A stretch of 64,000 bases of DNA from IMG/VR virus record IMGVR_UViG_3300005364_000001, one strand, 5' to 3'. The position numbers were made by a program, and so were the translations under genes. Origin of the DNA: an uncultured virus (IMG/VR IMGVR_UViG_3300005364_000001). Lineage: Duplodnaviria; Heunggongvirae; Uroviricota; Caudoviricetes. The notes below the pieces were generated by a model that saw only the letters and a list, made by a program, of their open reading frames with translations, was not told the DNA's origin and made no database searches. Of the stretch, positions 1-64,000 are shown piece by piece (position 1 is the stretch's first letter; every line of letters begins with the position of its first letter).

Positions 1-31
1 CGGTGTACCTCGTGCTCGAGGACCCCGCGCC

Positions 32-646
32 ATGAGGGCGCCGCCTAAGCGCTTCGCGGCGCCGGTGGTGCTCGCGGCCGATCCGCCGTGGCTCTTTCGC
101 GACAAGCTGCCCGGCAAGCGCCGCGGGGCGAGCGCGAACTACCGCTGCATCACGCTTGAGGAGATCAAGGCCTTTCGGTTGCCGCGCCAGGTCGTGAGCG
201 CGCCGGACGCGGTGCTGTTTCTGTGGCGTGTGTCGGCGATGGAGCAGGAGGCGCTCGACGTCGCGCGCGCCTGGGGCTTTTCCCCGTACGGCGAGCTGAT
301 CTGGCAGAAGATGACCAAGCACGGCAAGGAGCACTTCGGCATGGGGCGGATCTTCCGCGCGGCGCACGAGACGTGCCTGGTCGCGGTGCGGGGCAGGGTG
401 ATCCCCGCGGTGCATGACGTGCGGTCGACCTTCCGCGCGCCGGTGGGCCTACACAGCGAGAAGCCGGCGGCCTTTTACCGGGTGATCGAGCGCCTGTACC
501 CCGACGCGCACCGATATGAGATCTTCGCCCGACGGCCGCGGGTAGGCTGGGCGCAGTGGGGCAACGAGCTCGGCGCGCTCGAGCACGAGCAGCTGAGCAT
601 GGCGATAGGGGAGGGGGACGACGATGGGGACAAGCAAGCAGTCTGA
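32..646 (+). CDS. MT-A70 family adenine methyltransferase
   Basis: ADPPW catalytic motif, LFLW, W-K...GMG, HSEKP, and EIFAR..R.GW..WGNE motifs typical of MT-A70. Confidence 0.9.
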   Translation: MRAPPKRFAAPVVLAADPPWLFRDKLPGKRRGASANYRCITLEEIKAFRLPRQVVSAPDAVLFLWRVSAMEQEALDVARAWGFSPYGELIWQKMTKHGKEHFGMGRIFRAAHETCLVAVRGRVIPAVHDVRSTFRAPVGLHSEKPAAFYRVIERLYPDAHRYEIFARRPRVGWAQWGNELGALEHEQLSMAIGEGDDDGDKQAV

Positions 647-1025
647 GGAGGAGGGCGCGCGCAGCTTCTGCCGCACGCTCGAGCAGATCGACGACGGGCA
701 GGGCGTGATCGACATGAGTGTCGAGCTCCAGGTGCTGCTCACCAACCTGCTCAAGCACGCGCGCAACACCAACCAAGACGCGAAGGGCTCGTACACGCTC
801 AAGCTCCAGTTCAACGTCGAGCCTAACTCGATCGTCAACGTCGGCTACGAGGTCGGCGTCAAGACGCCCAAGCGCAAGACCGGCAAGACTACCGTGTGGG
901 TGACCAACGGCGGCAACCTGGTCGCCGAAAACCCCCGCCAGCAGAAGCTCCCGCTGCGCGAGGTGCAGACGCGGCACTACGCCGACGTCGAGAACGATGT
1001 CGCCAAGCCGATGAAGGAGGTCTGA
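624..1025 (+). CDS. Conserved phage protein (YfdP-like partner of DUF2303)
   Basis: KG-x-TLKL and GNL..ENPRQ.KLPL motifs; lies directly upstream of the DUF2303 gene. Confidence 0.65.
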   Translation: MGTSKQSEEEGARSFCRTLEQIDDGQGVIDMSVELQVLLTNLLKHARNTNQDAKGSYTLKLQFNVEPNSIVNVGYEVGVKTPKRKTGKTTVWVTNGGNLVAENPRQQKLPLREVQTRHYADVENDVAKPMKEV

Positions 1026-1027
1026 CG

Positions 1028-1969
1028 GTGGAGGACGACGATCTCGAGCCGATCACCTTGGGCAACGTGCAGGCGGCGCTCGAGCAGCTGCGCGATAGCT
1101 ACGTGCGGCCGCTTCAGTTCGACGATGGAAAGGAGATGCCCATCGTCGCCCTCGGCAGCGGCATGTCGCTTAAGTCGCTCAAGCCGCTGCTCGACGAGTT
1201 CAACCGCTACCCCGAGCGCATGCGGGGCTTCGCCCAGCTGACCGACCTCGACTCGCTCGCGGCCTACGTCAATCGCCACAAGCGGCCCGAGTCGATCCTG
1301 TTCCTCGACGACGTCGACCCCAAGGAGCCGGCGGTGCATGTGGTCTTCGACGCGCACGAGCCGACCTCGGTCGACCCGAACGCGGGGGCGCTGCCGGGCT
1401 GGGGCGAGTTCGGCGCGCGCTACAACTTCCCGCTTACGCCCGAGTGGAAGGCGTGGCGCGACGTCGCGGGCAAGTGGCTCAACCAGGGCGAGTTCGCCGG
1501 GTTCATCGAGCAGCACGTGCTCGAGGTGATCGACCCGACCGACCCGGGCGAGCGCGCGCGAGCGCTGGCGCAGGAGCTGGGGCTCTCGCTCGCGGGCAAG
1601 GCCAAGCTCTTCGAGCTGAGCCGCGGGCTGAAGGTCAACGTCAACCAGGGCGTCGCCAACGCGGTCAACCTGGCGACGGGCGAGGGGCAGGTGATCTTCG
1701 AGGAGAAGCACACCGGCGCCGGCGGCGAGACGCTGCGGGTGCCGGGCGCCTTCGCGGTCGCGGTGCCGGTGTTCCGCGGGGGCGCGGCCTACCGGATGAT
1801 CGTGATGCTGCGCTACCGCATCGAGGAGCGTCATCTCAAGTGGCAGCTCGCGCCGCACTTGATCGACCAGGTCTTCGACGATGCGCTCGAGGGCGCCGCC
1901 AAGCAGCTGCGCGAGGCGACCGCGCTGCCGGTGTTCCGCGGCCGCCCGAGCCGCGAGCTTCAGCGCTGA
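1028..1969 (+). CDS. DUF2303 / YfdQ family protein
   Basis: GTG start after AAGGAGG; W..W.....Q.EFA.FIE and P..F....PVF.GG...LRYR motifs. Confidence 0.8.
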   Translation: MEDDDLEPITLGNVQAALEQLRDSYVRPLQFDDGKEMPIVALGSGMSLKSLKPLLDEFNRYPERMRGFAQLTDLDSLAAYVNRHKRPESILFLDDVDPKEPAVHVVFDAHEPTSVDPNAGALPGWGEFGARYNFPLTPEWKAWRDVAGKWLNQGEFAGFIEQHVLEVIDPTDPGERARALAQELGLSLAGKAKLFELSRGLKVNVNQGVANAVNLATGEGQVIFEEKHTGAGGETLRVPGAFAVAVPVFRGGAAYRMIVMLRYRIEERHLKWQLAPHLIDQVFDDALEGAAKQLREATALPVFRGRPSRELQR

Positions 1970-2433
1970 GGCGCGAGCGGGGCCAGGCGGAACACGCGCG
2001 CGAAGCGGGTCGCGTTGCGCTCAGCGGCCAGCGTCAGGAAGGCGAGCACGCTCGGCAGGTCGCCCTCAGTCAGGTCGGCGACCCGCACGCCGCGCGAGGC
2101 GCCCTTACGCGGGTGCAGCAGCCAGAGCGTGAGCTCGACGTGCGCGCGCAGGTCGTGGTCGAGCGCGATCGAGAAGTAGAAGTTCACGACCTCGTTCAGG
2201 TCGTCGAGCGCGATCGTAGCCTCGAGCTCGGGCCACGTATCGAACGACATCGAGGAGCTCCAGTCCTCGGGGTCGCCCACGCTCATGTAGTCCTCGCCGG
2301 GGCCCCATGAGGTGTAGCTCGGGTTGCGCTCGAGCAAGGCGAGCGCCCAGGGCGCCGGGGCGCGAACGTCGTCGAGCTCGGCGCACATCTCGTCGAGGTC
2401 GGCGGCGGTGGTGCAGCGAAATGTGGTCGTCAT
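1960..2433 (-). CDS. Hypothetical protein
   Basis: ATG after AAGGAG, high-GC3 codons, ATGA overlap with the upstream gene. Confidence 0.7.
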   Translation of the reverse strand: MTTTFRCTTAADLDEMCAELDDVRAPAPWALALLERNPSYTSWGPGEDYMSVGDPEDWSSSMSFDTWPELEATIALDDLNEVVNFYFSIALDHDLRAHVELTLWLLHPRKGASRGVRVADLTEGDLPSVLAFLTLAAERNATRFARVFRLAPLAPQR

Positions 2434-2627
2434 CGGCACTCCTTGCGGCTCGAGCTGGTGAGGGTTTGGCGGATGCGCGTGAGCTCCTGGCGGATCTCGC
2501 GTAGCTCGCGCTCGACGCCCGAGAAGGGGTCCGACGCGGCGGCGTGGGGCTGCATGGTGCCAGCGATGTAGCCGCTGAGCACCAGCGCGAGGGCAAGGCC
2601 TACGCGGCGTTGGGTGGGGAGATTCAT
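2430..2627 (-). CDS. Small secreted/membrane-anchored coiled-coil protein
   Basis: N-terminal hydrophobic signal-like segment followed by heptad pattern. Confidence 0.6.
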   Translation of the reverse strand: MNLPTQRRVGLALALVLSGYIAGTMQPHAAASDPFSGVERELREIRQELTRIRQTLTSSSRKECR

Positions 2628-2701
2628 CTGAGGGGGTACTGCTTTCTCGAGCTGAGCTCGCGTCGATCGCCGAGGTTGGCCTCAAGGCGGGCGAGGTGAG
2701 A

Positions 2702-3139
2702 TCAGCGCGTGAGGCTGGCCAGGTACCAGCTCGCCAGCGGGGCATCCTGCTCGCGCACCATGAAGAGCGTGTTGCGCAGCTCGCGCGCGGTCGGATTGCG
2801 GTAGAGCGAAACCTCGAGGCCGAGGCCGAGCAGCACCGCGTCGTCGAGGGGGGCGTCCTGGTTGCCGACCGCGAAGAGGGCAGCGCGTAGGTCGCGGGCG
2901 GTGGGGGGCCGAGTGGGCGCTTCCAGCTCGGCCTTCATGTACTCGGCACACTCGACTGCGCTGAAAAACCAGGCGCCATCCTGGAGGAGGTAGGCGTTTT
3001 CGGCGAAGCGCACCGCGAAGCGGTGCACGTGCAGCTCGGGCTCGTCGTCGTCGATGGAGATCGCGGCCTCGAGGTCGAGGGCGGTACAGGCGGCGTGGAG
3101 CGCGGCGATGCGAAGGACGGAGGTCGTGGTCGTGGACAT
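2702..3139 (-). CDS. Hypothetical protein with internal PTARxLR..LF.V..QDAPL duplication
   Basis: Coding-like codon usage; motif occurs twice in the translation. Confidence 0.65.
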   Translation of the reverse strand: MSTTTTSVLRIAALHAACTALDLEAAISIDDDEPELHVHRFAVRFAENAYLLQDGAWFFSAVECAEYMKAELEAPTRPPTARDLRAALFAVGNQDAPLDDAVLLGLGLEVSLYRNPTARELRNTLFMVREQDAPLASWYLASLTR

Positions 3140-3173
3140 TGGGGGCCTTTCAAGGTTGGGGGGCGGTGGGGCG

Positions 3174-3539
3174 TCAATCGCGGCTGGGCACCGTGACCAG
3201 CACCTGGCGGCCATCGCCGCGCGTGACCATGGAGGCGCCGTTGGCGACCGCCGTAAGCAGCCTCAGCGCGGCGTCGCGTTCGCTGCCGTGGCCGAGCTCG
3301 AGGTACACGCGGTTCTCGCCGATCTGCACGATCCAGGTCATCGCCGCCGGCGTCGCCAGCTCGAGCGTCGCGGCGAGCTGGTGCAGGGTCGCGCGCACCT
3401 GGCGGTAGTGCGAGGCCCTCTGAGCGTGCGGAACGTCGAGCACTTGGCGGTGGTGCGGGCCTACGAGGCGAATCTGCGGGCAGACGTTGCCGAGGTCAGT
3501 CGTGGCGACTTCGACGATGCGCTTGATCGAGGTGGTCAT
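3174..3539 (-). CDS. Hypothetical protein, first gene of leftward operon
   Basis: ATG 6 nt after a -10-like hexamer; coding-like codons. Confidence 0.6.
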   Translation of the reverse strand: MTTSIKRIVEVATTDLGNVCPQIRLVGPHHRQVLDVPHAQRASHYRQVRATLHQLAATLELATPAAMTWIVQIGENRVYLELGHGSERDAALRLLTAVANGASMVTRGDGRQVLVTVPSRD

Positions 3540-3636
3540 AAACCAAGGATGGCATCCGTTCCGATGGTTATGCAATGCCAAACCATGAGATGGTTACGCA
3601 TTGCGTTACCAGGCCCACCCATGCCAGGATTCGAGG
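3540..3636. promoter_or_regulatory. Divergent promoters with two 23-bp imperfect palindromic operators (3564-3586, 3590-3612)
   Basis: AT-richer gap; ATGGTT-N11-AACCAT-like sites each containing a TTGCRT -35; third copy at 15767-15789. Confidence 0.65.
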
Positions 3637-4149
3637 ATGCCGAAGAAGAAGCCCGCGCCGCCGCCCGGTCGACCTGCGAAAAGGTCGAAGGACGGCAAGC
3701 TGTTTGCGCTGGTGCGTGAGATCCCCGGGCCTGAGCCCGAGTTAGTGCACGAGGTGCCGCGCGCGTTCATGGCCCGCACGGTGGGGGGCCCTGGCCATGC
3801 CGCGACCCGCCAGGAGGCCGAGACGCCGCGCCTGGCGCTCGAGGCGCTCGAGCGCCAGCTCAACGAGCCGGTCGAGCCCTACGACGCCGAGACGCGGCAG
3901 CTGCTGCGCACCCCCTGGAAGCGCCGGGGGCAGCCCCGCGGGGGCGCGCCGCGCCGCTACCGCGAGGCGGCGACCGAGACGGCGTGTCTGCGCCTGCCGC
4001 CGAGCCTCAAGGAGGCGCTCCAGCAGGTGGCCGCGTACCGGGGGACCAGCACGGCCGAGGTGATGATCTCGGCGCTGGTCGCCTACATCGAGAACGAGCC
4101 CACGCTCGCCGCATTCTTGCGGCCGCGCGAGGTGCTTTCTACTCAATAG
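3637..4149 (+). CDS. DNA-binding protein with C-terminal ribbon-helix-helix (CopG/Arc-like) domain
   Basis: TACLRLPPSLKEALQQVAAYRGTSTAEVMISALVAYI fits the RHH pattern. Confidence 0.7.
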   Translation: MPKKKPAPPPGRPAKRSKDGKLFALVREIPGPEPELVHEVPRAFMARTVGGPGHAATRQEAETPRLALEALERQLNEPVEPYDAETRQLLRTPWKRRGQPRGGAPRRYREAATETACLRLPPSLKEALQQVAAYRGTSTAEVMISALVAYIENEPTLAAFLRPREVLSTQ

Positions 4150-4170
4150 AAAGTGCCGAAAGGACCCACC

Positions 4171-5028
4171 ATGGACGGCAAGTGGCACCAGCTCGACGTG
4201 ATCCGCGACCTGCGCCGCGAGGGCCAGCTCGGCGCCCTCGGCGCCTACGCGCTGCTGTACAGCCAGGCCCTGGCCGACCCTGACCTCGACGGGATCGTGC
4301 TCGCCGAGGATCTCGGCTCGGCGGTCGAGCACGTGGCCGCGCGCCGGCTGGTGAGCGCGGGCCTGTTCGCGGAGGTGCCGGGGGGTTTTCGCATCGTCGA
4401 CTGGCCCGATCCGCCGCAGATCGACCCGGGCCCTGGTCGGAGCGCCGACGCCGAGCTCGAGGCCTCGGTCGGTCAACGCCCAAGCCCCGCGGCCGCCGCC
4501 GCCTGGGCGCAGAACCTGCCCGGGGGGCTCGAGGGCGTGTTCCGGCCCGGCCCCGACAACGACAACGTCCCGGCCGAGCTCGCCGGCCGAGGCGACATGC
4601 TGCGCCAGTACGAGGGCGCCGATGCGGCCCGGCCCGAGGAGGTGATCCGGTGCTTTCAGCGCTGCTACCTCGCCAAGTTCGGGCAGCTGCCCTATCTCGG
4701 CGGCAAGAACACGCACGACTTCCCCGAGCGCCTACGCGGCACCGCGCGCCTACGCCACGTCGACCCGCTCCAGCTGCTCGAGCAGGTCTTCGCCGCCTGG
4801 GCGCAGGCCCCGCTCGACGACCGCGCCCTCGATGCCCCGTACGCGGCGTTCGCGGCCCGCTTCGGCTCGCTGGTGGGTCGCACAGGCAGCGCGCAGAGCC
4901 CCGCCGAGCGGCTCAAGCGCCAGCTCAGCGAGGCACTGGCCAAGGGCGATCGGCAGGCGTACGACAGACTCAACGCCGAGTACCAAACGGCGATCCTCGG
5001 GGGACGCAGTGCCAAGCCCGCCATCTAG
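4171..5028 (+). CDS. Putative phage replication initiator-like protein
   Basis: N-terminal wHTH-like LVSAGLF....GGFRIVDW segment, low-complexity linker, helical C-terminal domain; early-region position. Confidence 0.45.
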   Translation: MDGKWHQLDVIRDLRREGQLGALGAYALLYSQALADPDLDGIVLAEDLGSAVEHVAARRLVSAGLFAEVPGGFRIVDWPDPPQIDPGPGRSADAELEASVGQRPSPAAAAAWAQNLPGGLEGVFRPGPDNDNVPAELAGRGDMLRQYEGADAARPEEVIRCFQRCYLAKFGQLPYLGGKNTHDFPERLRGTARLRHVDPLQLLEQVFAAWAQAPLDDRALDAPYAAFAARFGSLVGRTGSAQSPAERLKRQLSEALAKGDRQAYDRLNAEYQTAILGGRSAKPAI

Positions 5029-5521
5029 CCCCGCGACGCGCGCGCTCGACTGGGCGAGCCTCGGCGCGATCATGTCGGGGGATACCGCCGCCCGATACCG
5101 CGTGTATGTGACCGACGTCGTGCAGTACCTCGGGCTCTACCGGCCCGGGCAGCTCGAGTTCCCCGCGTGCCTCGACGGCGTGAGCGTCGAGGCGGTGCTC
5201 GCGGCCTCGCGCGCCGAGACCCCGACCGATGAGCAGAAGCTCATCCTGGCCGCCTTTGGCCAGTGGCGGCACGACGTGATCCGGCTCGAGGTGCGTAACG
5301 ACAAGCACCTTTCCACCCTGGCCAACGCGCTCGCGCAGACCGCCAAGCGGCCGCCCTCGATCGACTGGCCCGAGGCTCAGCAGCACCGCACGCAGCTCGA
5401 GCGGCACCTGCGCACCGTCTGGCGGCTCGAGCCCCCCGCCGTGGGCGAGAACCTGCGCGAGTGGGCGGCCCAGCACGCCCGCCGCCCCGACCTCCTGCCG
5501 CTCAGCTGGCGGCAACTGTAA
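5009..5521 (+). CDS. Hypothetical protein
   Basis: Coding-like codons; start uncertain (GTG 5009 or ATG 5072). Confidence 0.6.
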   Translation: MPSPPSSPATRALDWASLGAIMSGDTAARYRVYVTDVVQYLGLYRPGQLEFPACLDGVSVEAVLAASRAETPTDEQKLILAAFGQWRHDVIRLEVRNDKHLSTLANALAQTAKRPPSIDWPEAQQHRTQLERHLRTVWRLEPPAVGENLREWAAQHARRPDLLPLSWRQL

Positions 5522-5532
5522 AGCAGCCCACC

Positions 5533-5562
5533 TTGCTCCCTGGCTGGGATAGGTGGTATTCT
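5533..5562 (+). promoter_or_regulatory. Sigma70-like promoter TTGCTC-18-TATTCT with extended TG
   Basis: Hexamers and spacing seen in the intergenic gap. Confidence 0.5.
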
Positions 5563-5605
5563 GTTCTTAGGCCGCTCGAGCGGCAGTGAGGATTGAGGCA
5601 AGACC

Positions 5606-5776
5606 GTGGAAACTAGGACCTACACGCTGACCGGCGACGACCTGCGGGGCTATCTCGCCGACAAGTACGATCGCGAGTTCCTCAAGCGCTCGCTCGCGAC
5701 CGATGAGAAGCCCGGTACCCGGATCGAGCTGTACACGCCCGACAACCGCCTGCTCGAGGCCTACGTCGTAAGCTGA
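5606..5776 (+). CDS. Small hypothetical protein (56 aa, not in ORF track)
   Basis: GTG after GAGG; METRTYTLTGDDLRGYLADK...; high GC3. Confidence 0.65.
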   Translation: METRTYTLTGDDLRGYLADKYDREFLKRSLATDEKPGTRIELYTPDNRLLEAYVVS

Positions 5777-5819
5777 CGCGAGCGGCTGCCGCCTGGCATA
5801 ACCGAGCCAGGGGTGCCCC

Positions 5820-6110
5820 GTGGTCGATCAGCATGCCGAGCGGCTGCTCAAGGTGCACAACGTGCGCGCCTTCGAGGCCTACCTGAGCGTTGCGGCCGCC
5901 GAGACGCGCGCCCCCCTGATCGCGTGGGCCAGTGCCACGGTCGCGGCGATGTGTGCGCCCGTGGATAAGCCCGTGGTGGTGGTGCTGATCGGGCTCAGGC
6001 CGCGGGCCTGGTTCGCGCTCGGGCTGCTGCACGTGCTGGCCTGGTGGCGCGTGCGCCGCGCGATTCGCACCAGAGGACAGGGCTATCGCGTCTGCGTACG
6101 ATTTGCCTGA
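5820..6110 (+). CDS. Hypothetical protein
   Basis: ORF in a contiguous operon. Confidence 0.45.
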   Translation: MVDQHAERLLKVHNVRAFEAYLSVAAAETRAPLIAWASATVAAMCAPVDKPVVVVLIGLRPRAWFALGLLHVLAWWRVRRAIRTRGQGYRVCVRFA

Positions 6111-6111
6111 T

Positions 6112-6450
6112 ATGACCGCCCCGTACCCCGAGCCCGACTTCTCAGCGAGCCCAGAAGAGCGCGAGGCCCTGCGCACGCTCGCGCCGGTGCGCGCGACGCT
6201 CGAGCGCATCACGCGCAAGACGCTCGAGCGCGCCGGCGGTGGCGAGCTCGACCCGCTTCAGCTGCGGATCGCGGTCGAGGCCCACTGGACGCTGATCCTC
6301 GAGGGCTACCGCCGCGGGGTGCGCATGGTGCACCGGGGCCTGCATCGCGCCGAGGGGCTCGACCACGCGCTGGTCGACCAGGCGGTCGACTTCGCGCTGC
6401 GCGAGCTGCTCGAGGACGATCGCGAGCAGCGCGAGCGGAGGCCCAAGTGA
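6112..6450 (+). CDS. Hypothetical protein
   Basis: High GC3; coupled to the next gene. Confidence 0.65.
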   Translation: MTAPYPEPDFSASPEEREALRTLAPVRATLERITRKTLERAGGGELDPLQLRIAVEAHWTLILEGYRRGVRMVHRGLHRAEGLDHALVDQAVDFALRELLEDDREQRERRPK

Positions 6451-6731
6451 TGTCCGCACACCGCACGACTGCGCGGCCGGCGGCAGCCAAGCAGCGGCCG
6501 CTTCGGCGGCAGGTGCGGCGCATGCTGCTCGCGCGCGCGGCGATCCTGCGCGAGGCGCTCGATCGCGTGGGGCTCAGCGTCGAGGACGACGACACGGGGA
6601 TCGCGCTCATGGCGCTGGGGCTCGAGCTGCTCGAGGCGCGGCACACCGAGCCGCAATTGCGCTCGCTGTTCGAGCGACTACTTACTGCACCCATCGCCAA
6701 CGACATCCGCGCCGACACGAGGGGCACGTGA
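6447..6731 (+). CDS. Hypothetical protein
   Basis: GGAGG RBS, GTGA overlap. Confidence 0.65.
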   Translation: MMSAHRTTARPAAAKQRPLRRQVRRMLLARAAILREALDRVGLSVEDDDTGIALMALGLELLEARHTEPQLRSLFERLLTAPIANDIRADTRGT

Positions 6732-7075
6732 GCGAGGTCCTCGTCCCCGAGAAGAAGCACCTCAAGACGCTTGAGCGGCGGATCGCGCACCTCGAGGGGC
6801 GGCTCGACGAGCGCCGCGAGCGGCAGGGCATGGTGAGCGGCTCGGCCACCTTCGAGGCGAGCGAGCTCGCGGCGCTGCGGGTCGCCGTGAGCCTGGTCCG
6901 CCAGTACCGGGGCGAGCTCGCCGACGAGGGCGGCTCGTACACGACCCCCTTTCTGCTCGAGGAAGCCGCCGCCGCGCTCGAGTCGGCGCAGTCGCTTGGG
7001 GGGCACGTTTTGCCCGCGCGCACGCTTGTGAAAGAGCTACGAGAGCGCGCACGCTTGCTCGAGGAGCTGGCGTAA
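6728..7075 (+). CDS. Hypothetical protein
   Basis: GTGA overlap, high GC3. Confidence 0.65.
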   Translation: MSEVLVPEKKHLKTLERRIAHLEGRLDERRERQGMVSGSATFEASELAALRVAVSLVRQYRGELADEGGSYTTPFLLEEAAAALESAQSLGGHVLPARTLVKELRERARLLEELA

Positions 7076-7085
7076 GGGGGCACCC

Positions 7086-7235
7086 GTGGCGCTGTATGCG
7101 ATCTTTTTCTACCTGACGGCGGACCTCAGCGGCGCGTTCGGGCTCGACGCGCGCTTCGTGCGCGCCGCCAAGGCGGTCTGCTGGCTCTTGCTGCTGCTCG
7201 CGCTGCTCGGCGTCTTCAGTCGCTTTGACCCATGA
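7086..7235 (+). CDS. Small membrane protein (49 aa, not in ORF track)
   Basis: Two hydrophobic stretches; stop overlaps next ATG (ATGA). Confidence 0.55.
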   Translation: MALYAIFFYLTADLSGAFGLDARFVRAAKAVCWLLLLLALLGVFSRFDP

Positions 7236-7801
7236 CCGGCGGCCCGATCCACGGTGCGCTGTTCGTGCCGGGGCCGATGCCCGGCATGAATGAGATCCTC
7301 GAGGAGCGGGTCGCGGGCGCGCGGCGCATCGCCGGCACGAGTAAGCGCGTCGACGGCTACGGCGCGCTCAAGAAGCGATGGGCGCCGGTGGTGCAGGGCG
7401 CGGCGCTCGCTGCGCGGCTACGCCCGGGCACCATCCCGCCGGCGCACTTCACGTTCGTGCACTACGAGCGCGACCAGCGCCGCGACCCCGACAACTTCGC
7501 CGGCGGCGCGCAGAAGCTCGTCCTCGATGGGCTCAAGGACGCGCACTTGATCGCGAACGACGGCTGGCGCGACGTGCTGGGCATACGTCACCACTGGCTG
7601 GTTGCGCATGCCGTCGGCGGCAAACAGGCGGTCGGCGTGGGGCTGGTGATCGCCGCCCGTACGCTCGAGCTCGAGGAGGCCCTCACGCGCATTTGCGCGG
7701 TCTTTCGCCCGGTCGAGCTGATACCCCGTGCTGCCGAGAGGAGGGCGCGTCGTGCCGCTTCGAGTCGATCAAATCGCGCAGCTGGGCTCGCTGGCGTCTG
7801 A
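7232..7801 (+). CDS. rusA: RusA-like Holliday junction resolvase
   Basis: RRDPDN....K.VLDGL....I.ND acidic catalytic motif. Confidence 0.75.
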   Translation: MTGGPIHGALFVPGPMPGMNEILEERVAGARRIAGTSKRVDGYGALKKRWAPVVQGAALAARLRPGTIPPAHFTFVHYERDQRRDPDNFAGGAQKLVLDGLKDAHLIANDGWRDVLGIRHHWLVAHAVGGKQAVGVGLVIAARTLELEEALTRICAVFRPVELIPRAAERRARRAASSRSNRAAGLAGV

Positions 7802-8066
7802 CCTCGGCACCATCGGCGAGGTCGAGATGCGCGTCGAGGTCGACGATTCCATGAATGCCCGCGCGCGCCTCGTGTACCGCGCGCGCCCCGTCGGGCTGTT
7901 CGGCTCGCCGCTGCCGCCTGAGTACGAGGTGGGGCGCCTCCTGCGCTTTCTGAGTGAGCGCCGGCGGTTCGTGATCGAGCGCGAGGAGCTCGACGGCCGG
8001 CGGTACATCTGCCGCCTGCCCTCGGGCGTCGAGGCGCACGTCGAGCTCGAGGGCGCGGGGACATGA
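7752..8066 (+). CDS. Hypothetical protein
   Basis: GGAGGG RBS, coding-like codons. Confidence 0.55.
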   Translation: MPLRVDQIAQLGSLASDLGTIGEVEMRVEVDDSMNARARLVYRARPVGLFGSPLPPEYEVGRLLRFLSERRRFVIEREELDGRRYICRLPSGVEAHVELEGAGT

Positions 8067-8287
8067 TGGAATGGTCCAGGAATCCGCCCGCCGTCGAGGG
8101 GTATTACTGGCTGATCGGCAGCTTCTCATTCGGTGAGATCCCCCGGATCGTGGAGGTGATCGAGTGGGATGGTCAGCTGTGCGTTGATCTCGGCGCTTAC
8201 GGCCTAACGCGGGTGGATCAGATCGCAGGCACTGCAAAGGAGTGGTGCGGGCCGCTGACTGCGCCGCCATGGCCTGCGGGCCCTTGA
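8063..8287 (+). CDS. Hypothetical protein (W...PP..EGYYW / W.GP...P type)
   Basis: ATGA coupling; motif common in small phage proteins; lower GC. Confidence 0.65.
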   Translation: MMEWSRNPPAVEGYYWLIGSFSFGEIPRIVEVIEWDGQLCVDLGAYGLTRVDQIAGTAKEWCGPLTAPPWPAGP

Positions 8288-8338
8288 TTCAAGCGCGTGG
8301 TCCATGCACTGTCCGCTCGTCGCCTAGCGACAGAGAGG

Positions 8339-8701
8339 ATGCTGCCGATGCGCGTCGTGATGAGTTTCTGCACGAAGGGCGGGCCTAGTCAGGGGGCCGC
8401 GCCGCCGGGCTACCGCCGCGTCGTGACCGGCCCCGCGTGGGGCACCGTGCGGACGCAGTGGGTGTTCGAGCTCATGGAGCTGCGCGTGTCGACCGTGCGC
8501 GGCATGGTGCCGCTCGCGGAGCTGCGCGAGGGCATCGCGACCGCACGGCGGAACCTGCCGCTCTCCGCGATCGCGAGCGAGGCCGAGCAGTACGGCACGA
8601 GCCGCGAGGAGCTCGGGCAGTGCCTCGACTCGCTCGCCACGTGGGCGACGGTGGCCAGCATGCAGGGCGCGACTGACGTCGCTTGGATGGAGGATTTCTG
8701 A
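8339..8701 (+). CDS. Hypothetical protein
   Basis: Coding-like codons; start uncertain. Confidence 0.55.
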   Translation: MLPMRVVMSFCTKGGPSQGAAPPGYRRVVTGPAWGTVRTQWVFELMELRVSTVRGMVPLAELREGIATARRNLPLSAIASEAEQYGTSREELGQCLDSLATWATVASMQGATDVAWMEDF

Positions 8702-8703
8702 AG

Positions 8704-9177
8704 ATGAGCAGCGTGCCCAAACCCTACGCGCAGGGCACCGACGTCCCGGTCGAGCGCTCGCGCGCTGAGCTCGAGACCATCCTGCACAAGCACGGCGCAA
8801 CCTCGATCGGCATGCTGCGCGATCAGGCGGGCGTGGTGCTCGTGTTCGAGATGAGCGGTCGCAGGATCAAGCAGTCGATCGCAAACCCGGATCCGGCGCA
8901 GTACCAGCTCACCGACAAGAGGCAGCGGCGCTCGCCCGAGGCCGTCAAGGCCGCGGTCGAGGCTGAGCTCAAGCGCCGGTGGCGGGCGCTGGTGCTGATC
9001 ATCAAAGCCAAGCTCGAGCTGGTCGCGAGCGGCGGCTCGACCTTCGAAGTCGAGTTCCTGCCGCACGTGCTGCTCCCCAACGGCGAGACGGTGGCCGAGG
9101 CGATGCTGCCGAGGATCGCGCAGGCCTATCAGACAGGCAGCATGCCGCGGCTGAGCCTCGGCGCGGGGGGCTCGTGA
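8704..9177 (+). CDS. Conserved phage hypothetical protein
   Basis: YA..T.V..ERSRAE.E..L.KHGA and WRAL.L.IKAKLE....FE.EFLP...LP.G.TV motifs; GGAGG RBS. Confidence 0.75.
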   Translation: MSSVPKPYAQGTDVPVERSRAELETILHKHGATSIGMLRDQAGVVLVFEMSGRRIKQSIANPDPAQYQLTDKRQRRSPEAVKAAVEAELKRRWRALVLIIKAKLELVASGGSTFEVEFLPHVLLPNGETVAEAMLPRIAQAYQTGSMPRLSLGAGGS

Positions 9178-9374
9178 TCGACGTCTACCGGGTGAGGGTG
9201 CGCGCGACGGATGAGCTCGGGCGTGAACGCGAGTTCGCCGAGTTCATCACGGCGACTTCCGCCGACGAGGCGGGCGCCTTGGTCGAGGCACGAGTCGGGC
9301 TGCGACGGCTGGCGATCACGTATGTGGGGGCTGCTCAACGCGGGCGCTGGGAGCCGATCCCGGGAGACAAGTGA
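9174..9374 (+). CDS. Small hypothetical protein
   Basis: GTGA coupling at both ends. Confidence 0.55.
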   Translation: MIDVYRVRVRATDELGREREFAEFITATSADEAGALVEARVGLRRLAITYVGAAQRGRWEPIPGDK

Positions 9375-9571
9375 GCCGGTTTCGCGTGGCCGCGCTCGAC
9401 CCGTACACGCTGCGCGCGTGCGCGGCCGAGCTCGAGCACCTCGCCGAGATCGCCGACGCGATCGCGCAGGTGGATCCCACGCACGCGGGGATCGGAAATG
9501 GCAAGCGGCTCACCGCGACCCGCTGGCGCAAGCGCGCCGAGCGCATCGAACGCGCGCGAGGGCGCGGCTAA
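9371..9571 (+). CDS. Small hypothetical protein
   Basis: GGAG RBS, GTGA coupling. Confidence 0.55.
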   Translation: MSRFRVAALDPYTLRACAAELEHLAEIADAIAQVDPTHAGIGNGKRLTATRWRKRAERIERARGRG

Positions 9572-9588
9572 GGCGATACCCTCGGGGC

Positions 9589-10896
9589 ATGCCGAGAGCC
9601 CCCGCAGCCGCCGCCAAGAAGCCCCCAAAGTCGCGCGCCGAGTACGACCTGCCGCCGGCGGTATGGGTCGCGACCAGCGAGCTCAAGCCGTGGATCAAAA
9701 ACCCGCGGCGCAACGATCACGTGGTCGACGACGTGGCCGAGTCGATGAAGCGCTTCGGGTTTGGCGCGCCGCTGGTCGCACGCCTGGCCAACGGCGAGAT
9801 CATCGCAGGGCACACGCGCTTGAAGGCCGCGCTCAAGCTCAAGTTTCCGCAGGTGCCCGTGCGCTACCTCGACCTCAGCGAGAAGGAGGCGCACCTGCTC
9901 GCCGCCGCGGACAACCGCCTCGGCGAAAAGGCCCAATGGGATGAGCGCGCGCTGCTCGAGCTGCTCAGCGAGTACGCGCCAGGCGACCGCACGCTCGCCG
10001 GGTGGTCGGACAAGGACCTCGCCGCGCTCGAGCGCGCCGCCAAGATCGGCAACGACGTGGTCGAGGACGAGCCCCCGCCGGTGCCCAAGGTGCCGATCAC
10101 CAAGCCGGGCGACGTCTGGCAGCTCGGGCGGCACCGGCTGATCTGCGGCGACTCGACCAAGCCCGAGACCTACGAGCGGCTTCTGCACGGCCGCCGCGTG
10201 GGCCTCATGGCCACCGATCCGCCGTACGGCGTCGAGGCCAAGACCGGCACCCGTAACCCCTTCTCGCCGGCGTACAAAAAGGGCGAGGCGCGCAACCGCT
10301 CGATCGAGAATGACGAGCTCAAGAAGGGCGACCTCGAGGAGTTCCTGCGCGCGGCGTTCGAGGCCTGCGCGCCGACGCTCAGCCCCGGGGCTAGCTGGTA
10401 CATCTGGTTCGCCGGGACGCACTCGCGCGAGTTCATCGCTGCGACCGATCAGCTCGGCGGCTTCAAGCACCAGCTCGTTTGGATCAAGGGCAAGTTCGTG
10501 TTCGGGCGGTCGGACTACCACTACAAGCACGAGCCCTGCCTGTACGGTTGGACGCTGGGCGCGGCGCACACCTGGCTCGGCTCGCGCGATCAATGCTCCG
10601 TGTTCGAGCTCAAGCTCGACAAGGCCGTCGGCGAGCTCGTGCACCCGAGCGTCAAGCCGGTGGAGCTGTACGCGATCCCGATCCGCAACCATCTCGGGGC
10701 CGACGGCGCGGTGCTCGACATCTTCGCCGGCACCGGGCCCGCCTTCTCGGCGGCCGAGCAGCTCGATCGCATCTGCTACGGGATTGAGCTCGCGCCCGGA
10801 TACTGTGATGTGATTGTCCAGCGCTGGGAAAAGCTCAGCGGCCAGGGGGCCACACGCGAGAGCGGAGCACGCCGAGCGCAGACCACGCAGGGATAA
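9589..10896 (+). CDS. ParB-N domain plus N6/N4 DNA methyltransferase
   Basis: KNPR.N...FGF..P....GEIIAGHTR..A (ParB-N), LG.HRL.CGDST, TDPPY, HP..KP, VLD.F.G.G. Confidence 0.9.
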   Translation: MPRAPAAAAKKPPKSRAEYDLPPAVWVATSELKPWIKNPRRNDHVVDDVAESMKRFGFGAPLVARLANGEIIAGHTRLKAALKLKFPQVPVRYLDLSEKEAHLLAAADNRLGEKAQWDERALLELLSEYAPGDRTLAGWSDKDLAALERAAKIGNDVVEDEPPPVPKVPITKPGDVWQLGRHRLICGDSTKPETYERLLHGRRVGLMATDPPYGVEAKTGTRNPFSPAYKKGEARNRSIENDELKKGDLEEFLRAAFEACAPTLSPGASWYIWFAGTHSREFIAATDQLGGFKHQLVWIKGKFVFGRSDYHYKHEPCLYGWTLGAAHTWLGSRDQCSVFELKLDKAVGELVHPSVKPVELYAIPIRNHLGADGAVLDIFAGTGPAFSAAEQLDRICYGIELAPGYCDVIVQRWEKLSGQGATRESGARRAQTTQG

Positions 10897-10913
10897 GCCC
10901 GGCGGACCTCGAG

Positions 10914-11366
10914 GTGCGTCGAGCGCTCTATGCCTCAAGCGGTGTGATCCTCGACAGTGGGCACGGTCCGGTGCGCGTGCTCGAGCCTGAGCGTCAGGTC
11001 GTGCCGCTCGGCGCGTTCAGCGGCTGCGCGGTGCGCATCGAGCTGCGCCTCTGCATCGCCGCATTGTGCAGCCAGTTCGGCCCTGCCGCGGCCTGCGTGT
11101 GGTGCGCGAAGGCGCGCGGCTGGACCCACTGCGCCGATCACGAGCTGCTCGAGGGCCTCGAGCGCGCCGCCGCCTGCGTCACGGAGATCGGCCGCGCGTG
11201 GGACTGGGCGTACGCGCTCGGGTACTACTGGTCCCCGCGAAAGCTGGCGTGGGGCCACCGGACCGACGGCACGCCCGAGGCACCGAGCGAGTACGTGCCG
11301 GGCGCGGCCGACGATGCAGCGGCGTACTCGCGCGCGATCCTGGAGGCGTGCCGTGGCCTTCCGTGA
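10914..11366 (+). CDS. Hypothetical Cys-containing protein
   Basis: GAGG before GTG; coding-like codons. Confidence 0.55.
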   Translation: MRRALYASSGVILDSGHGPVRVLEPERQVVPLGAFSGCAVRIELRLCIAALCSQFGPAAACVWCAKARGWTHCADHELLEGLERAAACVTEIGRAWDWAYALGYYWSPRKLAWGHRTDGTPEAPSEYVPGAADDAAAYSRAILEACRGLP

Positions 11367-11679
11367 TCTGCACGCGATCGGCCAACTGTTCGCCGAGTAC
11401 GCGGGCGAGGGCCGGCTCGAGGTCGCGCACTACGACGCCTATCAGCGGAAGCTCGCGTACAAACGCGAGTGGTACCAGTTCAATCGAGCGCGTGTCTGCG
11501 CGCACCAGCGGGCCTATTACCGCGCCAACAAGGCGACGATCAGCGCCAAGGACAAGGCGCGCAAGAACACCGAGGCCGAGCGGCGTAGGCGGCGCGCCAA
11601 GCACAAGCCGGGGCCGTCGAAGCCCTCGCAGCGAGCATGGTATGAGCGCAAGAAGGCCCAGAGAAAAGCCGCGGCCTAG
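11353..11679 (+). CDS. Basic hypothetical protein (K/R-rich, Y/W periodic helix)
   Basis: GGAGG RBS before GTG 11353; YKREWY...QRAYYRAN pattern. Confidence 0.6.
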   Translation: MAFRDLHAIGQLFAEYAGEGRLEVAHYDAYQRKLAYKREWYQFNRARVCAHQRAYYRANKATISAKDKARKNTEAERRRRRAKHKPGPSKPSQRAWYERKKAQRKAAA

Positions 11680-12067
11680 CGCGCGCTGCGAGCGCGCCGC
11701 GCGCGAGGTGCGCTACGTGGTCGCCCACAACCTGCACCGCCGGCGCCTTCTGCTCCGTATCACGACGCACGAGCTCGAGTTCCAGACTGGCATTCAGCGG
11801 GGGCTGCTCCGCTACTATGAGCGGGGGAAGGTGCTCCCCTCCTTGCACGTGCTGGCAGGCCTGGCGGCCGCGCTGGGGTGCCGGGTGGGCGAGCTGCTGA
11901 TCGACCGTCGAGGGAAGGGTGCCAACAAGCAAGGGCAGGGTCCGCGCCGCCGCGAAACGGCGCGTATCAGCCCGCAAACAGAGCGCGGGGCCTCGCCAAG
12001 GGTCACCCGACTGGATCCTGTCGCGGATCGATCGGCGGTACGTCGAGACCCTGATCGGTGCGCGTAG
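11642..12067 (+). CDS. XRE-family HTH regulator
   Basis: NL.RRR......ELE..TGI....L.YYERGK..PS...L..LA.ALGC.V.EL. Confidence 0.75.
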   Translation: MSARRPREKPRPSARCERAAREVRYVVAHNLHRRRLLLRITTHELEFQTGIQRGLLRYYERGKVLPSLHVLAGLAAALGCRVGELLIDRRGKGANKQGQGPRRRETARISPQTERGASPRVTRLDPVADRSAVRRDPDRCA

Positions 12068-12977
12068 GGTGGGGCTGCCGCTCGAGACCGCGGCCGCCAT
12101 GGCCGGGGTCGACCTCGAGGTGGCCGCAACCTGGCTCAAGCATGGCCGCGAGCTCGGCAAGCTCGGCGCCCGCAAGGCCTCGCAGCCCTACCTCGAGATG
12201 TGCCGCGAGCTGGCGGTCGAGTGGGATAAAGCCATCCCGGGCCTGGTCGCGGTGCTGCGCGGCTACATGCTGGGGCACGCCAAGCGCGACCCGAAGGCGT
12301 GCGTGCAGGCGCTCGCGAGCTACGAGCGCGAGTACGTCGAGCGCCGGCGTCGGGCGCACCGGCCCGCCCCCGAGCTGCCCGCGCACCTGGCTGAGCTCGG
12401 CGAGGACCTGTTCGAGCCCTTCGTGCCGCTCGAGCTCGCGCCGCCGGGGTCGGGCGCGGCGCCGCGGAGCGCCAAGTTCACGCGCACCAACCCCGACGGC
12501 TCGAGCACGTCGGTCGAGCTCACCGAGGGCGAGGGCGAGCTCGACGAGCGCAGCGACGAGGACCTCGAGCACTACGCAACGCACGGCCTTTGGCCCGAGG
12601 AGGTCAGCCGCCCGCACGTCGAGCTCGGGGAGGGGGGCCTGATCGACGCCGAGGGCGAGCCGGTGGCGCTCGAGCAGGTGCTCGACCAGGCCGCCGAGCT
12701 CGAGCAGGCCCTCGCCGGCGAGCTCACCCCGACCCGGCCCTCCGCCCGACCCGGCAAACCCCCGCCGGCGGCCGCCGGAGCGGGGCCAGGGCCGCGCCCG
12801 GCGCCGGCGCCCATGCCAACCCCGCCGCATGCGCCCTTGCGGCGTCTAGACCCCTTGGCGGGGCTGCGGGACACGGGGCCCACCGGGCAGGTCATCGACG
12901 CGGCCGCGGCCGCGCCGGCGTCGAGCGCCCCCGAAGCCCCGACGCTGCGCCGCGTCGACCCGCTCGAGGGCCGCTAG
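11919..12977 (+). CDS. Putative terminase small subunit with long acidic/Pro-rich tail
   Basis: G.PLETAAAMAGV......WL..G HTH; immediately precedes terL. Confidence 0.65.
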   Translation: MPTSKGRVRAAAKRRVSARKQSAGPRQGSPDWILSRIDRRYVETLIGARRVGLPLETAAAMAGVDLEVAATWLKHGRELGKLGARKASQPYLEMCRELAVEWDKAIPGLVAVLRGYMLGHAKRDPKACVQALASYEREYVERRRRAHRPAPELPAHLAELGEDLFEPFVPLELAPPGSGAAPRSAKFTRTNPDGSSTSVELTEGEGELDERSDEDLEHYATHGLWPEEVSRPHVELGEGGLIDAEGEPVALEQVLDQAAELEQALAGELTPTRPSARPGKPPPAAAGAGPGPRPAPAPMPTPPHAPLRRLDPLAGLRDTGPTGQVIDAAAAAPASSAPEAPTLRRVDPLEGR

Positions 12978-12978
12978 G

Positions 12979-14508
12979 GTGCGGACGGCGCTGCGCGCGG
13001 GGCCCGTGCGGCTGGTGGCGCTCAGCGCGCGCGGCAAGCTCGAGCAGCGGGTGCGCGCGCGCCGGGAGCAGGTGCTGCGCCGCGCGCGCACCGACCCGGT
13101 CGCGTTCGCCGAGTACGTGATCCTCGACGAGGTCACGCAGAAGCCGATCCGGCTCTCGACGATGCACCGCGCCTGGCAGCAGTACCTCACGGCCAACCCG
13201 TGGGCGGTGCTGGTCGCTCCAGTCGAGCACGGCAAGACGACTATTTTGGTCGCGCGCGTGCTGTTCGAGATGGGGAAAAACCCCGACATCCGCATCGGCT
13301 GGATCTCGGACAGCGAGGAGCAGGCCCTCACGGTGGTGGGCATCATTCGCCGCTACATCGAGGAGTCGCCCCGCCTCGCGCAGGTGTTTCCAAGGCTCAA
13401 GCGCAGCACTCGCCTCGGGCACACGTGGAACAAGCACGCGCTCGAGATCGAGCGCTCGCCCTACCTACGTAACCCAACGCTCAGGGCCTACGGATCGGGC
13501 ACCAAGATCGCCGGCGCACGCCTCGACCTGATCGTCTGCGACGACATCCTCAACCTCGACAACACGCTCACGCTCGAGGCCTGCCAGAAGACCCAACACT
13601 GGTTCGACGTCATGGTGCTCACGCGCGCGCAGGACAACCCCGAGACGGGCGAGCGCGCGAAGCTGTGGGTCGTGGGGACGCCCTTCACCGATAACGACAT
13701 CCTGCACGAGCTGCCCAAGCGCCCGAGCTTCGCAAGCCGCATCTACAGCGCGGTCGAAAACCCCGACGATGCGCCCGACAAGTGGCGCACGGTCTGGCGC
13801 GGCGTGTGGCCGCTCAAGCGGCTGCTCACGCGGCTGCGCGGCATGCTGCCCTCGGCGTTCGCGCGGAAGTACCTCTGCCGCGTCGTCAACGACATCAACA
13901 GCCGCTTCCCCGAGGCGACGATCAAGCAGGCGTTCGAGCTCGGCCGCGGGCTCACCTTCCAGACCCGGCGCCCGGTCGTGTACCCGGGGCCGCGCGCGCT
14001 GCGCTGCTGGACCGGCGTCGACCTCGGCGTGGGCGAGAAGGAGGGCGACGACCTCACCGCGCTGGTGACCGTGGCGCTGCGCGAGGACCGCACGCGGCAG
14101 GTGATCGACATCCGCTCAGGGCACTGGACCGCGGATGCGATCATGGATCAGATCGAGGAGGTCTATTACCGCTTCGAGTCGAGGGTGATCGTCGAGTCGG
14201 TGGCGGCGCAGCGCTGGTTGCTCCAGTTCGTGCGCAAGAGCCGGAAGGTGCCCGTCGAGCCCTACAACACGACCGCGCAGTCGAAATGGGATGAGACCTT
14301 CGGCATCGAGTCGATCGCGGTCGAGCTGCGTCAACGCCTGTGGCGCTTCCCGAGCGGCGAGACCGGCGAGGACTACCACCCCGAGCTGTGGGCCCTGCGC
14401 AACGAGATGATGAGCTACCGGCCCAAGGCGCACACGGGCGATCGGCTCATGGCACTCTGGTTCGCACGTGAGGGCATGCGCCGCACGCTCGGGGGGAAAT
14501 TCAAATGA
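12979..14508 (+). CDS. terL: Terminase large subunit
   Basis: Walker A APVEHGKTT, Walker B LIVCDD, VGTP coupling motif, nuclease GVDLG and HTGDRLMALW. Confidence 0.92.
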   Translation: MRTALRAGPVRLVALSARGKLEQRVRARREQVLRRARTDPVAFAEYVILDEVTQKPIRLSTMHRAWQQYLTANPWAVLVAPVEHGKTTILVARVLFEMGKNPDIRIGWISDSEEQALTVVGIIRRYIEESPRLAQVFPRLKRSTRLGHTWNKHALEIERSPYLRNPTLRAYGSGTKIAGARLDLIVCDDILNLDNTLTLEACQKTQHWFDVMVLTRAQDNPETGERAKLWVVGTPFTDNDILHELPKRPSFASRIYSAVENPDDAPDKWRTVWRGVWPLKRLLTRLRGMLPSAFARKYLCRVVNDINSRFPEATIKQAFELGRGLTFQTRRPVVYPGPRALRCWTGVDLGVGEKEGDDLTALVTVALREDRTRQVIDIRSGHWTADAIMDQIEEVYYRFESRVIVESVAAQRWLLQFVRKSRKVPVEPYNTTAQSKWDETFGIESIAVELRQRLWRFPSGETGEDYHPELWALRNEMMSYRPKAHTGDRLMALWFAREGMRRTLGGKFK

Positions 14509-14807
14509 CCGGATCCATCACAACGATCGACGGCAAGGTCGCCGCGTTCCACGGCGGCGACTTCGGCGACGCGCTCGAGTGCCTCAAGGGCGGGGGTCTC
14601 GTGCAGCGCGACGGCTGGAATGGCCAAGGCATGTGGCTGCGGCTCGAGGACCCAAGCGGCGCCCTCACGAAGGCCTTCATCGCGATGCGCACCGCCGACG
14701 CTGAGCATGTGCCTTGGCTGGCCTCGCAGACCGACCTCCTGGCGACCGACTGGGTCGGGTACCTGCCCCTGCCGCCGCCGTCTCCTCAAGAAGACAGATC
14801 CACATGA
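14505..14807 (+). CDS. DUF2829 / Tad2-like protein
   Basis: FG.AL..LK.G..V.R.GWNG.GM and VPW.ASQTD.LA.DW signatures. Confidence 0.85.
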   Translation: MTGSITTIDGKVAAFHGGDFGDALECLKGGGLVQRDGWNGQGMWLRLEDPSGALTKAFIAMRTADAEHVPWLASQTDLLATDWVGYLPLPPPSPQEDRST

Positions 14808-14878
14808 GCTAGGCCCGACGGCTCAATCTGGCCGGGCAATCGCGCCAACTCCGGTGTCTTCTAGAGAAGACAAAAAGG

Positions 14879-15166
14879 ATGCACCGCTCACCGTACCTAG
14901 CTAGGGACGTCCCCCTGGGCCTTTTCCCAGAAGGGGACGAGCGAGTGGTCGAGAAAAAGCGGTGCAAGGCAACCACGGTGCGGGGCAAGCAGTGCAAGGG
15001 GCGCGTGGTCGAGGGGGACTACTGTTACGCGCACGGCGGCGCGACGCGCGACCCGGTGGCGCTCTACCAGTGCACCGGCAAGAGCCGCACGGGCGAGCCG
15101 TGCTTTGCGCGGGTGCGCGAGCAGGGCGGGCGCTGCGCGTACCACGCGCGTCAGGCGCCGTCGTAA
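14879..15166 (+). CDS. Tandem C-x3-T/S-x2-G-x2-C...C-x2-H zinc-finger protein
   Basis: CKATTVRGKQC...CYAHGG and CTGKSRTGEPC...CAYH; start uncertain. Confidence 0.65.
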   Translation: MHRSPYLARDVPLGLFPEGDERVVEKKRCKATTVRGKQCKGRVVEGDYCYAHGGATRDPVALYQCTGKSRTGEPCFARVREQGGRCAYHARQAPS

Positions 15167-15176
15167 CATCGCCGGC

Positions 15177-15389
15177 ATGACGGACGCCGCTCAAGACACG
15201 CTGCCCCACATGCCGATCAACAACACGCCAGCGCCGGGCGCCGAGGACACCTCGCTGCCGCTCTCGATGCAGCGGCGCGAGCTCGCCGAGATGCGCACGA
15301 TCTCCGCGCGCCTCGATGCGATCGCCGACTCGCGCTCGCGCAAGCGCATCCTCGACTGGCTCGTCGCGCACTACGGCGCCGAAGCTTGA
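15177..15389 (+). CDS. Small hypothetical protein
   Basis: ATG 7 nt after TAACAT; high GC3. Confidence 0.6.
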   Translation: MTDAAQDTLPHMPINNTPAPGAEDTSLPLSMQRRELAEMRTISARLDAIADSRSRKRILDWLVAHYGAEA

Positions 15390-15420
15390 TCGCGCAGATC
15401 GAGGCCTGTACGCTCGGGTC

Positions 15421-15518
15421 GTCTTACCCCCTGGCGATGAGCGATCGTCGGCGGAACAGGGGGGCAGGCATAGGTGCTCGAGGGCCGCGGGAAATGGTTC
15501 CCGGGGCCCTCAGCTTTT
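15421..15518 (+). ncRNA. Candidate ~100-nt small RNA or attenuator leader
   Basis: TTGATC-17-TACGCT promoter (15386-15414), CCCCCTG/CAGGGGG stem, then GC hairpin followed by TTTT. Confidence 0.45.
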
Positions 15519-15530
15519 GGGGGGTGAGCG

Positions 15531-15749
15531 ATGGCGACCAGGGCAGACCTCGAGGCGCTCGCCGTGGCGTGGCGCGACGAGCAGCGCGCCAAAGAGGCCG
15601 TCACGTGGTGGACGACGAACGTGCAGGAGCACGCCGACAACCTGCTCAAGGCCGAGGCCGATGCGCGGCGGGCCGGCGTCGAGCTGGCCAAGCTCAGCGC
15701 GCGCGTTCGCGAGCTCGAGCAGCGGTGCGGGGTCATCCCAACTTCGTAA
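15531..15749 (+). CDS. Small coiled-coil protein
   Basis: High GC3, heptad pattern. Confidence 0.6.
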   Translation: MATRADLEALAVAWRDEQRAKEAVTWWTTNVQEHADNLLKAEADARRAGVELAKLSARVRELEQRCGVIPTS

Positions 15750-15766
15750 GCCGGAGAGCTGTCTGG

Positions 15767-15812
15767 ATGGTTGTGTATTGCGTAAGCATCGGAGCGGCGC
15801 GAGACTGGGTTC
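15767..15812 (+). promoter_or_regulatory. Promoter with 23-bp operator, homologous to the 3540-3586 leftward promoter
   Basis: atggttgtgtattgcgtaagcatcggagcgg aligns with atggtttggcattgcataaccatcggaacgg (reverse complement of 3556-3586). Confidence 0.65.
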
Positions 15813-16038
15813 ATGACGAACACGACCAAGCTCAGCACCGCCGACCAGATCCTCGCCACCCTCGGCACCGACGCGCTCAAGCGCTGGGGCGCCGCCCTAC
15901 AAACAGGACCACTGGCTGGTGTTTTTCATGCACGTCGACGAGCTCGGCCGCCAGCGGGTGCTCAGCACGATCGGGCCGATCTACTGGGACAACGTCAACA
16001 GCGCGATCACGCACGCGACGGGCCTTGCCTGGTTCTGA
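15813..16038 (+). pseudogene. Frameshifted small phage gene
   Basis: Codon usage breaks at ~15895 and continues in the +1 frame (YKQDHWLVFF...ITHATGLAWF*) up to the terminator. Confidence 0.5.
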
Positions 16039-16056
16039 GCCCGGCCCGACAAGGAC

Positions 16057-16092
16057 GAAAGGCCCCCGAGTGCTCAGCACCGGGGGCCTTTC
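16057..16092. terminator. Intrinsic terminator, possibly bidirectional
   Basis: GAAAGGCCCCCG...CGGGGGCCTTTC hairpin. Confidence 0.75.
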
Positions 16093-16187
16093 TAGCGTTT
16101 TGCCCCGCTGGGCCTTCCCCGCCGGGGGCGGGGGATCAGGTGCCGTTTTAGGTGCAGCTCGCGGGCGGGGCAAGTAGGTTCGCGTGC

Positions 16188-16397
16188 ATGAGCCGACCGC
16201 ACCCCATGGGCTCGATCCGCCGCGGCGATTCCAAGCCGCTCAGGCCCCTGCTGCTGAGCTCGAGCATCGCGAGCCTCCGTGAGATCCTCGAGGCCATGAC
16301 CCCCGAGGAGTTCGAGTCGCTGGCCACGGTCGAGCGGCGCCTCGCCCTGACGCTGCGCACGACGCTGCGCCGGTACGCGCACCAGGCGGCCCCGTGA
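16188..16397 (+). CDS. Small hypothetical protein
   Basis: ATG 7 nt after TAGGTT; GTGA coupling. Confidence 0.55.
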   Translation: MSRPHPMGSIRRGDSKPLRPLLLSSSIASLREILEAMTPEEFESLATVERRLALTLRTTLRRYAHQAAP

Positions 16398-16639
16398 GCC
16401 GCGCCCGGCGCCGGCGGCGCTACTGGGCCAGGCGCCGCGCTCGAGCGGCCGCCCGGGCGGACCTGGCGTGGTTTCACGCCGAGTGCGACCGGCTCGAGGG
16501 CGTGCTCGCCGAGCGCGAGGCGGTGCTCGAGCGGCTGGGGCTGTTCGGGCCCGCGGCGATCTTGAGCCAGGTCACCGTGCAGATGCAGCGCCTGGCCGAG
16601 CTGCGCGCACGCAGCGATCGCGGCCATGCCGACCGCTAA
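16394..16639 (+). CDS. Small hypothetical protein
   Basis: Coupled ORF, high GC3. Confidence 0.55.
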   Translation: MSRARRRRRYWARRRARAAARADLAWFHAECDRLEGVLAEREAVLERLGLFGPAAILSQVTVQMQRLAELRARSDRGHADR

Positions 16640-16880
16640 GCCAGCTCGCCGGCGTCGCTTGCTGGCCATGCTCGAGGCCGACGATCTCGTGCGCAGCGCG
16701 CGCTCGGCGCTGCCCCTGCTGCGCGACTCGGGCACAAACCGCGAGCTCACCGAGGCCGAGCTCGCCGCCCGCTGGCGCGCCCTGGCGGTCACGTACCGGG
16801 CGAAGGGGCGCCTGGCCATGGCCGCCTGGCTCGAGGCGCTGGTCGCCGAGCTCGAGCGGCTGAGCCGCCGCCGCCACTGA
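16626..16880 (+). CDS. Small hypothetical protein
   Basis: Overlapping ORF, high GC3. Confidence 0.55.
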   Translation: MPTAKPARRRRLLAMLEADDLVRSARSALPLLRDSGTNRELTEAELAARWRALAVTYRAKGRLAMAAWLEALVAELERLSRRRH

Positions 16881-16908
16881 CGCCGGGCCCCCCCGGCACC
16901 GACGTCAG

Positions 16909-17058
16909 CTCGACCCCTTGAAAAGCTCACCGGGTCGCCTGGCCAGGTGTCCGCGTCAGTGGCGTCGCTGCCTTTGAAAGCAGCGAGCCGGCGCCGCGTC
17001 GTAGTGAATCCGGGGCAGCGTCCCGCCCCCGACCGGGTGAGCTTTTCAAACCGTCGAG
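16909..17058. repeat. Long inverted repeat enclosing internal hairpins (candidate structured RNA)
   Basis: TTGAAAAGCTCACCGGGTCG (16918-16937) vs CGACCGGGTGAGCTTTTCAA (17030-17049), 19/20 complementary; outer CTCGAC/GTCGAG. Confidence 0.75.
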
Positions 17059-17130
17059 GCAAGCCATGTAGCGTCTTGTGCGGCCAACGCGCAAGCAGCG
17101 ATGCTCGCGATCAGCCGATACCCTCCAGCG

Positions 17131-17415
17131 TCGGCCAGGCTGGGCCCGGGAGTCATTACCCCGCGCCCGGCCGCCTTGATCTCGGGGGGCCTGCCGTCGT
17201 AGGCTGGTGCCGGTTCTGAGCCCTTGAAGCTGACCCTGTGTCGGGGGCCGGCGTGGGACGGGGGCTCGGAACCAAACCTGCTGCAAAATCAAGCGTCAAT
17301 CGTACGGGGCCCCGCCCCGACAACGGTTGACGCGGTTCGATGCGCAGAAGTTTGATTATGTAAACTCTGACGCAGCGCGTCAGGAGTAGGGCGGTTCCCG
17401 AGTCATCCCGGGACC
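17131..17415 (+). ncRNA. Candidate multi-hairpin ncRNA (~285 nt)
   Basis: TACCCT -10 at 17119; at least five stems, several with G-U pairs that work only on the + strand; no coding-like frame. Confidence 0.55.
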
Positions 17416-17424
17416 TTGCTCGCG

Positions 17425-17640
17425 TTACCGGCCCGGCTCGTCGCCGGGGCCTGTCAACATCTTTACAGGCTCGGGCCCCGCCTTGACCCAGGCGACGAGC
17501 TCGCTCGCGCACTCGGCGCACAGCTCAAGGCAGGACATCGGCGAGGCCTCGCGCAGCTTGTGGCTCAGGCAGTGCACGACGATCGGCCCGCCGTTGATCA
17601 GCTGGTAGCAGCGGTCGCAGACGCAATAGGGGGACCTCAC
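17425..17640 (-). CDS. Small zinc-finger protein
   Basis: CDRC and ELCAEC pairs; GTGA coupling. Confidence 0.65.
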   Translation of the reverse strand: MRSPYCVCDRCYQLINGGPIVVHCLSHKLREASPMSCLELCAECASELVAWVKAGPEPVKMLTGPGDEPGR

Positions 17641-17885
17641 GGCTCGTCAGCCTCGCCCGGGTCGTGCGCGGCGAGCAGCGCGGCCCGCCGTGCGGCTTCG
17701 GCCTGCTCGAGCTCAAGCAGGCGGCTATGGCGCCGGCGGCCGCACGCATCGCAGAAGTAGATCGGCGCGCCGATCATCGTGAACCCGCCGCCGGGGTGCT
17801 CGATGCAGCGCTCCGGCTCCTGGGTGTGTCGCGTGGGCGCGCCGCAGTCGCCACACATCGCCCGCTCTTGGATCGGCTCACTCAT
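17637..17885 (-). CDS. Small zinc-ribbon protein
   Basis: CGDC and CDAC; AAGGAGG RBS. Confidence 0.65.
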   Translation of the reverse strand: MSEPIQERAMCGDCGAPTRHTQEPERCIEHPGGGFTMIGAPIYFCDACGRRRHSRLLELEQAEAARRAALLAAHDPGEADEP

Positions 17886-18352
17886 GGGCGTCCCTCCTTG
17901 TGCTTGCGCAGCTGCTCATACCGCCGGATGAAGGCGCTATCGAACAGCTCGAGGGCCTCGCGCAGGGCCTCGCCGGCGATCTTCAGCTCGTCGATCGCGT
18001 CGACGGCGCACTCGACCTCAAAGCGCGCCGTGCCGCTCGAGACGACCAGCGAGTAGAACGCCCCGTTGGGGCCGCGGTCGAGCTCGGCGTGGGCCTCGAT
18101 GGTCAGCCCGTCGTCCGCGTGCCAGCTCAGATCGCCCGGGTCCTGGACCCACTCGAGCGGCGGCGGCGGCCCCTGGCGCGCGTGCTCGCGCAGCATCTGC
18201 GCGCAGTGCCTGAGCGCGGCGTTGCGGTCGGGGTGTGGGCCGCTCTCGAGGACGCGGCGGCCTGCGATCTTGACGATCGCGTAGTGGCCACCGTCGCGCG
18301 CCTCGGTCGCGTACATCACGCTGCTGGGATCATCGGTCGGGGGTGTCGTCAT
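17882..18352 (-). CDS. Hypothetical protein
   Basis: ATG 7 nt after TAGTCT; high GC3. Confidence 0.65.
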   Translation of the reverse strand: MTTPPTDDPSSVMYATEARDGGHYAIVKIAGRRVLESGPHPDRNAALRHCAQMLREHARQGPPPPLEWVQDPGDLSWHADDGLTIEAHAELDRGPNGAFYSLVVSSGTARFEVECAVDAIDELKIAGEALREALELFDSAFIRRYEQLRKHKEGRP

Positions 18353-18362
18353 GCCGTCGAGA

Positions 18363-18590
18363 CTAGCGCAGACGCCCCCGAACGAGCTCGAGGGCCTGCT
18401 CGAGCAGCTGCGCGGCCTCTCCGATCGCCACGCGGTCGGCCCGGTCGACATCTTGGGTGTCGCGCTCGTAGGTGGTGAAGCGATGCCCACACGATCGGCA
18501 CTGGCGCCGCCGGCGCACCGCACCAGGTGACTCGCGCGAATCCCGCGAGTCGACGATCTTCGTGTCGCTCTGGCATCGGCTGCACTGCAC
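18363..18590 (-). CDS. NrdR N-terminal zinc-ribbon-like protein lacking ATP cone
   Basis: C..C...TKIVDSR......VRRRRQC..CG.RFTTYE matches the NrdR N-terminus. Confidence 0.8.
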
Positions 18591-18599
18591 TTGGGCACC

Positions 18600-19188
18600 T
18601 TACTGCGTCTGCGCCTGATCCTCCTTCATGCCCGCCAGCGTGTCGCCGAGGACCTTGATCGCATCGCGCCGGGCAAGGCTGGTGAGCCACGTGCTGTGAC
18701 CCTTCGCGGCCTGATCGAAGATGGTCAGCACGAAGCCCTCGTGCGGCGCCAGGCGCTCGCCGAGCAGGCGCGCCAGCTCGCGCCCCTTGGCCTCGAGGTG
18801 ATCGAGCAGCGTCACCCCCTCGCGCCGATCCTCGCCCCAGTCGATCACCTGCTTGGCGCGCTGCACGAAGGCGATCGGGTTATGCCCCTGGCCCTCGTTG
18901 CTCGACTCGCTCACGGCCCACGCGGCCAGCATGAGCAGGTCGCGGATATACATCGCCTGCCCGGCGCTCAGGTCTCGGGTGAAGCCCAGGTCCTCGACCA
19001 CGCGATTGAGGCACGCCTGCGCGTCGCGCAGCAGCTCGGGGAAGTTCTTGGGGGGCTCGCCAGTGGCCGGCGCGCTGGAAGGCGACCTGGCGGCTGTAGG
19101 CGTCGATCCCGTCGATGGTCACGCCGTGCTTTCCCACGCGGATCGAGGGCTCGGGGCGCACGCGCGCGCGGGGCTTGGGGCGTGCCAT
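18600..19188 (-). pseudogene. Hypothetical gene with apparent frameshift near 19070-19100
   Basis: Frame from ATG 19188 (GGAG RBS) is coding-like to ~19075; the frame of 18600-19001 is then coding-like well upstream of its first start codon. Confidence 0.45.
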
Positions 19189-19257
19189 TTAGGGCTCCCC
19201 GTAAAGGTTTTCGTGGGGATTCGTCATGCGCGGGACTATCGACTAACGTCCGCCAAC

Positions 19258-19716
19258 ATGACGAGCAAAACCTACCCCGAGCCGCAACCCGATGACGAGA
19301 TCGCCGCCTACCGCGAAGCGCTGCGCGGGCACGTGCACGACGCGCTGCCCCTTGGCATCGTGCGGCCCAGGGGCACGCCGCTGGCGGTCTCGGCACTGCG
19401 TGCCGAAGTGCGCGTGATCGAGCGTGTGCTCGGCACAACGCAGCCGACGCTGCGCGGCGCCGTGGTCGCCGTCGAGTTCCTGCTCGACGAGGCGCAGCGC
19501 GGTCTCGAGGGGCTGCTGCCTGACGGCGTGACCGTCGACTCGGGGCGGCTCGAGTGCCTGTTCACGGCACGCCTGCGCATGCGCGACGCTGCGGCCCGTG
19601 CGGCGCGCGAGTACGGCGAATACGCCGACCTGCGCAAGCGCGAGGGTCTGCCCGTCGAGGAGTACTGGGCCCACGTGGTCGACGCTGCGGCGCGCGCGCT
19701 CGAGGGCCGCCCGTGA
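19258..19716 (+). CDS. Hypothetical protein
   Basis: ATG 8 nt after TAACGT; high GC3. Confidence 0.65.
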   Translation: MTSKTYPEPQPDDEIAAYREALRGHVHDALPLGIVRPRGTPLAVSALRAEVRVIERVLGTTQPTLRGAVVAVEFLLDEAQRGLEGLLPDGVTVDSGRLECLFTARLRMRDAAARAAREYGEYADLRKREGLPVEEYWAHVVDAAARALEGRP

Positions 19717-20024
19717 TGGGGCCGTTTACCAGTCGACCCCGCATAGGGAGCGACGAGGGCGCCGAGCGCGCGAGCAGGCTCAGCGCGAGGCTCGCCACCG
19801 TCTGTAACGAAGAGCTCAAGGGCCTGCTCGCGGTCGATGCCCTGGCGATTGCCATGCAGGCCCTGGGCAGCCTGCTCTTGACGCACCTGGTTGAGAACAT
19901 CGCGGCGACGCGCACGCCGACCGCGGTCGAGGTGATCGAGTACTTCCAGCGCTATCCATGGCAGCGCGCCGCCGAGATCGTGATTGAGCAGCGCACCAAG
20001 CGGACGGGGGGAGGCTTGTCGTGA
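19716..20024 (+). CDS. Hypothetical protein
   Basis: TGATG coupling. Confidence 0.6.
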   Translation: MGPFTSRPRIGSDEGAERASRLSARLATVCNEELKGLLAVDALAIAMQALGSLLLTHLVENIAATRTPTAVEVIEYFQRYPWQRAAEIVIEQRTKRTGGGLS

Positions 20025-20311
20025 TCGACGATCAGGACGTCGTCCTGCTCTCGACTGAGGTCGCGCTCGAGGGCCTCAAGGTCGACGAGGGGCACGTGCA
20101 CTGCTTGGTCCAGAGGGCGGGGCTGGCCGAGCTGGCCTTGATCGGCGCCGACTGGCCTCTCACCGAGGTGCGCGCGCTATTCGACCTGCACGGCGCCGAG
20201 CTCGCCGGACCCGGCGCCTTTCACATGGGGCACGGGATCGTCGTACGCGCGGGCGGTGTGTTCTTCGCCACGCGCAGCGACTGGGAGATCCCCACCCGCT
20301 CGAGCAGGTGA
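20021..20311 (+). CDS. Hypothetical protein
   Basis: GGAGG RBS, GTGA coupling. Confidence 0.65.
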   Translation: MIDDQDVVLLSTEVALEGLKVDEGHVHCLVQRAGLAELALIGADWPLTEVRALFDLHGAELAGPGAFHMGHGIVVRAGGVFFATRSDWEIPTRSSR

Positions 20312-20316
20312 GCGCC

Positions 20317-20607
20317 CTACCCCGCGAGCGCACCGCGGCCGCTGAGCAGGCACTCAAAGCAGACGCCGTCCTGGCCGCCGTTGGCGGTCGTGGTCTCGTC
20401 GCAGCTGGTGCACGTGAAGACGCCGCACGCGCCGCACGAGCCATCCTTCGCGAGCACGTGCGCGCACGCAGGGCAGCCGCGCGGGCGACCCGCGACCTGC
20501 GATCCGAACGTGAGCTGCTTGGCCCTGCGCGGGCGGGTGCGGGCGTTGCCGAGCAGGCGCTCGAGCGCGGCCGGATCGCGAAACGCGACCCCGTGGCGAG
20601 AAGGCAT
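20317..20607 (-). CDS. Multi-CxxC zinc-finger protein
   Basis: Four CxxC pairs; GGAGG RBS. Confidence 0.65.
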   Translation of the reverse strand: MPSRHGVAFRDPAALERLLGNARTRPRRAKQLTFGSQVAGRPRGCPACAHVLAKDGSCGACGVFTCTSCDETTTANGGQDGVCFECLLSGRGALAG

Positions 20608-20670
20608 GGGGGGAACCTCCAGCGCTCGGGTGTAGCGGCTGGCCGATCGGCTGTCCAACGCGGGGCCCGG

Positions 20671-21126
20671 TTACGGCTCGAGCTGCACGCCGGCGGGGGC
20701 GCGCGCGAACCCGCACGCTCGATGCAGCCCGAACGGCAGCGACCACTGAGGCGGCAACACGAACAGGTGGTACATGTCCACCTGATCCATGACGTCGCCC
20801 TGACGCGGGTAGACCTGCACCGCTTCGGCGTCGACGCCGACGAGCTCGTTCTTGATCCGCTGGAGGTCCTGCCAGCTCGGCTCGAGGCCGGTGCCGCGCC
20901 CAGCCTCGGCGACGCTGCGGATCATGAGGTGCACCATCTCGCCGAGCGCACACGAGAAGAAGCACACCTGCACGATCCAGAAGTCATTGCGCACGACGCG
21001 CGCGACGTCGCGCATGGCTTGAAGCTTGACGCGCAGCTCGTCGGGGATGGGCAGGTCCTGCCAGTCCCAAGACTTGCGCTGGCGCGATTGACTCATCGCC
21101 GCACGTCGTTGCCATCGGTTGCTCAT
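20671..21126 (-). CDS. Conserved phage protein (SW.DLQRIKNEL.G...EAV..YP...HL type)
   Basis: Recognisable conserved motif; ATGA-coupled to the ParA partner. Confidence 0.7.
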   Translation of the reverse strand: MSNRWQRRAAMSQSRQRKSWDWQDLPIPDELRVKLQAMRDVARVVRNDFWIVQVCFFSCALGEMVHLMIRSVAEAGRGTGLEPSWQDLQRIKNELVGVDAEAVQVYPRQGDVMDQVDMYHLFVLPPQWSLPFGLHRACGFARAPAGVQLEP

Positions 21127-21671
21127 GTCCCTCTGCCGCCTTTCCCGTAGTCGCCCTCGCGCTCGGCCTTCTGCCGCTTGAGCACGTCGATCGCGCGCCT
21201 GAGTATGTGCTCGGCCCAGACGTGGCGACTGACGCCGCGAGGCAGCAGTCCCGGTACCTCGCGCCAAAGCTCGTCGAAATCGGCGCGGGCCGTGAACGAC
21301 TGCTTGATCATCTCGACCTTCTGGCCGGTCGTGGGGTCGATGCGCCGGGTCTCGTAGGGCTTGAGCCGCGAGCCGGCTCGGCTGCCGCGCTTGGGCTTGT
21401 CCGGTTTCCCCGCGGGGAAGCTGGCCGCCTGCACCGCGGGGGCTTTGGGCGGTTTCCCCGCGGGCGGGCTGAGCTCGTCATCCGCGGGGAGCTCGGGCAG
21501 CTGCCCCGCGGGGACGGCGGCAGGCTGCACTTCCGGTTTTTCGACCTCGCTCGAGGATTTATCCGTGGGTTTTCCCGGCGACTGGTCATAAGAGCCAGGG
21601 TCGTCGAGGGGCGGCGGCTCGGGCACCAGGAGGCCGATCGTCGAGCGCAGGTGCGTCTTCGGTGGCGTCAT
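21123..21671 (-). CDS. Putative centromere-binding adaptor (type Ib ParB/ParG-like): disordered N-terminus, C-terminal RHH-like domain
   Basis: ATGA-coupled to parA; Pro-rich N-terminus; KQSFTA strand followed by two helices. Confidence 0.65.
   Translation of the reverse strand: MTPPKTHLRSTIGLLVPEPPPLDDPGSYDQSPGKPTDKSSSEVEKPEVQPAAVPAGQLPELPADDELSPPAGKPPKAPAVQAASFPAGKPDKPKRGSRAGSRLKPYETRRIDPTTGQKVEMIKQSFTARADFDELWREVPGLLPRGVSRHVWAEHILRRAIDVLKRQKAEREGDYGKGGRGT
21407..21514. repeat. Five 24-bp-spaced copies of the TCCCCGCGGGGA palindrome inside the adaptor CDS
   Basis: CGCG cores at 21411, 21435, 21459, 21483, 21507. Confidence 0.85.
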
Positions 21672-22483
21672 ACAACCCCCCGTTCGCGCAGCTCGCGGGC
21701 GACGGCGCGGTAGTCGGCGGCGGCGATCGAGCGCGGGGCGTGCGCCGTGATCGGCTTGCCCGCATTCCAGGCCGGGGCGATCGTCTTGCTGATCCGAATC
21801 GTGGTGCGCAGCAGGAGGCCCCCCGCCTTCTGCACCAGCTCCTCGTGAATCACGCGCGCCTCGCTCGAGGTCTTGGCCCAGCTCTCGGTCTTGATCTCGA
21901 GCACGCCGGCCAGCCTCAGCGACGGGTTCATCCTGAGCCGGACGTATTTGGTGACCTCCTCGCTGATCGCGCGCAGGCCATCGAGGCCGAGCGCGTCGCG
22001 TTCGCACGGGACCAGCACGTGGGAGGCAGCCAGCAGCGCGGCGCCGCTGAGCCGGCCAAGCGCCGGCGGGCAGTCGAGGACGACGACGTCGTAGGGCTCG
22101 GGCTCGCCCTGGCGCTGCTCGAGCGCGTCGCGCAGCGCGAGCTCGGCGCCGGGCTCGCTGCGCATGTGCTCGTCGGCCTGCGCCATATCGGCGGCCGCGG
22201 ACAGCACGTCGACGCCGAAGTCGGTGCTGACCACGACCCGGGCGATCGGCACGTGGTAGCGCAGGACGTGAAAGGCGCCTGAGCCGCGCGCGAAGTCGAC
22301 GGCGACGCCGAGGTGCTGCGTCGCGTGCCCTTGCGGGTCGAGGTCGACCAGCAGCACGCGCAGGCCGAGCTCGGCGAGCGCGGCGGCCAGGTTGGCGGCG
22401 GTGGTCGTCTTGGCGACCCCACCCTTTCGAGAGGCGACGGCCACGATAGGCGGCGCCGGCGGCGGTTTGGTTGTGTCTGGCAT
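21668..22483 (-). CDS. parA: ParA/Soj family partition ATPase
   Basis: KGGVAKTT deviant Walker A, VLLVDLDPQG, YDVVVLDCPP. Confidence 0.95.
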   Translation of the reverse strand: MPDTTKPPPAPPIVAVASRKGGVAKTTTAANLAAALAELGLRVLLVDLDPQGHATQHLGVAVDFARGSGAFHVLRYHVPIARVVVSTDFGVDVLSAAADMAQADEHMRSEPGAELALRDALEQRQGEPEPYDVVVLDCPPALGRLSGAALLAASHVLVPCERDALGLDGLRAISEEVTKYVRLRMNPSLRLAGVLEIKTESWAKTSSEARVIHEELVQKAGGLLLRTTIRISKTIAPAWNAGKPITAHAPRSIAAADYRAVARELRERGVV

Positions 22484-22546
22484 AGGTGCCCGGGAACCTA
22501 CACGGCCCCCGTGGCACTGGTCAAAGCCCTGCCCCGCGTCGAGGAC

Positions 22547-22847
22547 GCCCCGCGTACCCGAGGCGCCGCTTCCACGCGGGGACAAGCCGCTGTGTCCCCG
22601 CGGACCGACCCGCCAGTATCCCCGCGGGGATGACTCACATCATGCCCGCGGCGCCGCGGCGTAGTTTCCCCGCGGGGATGCAGGCCAGCGGGCACGCGGG
22701 GGACGGGTAACCGTTTCCCCGCGGGGATGAGGCGCTCGCGTGACGCGGGCCAGATGGCCTAGTTCCCCGCGGGGAAGCTGAGCAAACGCACCGCGTAGAA
22801 GGGGCCCGGATTCCCCGCGGGGCCGCTGCGCACGAGACCCGCGGGGA
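22547..22847. repeat. Array of 13 palindromes (consensus TCCCCGCGGGGA) with 24-bp period; putative parS centromere
   Basis: CGCG cores at 22551, 22575, 22599, 22623, 22647, 22671, 22695, 22720, 22744, 22768, 22792, 22816, 22840. Confidence 0.9.
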
Positions 22848-22887
22848 GGCTGGTATGGGCGAGCAAACCGGCGGCCGATGGCTTAGA

Positions 22888-23133
22888 ATGAGCAGCGCTA
22901 TGAGCCTGAGCCTCGTTGCGTCGAATGGCGTCCTAGTCGGCCCTGTTCCGGGGCGGTCGAGGGCGCCCTTGGGCGTGGCTGAGCGGCCGGTCTGGGATGC
23001 CGTCCTGGTGCACTGCGTGCGCTGCGCCGCCGATGCGCATGTGGTCGTGCGGAGCGCCGTTTCGCGCGACGCGATTCGGTGCCCGGTTTGTGCGCAGCGT
23101 GGTAGCTGTAGGGCGGTCGGGCTCGACGACTAA
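22888..23133 (+). CDS. Small zinc-ribbon protein
   Basis: CVRC and CPVC; start uncertain. Confidence 0.5.
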   Translation: MSSAMSLSLVASNGVLVGPVPGRSRAPLGVAERPVWDAVLVHCVRCAADAHVVVRSAVSRDAIRCPVCAQRGSCRAVGLDD

Positions 23134-23154
23134 CCCGGGGGGTGGGCGGTGCTC

Positions 23155-23331
23155 ATGGGGGGGATCCAGCGGCTCATGGGCCGCATCGCTTGCGTCCTGG
23201 GCATGCACGCCACCAGGCCGATCAGCGAATCCAAGCGGTCGCGCTGGCGGCTGTTTCGGGCGCCGGAGATCGTGCTCGAGCAGTGCGAGCACTGCGGGCG
23301 GGTCTGGGAGCGCTGGGAGGGGGGTTGCTGA
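23155..23331 (+). CDS. Small C-x2-G-x-H...CxxC protein
   Basis: CVLGMH and CEHCG. Confidence 0.55.
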   Translation: MGGIQRLMGRIACVLGMHATRPISESKRSRWRLFRAPEIVLEQCEHCGRVWERWEGGC

Positions 23332-23657
23332 CAGCAGCCGAGCTTGCGGCGGGCGATGCCCTGGCGGCGGCGAGCGTCGACGAGCTGCGCGAGGCCATGG
23401 GCAGGATGCCGAGCTATCAGCGGGCGGCGGTGCGCTGGCTGGCCCGCGAGCTCGAGCTCGGCCGGGCCGGGGCGCCCCAGGGGCTGAGCGAGCGGGAGCG
23501 GGCCTTGCAGTTGGCGTTGCTCGACCGCTCGCGGCTCGAGCGCGAGATCGCGAGCTCGGCTGCCACGGCCGAGCAGAAGGCCTTCATGCAACAGCACATT
23601 TCGCACCTTTGGCGCCAGCTACTCGAGGCCTCGCGGGGCCCCGTGATAAGCAGGTAA
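23325..23657 (+). CDS. Hypothetical protein
   Basis: TTG after GGAGG; coding-like. Confidence 0.5.
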   Translation: MLTAAELAAGDALAAASVDELREAMGRMPSYQRAAVRWLARELELGRAGAPQGLSERERALQLALLDRSRLEREIASSAATAEQKAFMQQHISHLWRQLLEASRGPVISR

Positions 23658-23661
23658 GCCA

Positions 23662-23997
23662 GTGTCGCCCCCGATCAAGCTGCCCGCCCGTCGAGCTCGC
23701 CGCGCATACCTGGCGCAGCGCCGGCGTGAGGAGCGGCAGGAGGCCGCGCACGCCTGCCGGGTGCACGCCTCGGCGCGGCAGGCGGGCGTCGACCCCGGCC
23801 AGGAGCTCAGCGTGGGGGTGCTGTTCTTTCACGACCTGCACCGGGTGCTGGGCGAGCCGAGCTGCCCGAAGTGCCCTGAGTGCCTCGCGCTCAAGCGAGA
23901 CGGGCGTATTGAGGCCAACCGGCCCGACCGCGCCGAGGTGCTCGCCTATTGGGAGCGCGTGATCGCCAGGCACAAGGAGCGCACCCATGGTTGTTGA
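23662..23997 (+). CDS. Hypothetical zinc-binding protein
   Basis: C..H and C..C..C motifs. Confidence 0.55.
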   Translation: MSPPIKLPARRARRAYLAQRRREERQEAAHACRVHASARQAGVDPGQELSVGVLFFHDLHRVLGEPSCPKCPECLALKRDGRIEANRPDRAEVLAYWERVIARHKERTHGC

Positions 23998-24247
23998 CGA
24001 GCTCGAGCTGATCCTGCGCCGTGAGGCGATCTACACGAAGATGAAGGTGGCCTCCGAGACCTTCGCGCCCGGGCGGGTCGTGCTGATCGTGATGCTCGAG
24101 GGCGAGGCGCACGTGCAGATCGAAGCGCCGGGCGCCGAGGAGCTCGAGCAGGTGTACGAGACGGGACAGAAGGCGCTGTATGCACTGGCGAGCTTCCTCG
24201 AGCGGTACCGGCCCGAGCTCGAGCGTAAGAAGGCGCAACAGGCGTAA
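23987..24247 (+). CDS. Hypothetical protein
   Basis: AAGGAG RBS, high GC3. Confidence 0.7.
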   Translation: MVVDELELILRREAIYTKMKVASETFAPGRVVLIVMLEGEAHVQIEAPGAEELEQVYETGQKALYALASFLERYRPELERKKAQQA

Positions 24248-24280
24248 GGCCTCGGGTACACTCGCGCCCGGGGGGCAAGC

Positions 24281-24679
24281 ATGTCGACGGGTCAGATCCT
24301 GAGCACGCGCATCCTGAGCGCGATCCCGACGGGCGCCAGCACCAGTCTCTCTGACTGCCAGCCGATCACCGTCGACACGGAGGACCGCTTCCTCGCCGTG
24401 CAGGTGATCCTCGAGGGCGTCGGCGGCGCGGCGCTGAGCGATGCGCTTGTCGGCACGATCGAGCTCTGGTGCACCAGCGCCGAGGGCATCGAGTATTCGC
24501 AGGTCACCGGCACGCGCGTCGTTGAGGAGCTCGCGAAGGTTGCCATGACGGGCACCAACGCACGCATCTCGGGCTGGGCGATCCTCGATGGGGTGCCGGG
24601 CGCCTTCGCCAAGCTGCTGTTCCGGCGCACGAGCGGCGGCGGCGGTAACTCGCGGCTCTCCTTGATCGCGTCGACCTGA
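24281..24679 (+). CDS. Beta-rich hypothetical (possible virion) protein
   Basis: High GC3; alternating hydrophobic pattern. Confidence 0.65.
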   Translation: MSTGQILSTRILSAIPTGASTSLSDCQPITVDTEDRFLAVQVILEGVGGAALSDALVGTIELWCTSAEGIEYSQVTGTRVVEELAKVAMTGTNARISGWAILDGVPGAFAKLLFRRTSGGGGNSRLSLIAST

Positions 24680-24685
24680 AGGCTC

Positions 24686-26233
24686 ATGGCACGCCTAGCA
24701 CGCAGGGCGGCGGGGTGGTGCGGCGGCGATCGACTCGCCGTCAACTGCGCCGGCGTCGAGGGCCAGCGCGACCCCGTGAGTCGGTCGATCTACGCACTGA
24801 GCGGCTTCAGCGGCGCCAGCTACTACAAGTCGGCGAGCGGCGGCGGCGAGCCAGGCGCCAGCACGGGCTTCGGCTATCTGATCGCCTTTCGCCTGCGCGC
24901 TGCCGTCGCGGCGACGAGCGTGCTTCTGCGCAGACTGGCCGGCAACAGCGGCTATCAGCTTTACTTAGGCGCAGGCGCCACCGGCACCGCGCACTTCGGC
25001 ACGGGCGGCGCGCTCGGCGGATTCCCGCTCGGCTTGTCGGCGAGCGACGTGGGGCGTGTGCATGTATTCGTCCTGCGCTTGACGCCCATGCCTGGCACCA
25101 TCGAAGGGTTGATCGATGGATCGTGGCGGCCAGCCATTGGACTTGGGGCCTATGCACCGGGCGCAGGCGTCCCAACCGCACTGGGCAACGATGAGACGGG
25201 CGCGAACGCGTCGCCCGACATCGACATCCTCGGCGCATTGACGTTTACCGGCAATCCCTCGCAGGCGCAGCTCGACGCGCTAGTGGCCGACACGCGCGCG
25301 CGCAACGGCGTGCCGCCTGAGTCGCTGGCGGGCGGCACCATCACGCATCGCTGGTCTGTCGCGGATGAGCTGCGCGGCAGCGCCGTGGTTGACGGCCAAG
25401 CTGCACCAGCCCAGCTCACGGACACCGTAACGCTTGCGGCTGGCCATGCACTGGTGCGACAGGGCTCGCCGATCGTGCGCGTGATCGACCCCGCCACTGC
25501 TCGCTGGGCTTATGAGAACTACCCGATCATGTACGGCGTGGGTGCGTTTCTCGAGGGCGACTATCTCGAGACCCCGGGCGGGCTAGCGGGCTCGCCGGCA
25601 GGGTGCTGGTTTGCGTGCCTGTTCCGCGTCGAGACGCAGGCCATCACGGGCCGCGTGCGCGTCCTGATGAGCAAGTCGAACGGCAACAACGCGGGCTGGG
25701 ACCTGCGCACGAGTGGCACCAACTCCATCGCCACCTTTACGGCCACCGATGCGGGCGGCGTGGGCGCAGCCGGTCCGGGCGCAACGATCACAGCGTCCGA
25801 CGTGGGACGGCTGCTCTTGCTGATCGGGACGTGGGACGGCGCCAAGATGCACGTCTATTTCAAGCGCGCCGAAGTCGCGACCGGGCTCGCTCGCTCGGGC
25901 TGGAGTAACTCGCCGACGGCGCCTATGCGCCTTGGCCGGCACTCCGCAGCAGCCAATATCAACGCGAACAGCGTCTCGCTCTTCGGCGCCGCGATGGGCG
26001 ACGGCGTTCTGTCGCTCGCCGAGGTCCAGGCGCTGCACGACGCCTGCCAGACGCAGGAGCGCATGGTCGCCGTGCCTGGCAAGACAGCCACTCTCTACGA
26101 CTTCACGAGCGACATCGCGGCTAACGGTGGCGTGATGCCGGCAACGCTGCTCGACCGCATCGGAACGGACAATCTAGCGCGCGTCGGGGCACCGACTGCA
26201 ATGCCGATGAACACACGCGCATGGGGGTATTGA
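24686..26233 (+). CDS. Protein with two LamG/concanavalin-like repeats (possible virion adhesin)
   Basis: Duplicated ASDVGR and S.A...AL motifs, GTWDG...Y; true start may be GTG 24776. Confidence 0.65.
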   Translation: MARLARRAAGWCGGDRLAVNCAGVEGQRDPVSRSIYALSGFSGASYYKSASGGGEPGASTGFGYLIAFRLRAAVAATSVLLRRLAGNSGYQLYLGAGATGTAHFGTGGALGGFPLGLSASDVGRVHVFVLRLTPMPGTIEGLIDGSWRPAIGLGAYAPGAGVPTALGNDETGANASPDIDILGALTFTGNPSQAQLDALVADTRARNGVPPESLAGGTITHRWSVADELRGSAVVDGQAAPAQLTDTVTLAAGHALVRQGSPIVRVIDPATARWAYENYPIMYGVGAFLEGDYLETPGGLAGSPAGCWFACLFRVETQAITGRVRVLMSKSNGNNAGWDLRTSGTNSIATFTATDAGGVGAAGPGATITASDVGRLLLLIGTWDGAKMHVYFKRAEVATGLARSGWSNSPTAPMRLGRHSAAANINANSVSLFGAAMGDGVLSLAEVQALHDACQTQERMVAVPGKTATLYDFTSDIAANGGVMPATLLDRIGTDNLARVGAPTAMPMNTRAWGY

Positions 26234-26234
26234 G

Positions 26235-26564
26235 ATGGAACGTCTAGAAGTCAGCGAGCAGACGCGGCAGGCATGCGACGAGTTCAAGTCGACCTACACG
26301 CAGTTCGACCCTGATGGTCTCATCTACGCGGGGTCGAATCTCGTCGTCGATGATCACCTGCAGATCGACAACTCCTGGAGCGGCGTGGTGCTTGGCGGCG
26401 AGGGCGGCGCAGTCTGGTTTTGCGTGCCGGACTGGGGCGATTTGATCATGCCGATCGGGCTCGTTGACTACGTGACCGACCGCGCCGGACCGGGCGGGCA
26501 AGGGATGCCCATCTTCGACCCGACCGAGCTGCCCGACCCAGGCGACGAAGGAGACGTGCCATGA
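26235..26564 (+). CDS. Acidic hypothetical protein
   Basis: Abuts previous stop; ATGA coupling to next. Confidence 0.65.
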   Translation: MERLEVSEQTRQACDEFKSTYTQFDPDGLIYAGSNLVVDDHLQIDNSWSGVVLGGEGGAVWFCVPDWGDLIMPIGLVDYVTDRAGPGGQGMPIFDPTELPDPGDEGDVP

Positions 26565-26707
26565 CGCAGCCGCAAAAAGACAAGGCCCCGCGCAGCCTCA
26601 AGGACGCGCTGCACGAGGCGATCAAGAAGCTGCCGCACGACCAGCAGCAGAACGCGCGCAAGGTGCTGCGCGAGAAGGGCGTGCTTCAGGATCACGACCG
26701 CCCCTAA
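26561..26707 (+). CDS. Small basic protein (48 aa, not in ORF track)
   Basis: AAGGAG RBS, MTQPQKDKAPRSLKDAL... Confidence 0.6.
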   Translation: MTQPQKDKAPRSLKDALHEAIKKLPHDQQQNARKVLREKGVLQDHDRP

Positions 26708-26754
26708 AGGTCGCGGGGCGCGGTCGGGGCAGATGAAAAACTGAGGGGAGGCCC

Positions 26755-27195
26755 ATGATGAGACGTGCTCAAGCGCTGATCGAACACACCTTGCAGGTCG
26801 CGTTCGTGCTGCTCGTCGCCTGCGCCACCAACGCGCACGCCTCGCCGAGCCCGCAATCGATGGAGCTCGCGCTGCGGCGCTCAGTCGCCGACTTCGCCAG
26901 CGTGATCGACCCAGCGAGCCAGCTCGCGGCCGCGGGCTGCACCGCGCGCAAGGAGGCGATCACCAGCGCCGCCGAGCTCGGCCGCATGAGTAAGGCCGCC
27001 GCGCAGGCCGAGCTCGACGGGGCGATCGAGCGCTGCGCGAAGCTCGAGTGGACCTTCAACCGAATGCGCGAGCTGCATGACCTCGCCCGGGTCGCGATCG
27101 AGCAGGGGCAGATCGGCGAGGCCTCAAGCAAGCTCGAGCAGCTGCGCGCGCAGTGGGCCGGCGTCGGAGATGATCCAGGGGGAGGGGGGTCATGA
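26755..27195 (+). CDS. Putative lipoprotein, helical
   Basis: Signal-like N-terminus with LVAC lipobox; GGAGG RBS. Confidence 0.6.
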   Translation: MMRRAQALIEHTLQVAFVLLVACATNAHASPSPQSMELALRRSVADFASVIDPASQLAAAGCTARKEAITSAAELGRMSKAAAQAELDGAIERCAKLEWTFNRMRELHDLARVAIEQGQIGEASSKLEQLRAQWAGVGDDPGGGGS

Positions 27196-27431
27196 GCGCC
27201 GCCGTCTGGCTCGAGTTCTGGGGCCGCGTGGCGCCGCTGGTCTTCGAGGCCGTGCAGGCGCTGTTCCGCAAGCACAACGGCGACGTGCACGCCGCGGAGG
27301 CCGAGCTGCGCCAGATCCGCGATCACTGGGCCGGCACCGAGCGCGAGAACGAGCGCTTTCGCGCGCGGCTCGAGGTCCTGCCCGACGATGCGCCGGCGGT
27401 CGACGATGAGCCCGAAGAGCCCGCTCAATAG
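27192..27431 (+). CDS. Small hypothetical protein
   Basis: ATGA coupling, GGAGG RBS. Confidence 0.65.
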   Translation: MSAAVWLEFWGRVAPLVFEAVQALFRKHNGDVHAAEAELRQIRDHWAGTERENERFRARLEVLPDDAPAVDDEPEEPAQ

Positions 27432-27439
27432 GGGGAAGC

Positions 27440-29008
27440 GTGCCGTTTGATTTGCCAGCCGTGCCGCTACGCCAGCTGTGTGAGACGAGTCGGTTCCACC
27501 ACATGGATCGGCTCGAGCAGTACTTCCGCAGCCGCCAGGACGACCACAAGCGCTACGACTGGGATGGCTGCTTGCGCAGCATGGGGGGCCTTGATCTGTA
27601 CGACCCTGAGCCGGTCGAGTACAACGTGCCCTTCGCGGCGCGGCGCCCGAACGCCCGGTACAACCTGCCGCGCGTGATCGTGTCGAACCTGACGCAGATG
27701 GCGCTCGGCGGGACCAGCTTCCCGGAGATCAACGTCGAGGCCGACGAGGTCGCCGAAAAGGCGCTGCGCGAGTGGTCCAAGATCATGCGCCTGCCCGCGT
27801 GCATCGCTGAAGCGCGTAACTTCGGCGGCCAGGAAGGCACCGCGTGCTGGTCCCTCGGCGTCAGCCGCGGCCAGTTTCGCATCGACGTGCATAACCCCAA
27901 GCACTGCACCGTGCTCGACTGGTCCGATCGCGGCGAGTTCGTGCCCAAGCGCGTGCTCAAGGCCTACTCGTTCGAGCGCACCAAGTACGACGCGAACGAC
28001 CGCACGCTCAGGACGCGCACGTACTGGTACGTGCGCCTGTGGACCCCCGAGGAAGACGTCACGTGGGACGAGATTCCCGACGAGACCGCCAAGGACGCGA
28101 GCTGGCTCAGCCTGCCGCCGACGCGGCAGTACCTGCACCGCTGGGGCATCTGCCCCTTCTACTGGGTGCAGAACCTGCCCGACAGTCAGGAGGAAGACGG
28201 CGAGGGCGACTACGAGGGCACCGAGGACAAGATCGATGAGATCAACGCGCTGCTGAGCTCGACCACGCGCGGCTCGCGCAAAAACGTCGACCCGACCACC
28301 GTGGTCAAGGAGACCGACAACGACCAGCAGATCAGCAAGGGCTCAGGCGCCGTCATCTTCGCGCCCGGCGGCGCCGAGTACCTGGAGATGTCCGGCACGG
28401 GCGTCACCTCGGCGCTAGCGCTGCTCGGCGAGCTCAGGCAGTCGGTGCTCGAGGAGACGCAGGTGGTCATCCCGAGGGAAGACAAGATCACCGGCGCCGC
28501 GCAGTCGGCCGCGGCCATGCGCATCCTGTACAGGCCGATGATCGCCCGGTGCAACACGCTACGCGAGCAGTACAGCGGGCCGCTCACGCGCACGCTCAAC
28601 GACCTGCTCAGGATCGCGCGCAAGCTGCGCCAGCAGTTCGACGAGGTCGTGGTCGAGGGCGTGCTGGTCGAGCGCGTGCAGGAGACGCTTACGCCCGACC
28701 TCGACCCGGGCGAGTCGGAGCTCGTGACCTTGCGCTGGCCCGAGTACTTCGCGCCCACCGCGCAGGACGTGAAGGATGCGGTGGCGACGGCCCAGACGGC
28801 GAGCGGCGGTAAGCCCGTGATCGCGCACAAGACGGCCGTCGACTACACCTCGCGGCTGTTCGGCGTCGCCGACGTCGACGAGGAGATCGCGCAGATCGCC
28901 AACGAGGCCGACGAGGAGGCCGAGCGCGCCGCCGAGACCATGGAGCGCGAGGCGCAGGCCTTCGCCAAGGCGCCCGAGCGCGAGGCCCTCGGCGCCGACG
29001 TTGAGTAA
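27440..29008 (+). CDS. Portal protein
   Basis: 522 aa; first gene of the head module; SPP1-portal-like features (QSAAAMRILY.P, V.L.WP.Y, DVDEEI..I..E). Confidence 0.75.
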   Translation: MPFDLPAVPLRQLCETSRFHHMDRLEQYFRSRQDDHKRYDWDGCLRSMGGLDLYDPEPVEYNVPFAARRPNARYNLPRVIVSNLTQMALGGTSFPEINVEADEVAEKALREWSKIMRLPACIAEARNFGGQEGTACWSLGVSRGQFRIDVHNPKHCTVLDWSDRGEFVPKRVLKAYSFERTKYDANDRTLRTRTYWYVRLWTPEEDVTWDEIPDETAKDASWLSLPPTRQYLHRWGICPFYWVQNLPDSQEEDGEGDYEGTEDKIDEINALLSSTTRGSRKNVDPTTVVKETDNDQQISKGSGAVIFAPGGAEYLEMSGTGVTSALALLGELRQSVLEETQVVIPREDKITGAAQSAAAMRILYRPMIARCNTLREQYSGPLTRTLNDLLRIARKLRQQFDEVVVEGVLVERVQETLTPDLDPGESELVTLRWPEYFAPTAQDVKDAVATAQTASGGKPVIAHKTAVDYTSRLFGVADVDEEIAQIANEADEEAERAAETMEREAQAFAKAPEREALGADVE

Positions 29009-29014
29009 GGCGCC

Positions 29015-31888
29015 ATGGCCACCAAGCAGGCTCTGGCGCGCGCTGAGGAGTCGATCACCGCTACCCTCGCGCAGTCCGATCAGATCCTGCGCCTGGCCGA
29101 CGGCGACGGCAGGGCCGCGCAGAAGGACCTCCTGAGCGTGCTCGAGGCGGCCGACGCCGAGGTCGCCAAGCGGCTCGCGAAGATCAGCCCCAAGCCGAAC
29201 GGCGACATGAAGTTCACCGCGGCGCAGGCGATCGCGTACCGGGCGCAGATCGCGGTCGTGATCGAGAAGGTCAAGTACAAGCTCGACCCCGTGGCGACCG
29301 ACGTCGCAGAGGCGGCGATGCAGAAGTCGGTCAAGCAGGGCGCCTCGCTGCTCGCCAAGCTCGAGCAGAGCTTCAAGGGGGTATCGACCTCGCCGAACAT
29401 CTTGGCGGCGATGCAACAGTCGCAGGTGGTGCGCGGGCCCAACGCCTCGCTGGTGACGCGCGTGGCGACGAGCCTCGATCGCTACGGGTACGAGATGGGC
29501 GGGCAGTTTTCGCGGATCCTACAGGTGGGGCTGCTCAGCGGCGCGACCCAGGACCAGATGGTGGCGACGCTGGTCGGGCACGGCGGGCCGAAAGGCAAGG
29601 TCAGCCTGGCGGCCAAGGAGGTCGCGCCGGGCGTGGTGCAGCGCGTGCGCGAGGGCGATATCCCCGAGGGCCTGTTTGTCCGACACCGCTACTGGGCCGA
29701 GCGCATCGTGCGCACTGAGCTCGCGTATGCCTTCAACGGGGTGAAGCTCGAGCAGATGCGCACCATGCGCGCCGAGGGGCTCGAGGTAAAAAAGAAGATC
29801 GTTGCGCACTTCGACTCGCGCACGGCGCCCGACTCAGTAGCGGTACACGGCCAGGTGCGCGAGCTCGAGCAGTCCTTCCTCGATGGCGCGGGGCGCTCGT
29901 ACTTGCAGCCGCCGGGGCGGCCCAACGACCGCGAGACGATCATCCCGTGGTTTGGCGACTGGGAGGAGACCCCGTCGACCAAGGCGCCCAACCCCGAGGA
30001 GGTGGCCAAGGCTGAGGAGCTGGCGCAGCCCGCCCCAGCGCCCAAGGGCGCCCCGCTGGTGCCGCGCTCGACCGAGGAGCTGCACCAGCTCGAGCAGGAG
30101 GCGCGCGGGGCCGTCGAGCTCGAGCGCGCGCGGCAAGAGGCCCGGGCGCACCAGGAGCTCGCCAACCTCGGCGACGACGTGCAGCACGCCGAGACGCTCG
30201 CGGCCAAGGTGCTCGAGCGCATCGAGCAGGAAACCAAGGCCAAGCAGCACGCGCTCCAGAAGCTGGCCGAGGAGCAAGCCAAGAAGGCCGCCAAGGCCGC
30301 CGAGAAAAAGGCCGCCAAGGCGATCAAGGCGACCGACGCATCGGTCGGCACCAAGGCGCTCAAGGGCGAGGCGCACCTCGCGCACCTCGAGCTGATCCAG
30401 CTCAGCTGGGAGAAGCCGGAGCACTTCGCCGAGTTCGTCAACATGACCAAGCTCGACGACAAGCTGCCGATCGCGTCGATCACGGGCGCGGTCAAGGTCT
30501 CGCCGCCAGTGACCGAGCAGCTGATCAAGGATGCGCTCAGCGGCTACAACGACGCCGCGGGCAACCCCGTCGCCAACGCGCTCGCCGAGTTCAAGAAGAG
30601 CGACAAGTACCCGGCGTTCGTCGACGAGCTCGCCAAGGGCAAGAGCGCCAAGGCGCAGAAGCTGTTCGCGGCGCTGATCGCCAGCGAGGGCGAGCTCTAC
30701 GACAAGGCGCTGAGCATGGCCAAGGGCCTGCCCAAGCTGACTGCCAAGCAGCTCAAGGCCAAGTACAAGCCCGCGCCGCCCCCGGTGCCGCTCGCGCCGC
30801 CGCCGGTGGCGAAGGACTACGTCTTCAAGTCGGGCGGCTCGAGCTACATCGACGTGTACGAGGGCGAGAAGAAGGTCGCGCTCTTTTTCGAGAAGACGCC
30901 GGGGGTGTACACGGTCGAGCCGCCGCCGAAGCTCGCGTCGCACCAGGCCAAGACCTTCAGCACCAAGGAGGAGGCCGCGGTGTACGCGGTCGAGGTCAGC
31001 AAGGCGATCCAGGCGCTGCCGCCAGCGCCCAAGCCCGCGGCGGCCGCGTACTCGTACTCGAGCGAGCCCAAGACCTCGCGCTTCAACCACGCGCCCGAGA
31101 AGGTCCCGACCGTGCTCAAGCCGATCAAGATCGCGGCCGGTGCGCAGAAGGACATCGACAAGCACCGCAAGACGGCGCGCGCGCACTTCGCCAAGCATGG
31201 CGTCGTCAAGGTCAAGGAGGACCGCGCCTCGATTCGTGGTGGCGTCGACCAGGTGCTCGAGAAGGCCGAGCTGTGGCACCAACAGAAGAAATGGTCCGAC
31301 GGGATCGGCGGCTGCTGGTACTCGAGCTCGGCGGGAGCGAAGTCGATGGCTGGCAAGCTGGTCGCGCACGACCTCAGCCCCGATCACGGCGAAGGCAAGC
31401 AGGTCGCCGAGGACATGGCCAAGCAGGTCGACGATGAGCGCAGCAAGGGCGATCACGAGAAGTATTTCCATTACTCGCGCCTCAAGTACGCCGCGACGCA
31501 GGAGGCGATCGAGATCAGGCGCAAGGCGGGCGAGTTTGCCGAGCACATCGACGATGAAGGGTACGTGCTGCTGTACCGGGGGATCAGAGACGATCAGGCC
31601 GCGCACCTACGCAAGGCGCGCGAGCTCGGCGAGCACACCGAGGTCGCCTTTCGCACCGTCTCGAGCTGGTCGGTCCTGCGTGGCACCGCCGTCAGATTCG
31701 CGACGAGCTCGGGCGTCGTGATCCGCGCGAGGGTGCATATCAGCCGGATCTTCAGCCAGTTCGAGCAGGAGCGCATCGCGATGGACCGCTTCGGCCACGG
31801 CGAATCCGAGTGGATCGTGATCAACGAGGATCACAAAGGCACGCAAACGATCAAATCCGAGGACGTGCAGAACCCCCACAACGAGTGA
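29015..31888 (+). CDS. MuF / SPP1 gp7-like minor head protein with C-terminal ADP-ribosyltransferase-like domain
   Basis: AERIVRTE, D.RT....VHGQV, PP.RPNDR (MuF); C-terminal LYRG...SSWS...ESE (R-S-E ART pattern). Confidence 0.8.
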   Translation: MATKQALARAEESITATLAQSDQILRLADGDGRAAQKDLLSVLEAADAEVAKRLAKISPKPNGDMKFTAAQAIAYRAQIAVVIEKVKYKLDPVATDVAEAAMQKSVKQGASLLAKLEQSFKGVSTSPNILAAMQQSQVVRGPNASLVTRVATSLDRYGYEMGGQFSRILQVGLLSGATQDQMVATLVGHGGPKGKVSLAAKEVAPGVVQRVREGDIPEGLFVRHRYWAERIVRTELAYAFNGVKLEQMRTMRAEGLEVKKKIVAHFDSRTAPDSVAVHGQVRELEQSFLDGAGRSYLQPPGRPNDRETIIPWFGDWEETPSTKAPNPEEVAKAEELAQPAPAPKGAPLVPRSTEELHQLEQEARGAVELERARQEARAHQELANLGDDVQHAETLAAKVLERIEQETKAKQHALQKLAEEQAKKAAKAAEKKAAKAIKATDASVGTKALKGEAHLAHLELIQLSWEKPEHFAEFVNMTKLDDKLPIASITGAVKVSPPVTEQLIKDALSGYNDAAGNPVANALAEFKKSDKYPAFVDELAKGKSAKAQKLFAALIASEGELYDKALSMAKGLPKLTAKQLKAKYKPAPPPVPLAPPPVAKDYVFKSGGSSYIDVYEGEKKVALFFEKTPGVYTVEPPPKLASHQAKTFSTKEEAAVYAVEVSKAIQALPPAPKPAAAAYSYSSEPKTSRFNHAPEKVPTVLKPIKIAAGAQKDIDKHRKTARAHFAKHGVVKVKEDRASIRGGVDQVLEKAELWHQQKKWSDGIGGCWYSSSAGAKSMAGKLVAHDLSPDHGEGKQVAEDMAKQVDDERSKGDHEKYFHYSRLKYAATQEAIEIRRKAGEFAEHIDDEGYVLLYRGIRDDQAAHLRKARELGEHTEVAFRTVSSWSVLRGTAVRFATSSGVVIRARVHISRIFSQFEQERIAMDRFGHGESEWIVINEDHKGTQTIKSEDVQNPHNE

Positions 31889-31967
31889 ACCCGCTTACGT
31901 AATGCGGAACCATTTTGAGAAACGCCGTTTCCAAACTAAGATCGTCTCATGACGAAGAAAGCGCGCA

Positions 31968-32246
31968 GTGCCAGTGCCACCAAGGGATCCGCCGCCGCCG
32001 TGGCCGGGCGCGTACGAGCGGGGGCTCGAGGACCTGCCCGACGTAAGCCCGCTCAAGGGCGACCTCACGGGGCCGCTCGAGCAGTGTTGGATGAACCTCG
32101 ACGCGGCGGCGCAGGAAAAGGGCGCGCCGCTCAGCAAGGTCGAGGAAAGGCGGATCCTGCGCGGCAGGCCGTGGCGCAGCCGAAGGGCGCGCGAGGCGCT
32201 GGCAAGGGCGCAGGGAAGGCCGCCGCCGTTCCGGCCCGACGAGTGA
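31968..32246 (+). CDS. Small protein downstream of MuF toxin (candidate immunity)
   Basis: Best GC3 frame in this interval; GTGA-coupled to the macrodomain gene. Confidence 0.55.
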   Translation: MPVPPRDPPPPWPGAYERGLEDLPDVSPLKGDLTGPLEQCWMNLDAAAQEKGAPLSKVEERRILRGRPWRSRRAREALARAQGRPPPFRPDE

Positions 32247-32893
32247 GCGACCCGCACAAGGGCGCCAAGCTCAGCAAGGCGACCAGTCGGATCAAGCTCG
32301 CCGAGGGCGACCTGTGGGATTGGTACGAGAAGGGGCACCGCGTGGTCGTGACCACGAACATCGGCTGGCACCCCGAGACCGGGCGCAACAACATGGGCGC
32401 CGGCATGGCCTTGCAGGCGGCGCTCCGGTTCCCGGGGCTACGGGCGAAGCGCGGGTCGCAGGCGCTCGAGGCTGCGCCGCTCGAGGGCTTCCTCGAACCC
32501 GAGGGCCTGGACGTCTGGTACGGCTCGCTCTGCGAGCAGATCGGCGAGGAGATGCCCGTGGTGGCGTACCCGCTCGAGCCGCGGATCATCCTGCTGCCGG
32601 TCAAGCCGCTGCTGTTCGCCGACAACCCCGAGCGCTCATGGGATCAGAAGGGCTCGTACACGCTGATCATGCGGAGCCTGCTCCAGCTGCGCAGCTACCC
32701 GGGCAAGATCGCGCTGAGCTACCCGGGCTGCGGCAACGGCGGGCTCGACGAGGAGAAGATGGGGCGGCTGGTCGAGAACATCCTCGGGCAGGACCCCGAC
32801 CCTGCGCGCTTCACGCTGGTGCGGTTCAAGTCGAAGCTCGCGGAATCGACGCAGGGCGAGAGCTTGTTTCAGCACTGGACGCGCCCGGTGTAA
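32243..32893 (+). CDS. Macrodomain protein (TARG1/DarG-like ADP-ribosylhydrolase)
   Basis: GDLW, VVTTN, MGAG.A.Q...RFP, LP.K...W, IAL..PGCGNGGL; frame is open upstream to ATG 31949. Confidence 0.8.
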   Translation: MSDPHKGAKLSKATSRIKLAEGDLWDWYEKGHRVVVTTNIGWHPETGRNNMGAGMALQAALRFPGLRAKRGSQALEAAPLEGFLEPEGLDVWYGSLCEQIGEEMPVVAYPLEPRIILLPVKPLLFADNPERSWDQKGSYTLIMRSLLQLRSYPGKIALSYPGCGNGGLDEEKMGRLVENILGQDPDPARFTLVRFKSKLAESTQGESLFQHWTRPV

Positions 32894-32924
32894 GCTTCGC
32901 CCCGGTACCACCCGGGGGGGCCGT

Positions 32925-33611
32925 GTGCAGATTCAATCCAAGGGCTATCTGAGCTCCGGCTCGAGCGTGTGCGGCGACTGCGGCTCGAAAGCTCAGATCG
33001 CCCCCTTCGAGCTCGGGTTCCGGTACGGCGTCGAGACCTACGCCCAGTGCCGCTCCGGCGAGGTCACCGTCGCGACCCAGCCGCTCGAGTACGTCGCACT
33101 CGCGCCCACCGAGCAGATCGAGGCGATCGAGCTGCTCGCGCTGCGCACGTCGGGCCCGGTGGCGCTACGCCTCGAGGGCGCGCCTGCCTCGGTCTCGACC
33201 GCGGCCATCTACCCGGTCGCCGCGCTCGACGGGCTCACCCTGGCGTTCGGCGTCGACGGCCAGGCCGTCAATGTGGAGTTCCTGCTGGGCGATGCCACCG
33301 CGAACGACGTGGCCCGGCGGATCAACAGCGCCGCGGCGCTGGTAGGCGTGCCCTTTCAGCCTGCCAAGGTGGGCCAGCTCGGGCAGGTGGAGATCGGCGG
33401 GGTCAGGACGGGCGCGCAGGGCGTGCTGAGCGCCTTTACGGGCACGGCGGTCGCAGCGCTCGGGCTCAGCACGTGGCTCGGGGGGGTGGGCAAGGGCAGC
33501 GACGTCGACGTCGACGGGCTGGTCGTGATGCAGTTTGGCCGCTCGGGCAGCGTCGGCCGAGTGGAAGTGAGCGGGCAGGCCACCGTCGAGGTGCTTGTCG
33601 CAGGCGCGTAA
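32925..33611 (+). CDS. Putative virion structural protein
   Basis: Head module position; TA.DVA..IN.A motif also seen in the sheath insertion. Confidence 0.6.
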   Translation: MQIQSKGYLSSGSSVCGDCGSKAQIAPFELGFRYGVETYAQCRSGEVTVATQPLEYVALAPTEQIEAIELLALRTSGPVALRLEGAPASVSTAAIYPVAALDGLTLAFGVDGQAVNVEFLLGDATANDVARRINSAAALVGVPFQPAKVGQLGQVEIGGVRTGAQGVLSAFTGTAVAALGLSTWLGGVGKGSDVDVDGLVVMQFGRSGSVGRVEVSGQATVEVLVAGA

Positions 33612-33639
33612 CACGCAAGCGATGGAAGGGAGCGGCCCC

Positions 33640-34290
33640 ATGCCGACAGTTCGCGAAGGTCTCAACAACGGAAATCCCAACTCGATCCCGCACCTGCTCC
33701 AGATGGCAGGCGCGGGCGAGGCCCTGGCGCTGATCCCCCGCACGGTGCGCGGTGCCGTGGCGTCGCACAAGCTCACGCTGCCGGAGAAGGCCAAGGCTGC
33801 GCGCGTGCTGATCGCGTACGGCATGGGCACGACCTCGGGCTACAAGTCGGCGCTCGCGGCCGGCTCGTCGGCGGCGCCTGCGACCGGAGAGGTCACGGTC
33901 AACGCGCAGGGCGATATCGTGTTCGCGACGGCCGACGCGATCACGTCGGCGACCGTGACGTACGTGGCGGTCGAGGGCGAGGTCTTCGAGGAGACCGTCG
34001 ACGTCGTCGCCAACGAGGGCGTTCTGCTCGGCACCCGCCGCGCGACGCTCTTGCTCGGCGCGACGCGCACCGCCGGCGGCGCACTCGGCGCGTGCACCAT
34101 CGTGCAGCGCCCGGGCGTGCCCGCGGCGGGCCAGGCCGCGATCGGCGCCGCCGATGACAGCAAGGTCGCCTTCGCGGCGGCCGACGCGGTCACGCGCGCG
34201 ACCGTTCGCTACCTCGCCGTTCCGGGTATCGGCAACGTGCAGCGCAAGGGCGTCGGCGAGGCGCTCGAGCTCACCGTCGGCGGCGTCTAA
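33640..34290 (+). CDS. Putative capsid decoration/structural protein
   Basis: Ala/Gly/Thr-rich, internal duplication (F...DA.T.ATV.Y.AV); upstream of scaffold. Confidence 0.6.
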   Translation: MPTVREGLNNGNPNSIPHLLQMAGAGEALALIPRTVRGAVASHKLTLPEKAKAARVLIAYGMGTTSGYKSALAAGSSAAPATGEVTVNAQGDIVFATADAITSATVTYVAVEGEVFEETVDVVANEGVLLGTRRATLLLGATRTAGGALGACTIVQRPGVPAAGQAAIGAADDSKVAFAAADAVTRATVRYLAVPGIGNVQRKGVGEALELTVGGV

Positions 34291-34382
34291 AAAACACCCG
34301 GCTCCTTTGACCAGGCGCTCCCCGGCTCGCGCAGGGGGGCGCAACGCCCGTTGACCCCAGCCCCACCCATGAGGACCTGACC

Positions 34383-35102
34383 ATGCCGCCCGAGACCAGC
34401 CCCGCGGCCCCGCCGCCGCCCGCTGCCCCTGCCATGCCGCCGCCTACGCCCACGGCGGCCACGCCCCCAGTAACCCCGCCAGCGGCCCCTCCAGGAGCCG
34501 CAACGCCGCCTGCCGGCGACGCGCCCGCCCCCGAGGGGGGCAAGGAGCCGAGCTGGCTCAAGGAGCGGCTCGAGCGCGAGCGCCGCACGGCCATGAAGGC
34601 CCTCGGGTTCGACACGCCCGAGGCGGCGCAGGCCGCGATCGCGCGCGCCAAGGACCTCGAGACGGCTGCCGAGGTCGCGCGCCTGGCGCAGCTGAGCGAC
34701 CTCGAGCGCGAGAAGGAGCGCGCCAGCAAGGCCGAGCGCGAGCTCGCCACCGAGCGCGCGCGCGCCACCAAGCTTGAGCAGCAGGGGCAGCTCTCGGCCG
34801 CGTGCGCCGAGCTCGGGCTCAAGAACACCTCGTACGCCGGCTTCCTGTTCGAGCAGGCCCGCCAGGCCGACCCGAACATCACCGCCGACGCCGCGCTCAA
34901 GGCCGCGATCGCCGACGAGACGCAGCGCGCCGCGCTCGGGGCCGCCCCCGTGCCGACGCGGCAGGTCCCCGCGGGCGGGGCGACGCCGCCCGGCACGCCC
35001 CCGAGCCCCGGGGCACAGGGGCAGGGGCAGACCTTCGACGCGAGCAAGGCCACGGCCGACGAGTGGCAGACCTATAAACGCTCGATCGGCCTGCCGGTCT
35101 GA
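34383..35102 (+). CDS. Capsid scaffolding protein
   Basis: Pro-rich N-terminus, RLERER coiled coil, precedes major capsid gene. Confidence 0.75.
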   Translation: MPPETSPAAPPPPAAPAMPPPTPTAATPPVTPPAAPPGAATPPAGDAPAPEGGKEPSWLKERLERERRTAMKALGFDTPEAAQAAIARAKDLETAAEVARLAQLSDLEREKERASKAERELATERARATKLEQQGQLSAACAELGLKNTSYAGFLFEQARQADPNITADAALKAAIADETQRAALGAAPVPTRQVPAGGATPPGTPPSPGAQGQGQTFDASKATADEWQTYKRSIGLPV

Positions 35103-35254
35103 TCTCGGCGCCTTGGCGCCGCTTGGGATAGAGTCACCGCTACGAACTACGCCGCCGACGGCGGCACCCTGCAACACGCGACGCCGAGCGGACAGAACGG
35201 GCGATTCAGCGGGGCCAACACCAACCCAACCGATACACACGGTCGGAGTGCCCC

Positions 35255-36655
35255 ATGACAGTCACCCTTCAGGGCTTTGACCCCTCAGTCGTCAACATGA
35301 TTCAGCAGGGCATCCTTCAGCGCGGCTTCCAAGAGGCGCTCATGCCGAAGCAGCTTTTCCGCGCCGAGGCCACGCCCGAGCGCTGGGAGGCCAACATCGG
35401 CGATGTGAAAATCATCACGCGCGCCGGCACCATGCCGATCAGCACCAAGCCGCTGCCGCCGGCGCAAGATCCGACGCCCAAGACCTACGCGACCGAGCAG
35501 TTTCGCGTCGAGGCCAAGCCCTACGGCGACCGGCTCCAGACCCACATGCCGACCTCGCGGGCGATGATCGGTAACAAGTTCTTCCTCGACACGCAGAAGC
35601 TCGGCGAGAACGCGGGCATCACGATCAATCGCTGCACGCGGGACAAGCTCTTTTCGGCGTACCTGAGCGCCGACACGGTCACGATCACGGCGGCGACCAC
35701 GGGCGCGAGCGCGTTGCGCGTGGCCAACCTGAACGGCTTCCTCGACCGCCTGGTCTCGGGCGGCATTCAGGGCGTCTCGCCGGCGGCGCCGATCTCGATC
35801 CAGCTCGGCGCGAGCAACATCGCCAACAGCGTGATCGCGGCAGTGCCCGACCAGGCGGGCGAGCCCCAGGGGCCCGGGACGATCATGCTCGGCACGCCGC
35901 TCGGCGCCAACCTCGCCGTCCGCTCGCGCGTGCGCGCGCTGCACCGCTCGCGCATCCTGCGCGCCGGCGGCGCCGGTACGATCGACGGGCTCACCGGCTC
36001 GAGCATGCTCACGATCGATATGATCATTGCGGCGGTGCAGCTCATGCGCGGCCAGAGCGTGCCCCCACACCCCGACGGCACCTACCACATCCACCTGTCC
36101 ACCGACGGCGTGACGCAGCTCTTCTCGGATCCTCGCTTCGCGTCGATCAACAACAGCCTGGGCAACACCGCCGGAATCAACTCCGGCGTCTACGCGGGGC
36201 TGATCATCGGCCGAGGCCTCGGCTGCACCTGGTACACGAACAACGAGACGCCGACCCAGTATAACGTCGAGGCGCTCTACGCGACGGGCAGCAACGCGCT
36301 GAGCTCGCCCAACGTCGGCGCCGAGGTCGTCAACGAGACCGGCGTGCCGGTCGCGCGCACGATCATCACGGGCGGCGGCGCCCTGTACGAGCTGTGGATC
36401 CCCGAGGAAGAGTACGAGACCGAGGTGGGCCTCCTGGGCGTCGCCAAGACGTTCAACGTGACCAACGCCGGCGTCGTGATCAACACCGACCGGATCCGCC
36501 ACTTGATTCGCAAGCCGCTCGACGTGCTCCAGCGCATCGTCGATCAGGCGTGGAGCTTCTCAGGCGACTGGGCGGTTCCGACGGATGTCCTGACGGGCAA
36601 CGGCGCCAAGTACAAGCGCGCCGTGGTGCTCGAGCACGCGGGCAGCCTCGCATAA
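35255..36655 (+). CDS. Major capsid protein
   Basis: 466 aa after scaffold, G.Y...H type motif, PLD.LQR...QAW C-terminal motif, followed by terminator. Confidence 0.8.
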   Translation: MTVTLQGFDPSVVNMIQQGILQRGFQEALMPKQLFRAEATPERWEANIGDVKIITRAGTMPISTKPLPPAQDPTPKTYATEQFRVEAKPYGDRLQTHMPTSRAMIGNKFFLDTQKLGENAGITINRCTRDKLFSAYLSADTVTITAATTGASALRVANLNGFLDRLVSGGIQGVSPAAPISIQLGASNIANSVIAAVPDQAGEPQGPGTIMLGTPLGANLAVRSRVRALHRSRILRAGGAGTIDGLTGSSMLTIDMIIAAVQLMRGQSVPPHPDGTYHIHLSTDGVTQLFSDPRFASINNSLGNTAGINSGVYAGLIIGRGLGCTWYTNNETPTQYNVEALYATGSNALSSPNVGAEVVNETGVPVARTIITGGGALYELWIPEEEYETEVGLLGVAKTFNVTNAGVVINTDRIRHLIRKPLDVLQRIVDQAWSFSGDWAVPTDVLTGNGAKYKRAVVLEHAGSLA

Positions 36656-36764
36656 GGAGCACGGTGCTCACCTGGGCGCCGGGCTTGTTCCTCATGCGAG
36701 TCGGGCGACCGTGATCACCTCGCCAGTCGAAGGGGCATCCCCACATAAAGGTTTCGCGCGGGAT

Positions 36765-36795
36765 GCCGAGGGGGTGCCCCCTCGGCTGTTTTTTT
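36765..36795 (+). terminator. Intrinsic terminator after capsid gene
   Basis: GCCGAGGGG/CCCCTCGGC stem followed by T7. Confidence 0.8.
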
Positions 36796-36839
36796 GGCAC
36801 CCAGGGTAGCGTGCGGATCTAAGCAGTTAGGGGGGCCCA

Positions 36840-37817
36840 ATGGGCATCTTCTCGAGGAACAAGGGGGACGATGTGAGCAAGAAAAAGCGCACGAGCGGCG
36901 AGGACGAGACCTCGATCAACGCGGGCGTCGAGCACGCGGGCGACCCCGAGGAAGCGGACGACGCTGAGCCCGGATCGGGCGAGGACGAAACGTCGATCAA
37001 CTCGGGCGTCGACCACGCCCCGAGCGACACGCAGGCGCAGCTCGAGGGCGCCGTGCGCGCCGCGGTGCCGCAAGAGGAGGGCGAGTCGAGCGAGGACTAT
37101 CAGCGGCGGCTGGCGATCCTCGCAGGGCACCCCGACACGCCCACGTCGGGCGCGCTGCCGGGAAACCCCGAGCGCAGCTCGCACACGGGCAACACGCAGG
37201 CCGACGAGATCGTGCCCCCGGGCGCGGCCGGCGAGGGCCTCCCGAAGGACGACTTCTCGAGCGAGACGCGGCTCGCGCGGCAGCGCCAGTATGTAATCGA
37301 GCGCGGGCTTCTGCCCCAGGGCGAGGTCCTCAACCTCAGCGACGAGGAGCTTCAGGCGGTCTACGACAAGTCGATCGGCACGGTGGGCACGGCCGAGCCG
37401 AAGACGGAGGTCGCAGTCAGGCCCTCGCAACAAGCGCAGGCGATCCTGTTTTCCGGCTCGCGCGCGGACAAGGTCGCGCTCGTCACGGCCAAGTCAAACC
37501 TCACCGCGCTTCAGGCCGAGGGGCTCGCGCCCGAGGACCTCGATGCGCAGGTGCGCGCGGTCGTGGCCGCTGAGCTCACGCTCGAGCGCGCCAAGGAGGA
37601 CCGCGAGATCGAGAAGGTCAAGCCGATCACCGATGCGCCGTACGGCGGCGACCTGCCGAAGTACTACGCGGTCACCAAGGGGATCACGTTCGCGGCCGAA
37701 GGCTCAGTCGTGCAGATCCGCGACGGCATGGTGATCAACGACCGCTCCCACAACATCGACGATCTGCGCGCGCGTGGGGCGCAGCTGATCGAGACGGTCG
37801 CACCCACCCCGCAGTAA
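36840..37817 (+). CDS. Acidic hypothetical protein with 14-aa repeat
   Basis: GEDETSINxGVxHA twice (36897 and 36978). Confidence 0.7.
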   Translation: MGIFSRNKGDDVSKKKRTSGEDETSINAGVEHAGDPEEADDAEPGSGEDETSINSGVDHAPSDTQAQLEGAVRAAVPQEEGESSEDYQRRLAILAGHPDTPTSGALPGNPERSSHTGNTQADEIVPPGAAGEGLPKDDFSSETRLARQRQYVIERGLLPQGEVLNLSDEELQAVYDKSIGTVGTAEPKTEVAVRPSQQAQAILFSGSRADKVALVTAKSNLTALQAEGLAPEDLDAQVRAVVAAELTLERAKEDREIEKVKPITDAPYGGDLPKYYAVTKGITFAAEGSVVQIRDGMVINDRSHNIDDLRARGAQLIETVAPTPQ

Positions 37818-37848
37818 GGTCGAGGCGCTCAACACAAGGGAGGTCCGC

Positions 37849-38241
37849 GTGGCGCTCAGCGAGGACGAGAAGTCGAGGATCATGCACTACCTCGGCTACC
37901 CCAAGCAGTCGGCGCTCGAGCAGAGCTACGCGACCGGCTACGCGATCACGCACGCCTACTCGCAAAAGTACCTGTTCGACGCTTTCCAGCGCATCGACGC
38001 GCACGGCGAGGCGCGTGTGCGCGAGGACCTCCAGCAGCTAGCGTGCATCGACCAGCAGCTGATCGCACTGCGCGCGAACGCCGGCGTCAAGAGCGCGGGC
38101 GAGGTGCAGCTCGACGCCGAGGCGGGGCGGCGGCTGCTCAAGATGGACAGGGTCGACTACGTGCGGCGGCTCTGCGACGACCTCGGCGTCGAGCTCAACA
38201 CCCGCAGCCAGCAGTACAGCTCGCGCGTGAGGCAGACGTGA
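37849..38241 (+). CDS. Putative head-tail adaptor
   Basis: LS..EK.RI..YLGY N-terminus; synteny; GGAGG RBS. Confidence 0.6.
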   Translation: MALSEDEKSRIMHYLGYPKQSALEQSYATGYAITHAYSQKYLFDAFQRIDAHGEARVREDLQQLACIDQQLIALRANAGVKSAGEVQLDAEAGRRLLKMDRVDYVRRLCDDLGVELNTRSQQYSSRVRQT

Positions 38242-38534
38242 GTGTGTGCGTGGAGCGGCGCGACCGCGCGCTCGAGCTCACGACCGAGCTCGCGAACGTG
38301 CGCGCGCACTGCATCACCGCCATGCTCAGCGCCGACCTTGAGCACTACCTCGATCGCGTACCGCCGCGCCGCGTGCTGGCGCTGCTCGACGAGCTCGAGG
38401 AGGAGCGCGAGGCCGAGCTCAGCCACCTGGGCAAGCAGGTCGCGGTGGTGATCGAGGCGAGCGGGGATCCCGATCGGATCCTCCAGGCCCTGCGCACCGC
38501 CCTCGACCAGCACGACCAAGGCGGCGTCCGATGA
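38238..38534 (+). CDS. Hypothetical protein
   Basis: Coupled at both ends. Confidence 0.6.
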   Translation: MSVCVERRDRALELTTELANVRAHCITAMLSADLEHYLDRVPPRRVLALLDELEEEREAELSHLGKQVAVVIEASGDPDRILQALRTALDQHDQGGVR

Positions 38535-39142
38535 GCTGCGACGCATGCCGCGGACCGGGTGCGAGCTCGAGCTCGAGCAGCGCGTGCCCGAGGTGCGGCG
38601 GGAACCCGCGGATCACCCCGCCGGAGCCGCCCCCGTTCGACCCGGGGCCGTGCTCGCTGGCCGAGCGGCTGGCGGCGACCGTCAACCGGGTGCGCGGCCA
38701 GATGACCGAGCTCGGGCTGCGCCCCTACCGCGTGTTTTCGATCGAGCGCCACTGGACCGGCGGGCAAGTGGGCCGCGGCGATGTGTCGGAGGTGCTAGCG
38801 CGCGAGTTTCTGCCGCGCCCGAAGGTCGAGTTCCGCACCCGCCGCGAGCCCGGCCCTGCCGGCTGGGTCGAGCGGGGCGTCGTGGTGGTGAGCGAGATCA
38901 ACCCGCAGCTCACCGAGGACGAGGTGCTCGACCTGGTGCACGTCGTGCGCATGGGTGAGGCCAAGCCCGGCGACGAGCGCTTCCTCGAGATCACCATGGA
39001 CGCGCGCGACGGGGCGAGCGAGCGGCGGCGCTTCGTGATGGTCGAGCCGCCGGTGCGGCAGGGCTTTGGCTGGCGCGTCGTGCTGCGCCAGCAGGACAGC
39101 GGCCGCTCCCGCGCGGGCGCCAGCCCCTACCCGGGGCGCTGA
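38531..39142 (+). CDS. Putative head closure/neck protein
   Basis: Synteny; beta-rich. Confidence 0.55.
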   Translation: MSCDACRGPGASSSSSSACPRCGGNPRITPPEPPPFDPGPCSLAERLAATVNRVRGQMTELGLRPYRVFSIERHWTGGQVGRGDVSEVLAREFLPRPKVEFRTRREPGPAGWVERGVVVVSEINPQLTEDEVLDLVHVVRMGEAKPGDERFLEITMDARDGASERRRFVMVEPPVRQGFGWRVVLRQQDSGRSRAGASPYPGR

Positions 39143-39143
39143 G

Positions 39144-39626
39144 GTGGGCAAGAAGGTCAAGCTCAAGACGTTCGCGGCGATCATCGAGGCGCTTCCCGAC
39201 AAGCTCACCGAGGCGACGATCAACGGGGCGCGCATGGCGGCCGCGCGCCTGGTGGTGCTGGTCGAGCACGAGATCCGCAATGCCTCCCCGTTTCCGCTGG
39301 TCGACCGCGGGCGCCTCGTGCAGCAGACGCAGCTGACCCTCACACCGAACGGCGCGATCGTGCGCAACGACGCGCCGCACGCCGCGCCGCTCGAGTACGG
39401 GGCGCGGCCCTTCACGCCGCCGCGGCAGGTCCTGCTCGAGTGGGCCAAGCGCAAGGGCTTCGAGAACCCCGAGGCCGCCAGCTGGGCGATCTGGCAGAAG
39501 TTCCGCAAGGAGGGCATGCCGCCGCGGAGGTTCTTCGCCAAGGCGCTCGCCAAGTGGCGCGCGGGCGATGAGCTGCCCAAGGCCGTCAAGAAGGCCCTCA
39601 AGCAGCTCCCTAGCGGCACCCCCTGA
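39144..39626 (+). CDS. HK97 gp10-like neck/tail completion protein
   Basis: VD.G.L, APHA..LEYG.RP, G.PPR.FF motifs. Confidence 0.75.
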   Translation: MGKKVKLKTFAAIIEALPDKLTEATINGARMAAARLVVLVEHEIRNASPFPLVDRGRLVQQTQLTLTPNGAIVRNDAPHAAPLEYGARPFTPPRQVLLEWAKRKGFENPEAASWAIWQKFRKEGMPPRRFFAKALAKWRAGDELPKAVKKALKQLPSGTP

Positions 39627-39644
39627 GCTGGTACCCTCGGGCGT

Positions 39645-40292
39645 ATGGCCGCCGGCGACCTGCTCTACAACACCGCTCAGCCTGCGCACCCCGCGCGCGT
39701 GCTCCTCCCGCCCGACGATGCCGCCGCCGAGGCCCTGTGTCGCTACCTCGGGCGCCAGGTCTTCTACGTGCACGAGGGCAGCCCCGCCGTCGACGAGCTC
39801 AGCCGCATGCGCTCGTTCTGCCTCGAGAGCGTGTCGACGAGCTGGCCTGCGGCCGATCAGCCGATGCGCTACCCGAGCGCGACGATCCTCGGCGGCGACG
39901 ACGTGCAGCACACGGGTGATAGCCCCGCGCCGATCGAGGATACCTTCGACCCGTTCGACGAGACCGTGGCGTGGTACCTCGGCGAGGCGTCCGGCACCTT
40001 ACAGGTGGACTTCTGGTGCGACTCAGAAGCGACGCGGCAGGCGATCAGCGCGCAGCTCGCGGCGCTGTTTTCCCCGGGCGAGGGCAGGGGGGGCATCCTG
40101 CTCGAGCTCGGCCCGCGTTACCTCGGGCTAGGAGGGCGCTTTTCGCTGCTGACCCACGGCCGCCAGGACACGCCGGACGCGGTGTGGGCGGGCGAGCGGC
40201 GGCTTCGGGCAACGGTGCGCTGGGAGGTGGCCGACGTGGTCGTGCGCCGCGCCAAGCCGCTGACGGTGCAGGCCAGGGTCGAAACCATCTAG
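39645..40292 (+). CDS. Putative tail terminator protein
   Basis: Immediately upstream of the sheath gene; YPS, LQVD.W motif. Confidence 0.55.
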   Translation: MAAGDLLYNTAQPAHPARVLLPPDDAAAEALCRYLGRQVFYVHEGSPAVDELSRMRSFCLESVSTSWPAADQPMRYPSATILGGDDVQHTGDSPAPIEDTFDPFDETVAWYLGEASGTLQVDFWCDSEATRQAISAQLAALFSPGEGRGGILLELGPRYLGLGGRFSLLTHGRQDTPDAVWAGERRLRATVRWEVADVVVRRAKPLTVQARVETI

Positions 40293-40353
40293 CCTCGGGG
40301 CCCTGTGGTACCCTCGCGTCACCGCGCGAAGCCAGGATCTCGAGGGGGATCGG

Positions 40354-42540
40354 ATGGCCGGGTTCATTTTTCGTTCGCGCCGGGTTTTCACGCGCGAGGA
40401 GCTGGTCGGGCTCGAGGGCGTCTACGCGGAGGACCTGGACCCGCCGGCCCCCGTGACCGGCGTCGGCTCGGGGACGATCCTGCTGATCGGCGAGTTCGAC
40501 GACGGCCCGCTCAACGTGCTGACCGAGATCGATGGCGGCGACCTGACGCGGCAGTTCGGGGGCCTCGGCTATCCCTACGCCGGCGTCCCGCACAACAACG
40601 CCTGCGCGCGCAAGCGCTCGGGCGAGCTGTGGAACGGCAACGGCTTCTTGTACGCGCGGTTCATCCGCGCGCAGCGCTTCATGGTGGTGCGGGTGGACAC
40701 GTCCGTCGGCGAGGTGGCGCTCACGCCGCGCGCGATCCTCAAGGGCGGCAAGGGCCCCTTTGCGCCCAAGGCGGGCGACGTGCTGAGCCTGACGACCTCG
40801 ACCGGCGGCCCCACGGCGACGCCGGCGATCGCGGCCGCGGAGGCGATCGCGACCGGCTCGGGCGCCATCGCGGCGACGGGCTTTCTCGGCGGCGAGCGGA
40901 TCAGCCTCCAGCTCGATGACAGCGCCGCGCCCCTGGTCGTGACCTTCGCCGCCGGCGATCAGGACGCCGCGGCGGTCGTGACGCGGATCAACGCCGCCGC
41001 GGGCGCCGCGGTCGCCTCGCAGGCGGGCGGCATCCTGAGCCTCAAGGGCCTGCGCAAGGGCTCGGGCGGGCGCCTGACGACGGCCGACGTCACCCCGGGC
41101 GCGCTGGCGGCGCTCAAGCTCACCGAGGGCACCGAGGAGGGCACTGGCAACGTGGGCAACCTGGCGAGCGTGAGCGCCGCCGAGCTCGCGGCGCTGATCA
41201 ACAACGCGACCGCGCTCAACACGATCGGCGCCAAGGCGCTGGTCGCCGACGACGGCACGCTCAGCGTGTACGACGCCGCCAGCAGCGCCGGCTCGATCAC
41301 GGTCGAGGAGGGCGCCCTCGCGACGCTGCTCAAGCTCGCGGCCGACGTGGAGGTCCTGGCGGGCGAGCACGCCGCCGGGGTGATTCCCGCCGGCACGCGC
41401 GTGCGCACCGCCGGCGGCGCCGAGTGGGTCACCATGGAGTCGACCAAGGTCGCGGCCGGCACCAACGATGCGCCCAACATCGGCCCGCATCTGCTCAAGG
41501 TGCGGCCGGCGTTCGACGACGGCACGGCGAAGGGCGCCGCGGCGACCGCGGTCAACGTGCTGGTCGACCAGCCCGCGTTCGCGAGCTTCGGCGTGAGTAA
41601 CCCTCAAGCGCTCACCGACGCGCTGACCGAGGGGCAGCTCGACGCGGCCTACATCGCCGCGGTCGAGAAGAGCTGCGAGGCGAGCCCCGAGGCCGTAGAC
41701 GTCAACTACGCCTACTGCGCGCGGCGCTCGATCGCGATCGATACCTACGCGGCCGACCGCTTCGAGCAGGTCTCGAACGAAGGCTTCGCGGGTCGCAAGT
41801 GGATCCGGTCGGGCGCCATCGGCATCACCAAGGCGCAGGCCAAGGCCGACCGTGCGCTCATCGCCAGCGATCGCGTCTGGTATGCCTGGCCGGGCTGGCA
41901 GCTGGTCGTGCCCGAGATCCTGCGCCGCGGGGCCGCGGGGGGCCTTGGCTTCAGCGAGGACGGCGTGATCACGCTGCGCAGCGCGGGGCCGCTGGCGAAG
42001 ATCAGTGCGCTGCTGCCGCCCGAGGAAAACCCGGGGCAGCAGACGGGGCTGATCGAGAATTTCTTCGCGGTCGAGAAGCTCGAGGCGCCGCTCACCGCGG
42101 GCGACTACCGCGACCTTCGCGCGAATGGGATCTGCGCGCCGCGCCGCGACCCGACGGCGGGCTCGATCTATCAGTCGGGCGTGACGACCGACCTCAACAA
42201 GGCGCGCAGCACGCAGGCGCGCCGCAAGGTCGCGGACTTCGTGCAGGACACCTTGGCGAGGTTGCTCGTCAAGTACAGCAAGAAGATCGCGACCGAGGCG
42301 CGCCGCGATTCGGTGGTCGGCGAGACGGACAGCTTCCTCGGGGGGCTGCTGAGCGCCGAGGACCCCGCGCGCCAGCGCATTCACTCGTACATCATTGACG
42401 AGAGCGGCAACACGCCCGAGCTCGAGGCGGACGGGATCTTCGTGCTGATCGTCAAGGTGCGCTCGCTGAGCTCGCTCGACGCGATCGAGATCCGCACGGA
42501 GATCGGCCCGGGCGTCGTCACCGTTTCCGAGGCTGCATAA
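40354..42540 (+). CDS. Tail sheath protein
   Basis: 728 aa; GVY..D, IGEF..GP.N N-terminus; RR..DF, D...NT C-terminus. Confidence 0.85.
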   Translation: MAGFIFRSRRVFTREELVGLEGVYAEDLDPPAPVTGVGSGTILLIGEFDDGPLNVLTEIDGGDLTRQFGGLGYPYAGVPHNNACARKRSGELWNGNGFLYARFIRAQRFMVVRVDTSVGEVALTPRAILKGGKGPFAPKAGDVLSLTTSTGGPTATPAIAAAEAIATGSGAIAATGFLGGERISLQLDDSAAPLVVTFAAGDQDAAAVVTRINAAAGAAVASQAGGILSLKGLRKGSGGRLTTADVTPGALAALKLTEGTEEGTGNVGNLASVSAAELAALINNATALNTIGAKALVADDGTLSVYDAASSAGSITVEEGALATLLKLAADVEVLAGEHAAGVIPAGTRVRTAGGAEWVTMESTKVAAGTNDAPNIGPHLLKVRPAFDDGTAKGAAATAVNVLVDQPAFASFGVSNPQALTDALTEGQLDAAYIAAVEKSCEASPEAVDVNYAYCARRSIAIDTYAADRFEQVSNEGFAGRKWIRSGAIGITKAQAKADRALIASDRVWYAWPGWQLVVPEILRRGAAGGLGFSEDGVITLRSAGPLAKISALLPPEENPGQQTGLIENFFAVEKLEAPLTAGDYRDLRANGICAPRRDPTAGSIYQSGVTTDLNKARSTQARRKVADFVQDTLARLLVKYSKKIATEARRDSVVGETDSFLGGLLSAEDPARQRIHSYIIDESGNTPELEADGIFVLIVKVRSLSSLDAIEIRTEIGPGVVTVSEAA

Positions 42541-42573
42541 CGGAAGGCCTCCAGGGCCGAGGGGGTCAACGTC

Positions 42574-43011
42574 ATGAGCAACGAACTACCGATCAAGGGT
42601 CAGGAGACCCGCTTTACGCTGACCTCGCCCAAGGGGCAGGAAACCAGCGTCACCAAGATCAAGGACAGCACCTTCACGTTCGACATGGAGATCATCACCG
42701 AGCAGTACCTCGGCGAGACGGCCGACCAGTTCGACGACATCTTTCGGGGCGTCACGGTCGAGCTGACCTTCGACCTGACGGATCCAAAGACCTACGACCT
42801 GGTGCAGCAGATCGTCGACCGCGCTGCGCGGCGCACCCCCGCGGCGGGCAAGTTCAGCGTGATCAGCGTGCTCAACTTCCCGAGCGGCGAGCGCCGCCGG
42901 ATCCTGTTCCCTGATCTCAAGTTCGGCGAGATCCCCACCGGCTTTGGCGGCCGCGACGAGTACGGCGAGGTCAAACTCACGGCCAAGTGCTCGACGTTCC
43001 GCAAGCTCTGA
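42574..43011 (+). CDS. Tail tube protein
   Basis: 145 aa, beta-rich, directly after sheath. Confidence 0.75.
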   Translation: MSNELPIKGQETRFTLTSPKGQETSVTKIKDSTFTFDMEIITEQYLGETADQFDDIFRGVTVELTFDLTDPKTYDLVQQIVDRAARRTPAAGKFSVISVLNFPSGERRRILFPDLKFGEIPTGFGGRDEYGEVKLTAKCSTFRKL

Positions 43012-43079
43012 GGCCCGCGCCTCACCAGGCTTTCATCCCGCGCAACCGATAACCCGATCACTCATGAGGACCTGACCCA

Positions 43080-43562
43080 ATGACCCAAGAGACCGCGATC
43101 GAACCCGTCGACGCGCCGCGCCCCGTCGCCAACGGCAAGCGCAAGGGCGGCGGCGCGCTGACTCGACTCAAGGCCCGCGGCATGACCGACCACGCCGGCA
43201 ACGGCGGCACGCTGCGCAGGCGCAAGATGAAGTTCACGATGGACAAGAACGTGTGCGAGCCGGGCGCGTTCGACGAGGACGTGGTGCTGGTGGTCGAGTC
43301 GGCGAGCGTCGACGTCGAGCTCCAGGCGCTCAAGGCGTGCGGCGATAACCCCGCCGGGATCGTGTTCGAGATGTGCAAGCGGTGCCTGGTCGCGTGCGAC
43401 GGCGAGCCGGTGCTCGATGGCGACGGCTCGCGCGATCTGCTGTGGGAGGCCCTGGGCATGGGCGGGCGGGGCCTCCTGGTGCGCAAGTGGAACGAGCTCG
43501 CTGGCGTGAGCGATGGGGGGGCCCAAAAAAAAGCGGATGCGTCGACCGAGCTGGTGATCTGA
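43080..43562 (+). CDS. Tail assembly chaperone (gpG-like)
   Basis: Between tube and tape measure; slippery A-run near 3' end. Confidence 0.7.
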   Translation: MTQETAIEPVDAPRPVANGKRKGGGALTRLKARGMTDHAGNGGTLRRRKMKFTMDKNVCEPGAFDEDVVLVVESASVDVELQALKACGDNPAGIVFEMCKRCLVACDGEPVLDGDGSRDLLWEALGMGGRGLLVRKWNELAGVSDGGAQKKADASTELVI

Positions 43563-43795
43563 TCCCGAGTCATGTCGAGTACCTCGGGACGGCGCAGTAC
43601 CTTGCGCGCGACCCGCACCTGCTCAAGCGATGGCGAGGCAAGGCCTTCGAGAAGCTGGCGTTCGTGGCCCGGTACGCCCACGTCTCGCCCAGTGAATCGG
43701 CCGCCTGGGAGCTCGCCGACCTGAACGACTTTTCCAAGGCGCTCAACGAGATCCTTCGCGAGGAAAACAAGCCGCCGCCACGGGGCCGGCGATAA
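43526..43795 (+). CDS. -1 frameshift extension of tail chaperone (gpGT-like)
   Basis: A AAA AAA at 43526-43532; -1 frame open and coding-like to 43795. Confidence 0.65.
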   Translation, partial: KKSGCVDRAGDLIPSHVEYLGTAQYLARDPHLLKRWRGKAFEKLAFVARYAHVSPSESAAWELADLNDFSKALNEILREENKPPPRGRR

Positions 43796-43808
43796 GGGGG
43801 CCCTGGGC

Positions 43809-45974
43809 GTGTCGGACGAGTACGACGTAGAAGCGAAGATCACCGTCGACGATAAGCCGGCCCGCGCGGCGATCGGGCGCATCGCCGGCGACCTGACCGA
43901 GCTGTACCAGCACGCCGCCAAGACCGGGCAGGAGATCCGCAAGGCGCTCGGCATGGCGCGCCCCGAGGCCAAGGCCTTCGCCGCGACGGTCGGCATCGCC
44001 TCGGCGCGCATGAACGCGCTCGCGGCCAACACGACCAAGGCCACGGCCGCGACCAAGCCGCTCAGCGGCGCGCTCGAGCACGCCGCGCAGAGCTCGGCGC
44101 GCCTGGCGTCGCAGGGCGCGCGCACCGGCAACGTCATGACGGGGGCCTTCCAGCGCGCCGGGAGCGCCGGCTCAGGCCTCGGCGGGATCATGCGATCGGT
44201 GCTCGGGTTCGGCGCCGCCTACGTCGGGATCAACGCGCTGACGGGGGCCTTCCGCGGGCTCGTCGGCGCGGCCTTCGCTTTCCAGTCGATCAACGACAAG
44301 AACGCCGTGTCGATCCAGGCGGTGCTCGCGGCCAGTCACCAGTTCGGCTCGATCGCGGATCCGGTCGAGCGCATGGCGGCCGCGGGGCGTGTGGGCGCTG
44401 CCGTGTTCCGTGAGCTCCAGGACGACGCGCTGCGCAGCGTGGCGACGTCGCAGGAGCTCGCGTCGATCTACACGCAGGTCAGCGGCCCCCTGATCGGCGC
44501 GGGCGCGCGCCTGAGCGAGGTCCGTCAGATCACGAACGACACGGTGGCCGCTGCGAGCGTGCTCGGCGTCGACTTCGCGCAGGCCGCGCGCGACGTCAAC
44601 CTCATGGCCACCGGCGTCGCAGGCCAGGACACGGCGCTCTTTCGCATGCTCAAGGCCACCAACGCGATCACGCAATCGACTGAGCAGTGGAACGCGATGT
44701 TGCCGCAAAAGCGCGTCGAGGCGATGAAGGAGGCCCTCAGCAAGTTCGGCCCCGCGGGTAAGGAGTTCGAGAAATCGCTGCCTGGGATCACCTCGAGCTT
44801 CGTCGACTTCGTGCAGCGCTTCCGCGGCGCAGTCATGGCAGGTCCACTCGAATCGGTGCGCAAGCTGCTTGTGCGCATGGTGGGCGTCTTTCAGCAGCAC
44901 CAGACGCGGATCCTGGCGCTGCTGAGCGTGGTTGGCAGCAAGCTGGCAAGCTGGATGGACCCCGCGGTCGATCGCATCGTGTCGGCCACCGAGTGGTTCG
45001 TCATGCACTGGGATGTCGTCGCCTCGCGCATGGAGGTCGCGTGGAAGCGCCTCCAGGCGCTCGGCAGCATGGCGGCCCACTACGCGCCGAGCCTCGCCGC
45101 GGGTGCCAAGACGGGCGGCGCGGCGATGCTGCTCGGCAAGATCGCGCCGGGCGCCGTCGGCGGCGCGGCGAGCGCTGTTAGCGCAGGCTGGGGCGGCGGC
45201 GCCGTGGCAGGCGCGGGTGCCCTCAGCACAGGGATCAGTCAGATCACGACGCTCATCTCCGTGGTCGCGGCGATGGGCGGCACCTTCACGATCCTGCTGC
45301 CGATCCTCGCGGTGGTGATCGGGCTGGTCGCGCTGTTCGCGGACACGTGGTCGCACTTCGTGCCGATCCTCGGGATCGTGTGGTCGATGGCGCAGCTCTT
45401 TTTCGGCGGCCTGTGGGAGATCGTGTCGAGCTTGTTCGGGGCGCTCATGCCGCTGCTCAAGATCGTCGGCGTGATCGTGGGCTCCGTGATCGCGCTCGGG
45501 GCCGTACTCGCGTTCGTGTTCCTGCGCGTGTTTTTGGCCGTCTTCGGCGTCGTGGTCGCCATCCTGACGGGCATCTTCAACTTCCTGCGCGACGTCTTCA
45601 CGTGGATCTATGAGCACATCGTCGGGCTTTTCACGGGGCTGCTCGACCTGATCGGCTCGGCGCACAAGGACCTCCTGCCGCAAGGGCGCGCGCCCACGGG
45701 CTTCGTCGACGACATGCGCAAGCAGCTCGCGAGCGTCATGGACCGCTTCAGCGGGCAGGCGGCCGAGGACAAGACGATCCTCGGGCAGGCCGACGCCGGC
45801 GCCCCTGGCACGCGCAAGACCACGATCAACGACTTCCGCGGGTCGAAGATCGAGGTCAAGCAGGACTTCCGCGACGCCAACCCCGATCGCGTGTGGCTCC
45901 AGATGCTCGACGGCGTCAACGCTGCGGCCGATCAGCGGCTCGGCTCGGCGCTCGTGCCTGAGTTCACGAGGTAA
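43809..45974 (+). CDS. Tape measure protein
   Basis: 721 aa, Ala/Gly-rich helical, hydrophobic C-terminal repeats; synteny. Confidence 0.85.
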   Translation: MSDEYDVEAKITVDDKPARAAIGRIAGDLTELYQHAAKTGQEIRKALGMARPEAKAFAATVGIASARMNALAANTTKATAATKPLSGALEHAAQSSARLASQGARTGNVMTGAFQRAGSAGSGLGGIMRSVLGFGAAYVGINALTGAFRGLVGAAFAFQSINDKNAVSIQAVLAASHQFGSIADPVERMAAAGRVGAAVFRELQDDALRSVATSQELASIYTQVSGPLIGAGARLSEVRQITNDTVAAASVLGVDFAQAARDVNLMATGVAGQDTALFRMLKATNAITQSTEQWNAMLPQKRVEAMKEALSKFGPAGKEFEKSLPGITSSFVDFVQRFRGAVMAGPLESVRKLLVRMVGVFQQHQTRILALLSVVGSKLASWMDPAVDRIVSATEWFVMHWDVVASRMEVAWKRLQALGSMAAHYAPSLAAGAKTGGAAMLLGKIAPGAVGGAASAVSAGWGGGAVAGAGALSTGISQITTLISVVAAMGGTFTILLPILAVVIGLVALFADTWSHFVPILGIVWSMAQLFFGGLWEIVSSLFGALMPLLKIVGVIVGSVIALGAVLAFVFLRVFLAVFGVVVAILTGIFNFLRDVFTWIYEHIVGLFTGLLDLIGSAHKDLLPQGRAPTGFVDDMRKQLASVMDRFSGQAAEDKTILGQADAGAPGTRKTTINDFRGSKIEVKQDFRDANPDRVWLQMLDGVNAAADQRLGSALVPEFTR

Positions 45975-45979
45975 GGGCG

Positions 45980-47053
45980 ATGGAGGGCGCGCCGATCACG
46001 ATCACCGAGCGCAGCGGCCGCCAGCGCTCGATCACGCTCAGCAGCCGCGCGAGCTCGTTCCGCGGGCAGGCCAGCTTCGCGATCGGCCAGCGCGCGAAGG
46101 TCACGTACTACAGCGGTAACCCCGTCGGCACCATGCAGCTGTTCGGCCCGACCTTCGACTTCCCCACGACGCTGACCGGCATCTGGCGCGATCGCTACCT
46201 CGGCGAGGACGGCGCGCAGCTGGTCACCGTGCAGGGCTTCCCGCCGCCCAAGACCGCCGAGGACCTCGAGGGGTGCTTCGCCGACCTGATCAAGTCGGGC
46301 TCCGATCTGGTCGTGCAATACAGCCACTGGCGGCGCTACGGGGTGCTCAAGACCTTTACCGCCAAGCCCGACCGCACCGAGGACGTGCATTGGGAAGCGG
46401 AGTTCATGTGGTACGCCGACGGCGTCACCAAGGCGCCGCGCTCGAGCTCGCCGGCGCAGTTCGACCCGGCCAAGGTCAAGGCGCGCATGAGCGAGCTCAG
46501 CGACCACGCCACCTTCGACCCGCTCGACACGCTGGTGGCCTTCCAGGCCAAGGTCTTTCAGGCGATCGCGGACACGGAGGGCCGGGTCAACGACCTGCTC
46601 GAGCAGGGGCGCACGCTGGCGGGCCTTCTGACCCTGCCCGCGCGGGTCGTGCAGGGCGTACGCGCCGCGGCGACCTCGATCGCGTTTTCAGCGGGGCAGC
46701 TGATCGAGGAGGTCGCCGGCGTCCCGTACACCTACGCGCAGGTCGTCGACGACGTCGGCAGCCTGCTCCAGGCCGAGGCCTGGCGGCGCGAGGCGGCGTT
46801 TTTGGCGGGGCAGCTACGTGCGGCCGCGCTCGACGCCGCCCGGGCGCTCGAGAAGCGCCAGGAGCCTGAGGGCGTGCGGGTCGTGACCGTCGACGGCACC
46901 GGGTCGCTGCGCGCCGTGGCGCTGCGCGAGTACGGCTCGGCCGACGCTTGGGGCCAGATCGCCGACGCCAACGGCTTCGACGGCCCCTTCGTCGAGCCCG
47001 GGACCGAGGTGTTCGTGCCCCCTGCGCGGCCCGCCAGCACGGGCTCGACCTAA
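45980..47053 (+). CDS. Baseplate/tube initiator protein with C-terminal LysM-like domain
   Basis: SL..VA.REYG....W..IA.AN......PG....VP. Confidence 0.75.
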   Translation: MEGAPITITERSGRQRSITLSSRASSFRGQASFAIGQRAKVTYYSGNPVGTMQLFGPTFDFPTTLTGIWRDRYLGEDGAQLVTVQGFPPPKTAEDLEGCFADLIKSGSDLVVQYSHWRRYGVLKTFTAKPDRTEDVHWEAEFMWYADGVTKAPRSSSPAQFDPAKVKARMSELSDHATFDPLDTLVAFQAKVFQAIADTEGRVNDLLEQGRTLAGLLTLPARVVQGVRAAATSIAFSAGQLIEEVAGVPYTYAQVVDDVGSLLQAEAWRREAAFLAGQLRAAALDAARALEKRQEPEGVRVVTVDGTGSLRAVALREYGSADAWGQIADANGFDGPFVEPGTEVFVPPARPASTGST

Positions 47054-48991
47054 GTGCCGGTCTACCGCCCCAGCGCCGCGCTACGGCTGTCTGTACGCCT
47101 CGACGAGGGGCGCCAGACCGCCGAGCTGCTCGCGCGGCTCGAGCCCCCGAGGCAGGCGGACACGAGCGCGATCGGCAAGCCCGAGAGCGGGGTGCAGACC
47201 GAGGCGCCGCGGGAGATCCGCGCCTCAGCCCAGCAGATCAGCACCCTGGCCAAGCTCGACGAGGCCACCGGCGGCGCCGACCCCGCGCTCAAGCGCGAGC
47301 TCGAGCGCGTGCTTCAGAAGCGGCGCGAGCTCGAGCTCATCGCCGCACCGAGCGACCAGCCCGAGGCACTCGCGGGCAGCGCCCCCGACGGGCTCTCGAT
47401 CACGATCGGCTCGCTGCCGGTGGTGCGCTGCTCGATCGCGCGCGCCAGCTTCCGCACGGGCGACAAAGCCAGCTTCGAGCTGAGCTACTACGACGCCCCC
47501 TTCAACCCGGTGCTCATGCGCTCGGCGGGCGTCGAGCTCAGCCTCGACGTGATCAGCGCCGAGGAGTTCGACGCCGGCGTGCACGGCATGCGGCGCGAGG
47601 ACGGCAGCCGCTACAGCACCGTCGAGGACCTGCCAGGCGTCACGCGCGCGACGCGCTTTCTCGGCTTCGTGTCGAAGTGGAACCTCGAGTTCGGCGACGA
47701 CGGCCCGCGCGTGATCGCCGAGGCGCAGGACATGATGAGCCTGCTCCGCGACACGCCGCTGCCGGCGGATCTCGAGATCGACCACGACCTGCCGATCGAG
47801 CAGGGGATCAAGGCGATGCTCGAGAGCTTCCCCGCAACGAGGGGGATCAAGGTCGTCTTCGGCCCGCCAGGCGAGGGGCGCACCGGCCCGATCCCCGACA
47901 CGGCGGCCGCGCGCCGAAAGAAGACGGTCAAGAAGGGTAAGCGCCGGGTCCGGCGTAACGCCGAGAATACGAACATCTGGGATCACGTCACCGACGTCTG
48001 TGTGGGCGTGGCGTGCATCCCGTGCGTCGACGGGCTGGTGCTGCGCATCGACTACGCGCGCACGCTGTACGGCACGCAGCCCAAGGTCCCGCGCATGGTC
48101 TGGGGTCGTAACCTCGAGAACCTGCGCTTTTCGCGGGCGATGGCGGGCGCCAAGACGCCCACCGTCGAGGCGCGCAGCTACTCGAGCGATCTCAAGCGCA
48201 CGATCGCAGCGCGCTACCCCGACCCCGATGGCTTCGGGGTGGCCGTGATCGGCGTGCGCGAGTTCCCCGCCAAGCCGCCGCGCGCGACGCGCGTGCTGCC
48301 CTCGGGCAAGCCCGACCAGACGATCCGCGTGGTGGGCGTGTCGGGCATCTCGAGCGGCCCGCTGCTGCAAGACATCGCGCGCGGCATCTACGAGGAGACC
48401 GCGCGCCAGGAGATCGAGGGCAGCTTCACAACGAAGGATCCCTCGAGCTACGAGGTCGACTTCGCCGCGGCCAACCTGCTCGACCTCAAGGCGGGGCAGC
48501 CGATCCGCATCGAGATCGACGCGCGCGGGCAGGGCGAGATCGGCGACGCAGTCACGGCGCTCCAGGGCATGACGCTCCCTGAGCGGGTGGCGCGGCTCGA
48601 GCAGGCGGGCTTTCGGCGCCAGGTCGCGAGCGCGTACGCGGTGCTGCTCGACGCGCAGAACCTCCAGACCGTGTTCTGCGTGAGCACGGTCGACCTCGAC
48701 TTCGACCAGGACGACGGGCTGAAGGTCGAGGTGAATTTCCAAAACTACATCGTGGTGCGCGAGGAGGCGCAGGCCTCGGCGGCCGCGGCGCCGACCAAGC
48801 GCGCCAGCGCCCGCACGGCAGGCCAGAAGGGGCCCGCGGCGGCGCGCGTGCGCGCCAACAGCGAGCAGCGCGCCAAGGGCGAGCAGAACCCGCAAGCGCC
48901 GAAGTACGTCGACCTACGCGACCGCGCGCGCGAGGGGGCAGACGCCGACTACTACGACGAGCTTTTCGCGGACCCGCAGACCCGGTTCTGA
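47054..48991 (+). CDS. Baseplate hub protein (late control D-like)
   Basis: Synteny between LysM and spike genes; GRNL..L...R motif. Confidence 0.65.
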   Translation: MPVYRPSAALRLSVRLDEGRQTAELLARLEPPRQADTSAIGKPESGVQTEAPREIRASAQQISTLAKLDEATGGADPALKRELERVLQKRRELELIAAPSDQPEALAGSAPDGLSITIGSLPVVRCSIARASFRTGDKASFELSYYDAPFNPVLMRSAGVELSLDVISAEEFDAGVHGMRREDGSRYSTVEDLPGVTRATRFLGFVSKWNLEFGDDGPRVIAEAQDMMSLLRDTPLPADLEIDHDLPIEQGIKAMLESFPATRGIKVVFGPPGEGRTGPIPDTAAARRKKTVKKGKRRVRRNAENTNIWDHVTDVCVGVACIPCVDGLVLRIDYARTLYGTQPKVPRMVWGRNLENLRFSRAMAGAKTPTVEARSYSSDLKRTIAARYPDPDGFGVAVIGVREFPAKPPRATRVLPSGKPDQTIRVVGVSGISSGPLLQDIARGIYEETARQEIEGSFTTKDPSSYEVDFAAANLLDLKAGQPIRIEIDARGQGEIGDAVTALQGMTLPERVARLEQAGFRRQVASAYAVLLDAQNLQTVFCVSTVDLDFDQDDGLKVEVNFQNYIVVREEAQASAAAAPTKRASARTAGQKGPAAARVRANSEQRAKGEQNPQAPKYVDLRDRAREGADADYYDELFADPQTRF

Positions 48992-48995
48992 GAGG

Positions 48996-49229
48996 ATGGC
49001 CCTCATGGATCAGCCCAGCCCCGACACGCCCCAGCCCATCACGCGGGCCCCGCTGAGCGCGGGCTTTCGTCGCGACGAGGTCGAGCTCGCCTGCGTGATC
49101 TTCGAGAAGCTCAGCGTGGGCGCCGACGTGGCGATCATGGCGCGCTCAGCCGCGGGGGTGCGCCTGCATCGCCGGTTCCTCGTCCTGCGCGAGCAGCTGC
49201 GCGGCGCCAGCGCCGAGGGCGGTATCTAA
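48996..49229 (+). CDS. Small hypothetical protein
   Basis: TAATG coupling to next gene. Confidence 0.55.
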   Translation: MALMDQPSPDTPQPITRAPLSAGFRRDEVELACVIFEKLSVGADVAIMARSAAGVRLHRRFLVLREQLRGASAEGGI

Positions 49230-49972
49230 TGCCAGGGCGCACGGCACGCTCGCTGCGGGGGATCGACGCGACCAGGCTCGGCCAGGCGGCCGCGCGGCCG
49301 GGCATCGATCCGCGCACGTGGGTGGTGCTCGGGCGCGTAGTCGAGGTCGAGCTCGAGGGCGGCGATCAGATCGTGGTCGTGCGTGCCGACGAGGGGGCGC
49401 TCGCGGGCGAAACGATCGTGTGCGAGGTCGGGGTGCACGTGGCGAGCTCGGGCGCATTCGCGAGCTCGCCGATCCGCGTGGGCGACTTCGCCGCCGTGAT
49501 CGTGCAGGGCGGCGACGCCAACAACCTGCCGCTGGTGGTGGCGTTCAGCCACACCGCCGACACGCCACCGCCCAAGGCGGTCAATGGCGTGGCGATCGAT
49601 GCGGCGCTGCTCGCGGGCTCGTACGTGCTGGCCGACACGGAGCGCCGGGTCGAGCTCGAGCTCAAGGGCCTGCGCCTGGTCGCGGAGAAGGTCGAGCTCG
49701 GGCCCGACCCGACGCCGACGCAGCCCTTCGTGCGCGGCCAGGCCTTCGCCGATGCCCTCAGCGCGTGGCTCGACGGCTGCGATTCGTTCGGCTCGATCAT
49801 CGAGATGCAGTTCGGGGTGCTCTCGCAGGCGGCGATCGGCCCGCTCGCGCCCTTGAAGGTGCCATTCGAGGCGATCAAGGCGGGCGCGACCATGTGGCGC
49901 TCGAGCATTGCGACGCTCAAGAGTCATCTCGTCGCGGGCGACATGCTGTCCACGACCATCACGGGGGAGTAG
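49229..49972 (+). CDS. Baseplate spike (gpV-like)
   Basis: OB-fold-like P..GD......GD.N; ..V.LG...P.VRG; LS......E end. Confidence 0.65.
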   Translation: MPGRTARSLRGIDATRLGQAAARPGIDPRTWVVLGRVVEVELEGGDQIVVVRADEGALAGETIVCEVGVHVASSGAFASSPIRVGDFAAVIVQGGDANNLPLVVAFSHTADTPPPKAVNGVAIDAALLAGSYVLADTERRVELELKGLRLVAEKVELGPDPTPTQPFVRGQAFADALSAWLDGCDSFGSIIEMQFGVLSQAAIGPLAPLKVPFEAIKAGATMWRSSIATLKSHLVAGDMLSTTITGE

Positions 49973-49977
49973 GGCGC

Positions 49978-51045
49978 ATGAGCCTCGTCTTCACGACCAA
50001 CGTCTTGCTCCCCGCACTCGGCGACAAGTTCGGGCAGCTCCTGATCGCGCTCAAGACCGCGCTCGTCGCGAGCGGTCGCTGGCGCGTGCGCGGCTCAGGC
50101 GATGGCAAGGCGGCGTTTCAGCTCATGGGGCAGACGGGGGGCATCGCCGGCTCGTTCGACGTGTTCACGGCGAGCCCCGCGTGGTCGCAGGACACGTCCG
50201 CCTACAACGCTGCGCGTAACAACAGCATCACGCAGCCGCGTGCGTGGCTCCTGCTCGAGGAGATCGCGAGTGGGCGCGTCCTGCTGGCCCAGCGAGTCGC
50301 GTACAACGGCGGCGCCAACGAATCCATCTCGGGCACCGTCGCGGTTGCTACCGCCGTCGCGAGCAGCGGGGCGACCGCGAACACCCCGCCCGTACTGACG
50401 GGCAACTCCGCCTTTCTGGCCGGCAACGCTTGGAACGATAACGGCAACAACTCGCCGCAGTTCTGCGATGGCGCGTTCGGCGACTTCGCCATCGGCTCGA
50501 CCCACCAAGGGTGGCTTCAGATCGGCGTTGAGACTGCCGCGCGCGCGGGCAACGTGTCGCCGTGGTATTTCGCCGTCTGGAATCGCACCACCGGAACGCG
50601 CGCGATGGGCGCGATCTGGGAGTCGCTGACGGATGTCGACGTCGGGCAGACGCACCCACTGGCGTGCGCCTTCGGCGCCTGGTCGCGCGTGTTCGGCACG
50701 ATCGGCAACGGCAGCACCGGGCCTATTCACGCAGGCTCAGCATGGCGCGGTGGCGATACGCTCGCGCTCTGCACGCTCGGCTATCAGCAGCTCGTCGGCA
50801 TCGGCGCAACGCCGCCCGCCTACCAGCAAGCGGGCAACGACGGGAAGTTCAGAACAGAGAGACCCTGGGTGCTCGTGCCGAGCATCGGGAGCCGCCTGCT
50901 CGGCCGCCTCGAGCACGCCTACCTGAATAAGGTCAGCCGCGAGTACCCGACGACGTACAACGTGCTCGATGCAGAAGCACGGCTCACGCTCGGCCATCTG
51001 ATCGTGCCGTGGCAGACGGGCATCATTCCCTCGAGCTCGCCGTAG
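49978..51045 (+). CDS. Putative tail fibre/virion protein
   Basis: Gly/Ala/Asn/Trp-rich; within baseplate module. Confidence 0.55.
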   Translation: MSLVFTTNVLLPALGDKFGQLLIALKTALVASGRWRVRGSGDGKAAFQLMGQTGGIAGSFDVFTASPAWSQDTSAYNAARNNSITQPRAWLLLEEIASGRVLLAQRVAYNGGANESISGTVAVATAVASSGATANTPPVLTGNSAFLAGNAWNDNGNNSPQFCDGAFGDFAIGSTHQGWLQIGVETAARAGNVSPWYFAVWNRTTGTRAMGAIWESLTDVDVGQTHPLACAFGAWSRVFGTIGNGSTGPIHAGSAWRGGDTLALCTLGYQQLVGIGATPPAYQQAGNDGKFRTERPWVLVPSIGSRLLGRLEHAYLNKVSREYPTTYNVLDAEARLTLGHLIVPWQTGIIPSSSP

Positions 51046-51047
51046 TC

Positions 51048-52214
51048 ATGGCCGACTTTACAGACGCGATCTTCGACGACGTCAGCGACGCGCTGCTGCT
51101 CTGGCCAGACGATGCGATGAGCGGGGCCGATCTTCAGCCGCCGCTGCTTTCGATCTTGCCCGCGAGCGGCGCGCCGCTGCTGGCCGCCGACGCGATCACG
51201 ATCGAGGCGACCGACGACCGCGTGATCGCGATCGTGACGATCTACTCGGGCGATCGCGTGGTCTACGACGGCGACCACTTCACCGCGGACTATGCAGGGT
51301 CGAGCTCGCGGGCGTACCTGACCAACGGCGTGCGCTTGGGCGTGCGCCGGACCGGCGGCTGGGTGGCGGGGCCCCTGATCATCGACTCGGTCGTGATCGA
51401 TACGGGCGGCAACGTCCAACGCATCACCGCGCAGTTCGAGGTACCGGCGACGCCGATCGAGCTGCCGCCCCCGATCGAGCCGCCCCCGCCGGGCACGGGC
51501 ACGTTGCCCGCCAGCGCCATCGAGCAGATCGCCACCAACGCGATCCGGGTGCGCATCGACGGCGACGTGCCCATCTCGAACCCGGGCGACGTGCACGATG
51601 CGCTCTACGATCGCGGCTGGTGGCTCGATGCGCCCTACGACCCCGAGGCGCATGTGCCGCGCGTCATCTGGGCCCAGCGCGACACGAGCGAGACCGTGAT
51701 CCTGTACCTCGACGCCGAGCTCGACGGGCCCGGGTGCCAGTATCGGCTGATCGGCAGCACGGAGGTCTTTGGCCAGGTGCCGATCGAGGCCCGCTCGCGC
51801 ACCTTCCGCACGTTTGGCCCGCCGGCGTCGAACGTGGTCGCCAAGCGCAGGCAGCGCAGCTTCGACCTCGCCAACGAGGCGCCCGGGCAGCTCCAGCTCG
51901 ACGCCGACGGCGACTACCGCACCGACGCGGACTTCGAGACACGGCGCAAGCGCGTCGCGCGCCGGCTCAACACCCCTCGGGGCACCTTCGCCCACCTGCC
52001 GGACTACGGCTTGGCGCTGCCGCTCAAGCGCTTGCTCCGGGTGGGCGACTTGCGTCGGCTTCAGGGCGACGCGCTCGAGCAGATCGAGCTCGAGGGCATC
52101 GTGGGCGCCGAGGTCTCGATCCAGCAGCCCGAGGCGGGGATCGTGCGCCTGACGGTGCGCGGCCAGGGCCTCGGGAACGAGGGCGTCACCGTGGAGTGCG
52201 AGACAGGCGAGTAG
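51048..52214 (+). CDS. Multi-domain baseplate protein with C-terminal gp25/gpW-like domain
   Basis: RRL.TP.G.F.HLPDYG; N-terminal Ig-like beta segments. Confidence 0.65.
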   Translation: MADFTDAIFDDVSDALLLWPDDAMSGADLQPPLLSILPASGAPLLAADAITIEATDDRVIAIVTIYSGDRVVYDGDHFTADYAGSSSRAYLTNGVRLGVRRTGGWVAGPLIIDSVVIDTGGNVQRITAQFEVPATPIELPPPIEPPPPGTGTLPASAIEQIATNAIRVRIDGDVPISNPGDVHDALYDRGWWLDAPYDPEAHVPRVIWAQRDTSETVILYLDAELDGPGCQYRLIGSTEVFGQVPIEARSRTFRTFGPPASNVVAKRRQRSFDLANEAPGQLQLDADGDYRTDADFETRRKRVARRLNTPRGTFAHLPDYGLALPLKRLLRVGDLRRLQGDALEQIELEGIVGAEVSIQQPEAGIVRLTVRGQGLGNEGVTVECETGE

Positions 52215-52224
52215 GATTGAGCGC

Positions 52225-53355
52225 ATGGACCTGCCGACCCGAAATGACCTGTTCGACGCGGCCGCGCGCGAGGTGATCGCCCGCTCGGAGGCCCGCGCGC
52301 CGGGTAAGCGCATCGCCCCGGCGGCGATCTACACCGAGGGCTCCGACGTCAACGTGCTGCTGGCCGGCGGCTCGGCGATGGCCGAGGAGGTGCTGCGCCA
52401 GGCCGCCAAGGCCGATGCCGACAAGTGGCTCGACTCAGCCCGCGGCGAGGCGCTCGACCGGCTCGTGCTCGACCGGACCAGCCGCGAGGTGATCCGCAAG
52501 GGGGCCGCTCCCGCCTACGTGGTGGTCAGCCTCGAGCGGCACGCCGGCCCGCTCGAGGCGATCACGCTCCCCGCCGGCAAGCGCCTGCGCACGGCGGGGC
52601 AGATCGAGTTCGAGCTCCTGACGCAGGTCTCACTAGGCGCCGGCGTCACGGGGCCGCTCTCGGCGACGGCGAGGGCGGTCCTGGCCGGCACCGCGGCCAA
52701 CATCGCCCCGGGCACGCTGGTCGAGATCGTCGCCACGCCCGATCGCGAGCTCACCGTGCAGAACCCCGGGCCGGCGACGGGCGGCTACGACCGCGAGCCG
52801 GACGCGGCCTACCGCGGCCGCGCGCGGGCCTTTTACCGCACTGCCCGGCGGGGCACGATCCCCGCGATCGAGTTCGGGGCCATCTCGACGCCGGGGGTGG
52901 CGTTCGCGACGGTCGAGGAGGGCCTCGACGAGCTCGGCGACCCGAACGGGTTTGTGTACGTGTACGTCGGCGACGTGACGGGGCAGGCGAACGCCCCGCT
53001 CGTGTCGCGGGTCAAGCAGGAGCTACGCGAGTACCGCTGCGGCGGCATCCCGCCCGTAATCGTCGGGGCGACGCCCGAGTACATCGAGGTCCGCTACCGC
53101 CCGAGCGTGCTCGCGGGCTACGACCCCGAGACCGTGCTCGAGCAGCTGCGCTTCGCGACGGTGGCGCTCGTGAACCAGGTGGCGCCGAACAAGCCGCTCG
53201 AGCGCTCGCTGCTCTACTCGATCGCGCGCCGGGTACCGGGCCTCATCGTGCGCGATGAGCTGATCGCCTCGCCCACGGGCGACATCTACCCAAGCGCACC
53301 GGGGCGGGTGCTGCGCACGACGCCCGATCGGGTGCAGCTCGAGGCGAGCGCGTGA
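52225..53355 (+). CDS. Baseplate J-like protein
   Basis: A.GEALD, P.G......F, AG..ANI, GG.D.E.D..YR.R, GT..AI..GA...PGV. Confidence 0.9.
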   Translation: MDLPTRNDLFDAAAREVIARSEARAPGKRIAPAAIYTEGSDVNVLLAGGSAMAEEVLRQAAKADADKWLDSARGEALDRLVLDRTSREVIRKGAAPAYVVVSLERHAGPLEAITLPAGKRLRTAGQIEFELLTQVSLGAGVTGPLSATARAVLAGTAANIAPGTLVEIVATPDRELTVQNPGPATGGYDREPDAAYRGRARAFYRTARRGTIPAIEFGAISTPGVAFATVEEGLDELGDPNGFVYVYVGDVTGQANAPLVSRVKQELREYRCGGIPPVIVGATPEYIEVRYRPSVLAGYDPETVLEQLRFATVALVNQVAPNKPLERSLLYSIARRVPGLIVRDELIASPTGDIYPSAPGRVLRTTPDRVQLEASA

Positions 53356-53627
53356 CCAAGGTCATCGACCTTGAGCGCGCGCGCAATCGGCGCCTGCCGC
53401 TGCGCCAGTGCGCGATCGTGTCGCAAGTGCCCGGCGACGCCTTTGTCGACGTGAATGAGATCTTCGACCGCGAGGGCAACCCGGTCGCGGGGCGCGTGCT
53501 GACCTTCCACTTCGATCGCGAGGACTGGAATCAAGCGGTCCCGCCCATCGTGATCAGCGGCGCGCAGCTGCGCCTTCTGGCCGACGCACTGCTCAAGGCC
53601 GCGCTGCCCGAGCCCGAGGACCCATGA
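53352..53627 (+). CDS. Small hypothetical protein
   Basis: GTGA/ATGA coupling. Confidence 0.6.
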   Translation: MTKVIDLERARNRRLPLRQCAIVSQVPGDAFVDVNEIFDREGNPVAGRVLTFHFDREDWNQAVPPIVISGAQLRLLADALLKAALPEPEDP

Positions 53628-53845
53628 GAGCCCCGCTGCGGCAGTTCATCGACGACGTCAAGGCATGGTGCGCTGAGCATGACGCCGATTTCGTGAGCGC
53701 CGGCCAGGTGCTCTGGCATGACGAGCCGAGCTATCAGGCCGAGATCCAGTTCGCCAACGGGCGCAGCTTCTCAGCGCTCGCGCCGACCCCGAAGGAGGCC
53801 CTCGAGGACCTGGCGCGGCTCGGTCCGATCGTAGGTGGCACATGA
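53624..53845 (+). CDS. Small hypothetical protein
   Basis: ATGA coupling at both ends. Confidence 0.6.
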   Translation: MRAPLRQFIDDVKAWCAEHDADFVSAGQVLWHDEPSYQAEIQFANGRSFSALAPTPKEALEDLARLGPIVGGT

Positions 53846-55392
53846 GCGACGCAGCCAAGACCCAGGGCGAGCTCGAGCGCACCTTCCGCGACGTCACGGA
53901 CCCCGGCTATCACCTGCCGCTCGAGGAGGACCCGCTCAGCTGGGATCCGATCGCGGCGATGGCCACGACGGCCGCACGCGCCTCGCGCGCCGTGCACACC
54001 AACAGCCAGTCCTTCTACCTGCTGCCGCACTCGCGCCAGACCGGCGAGAGCGCCAGCGGGGCGCGCCGCGCCGAGGCCTGGCACCAGGTGCGGCGCCGCG
54101 GGCACGCGGGGCAGGCGCTCTTTGTCCCCGCGGGGAAGCGGGTCGAGTACTTCCTGCGCGACTCACGCGGGCAGCCCGCGCGGCTCGAGGCCTACGAGCT
54201 GGCCGAAGACGTCGTCTTCGCGGCCGGCGAGGTGGGCCCTGTGGCGGTGCGCGTGCGTGCGGTGCGGCCCGGCGATCAAGCCAACCTGCCGATCGCCGAT
54301 CGCGCTGCGCTGGTGGCCGAGGGCGTGCGCACGGTCGCGCTCAGCGCGTACGGCGGCGTCTCGCTGACCGACACGGGTAACCCCGACGTCTTCACGGCGG
54401 CGGATGTGGGACGCTACCTGCGCCTTCAGGGCGAGGCGCCGCGGCGGGTGAAGGCCTACTCGCAGGACGCGCTCGGGCGGGGCCAGGTCGAGCTCGAGGG
54501 CGACTCGATCACCGGCACGGGGCCGGCGGTGCTGCTCGAGTGGAGCGAGCTCGGCGTCGAGCTCGAGCAGCTCGAGGCCTTCAGCGGCGGCCGGCACGCG
54601 ATGCTCGACCAGATCGGGCTCGAGCGCGACATGCCGCGGGGCCCGGGCGAGGGCGACGAGGACTTCGCGTATCGGATCTCGAGCCTGCCCGACGTGATCA
54701 CGCCGGCGGCGCTCGAGCGGATCTGCGCGCGCATCCTGAGCCCGCTCGGGATCTCGTACGCGCTGCACGAGGTGCGCGACCCGGAGCTGCGGGGCTTCGT
54801 GCTCGACCTGACCCCGCTCGACGCCGGCGGCATGTGCTCAGACAGCTCCTGGGCGGGTGGGGTGCTGCTCAGCGATAGCGCGAGCAAGCGCCTGTTCGTG
54901 GTCTGCATCGAGCGCGCGATCAACGTCGGCTACGAGGGCGGCCTCGCGTTCGACTCGATGAGCTCAGGGGTCAACGCCTACGACGTCGGCTCGAGCTCGG
55001 GCGACGGGCGGCCGACGGGCTACCTCAACGCGCTGCGCGCGCTGCTGGTCGACCTCAACGCGGCGCGGGGCGGTGGCACCGCGTTCCGGGTGGTCGAGCG
55101 CACCGCCGTCGAGCCCTACGGGCTGCACGCGGTCACGCTCGAGGTGGGGATAGCTGCCGGTACGCCCGAGTACCTGGCGGCCCGGGACGAGGCGCTGGCG
55201 GCGCTGGTGCAGCAGCTCAGGCCTGGCGAGCGCACCAGCGAGGTCGAGCTCGCCGAGGCGATCGCCGGCCAGCTGCTCATGCGGGGCCTCGACGCGACCG
55301 GCGTAACCGTGCTCGTCACCGGGGGCGACCTGGTGCCCGGCCCGCTCGAGGTGCTCAACATCGCGCCCCTGGGCGGCGGCGGTGGCAGCTAA
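53842..55392 (+). CDS. Baseplate wedge-like protein (gpI-like)
   Basis: LD.IG.ER...R..GE.D..F..RI motif. Confidence 0.6.
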   Translation: MSDAAKTQGELERTFRDVTDPGYHLPLEEDPLSWDPIAAMATTAARASRAVHTNSQSFYLLPHSRQTGESASGARRAEAWHQVRRRGHAGQALFVPAGKRVEYFLRDSRGQPARLEAYELAEDVVFAAGEVGPVAVRVRAVRPGDQANLPIADRAALVAEGVRTVALSAYGGVSLTDTGNPDVFTAADVGRYLRLQGEAPRRVKAYSQDALGRGQVELEGDSITGTGPAVLLEWSELGVELEQLEAFSGGRHAMLDQIGLERDMPRGPGEGDEDFAYRISSLPDVITPAALERICARILSPLGISYALHEVRDPELRGFVLDLTPLDAGGMCSDSSWAGGVLLSDSASKRLFVVCIERAINVGYEGGLAFDSMSSGVNAYDVGSSSGDGRPTGYLNALRALLVDLNAARGGGTAFRVVERTAVEPYGLHAVTLEVGIAAGTPEYLAARDEALAALVQQLRPGERTSEVELAEAIAGQLLMRGLDATGVTVLVTGGDLVPGPLEVLNIAPLGGGGGS

Positions 55393-55795
55393 GGGCAGGG
55401 GGGGCCTTCCCTGAGAACACGGGCTCTTAGGGGGATCCCCACCTGGTAGATCGCGCCCCCGGGGCATGTCAGCAGGTGTCCGTCGCCGGATTCGCCTGTG
55501 ACTCCGTGTGCGACGGGGTAGGTACGACTCCCGTCAGGGCGCAAGGACTTGCGCAGATAGTGCTGTCTGTCTTACAGACGGATCACATCAAGCAGCAGAC
55601 AAGCAACAAATAGCACGAAGCCCCAGCATCGCGGTCAAAGGTCCTGCAAGACCTACGCGACACAAGGGCTTCGGATCGAGCACCAATGTTCGAGGAATCT
55701 AACGCGTTTCTGCGCCGCAAGCAAGCATGCGGCGCAGAAAGCGGTAACGTACGGATCTCATTTAGGTATACGGCGAAACGGCAAGGCGGTGTGCC
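55393..55795. promoter_or_regulatory. Structured intergenic region upstream of rep-like gene
   Basis: Lower GC; perfect 13-bp stem TTTCTGCGCCGCA/TGCGGCGCAGAAA (55707-55740); CGAAGCCC/GGGCTTCG stem. Confidence 0.55.
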
Positions 55796-57175
55796 TTGTT
55801 GAGATCCAGCTGTCCACGGTCGGACAACGACAACGCCGCCCCGCCGCCGGCGTTCGACGCGAAAGAGCTGCGCGCGGCCCGCGCCGCCTGGCGCCTGAAG
55901 GCTCGCCAGCGGCGCCTGTCACCGAGGGCGAGGCTGCTCGTCGACTACCTCGCGACGCTGAAGAGCTTCCCCCACGCATTCTTTCGCGTGAGCAAGCTGG
56001 CTGAGGAGCTCTGCTGCTCGTCGGCGCAGGCGAGGCGCACGGTGCGCGAGGTCGAGCGTGCGGGCCTTCTGGCGCATGCCCCGTACTACGGCTCGATCGG
56101 CGAGCAGCGGGCCAACGACTACCTAGCGTGCGACGGCGAGCGCTGGTGCTGGCGGCTGCTCGGCGGCGACGAGCTCGGGCGCGCCGAGGGCCGCCTGCTC
56201 GTGAGCTCGCTGCTGAGCGCGACCTGGCGCTGGCGCGATGAGGATCTGGCCACGTCGCCCGCCGTGCTCGAGGCGCTGCTGCGCGCGACTGGCGCCTGGG
56301 GACTCGCGGCTCGTAAGTGCAAGCCCCCCCTTGCAGATATGACCCCCCCCCCTTGCATGGATGCCACCCATAGTCTTAACGCTGAGTCTGCGGACGGGGA
56401 GGCAGATCAGCAGCAGCAAGCAGAGCCGCCGCCTGTGGATAACCCACCGAGTGACGAGAGCGACGAGCCGGACCTCGACGCCGACGACCGCGACCTCAAG
56501 CCCGACAACCCCGAGATGGAGCTCGACGAGGCGCAGCTCCAGGAGCAGCTCGACCGACTGGCGGCCCAGCTCGAGCTCGAGGACGCCGAGGTTGCGCAGC
56601 CCGACCTCACGCCCGACACTGCGGCCGCACCCTTCGGCGCGCGGGCATCGTCACCCGCTGCGGGCGACGCGAGGTTCGGGTCTCGCGCAGCTCCTGCGCC
56701 GAGGGGGGCTTCTCGGGGCCCGGGCCCGAGCAAGGTCTTCGCGCTGCCGCTCGAGCTGCGCGCTAGGCTGGTGGGGCGCTTTGACGAGACCCGGGTGCGG
56801 GCTCTCGAGCGGGCGCTCGGGCAGGCCAAGCGATCGCCCGAGGTGATGATCGCCGCCGCGCACATGCTGCTCGAGCGCAACGCGCTCACCCCCGCGAGCT
56901 ACGTGCACAGCTTGTTCGACGACGCGGCCGAGCAGCTCGAGCGGGCGCTGCACGAGCCGCCGCCAGCGAATGCCCCTACGAGCGGCCAGGCGCCGCCCAG
57001 GGCGCGCGCGGCACCGAAGCCGCCTGACCCCTTGCTCATGCAGGTCCAGACCGCCCGTGAGCGCCTCGAGGCGCTGCCCAGGCACGATCCCCGACGGCCC
57101 CAGCACGAGCAGCGGCTCAAGGAGCTGCTCGACCAGGTGGCAGCCCGCGACCTTGGGCGGACGGCGGCCTCGTGA
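55796..57175 (+). CDS. Replication initiator-like protein with N-terminal winged HTH
   Basis: LSPRARLL..YL...F....KLAEEL.CS.....R....LE.AGL-like HTH; internal repeats and DnaA box; start uncertain. Confidence 0.6.
   Translation: MLRSSCPRSDNDNAAPPPAFDAKELRAARAAWRLKARQRRLSPRARLLVDYLATLKSFPHAFFRVSKLAEELCCSSAQARRTVREVERAGLLAHAPYYGSIGEQRANDYLACDGERWCWRLLGGDELGRAEGRLLVSSLLSATWRWRDEDLATSPAVLEALLRATGAWGLAARKCKPPLADMTPPPCMDATHSLNAESADGEADQQQQAEPPPVDNPPSDESDEPDLDADDRDLKPDNPEMELDEAQLQEQLDRLAAQLELEDAEVAQPDLTPDTAAAPFGARASSPAAGDARFGSRAAPAPRGASRGPGPSKVFALPLELRARLVGRFDETRVRALERALGQAKRSPEVMIAAAHMLLERNALTPASYVHSLFDDAAEQLERALHEPPPANAPTSGQAPPRARAAPKPPDPLLMQVQTARERLEALPRHDPRRPQHEQRLKELLDQVAARDLGRTAAS
56324..56442. 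promoter_or_regulatory. Putative origin inside rep gene: CCCCCCCTTGCA direct repeats plus DnaA box
   Basis: Two CCCCCCCTTGCA copies 22 bp apart; TGTGGATAA at 56434-56442 is the reverse complement of consensus TTATCCACA. Confidence 0.55.
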
Positions 57176-57322
57176 GAGCATCGGCCCCGAGAGCGCCCTC
57201 GCTGCCGGGGCGAGATCCTCACGTCCCCAAAACGTTGCGGCGCGATCGAGGGGCCTCCCCCGGTCGCGCCCTGAGAATCTCGGCAAGGGACAGGGCGCTC
57301 TCACACGCAAGGGAGATCCAAG

Positions 57323-58645
57323 GTGGCCGGACTATCGCGCGCGACGTTTGCCCTACTTCAGCTGCTCACCAGCGACGATCTCCAGGCCGCCTTGCGCCTC
57401 ATGGGGCGCGACGTGCTCGAGCTCGCGCGCTACCTGGTCGGCGATCGCCCGGTCGTGGTGGGCGGCCTCGAGGCGCGCCCGCTCTCGACCGGCGTCGAGG
57501 TGCAGCCCGGCGTCCTGCTCCAGCCCTACGCCGGCGTCATCTCGGCGCCGCGCCCCGATGACTCGAGCTTCGTGCTGGGGCGGCTCGGCGATCCCGCCGC
57601 CGTGGCGATCCCCGCGCTAGGGGTGAACACCTGGTACCTGATCGAGGCGCGCGCGGGCGAGCTCGACTCATTCGGCGAGCGCCTGGTCCACAACCAGACG
57701 CTCGACACGGAGACGCCCAAGCAGGTCCTCACGCGCCGCGAGGCCTCGATGGTGCTGCGGGCGCGCGCGGGCACGGCGAGCGCGATGCCCGCGCAGGTCG
57801 GCGGCTGGCTGCCGATCGCGGCGGTCCTGCGCCGCACGTCGGGCGCCGTGCTGGCAGGCGACGTCTACGACCTGCGACCCCTGCTCAATCGGCCGCCGGC
57901 GGCGGGGGGCGAGCTCAGCGAGGCCTTCGTGCGGCAGGACTACGTCGTCCACTGGCGCACGCTCAAGTTCTCGATCGACGTCGAGCTCGTCGATCGCTTC
58001 GGGCAGCGCCTGAGCGCCAAGGCCGACAAGGTCGACGTCCCCACGCTGCACGAGCCCGGCTACACGCCGGTCGCCAACGCCTGGCGGTATCTCTACCTCT
58101 GCAACCCGGGCGAGGGCGAGGCGCCGGCGACTGCGACGGGCAAGGGCGTGCTGGTCGTGAGCGGCACCAAGCCGATCGCGCAGGGCAGCCGCATCCCGAG
58201 CGCGGCGATCGCGCTGCCGGCGCCGTGGTCGCCGACGCTGCGCGCGACGTGCGTCGGGGCGATCTACAGCGCGCTCCTCGACCCGATGGCGCAGAGCTGC
58301 GTGCGCGGGCGTCATTTCGCGGGCGGCGCAGTCGCAAGTCAGACCGGGCCGATCCCGGCTGAGATGTTCCCGGGCAACGCTCGGCGCGTGACCTTTCGTG
58401 CGCGCTACAACGCAGCCGACGGCGACGATAAGGCGGTGCGGATCTACTCGCCGGCGCTGGCAACGTTCGACTCCGCGCAGGTCAACTTCTATGGCGCCGC
58501 CGCGCTCAACGGTCAGACCAACGTCTTGGAGTTCGACATGTTCGTGCAGGGCATCAACGTCGCCGACACGAAGCTCGACCTCACTGAGGTGCGACCGATG
58601 ACACTGCCGAAGGAGTACGTGGCATTGATTCGCAGCGAGTTCTGA
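57323..58645 (+). CDS. Putative tail fibre/receptor-binding protein, paralogue 1
   Basis: Shares ordered motifs with 59397-60770; distal tail module. Confidence 0.55.
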   Translation: MAGLSRATFALLQLLTSDDLQAALRLMGRDVLELARYLVGDRPVVVGGLEARPLSTGVEVQPGVLLQPYAGVISAPRPDDSSFVLGRLGDPAAVAIPALGVNTWYLIEARAGELDSFGERLVHNQTLDTETPKQVLTRREASMVLRARAGTASAMPAQVGGWLPIAAVLRRTSGAVLAGDVYDLRPLLNRPPAAGGELSEAFVRQDYVVHWRTLKFSIDVELVDRFGQRLSAKADKVDVPTLHEPGYTPVANAWRYLYLCNPGEGEAPATATGKGVLVVSGTKPIAQGSRIPSAAIALPAPWSPTLRATCVGAIYSALLDPMAQSCVRGRHFAGGAVASQTGPIPAEMFPGNARRVTFRARYNAADGDDKAVRIYSPALATFDSAQVNFYGAAALNGQTNVLEFDMFVQGINVADTKLDLTEVRPMTLPKEYVALIRSEF

Positions 58646-59278
58646 TCACTGCCCTGCCGGCGCAGTCGCGAAGTAGATGTAGGGATCGAGGTCCGTGCCC
58701 TTGTACTCGGCGAATCCACCTGCGACGCGCTGGCGCGTGTAGTCGAAGATGATCGCGTAGCTGTAGCCGTCACCCGCCCCGGCGATCGTCCACTGGTTGA
58801 CGGTTGTCTGAGTGGCCCACGCGCCGAGAAGCTGCGTCTTGGCCTTGTTGTCGTAGCGCTCGACCGTGGCGTTTGCGGGGTTTTCGGGGAGCACGTGCAG
58901 CGTCAGCACATGCCAGACATCGCCAAGGCCGGGCGCCTCGCCGCGCACCGAGATCGGGCGACCATCGAAGAACGACAAGGGCGCGGGCAGAGGCTCAGGA
59001 TCGGTCATGCCTGAGTCGACCACGGGGGCGCCTGCATCGGCAACGACGGGGGGCAGGGCCGCGTCGACCACGGCGATCGCGCCGGCGTCGACCTCGGGGG
59101 CGATCGCGGCGGCGTCTGCCTCGGGGGTGACGGGCGCGGGCTCGAGCGGCGCCGCGGCGTCCTTTTCGCGTGCCCGCTTGGCCAGGTCCTCGGCGCCGTC
59201 GAGCTCGGCGCCCTCGGCGCCCACATCGGCGCAGCCCACAACCAGAACGACCGCCAGCAGCGCGAACACCTTACGCAT
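58646..59278 (-). CDS. Lipoprotein (moron-like, possible superinfection exclusion)
   Basis: MRKVFALLAVVLVVGC lipobox, D-A-G/Pro linker, antisense to structural genes. Confidence 0.75.
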   Translation of the reverse strand: MRKVFALLAVVLVVGCADVGAEGAELDGAEDLAKRAREKDAAAPLEPAPVTPEADAAAIAPEVDAGAIAVVDAALPPVVADAGAPVVDSGMTDPEPLPAPLSFFDGRPISVRGEAPGLGDVWHVLTLHVLPENPANATVERYDNKAKTQLLGAWATQTTVNQWTIAGAGDGYSYAIIFDYTRQRVAGGFAEYKGTDLDPYIYFATAPAGQ

Positions 59279-59396
59279 GACCCGAATCTCCTCTGCCGCG
59301 ACGCGGCGATACCGGGCTGATCTTCGGGCGGTCTGGGCGCGAGGTTGAGCGCGAAACGCAGGTTTCGGTGTGGGACCATGCGGTACCCTCGGCGGC

Positions 59397-60770
59397 ATGC
59401 CGAGCGACCGTGTCCCGTACTACCTCAACGAGCAGTTTTCGAGCGCGGACCTCAACGCGCAGCAGCTCGCGCTCGAGCGCACGGTCGAGGACCTGCTCGG
59501 CTTCTCGCTGTGGGCGCCGCGCCTTCAGCCGATCGGCGAGCCGCCGGCCAGCGGCGAGGCGCCGGCGCAGGGGGCCGTGATCGGGGGCCTACGTGCGACC
59601 ACGTCAGGCGGCACCCTCACGGTGGGCCCGGGCGCGCTGCTGAGCACGGGCGTCGCGAGCCCAGGTAGCCCCCCGAACCACGGCGGCGTCTGCGCGGCCG
59701 CGGTGGGCGGCGCCAGCATCCTTGTCCCCGCGCCCGTCTCGGACACCTGGTACCTCGTGAGCGGGCGGCCCGCGCTGATCGACCAGGCCGCCGTCTCGCG
59801 CAACGTGCGCAACGGCGAGGCCTGGGTGCCGACCCCGCTGGTCAAGCTACGCCAGGCGTCGCTAGAGCTCATCGTCACGGCCGGCACGGCGACCGACCTA
59901 CCTGCGACCTCACCGGCGACCTATACGCCGCTCTGGGGCGTGTTCCGGCCCGGCGGCGGGGGCGCCATCGTGTCCGCGACCCAGGTGGTCGACGTGCGGC
60001 CCTTCGCCGGCCCGCGGCGGCCGAGCAACAACGGCGCCGTGATCTTGCAGAACGAGTTCAGCATGCGGACCGGGCTGACCCTCAATGCCCGCGTGCAGCT
60101 CGACGAGCTCGACCTGCATGCCTGCACGGACACCCCCTTCGACCCGCTGCTGCTGCTCGACACGGCGGCCGCCGCGCCTGCAACCAATCAGTGGGCGTAC
60201 CTGTACCTCGCGCGCTGGCGGGGCCTCTCGACGCTCTGCGCGCCGCGGCATGCTCAGGCCAAGATCGCGGGGCTCAGTCAGCAGGGGCTGCTCATTCTGA
60301 GCACCGTGCCCCCGACCCCGTCAGGCCCGCACGGCCGGCGCAACAGCGCCGCGCTACGGCCCCCGGCCCCATATTCGGCGGGCATCGTGCCCGAGGGCGA
60401 CGCGCTCGCGCTCGGCGCGCTCTTGAAGACGGCCTCGACCTGGCAGCCCGCCAACTGCGTGCAGGACCGGGTCTACGTCCCGGTCTACGGGGGCGGCATC
60501 CCCGATTTCACCGCCACGGGCGACTTCACCTTTGCGCGGCACCCGCGGGGCGCGCGCAGCGTGCATTTCTACATCACGCGAGACGACCCCTACGGCGGGG
60601 TCACGATCCAAAGCCCGAGCGGCCGGCTCTTCTATCAATCCGACGAGCAGGCCGAGCACTCGACCGTCGACACGGGCGAGTTCCCCATCGATCCAAGCGA
60701 GACCACGCTGAGGTTGGCCTCCGCGGGCTCGGCCAACTGGACCGTCACGCTGCGCAGCTATCGCCTCTAG
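59397..60770 (+). CDS. Putative tail fibre/receptor-binding protein, paralogue 2
   Basis: WYL, AGTA, W.YLYL, G.L..S..P, PAP motifs shared with 57323-58645. Confidence 0.55.
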   Translation: MPSDRVPYYLNEQFSSADLNAQQLALERTVEDLLGFSLWAPRLQPIGEPPASGEAPAQGAVIGGLRATTSGGTLTVGPGALLSTGVASPGSPPNHGGVCAAAVGGASILVPAPVSDTWYLVSGRPALIDQAAVSRNVRNGEAWVPTPLVKLRQASLELIVTAGTATDLPATSPATYTPLWGVFRPGGGGAIVSATQVVDVRPFAGPRRPSNNGAVILQNEFSMRTGLTLNARVQLDELDLHACTDTPFDPLLLLDTAAAAPATNQWAYLYLARWRGLSTLCAPRHAQAKIAGLSQQGLLILSTVPPTPSGPHGRRNSAALRPPAPYSAGIVPEGDALALGALLKTASTWQPANCVQDRVYVPVYGGGIPDFTATGDFTFARHPRGARSVHFYITRDDPYGGVTIQSPSGRLFYQSDEQAEHSTVDTGEFPIDPSETTLRLASAGSANWTVTLRSYRL

Positions 60771-60800
60771 ATCGGGCGATCAAGCGTAGAATCGGGCCCC

Positions 60801-61490
60801 ATGGGGCCCATTCTCGCGTTCGCACCCGATGCAGACACGCCGGGCAGGCACGACGTCAGCGGCGCCTTTCTGCCCGAGGCGCTCCAGTTCCTGCGCCTGC
60901 ATGACCCGAGCTCGCTGCCCGTGCGCCGCTTCCCCGCGGCGGGGCCACTCGACGAGCGCCGCGTCGCCGTCAAGCACGCGCTACGCGAGCGCGCCGAGCA
61001 AGGGGCGCCCCTGCTCAAGACGCTGGCGTTCTTCAGCCACGGCTTTCGCACGGGGCTCCAGTGCGGCTATCTGAGCTCGAACGCGCTCAAGCTCGCGCAG
61101 CTCGTGAAGCTGTACTGCAAGCCCGGCGGCTACGTGGTGCTCTATGCCTGCGACACGGGGCGCGATAGCGACATGGACACCGAGGACGATCGCATGCCCG
61201 GCCCAGGCGGCGAGGGCGGCTTCGCCGACGCGCTGCGCGACGCTTGCGACGCGCTCAACTGTCAGACCTCCGTCGTAGCTCACGCCACGCGGGGCCACTG
61301 CACTATGAATCCTCACGTGCGGATCTTCCGGCCCGGCGGGTACGGCGGCGAGTGGTACGTCGACCCGGGAGACGCGGCGCTCTTTCTGCGCTGGCGCAAG
61401 GCGCTGCACTCGATCTCGACCTTGCGCTTTCGGTTCCCGTTCATGACCTCGGAGGCGATCCGCGACGAGCTCACGCCGCGCGTAGCGTGA
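60801..61490 (+). CDS. His/Cys caspase-hemoglobinase-fold-like protein (DUF4347/C80-like)
   Basis: LAFFSHG and VVLYAC.TG, then FA..L. Confidence 0.6.
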   Translation: MGPILAFAPDADTPGRHDVSGAFLPEALQFLRLHDPSSLPVRRFPAAGPLDERRVAVKHALRERAEQGAPLLKTLAFFSHGFRTGLQCGYLSSNALKLAQLVKLYCKPGGYVVLYACDTGRDSDMDTEDDRMPGPGGEGGFADALRDACDALNCQTSVVAHATRGHCTMNPHVRIFRPGGYGGEWYVDPGDAALFLRWRKALHSISTLRFRFPFMTSEAIRDELTPRVA

Positions 61491-61496
61491 TCGCCG

Positions 61497-62129
61497 ATGC
61501 AGGACCCCGGCATGGTCAACACGATGCTGGGCTTCTTCGGAACGATCGCGGCGTCGGTCGGCGCCTACATCGCTGTGATCAAGGTCAAGGCGAACGCCGC
61601 GCTCAAGCAGGCCGAGGCCGATGCGACGCAGGCGCTGGCGGTGCAAGAGGCGCTGCGCGCGACCAACACGCGCCTCGACATGCTCGAGACGCTGCGCGAG
61701 AAAGACCGCAAGGCGGCCGAGGAATGGCGCACGGTAGCGCTCGAGGCCAAGCGCGAGCTGCTCGAGCACGAGAAGCGATTTCGCGAGCTCGAGCGCCACG
61801 CGCGCCAGCTGCGCGACGAGTACGAGCTCAAGCTCAGGGAGGGGATGAGTCATGCAGACAGCACAGACAGCCATCGACTGGATCGGGATGCTCGACGTGA
61901 TCGCGAAGCTGGCGTTGATCCCTATCCTGGCCGCGGCACTGGTACTCGCGGCCAAGCACCTCGGGATCAAGCTGAGCGCCCAGCAGGAGATCGACCTCCA
62001 GCGCTCGCTCGAGCGCGGCCTGCTCCTGGCCGAGGAGCAGGGGACCAAGTGGCTGAAAGACCATGGTCAAAAGATCCCGGGGCACGAAAAGCTGGCGATC
62101 GCGGTCCAGGAGGCACGGGAGGCCAGTAA
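61497..62129 (+). CDS. Single-TM coiled-coil protein (lysis cassette)
   Basis: N-terminal TM then heptads; 3' part overlaps the next gene in a poor frame. Confidence 0.6.
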   Translation: MQDPGMVNTMLGFFGTIAASVGAYIAVIKVKANAALKQAEADATQALAVQEALRATNTRLDMLETLREKDRKAAEEWRTVALEAKRELLEHEKRFRELERHARQLRDEYELKLREGMSHADSTDSHRLDRDARRDREAGVDPYPGRGTGTRGQAPRDQAERPAGDRPPALARARPAPGRGAGDQVAERPWSKDPGARKAGDRGPGGTGGQ

Positions 62130-62307
62130 GACCGGGCTGAGCCAGTTCCCCACCGACCCGCCCGTCGAGAAGCTGATCGAGGCCGAGCTCGTGCGCTTTC
62201 GGCCGCTGCTGAGCAGCCCCCCGCCGCCGTCGTACTCGCTGAGCCCGCCGCGCGCGCCGAGCATGGTGCCCCTCACGCCACACGAGGTCCTGCCGCGCGA
62301 GGTCTAG
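61852..62307 (+). CDS. Holin-like protein (LL-H-like)
   Basis: One N-terminal TM then AE...G.EK...A...IEA pattern. Confidence 0.6.
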   Translation: MQTAQTAIDWIGMLDVIAKLALIPILAAALVLAAKHLGIKLSAQQEIDLQRSLERGLLLAEEQGTKWLKDHGQKIPGHEKLAIAVQEAREASKTGLSQFPTDPPVEKLIEAELVRFRPLLSSPPPPSYSLSPPRAPSMVPLTPHEVLPREV

Positions 62308-62579
62308 CGCAGCCGCCCGGCCCGGATGTCGTTGATCGCGCTCACCAGCGCCGCCGGCGTGCCCGTGAGCTGCGCCTGCGCAAGCCGCCCGAGGATCTGC
62401 TCGCGGTAGGCGTAGAAGGCCTGGGCGAAGTCGGGCGCCTTGACGCCCCTGAGCGCCAAGAGCGCCAGCTTGTGGCCGAGCAGCATCTCGAGCGCGTTCC
62501 ACTCGGCTTGATTGAGCGTCGAGGCCGCCGGGGGCAGCCGCTGCATCACGTCGGGGTGGCGGTCGTCCTTGGGCATCAC
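62304..62579 (-). CDS. Hypothetical protein
   Basis: GTGA-coupled to ERF gene. Confidence 0.6.
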   Translation of the reverse strand: MMPKDDRHPDVMQRLPPAASTLNQAEWNALEMLLGHKLALLALRGVKAPDFAQAFYAYREQILGRLAQAQLTGTPAALVSAINDIRAGRLR

Positions 62580-63568
62580 AGCAGCGTGCCATCCCGCCGG
62601 TCGTGCATGTCGCCGGTCGCGGCGTCGACGATCACCTCGCCAAAGGGCAGGGGGCCAAGCTCCTTGACGTCGCGGCGCAGGTCATCGGGCTTGAGCCCGA
62701 GCTCCTCGCAGCGCGTGATCCACGCGGCCCCGACCAGCTTGCGCTCGGGCTCGGGTAGCTTGTGCGCGCTCGCGATGCGCGACCAGGTCACGAGCCGCGC
62801 CGACGTGGTCGTGGTCTTGATATCGCTGACCAGCTGCTCGGCCCGCGCGTGCGCCTCGGCGAGCTCAGCCTCCGTGAAGTCGCGGTGCTTGGGCTGCTGC
62901 TGCTGTGGCTGCTGCGCCGGCGGGCTCACCTGCGCCGGGCCCTGGCTCGGGCGCTGCGCGTTGCGCGGCGCTGCATCGCGGCCGCCGCCGCGCCAGCTGC
63001 GCGCGTCAGGATCGTTGTGCTGCTCGCCCTGCATGTCTTCATCGCGGCCGCCGCCGGCGATGCGCATGAGCGACGTCAGCAGCAGCCGATCGGCCGACGT
63101 GCGCGCGATGCCCGAGGCCTTGTTTCCCGGCATGGTGATCGGGCGGATCACGCGCACGACCGCCGCGCCGCTCGTGTGCGTCACGAGGCACACGACCCGC
63201 CACTTCCAGATCGTTTGGGCGCCGCGGCCACTCGAGTAGTGGATCTCCTCCTCGAGGTCGGCGGACACCTGCTCGACACTCAGGCCCTCGCTCGCCATCG
63301 CCTCGCGCACCGACTCGAGGATCGAGGCCATCCCCGTATAGGAATATCCCTGCTCCTGGTTGCGCTCGGACTTGGCCAGGACCCCTTTGCTCTTGAGGAT
63401 CGCGCGGCAAATCGCCTCGCGCAGCTCGGGCAGCTTGTCGCGCCCCGCGGCGAGCTCGTCGCGCAGCCAGTCGGGCAGTGGCTCCGTGTGCTGGACCGGC
63501 GTGTGCGCGGGCGGCTGGGTGGGCGTGGCGAAGTGCGTCGTCGAGGCGGGCGGGTCGGGGTACGTCAT
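62576..63568 (-). CDS. erf: ERF-family single-strand annealing recombinase
   Basis: K...N...GY.Y.....I...VR......GL, L.H.SG, A.T.A.R..L motifs. Confidence 0.75.
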   Translation of the reverse strand: MTYPDPPASTTHFATPTQPPAHTPVQHTEPLPDWLRDELAAGRDKLPELREAICRAILKSKGVLAKSERNQEQGYSYTGMASILESVREAMASEGLSVEQVSADLEEEIHYSSGRGAQTIWKWRVVCLVTHTSGAAVVRVIRPITMPGNKASGIARTSADRLLLTSLMRIAGGGRDEDMQGEQHNDPDARSWRGGGRDAAPRNAQRPSQGPAQVSPPAQQPQQQQPKHRDFTEAELAEAHARAEQLVSDIKTTTTSARLVTWSRIASAHKLPEPERKLVGAAWITRCEELGLKPDDLRRDVKELGPLPFGEVIVDAATGDMHDRRDGTLL

Positions 63569-63638
63569 GCGCCGGATCTTACCATTCGTTTTGGAAAAAT
63601 GGTTGCCAAGTTCACGCCTGCGTGATCAGGTGCGGCGC

Positions 63639-63857
63639 ATGACGCTCGACGAGTGGGTGCGTCGCCGGGGCTGGGGCGCGCTGTCTGAGCTTGCGCGAGA
63701 GACCCAGGTGTCACGACCCACGATCAGAAAGATGCTCAGGCGCGAGGCCGTGCGCGCCGACGCAGCGCTCAAGGTGGCCGAGTTTATCGGCTGCGACTAT
63801 CGCCTCCTCAGTAACCCCAAGCCGCGGCGCAAGCTCGCGAGAAAGGCCCGCGCGTGA
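63639..63857 (+). CDS. Cro-like HTH regulator
   Basis: SELARETQVSRPTIRK HTH; divergent from ERF across an AT-rich gap with an ACCATT/AATGGT palindrome. Confidence 0.7.
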   Translation: MTLDEWVRRRGWGALSELARETQVSRPTIRKMLRREAVRADAALKVAEFIGCDYRLLSNPKPRRKLARKARA

Positions 63858-64000
63858 GACTGCTCGATGGGCTTGAGCGTGCACAAGTGCGCGCGCTGAT
63901 CGTCTGCTCGCTGCGCACTCAAGGCTACGACTCACGGATCCGGCTCGTGTGGGGCGAGGGCGGCCAGCTCGAGATGATCTCGATCGGCCTCGTGCTCGAG
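63854..64000 (+). CDS. Hypothetical protein, truncated by window end
   Basis: GTGA coupling; frame open to the end. Confidence 0.45.
   Translation, partial: MRLLDGLERAQVRALIVCSLRTQGYDSRIRLVWGEGGQLEMISIGLVLE

What the first reader, a model, noticed from the sequence alone, without database searches (positions are those of the whole stretch)
17117..17415. Candidate novel ~285-nt structured ncRNA with a repeated GAGUCAU loop at both ends
Seen: in a gap between convergent operons, a TACCCT hexamer (the same -10 seen before several genes here) precedes consecutive stems: GGCTGGGC/GCCCGGCC (17138-17172), GGTTCTGAGCCCTT/GGGGGCTCGGAACC (17212-17273) with an inner helix, GCGTCAATCGT/ACGGTTGACGC (17293-17333), a stem at 17341-17374 with an alternative CTGACGC/GCGTCAG pairing, and a final GGTTCCCG/CGGGACC hairpin. 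Mismatches in the first three stems are G-U on the + strand, as expected for RNA-level selection. The first and last hairpin loops both show GAGTCAT. I do not recognise it as tRNA, tmRNA, SRP or RNase P. Inference: a phage ncRNA, possibly a protein sponge or a two-state switch.
Basis: partly seen in the sequence, partly recalled or inferred. Interest (0 to 1): 0.7.

Follow-up and report, generated by a model that had tools for sequence, protein, structure and literature searches.

The report
Orphan structured RNA in uncultured phage
A gene-free gap in an uncultured phage probably holds a previously undescribed folded RNA of about 290 letters with its own promoter, back to back with a second folded RNA; no relative or transcript was found, so its job (best guess: a bait for a protein) is untested.

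Summary
The stems are real: 17133-17424 folds at z -5.1 on +, -2.8 on -, and the finding ranks 2nd of 850 windows. The promoter is the best evidence. This phage uses -10-only TAnnnT promoters (11 leaderless starts against 1 expected). G[AG]TACCCTC occurs five times: four before genes, one before this RNA. So the RNA would run about 17132-17421. New: a second structured domain lies divergently on the - strand (17119-16905, z -4.8), and the G-U preference flips at the promoter box.

Weaker than claimed: the GAGUCAU repeat is marginal (27 of 600 shuffles match it); the switch fold is 10-20 kcal/mol worse; stem P3 also reads as a terminator of the convergent operon. No Rfam, tRNA or tmRNA match. 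No homologue turned up in related phages or sampled genomes, so covariation is untested, and no RNA run was available. The scan had not noted it on other DNA.

Verdict: probable (about 60%) orphan phage ncRNA of no catalogued family. Protein decoy is the best guess (35%); a cluster of transcription signals is the main rival (30%).

The parts
17119..17124 (+). -10 box TACCCT (in GATACCCTC); inferred start 6-8 nt downstream, about 17131-17133
   Evidence: same 9-mer class precedes genes at 9577, 39632, 40309, 59384
17133..17421 (+). Candidate ncRNA (RNA-R), about 290 nt, a row of stem-loops P1-P6
   Evidence: z -5.06; 82 pairs with p>0.8, 9 of them G-U
17138..17172 (+). P1 hairpin, apex G-AGUCAUUAC
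   Evidence: z -3.4 on +, -1.95 on -
17212..17273 (+). P2: 15-bp stem (3 G-U), internal loop, two 4-bp inner helices
   Evidence: z -4.2 on +, -2.9 on -
17278..17347 (+). P3 domain: closing helix, 7x7 internal loop, 11-bp stem 17293-17333, 6-bp tip
   Evidence: z -5.5 on +, -3.6 on -
17283..17333 (-). P3 read on the - strand: hairpin plus U-rich tract, possible intrinsic terminator of the convergent operon
   Evidence: lenient survey, 81 hits in the window; like-shaped hairpins with U tracts in L148
17349..17383 (+). P4 (AT-rich, 17349-66) and P5 (perfect 7 bp, 17367-83)
17355..17383 (-). sigma70-like site CTGACG-17-CATAAT; possible antisense promoter, unproven
   Evidence: 1 of 2 such sites in the window; shuffles give 0.2 per 4 kb
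17384..17421 (+). P6 terminal hairpin, apex G-AGUCAUCC; lower helix less certain (p 0.6)
16905..17119 (-). Second, divergent structured domain (RNA-L, about 215 nt): G-U-rich 5' hairpin 17117-17081, long closing stem 17058/16909 around a multiloop
   Evidence: z -4.8; 62 pairs with p>0.8, 6 G-U (+ strand: 39 pairs, 1 G-U)
16626..16880 (+). Last gene of the left operon (84 aa, unknown)
17425..17640 (-). Last gene of the right operon (71 aa, Cys-rich, unknown)

Best explanation
17132-17421 (+) is a stand-alone non-coding RNA gene of a temperate, probably plasmid-like tailed phage. It is made from a -10-only promoter of the class that also precedes tail and packaging-region genes. SHOWN by computation: non-coding gap, strong + strand fold, matching promoter box at the right distance. 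INFERRED: it is transcribed, probably late in infection, and ends at the hairpin abutting the convergent gene. GUESSED: it works in trans as a nuclease-resistant row of stem-loops that binds and titrates a protein. The two terminal hairpins would present the same AGUCAU loop to two copies of a host or phage RNA-binding protein, as CsrB/CrcZ-type decoys do with other motifs (recalled). Its 3' half shares DNA with the terminator of the opposite operon, and a second structured RNA runs divergently from the same promoter region. About 0.6 that the RNA exists as an independent transcript; about 0.35 for the whole statement with the decoy mechanism.
For: Fold z -5.06 on + against -2.82 on - (84, 85); every sub-domain tested prefers + (125). 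9 G-U among 82 confident pairs. TAnnnT + 6-8 nt + ATG occurs 11 times among 392 ATG-opened ORFs against 0.97 expected, P 8e-9, the pattern described for high-GC bacteria in PMC3160421 (passages). All five G[AG]TACCCTC sites face a + strand unit: three leaderless genes, the tail-sheath gene and this RNA. The G-U preference flips from - to + exactly at this box. No credible ORF: three long and three short overlapping frames have no Pfam hit and are not in the protein collection; the three long ones also have no PHROG hit. No complement longer than 12 nt elsewhere in the window, so no evident cis target. It lies among small accessory genes that include a Tad2-like anti-defence gene.
Against: No homologue, hence no covariation. 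The nearest phages available as DNA (terminase 71% and 66%) lack it in the DNA held. The loop repeat is marginal (27 of 600 shuffles; 43 of 422 windows), and two sites are few for a sponge. The 3' half folds nearly as well on - (z -4.25 against -5.55), and 80-nt sliding windows show no consistent strand preference. P3 plus the upstream A-tract reads as a - strand terminator. There is no clear U-tract after P6. G-U counts favour the strand that was folded, by construction. No candidate partner protein was identified.
Confidence: 0.35

Rival explanations
1. The gap is a cluster of ordinary transcription signals at a convergent junction (terminators, 3'-stabilising and processing hairpins). Any transcript from the TACCCT box acts only in cis, as an insulator or antisense/collision brake on the - operon.
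For: P3 has the hairpin + U-tract form on - (126). The relative L148 has two terminator-like hairpins of the same outer stem/internal loop/inner stem shape. The phage has other strongly folded intergenic stretches. An earlier AI note (e1-6262540) reads hairpin sets in another phage this way.
Against: P1 and P2 lie beyond the putative - terminator, prefer the + strand (z -2.84 against -0.51) and follow a promoter box. More than 500 nt of nested structure is more than two terminators need (inference).
Confidence: 0.3
2. A sense/antisense pair that controls maintenance of the plasmid prophage, like a type I toxin-antitoxin locus: a - strand message from the CTGACG-17-CATAAT site carries a 36-aa ORF (17156-17046) whose start codon is the complement of the P1 loop, and the + RNA is its antisense repressor.
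For: The site is 1 of 2 sigma70-like sites in the window. The + promoter lies inside the ORF. The ORF is among the 9 most hydrophobic of 191 short ATG ORFs. The phage has ParA, parS-like arrays and no integrase hit.
Against: About 3 such sites are expected by chance in 64 kb (scaled by hand from 47). Hydrophobicity peaks at only 1.47 and GC3 is 0.66, below the 0.84-0.96 of the leaderless genes listed. No Pfam hit and not in the protein collection. The - message would have to read through P3 and its U-tract.
Confidence: 0.12
3. A trans-acting base-pairing sRNA: the loops are seeds that pair with AUG-AC starts of (leaderless) mRNAs of host or phage.
For: The loop is the complement of a Met-Thr start, and 5 of the 11 leaderless phage genes begin ATGAC (read from 44, 49, 69 and the ORF lists).
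Against: Only 5 bp against those starts; the sixth loop base mismatches the common ACC codon. No phage complement over 12 nt (88). The host is unknown, so host targets were not searched.
Confidence: 0.12
4. A DNA-level element (operator array, origin or miniature inverted-repeat element) whose symmetry only looks like RNA structure.
For: TGACGC/GCGTCA occurs 6 times in 16878-17382, the densest cluster of its 54 sites. 16909-17058 has 29-nt inverted ends.
Against: The six sites are three inverted pairs, so not independent. Nested helices with strand-specific G-U pairs. Single copy in the window. No target-site duplication seen; no transposase hit.
Confidence: 0.08
5. A two-state RNA switch through exchange of the two GCGUCA/UGACGC helices.
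For: The exchange pairings exist as sequence.
Against: Forced alternatives give -147.0 and -136.7 against -157.0 kcal/mol; pair probabilities 3e-7 and 1e-11 (88). No downstream gene on the + strand to control.
Confidence: 0.03

Closest known systems
CsrB/RsmZ- and CrcZ-type protein-decoy RNAs (recalled)
   Same: Own promoter, a few hundred nt, row of stem-loops, a motif repeated in hairpin loops
   Different: No GGA loops; only two copies of the motif, at marginal significance; no Rfam match; no partner known
TwoAYGGAY / Bacillaceae-1 type two-loop RNA motifs (recalled; TwoAYGGAY also named)
   Same: Two hairpins with the same loop word
   Different: Different word; loops 250 nt apart; single copy in the window; no Rfam match
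Phage/prophage sRNAs in general (review PMC10884466, passages; SvsR and others, search listing 123)
   Same: Accessory non-coding gene between phage operons
   Different: Longer and more folded than typical base-pairing sRNAs (recalled); no target found
Large ornate phage-associated RNAs GOLLD, ROOL, OLE (10.1101/2024.12.08.627333, listing only)
   Same: Highly structured ncRNA of unknown function in a mobile element
   Different: Much smaller; no multi-way junctions or pseudoknots predicted; no tRNA genes in the window; no Rfam match
Caulobacter sRNA CC3513 (RF01528)
   Same: Best Rfam hit; first hairpin similar
   Different: 18.6 bits against a gathering score of 40, E 0.75; the main domain is missing: chance
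Intrinsic terminators / RNase III-type hairpins of phages
   Same: P3 on the - strand has the shape and U-tract
   Different: Accounts for one of six stems only

Membership tests
Any Rfam 15 family (4227) | Score at or above gathering threshold | tested here: not met
   0 hits in the window; best sub-threshold CC3513, E 0.75-1.3; RNA-L best E 0.62 (112)
tRNA / tmRNA | Cloverleaf or tRNA-like ends with tag frame | tested here: not met
   ARAGORN 0 genes. A GCA-AAA-started 15-codon frame ends in P3 (107), but there are no tRNA-like ends
Met-tRNA anticodon mimic | 7-nt loop Y-U-CAU-R (recalled consensus) | tested here: not met
   Both loops have U before CAU but G at 32 and a pyrimidine at 37 (read from 1, 68)
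CsrB/RsmZ | Several GGA motifs in loops | tested here: not met
   No hairpin loop of the predicted fold carries GGA
Protein-decoy RNA (works like) | Repeated exposed motif beyond chance | tested here: inconclusive
   27 of 600 shuffles and 43 of 422 windows do as well
Protein-decoy RNA (works like) | Binds and titrates a protein | not testable with these tools
   Needs pull-down or Grad-seq
6S / Ms1 RNA | Long rod with central bubble closed by 5'-3' pairing; Rfam match | tested here: not met
   RNA-R is a row of local hairpins; no Rfam hit
C4/CI/CA-type phage antisense RNA | Loop-complementary target boxes in a phage leader | tested here: not met
   Longest complement 12 nt, at chance level; one 10-nt match to the P6 apex at 22627-22636 inside the parS-like array (88)
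Type I toxin-antitoxin | Small hydrophobic ORF opposite an antisense RNA | tested here: inconclusive
   36-aa ORF, peak hydropathy 1.47, 9th of 191; no family or collection hit (131-133)
Retron/DGR/DRT ncRNA, omega/re-RNA, Y RNA | Cognate RT, TnpB/IscB/Cas or Ro60 gene nearby | tested here: not met
   No such hit among the 93 ORFs scanned in Pfam and PHROGs; most ORFs have no family
REP/MITE-like repeat | Multiple copies, target duplication | tested here: not met
   One copy in the window by three covariance models
Conserved structured ncRNA family | Covariation among homologues | tested here: inconclusive
   Only identical copies found, so the test could not be run
Expressed ncRNA | Strand-specific transcript with defined ends | not testable with these tools
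   No RNA holder listed; the one run laid has contigs only

The most novel reading that the evidence does not exclude
The gap is a back-to-back cassette of two undescribed structured RNAs driven by overlapping -10 promoters, carried as an accessory module by a plasmid-like phage. The + RNA presents two CAU-containing loops as bait for a host RNA-sensing defence or translation-initiation factor: an RNA anti-defence decoy beside the Tad2-like gene, of a kind not yet catalogued.
Probability: 0.1. Interest if true: 0.8.

Novelty: new variant of a known kind. Interest (0 to 1): 0.45.

Why it matters
Phage non-coding RNAs are thinly catalogued; the review PMC10884466 (passages seen) calls viral non-coding transcripts understudied. 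A 290-nt folded RNA with its own promoter and no Rfam family, paired with a divergent second RNA, would be a new lead for RNA-based host manipulation in an unexplored clade of high-GC phages. As it stands it is a single-genome prediction: worth one targeted homologue search in the close relatives known to exist, not yet a discovery.

Tried and rejected
Homologue searches, all empty apart from identical copies of this phage (L001/L004/L005/L146):
- blastn of INPHARED phages and PLSDB plasmids: only 20-34 nt matches.
- blastn/nhmmer of 217 fetched loci, mostly terminase-related.
- BLAST of 50 whole virus records (15 of 50 with 15-30 nt matches, best E 2e-4; taken as chance).
- Single-sequence covariance models R1/R2/R3 (weak by nature) on 51 virus records (only the own record, plus one E 0.048), on 72, 81 and 39 sources, and unfiltered on the three nearest phages. 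Best there: E 0.006 inside an ORF, and E 0.13 for an intergenic hairpin in L148; the L148 alignment was unconvincing (10 of 200 shuffles as good).
- Phylum samples centred on genomes titled Archangium (401 by DNA, 28 with short matches E>4e-4; 151 each by R2 and R1, 0), Streptomyces (0 of 301) and Acidobacteriota (0 of 301) (65, 98, 141, 139, 140).

Expression: no RNA holder listed. The one run, probably DNA, covered 16761-16958 with one low-depth contig and not the RNA; no evidence either way.

Host: not resolved. Terminase relatives in 2 of 401 genomes of the Archangium phylum, the best at 34% identity; cultured phages at 25-30%.

Rejected: two-state switch; pseudoknots or kissing loops of 5 bp or more between unpaired regions (none); anticodon mimic; tmRNA; paralogy of RNA-L and RNA-R (best 9-10 of 1000 shuffles under one of three scoring schemes each, 137: marginal).

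Literature: GAGUCAU search, 163 papers, 20 listed, none on phage or bacterial RNA; other searches seen as listings only. No supplements were read, so candidate-motif tables outside Rfam (e.g. PMC8040213) were not checked.

Full report
Context. The window is most of a 64-kb, 70% GC tailed phage: terminase at 12979-14508, portal, capsid, tail sheath, baseplate. It encodes ParA (22, 23) beside arrays of a CCCCGCGGGG palindrome, and none of the 93 ORFs scanned hit an integrase, so a plasmid-like prophage state is inferred. The finding lies in a 544-nt gap (16881-17424) between converging operons of small unknown genes. The wider cluster includes a Tad2-like gene and an NrdR-type zinc ribbon. The host is unresolved.

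Is the structure real? Yes, as a prediction. 17117-17415 folds at z -4.91 on + and -3.52 on - (4, 5); 17133-17424 at -5.06 and -2.82. Among 850 windows of 299 nt it ranks second (z from a regression on one shuffle per window). The fold is a row of local domains: P1 17138-72, a weak hairpin 17189-208, P2 17212-73, P3 17278-347, P4 17349-66, P5 17367-83, P6 17384-421. On + there are 82 pairs with p>0.8, 9 of them G-U; on - 73 and 4. All six sub-regions tested prefer +, the 5' half clearly (z -2.84 against -0.51) and the 3' half only slightly (-5.55 against -4.25). Against this, 80-nt sliding windows show no consistent preference, and G-U counts favour the folded strand by construction. The overlapping reading frames tested have no family and are absent from the protein collection.

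Promoter. This is the strongest independent evidence. Among 392 ATG-opened coding-like ORFs, 11 have TAnnnT 6-8 nt upstream against 0.97 expected (P 8e-9). This is the leaderless signature described for high-GC bacteria in PMC3160421 (passages seen). G[AG]TACCCTC occurs five times, all on +: leaderless starts at 9577, 39632 and 59384, about 40 nt before the tail-sheath start at 40309, and at 17119 (69). About one copy would be expected by chance (hand estimate from base composition). The RNA should therefore start at 17131-17133, just before P1. Late timing is an inference from the genes that share the box.

A second element. The left part of the gap folds on the - strand: 17119-16905 has z -4.8 (138), 62 confident pairs with 6 G-U, against 39 pairs with 1 G-U on + (134). 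Its first hairpin starts at 17117, so the strand preference flips at the TACCCT box. A GAnnnT box lies 7 nt before 17119 on -; that class is only weakly supported (10 against 3.7 expected at spacing 7, but 9 and 7 at spacings 4 and 10). The simplest picture is two divergent RNAs, each running into the end of a flanking operon. A low-depth contig carries a change at 16916 that would turn a C-C mismatch of the closing stem into G-C; it is a single contig at depth 2.8 and may be an error.

What is weaker than first read. The shared loop word is marginal: 21 of 400 and 27 of 600 shuffles, and 43 of 422 other windows, give a shared apical word at least as long. The switch is unfavourable by 10-20 kcal/mol. 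P3 read on - is a hairpin followed by a U-rich tract 90-130 nt after the last stop of the - operon (a lenient survey with 81 hits in the window), and the relative L148 has two hairpins of the same build with U tracts. P3 may therefore be, or also be, a terminator. A sigma70-like site on - inside P4/P5 is one of two in the window but is not beyond chance.

Homologues. None beyond identical copies. Searches covered cultured phages and plasmids, 217 fetched loci, 50-51 whole virus records by BLAST and three covariance models, four pattern scans of viral contigs and one of genomes, and samples of three phyla. The nearest phages whose DNA I could read (terminase 75%, 71%, 66%; L006, L148, L007) lack it in the DNA held; L148 was seen only 10 kb either side of the terminase and L006 is a 6-kb fragment. 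Closer relatives (79-83%) exist but their DNA could not be fetched. Single-sequence models are insensitive, so absence is not shown. The pattern fits an accessory element. No RNA run was available.

Mechanism. With its own promoter, no + strand gene downstream, no long complement in the phage and no cognate RT or nuclease gene found, a trans-acting RNA that binds protein is the most economical reading. I put it at 0.35, with 0.6 for the RNA existing as an independent transcript. A cluster of cis transcription signals is close behind (0.30). A type I toxin-antitoxin-like pair built on a 36-aa - strand ORF that starts in the complement of the P1 loop (0.12; 131-133), a start-codon-pairing sRNA (0.12), a DNA element (0.08) and a switch (0.03) follow. 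The loops contain CAU but fail the recalled anticodon-loop consensus at two positions.

Known families and novelty. Nothing reaches an Rfam threshold; no tRNA or tmRNA. Decoy RNAs, two-loop motifs, 6S/Ms1, C4/CI antisense RNAs and type I systems are compared from recall. Eight paper searches (83, 89, 90, 91, 96, 117, 118, 123 and passages in 95, 136) showed no description of this element; supplements were not read. The scan's own index has no look-alike. I class it as a new variant of a known kind (phage-encoded structured ncRNA): probably real, uncatalogued, unproven. Interest 0.45.

Noticed in passing
window 16905-17119 (-): Second structured domain divergent from the finding; z -4.8, G-U pairs favour the - strand; no Rfam hit or homologue.
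   Followed up: yes
window 55517-55815: Most stable window of the genome (z -5.9 on +), several long hairpins just upstream of an HTH_36 ORF (55796-57175); possible replication-control RNA or leader; no Rfam hit.
   Followed up: partly
window 21400-21530, 22600-22850, 54105-54147: Arrays of a TTCCCCGCGGGGAA-like palindrome flanking parA and a small downstream gene: parS-like; with no integrase hit, suggests a plasmid prophage. ParA homologues sit on contigs of the same lengths as related terminases.
   Followed up: partly
window 22627-22636: 10-nt match on the - strand to the P6 apex, at the edge of a parS-like palindrome; chance not excluded.
   Followed up: partly
window, 11 gene starts: Leaderless genes with TAnnnT boxes 6-8 nt before ATG; L148 shows the same plus a possible GAnnnT class (69, 107, 134).
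   Followed up: yes
window 14505-14807: Tad2-like (Thoeris anti-defence) domain gene directly after the terminase.
   Followed up: no
window 32-646 and 9211-10896: MT-A70 methyltransferase and a ParB-N6/N4 methyltransferase fusion.
   Followed up: no
window 16912-17117 vs 17218-17409 (+): Long weak alignment hinting at an old tandem duplication; 9 of 1000 shuffles under one of three scoring schemes: marginal.
   Followed up: partly
L148 19935-20225: About 290 nt of degenerate GGCAN-like pentamer repeats at the convergent junction, where this phage has its structured gap.
   Followed up: no
L148 14803-15270: Intergenic stretch with a P3-shaped hairpin, two TGACGC sites and an AT-rich part; R2 E 0.13; not shown to be homologous.
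   Followed up: yes
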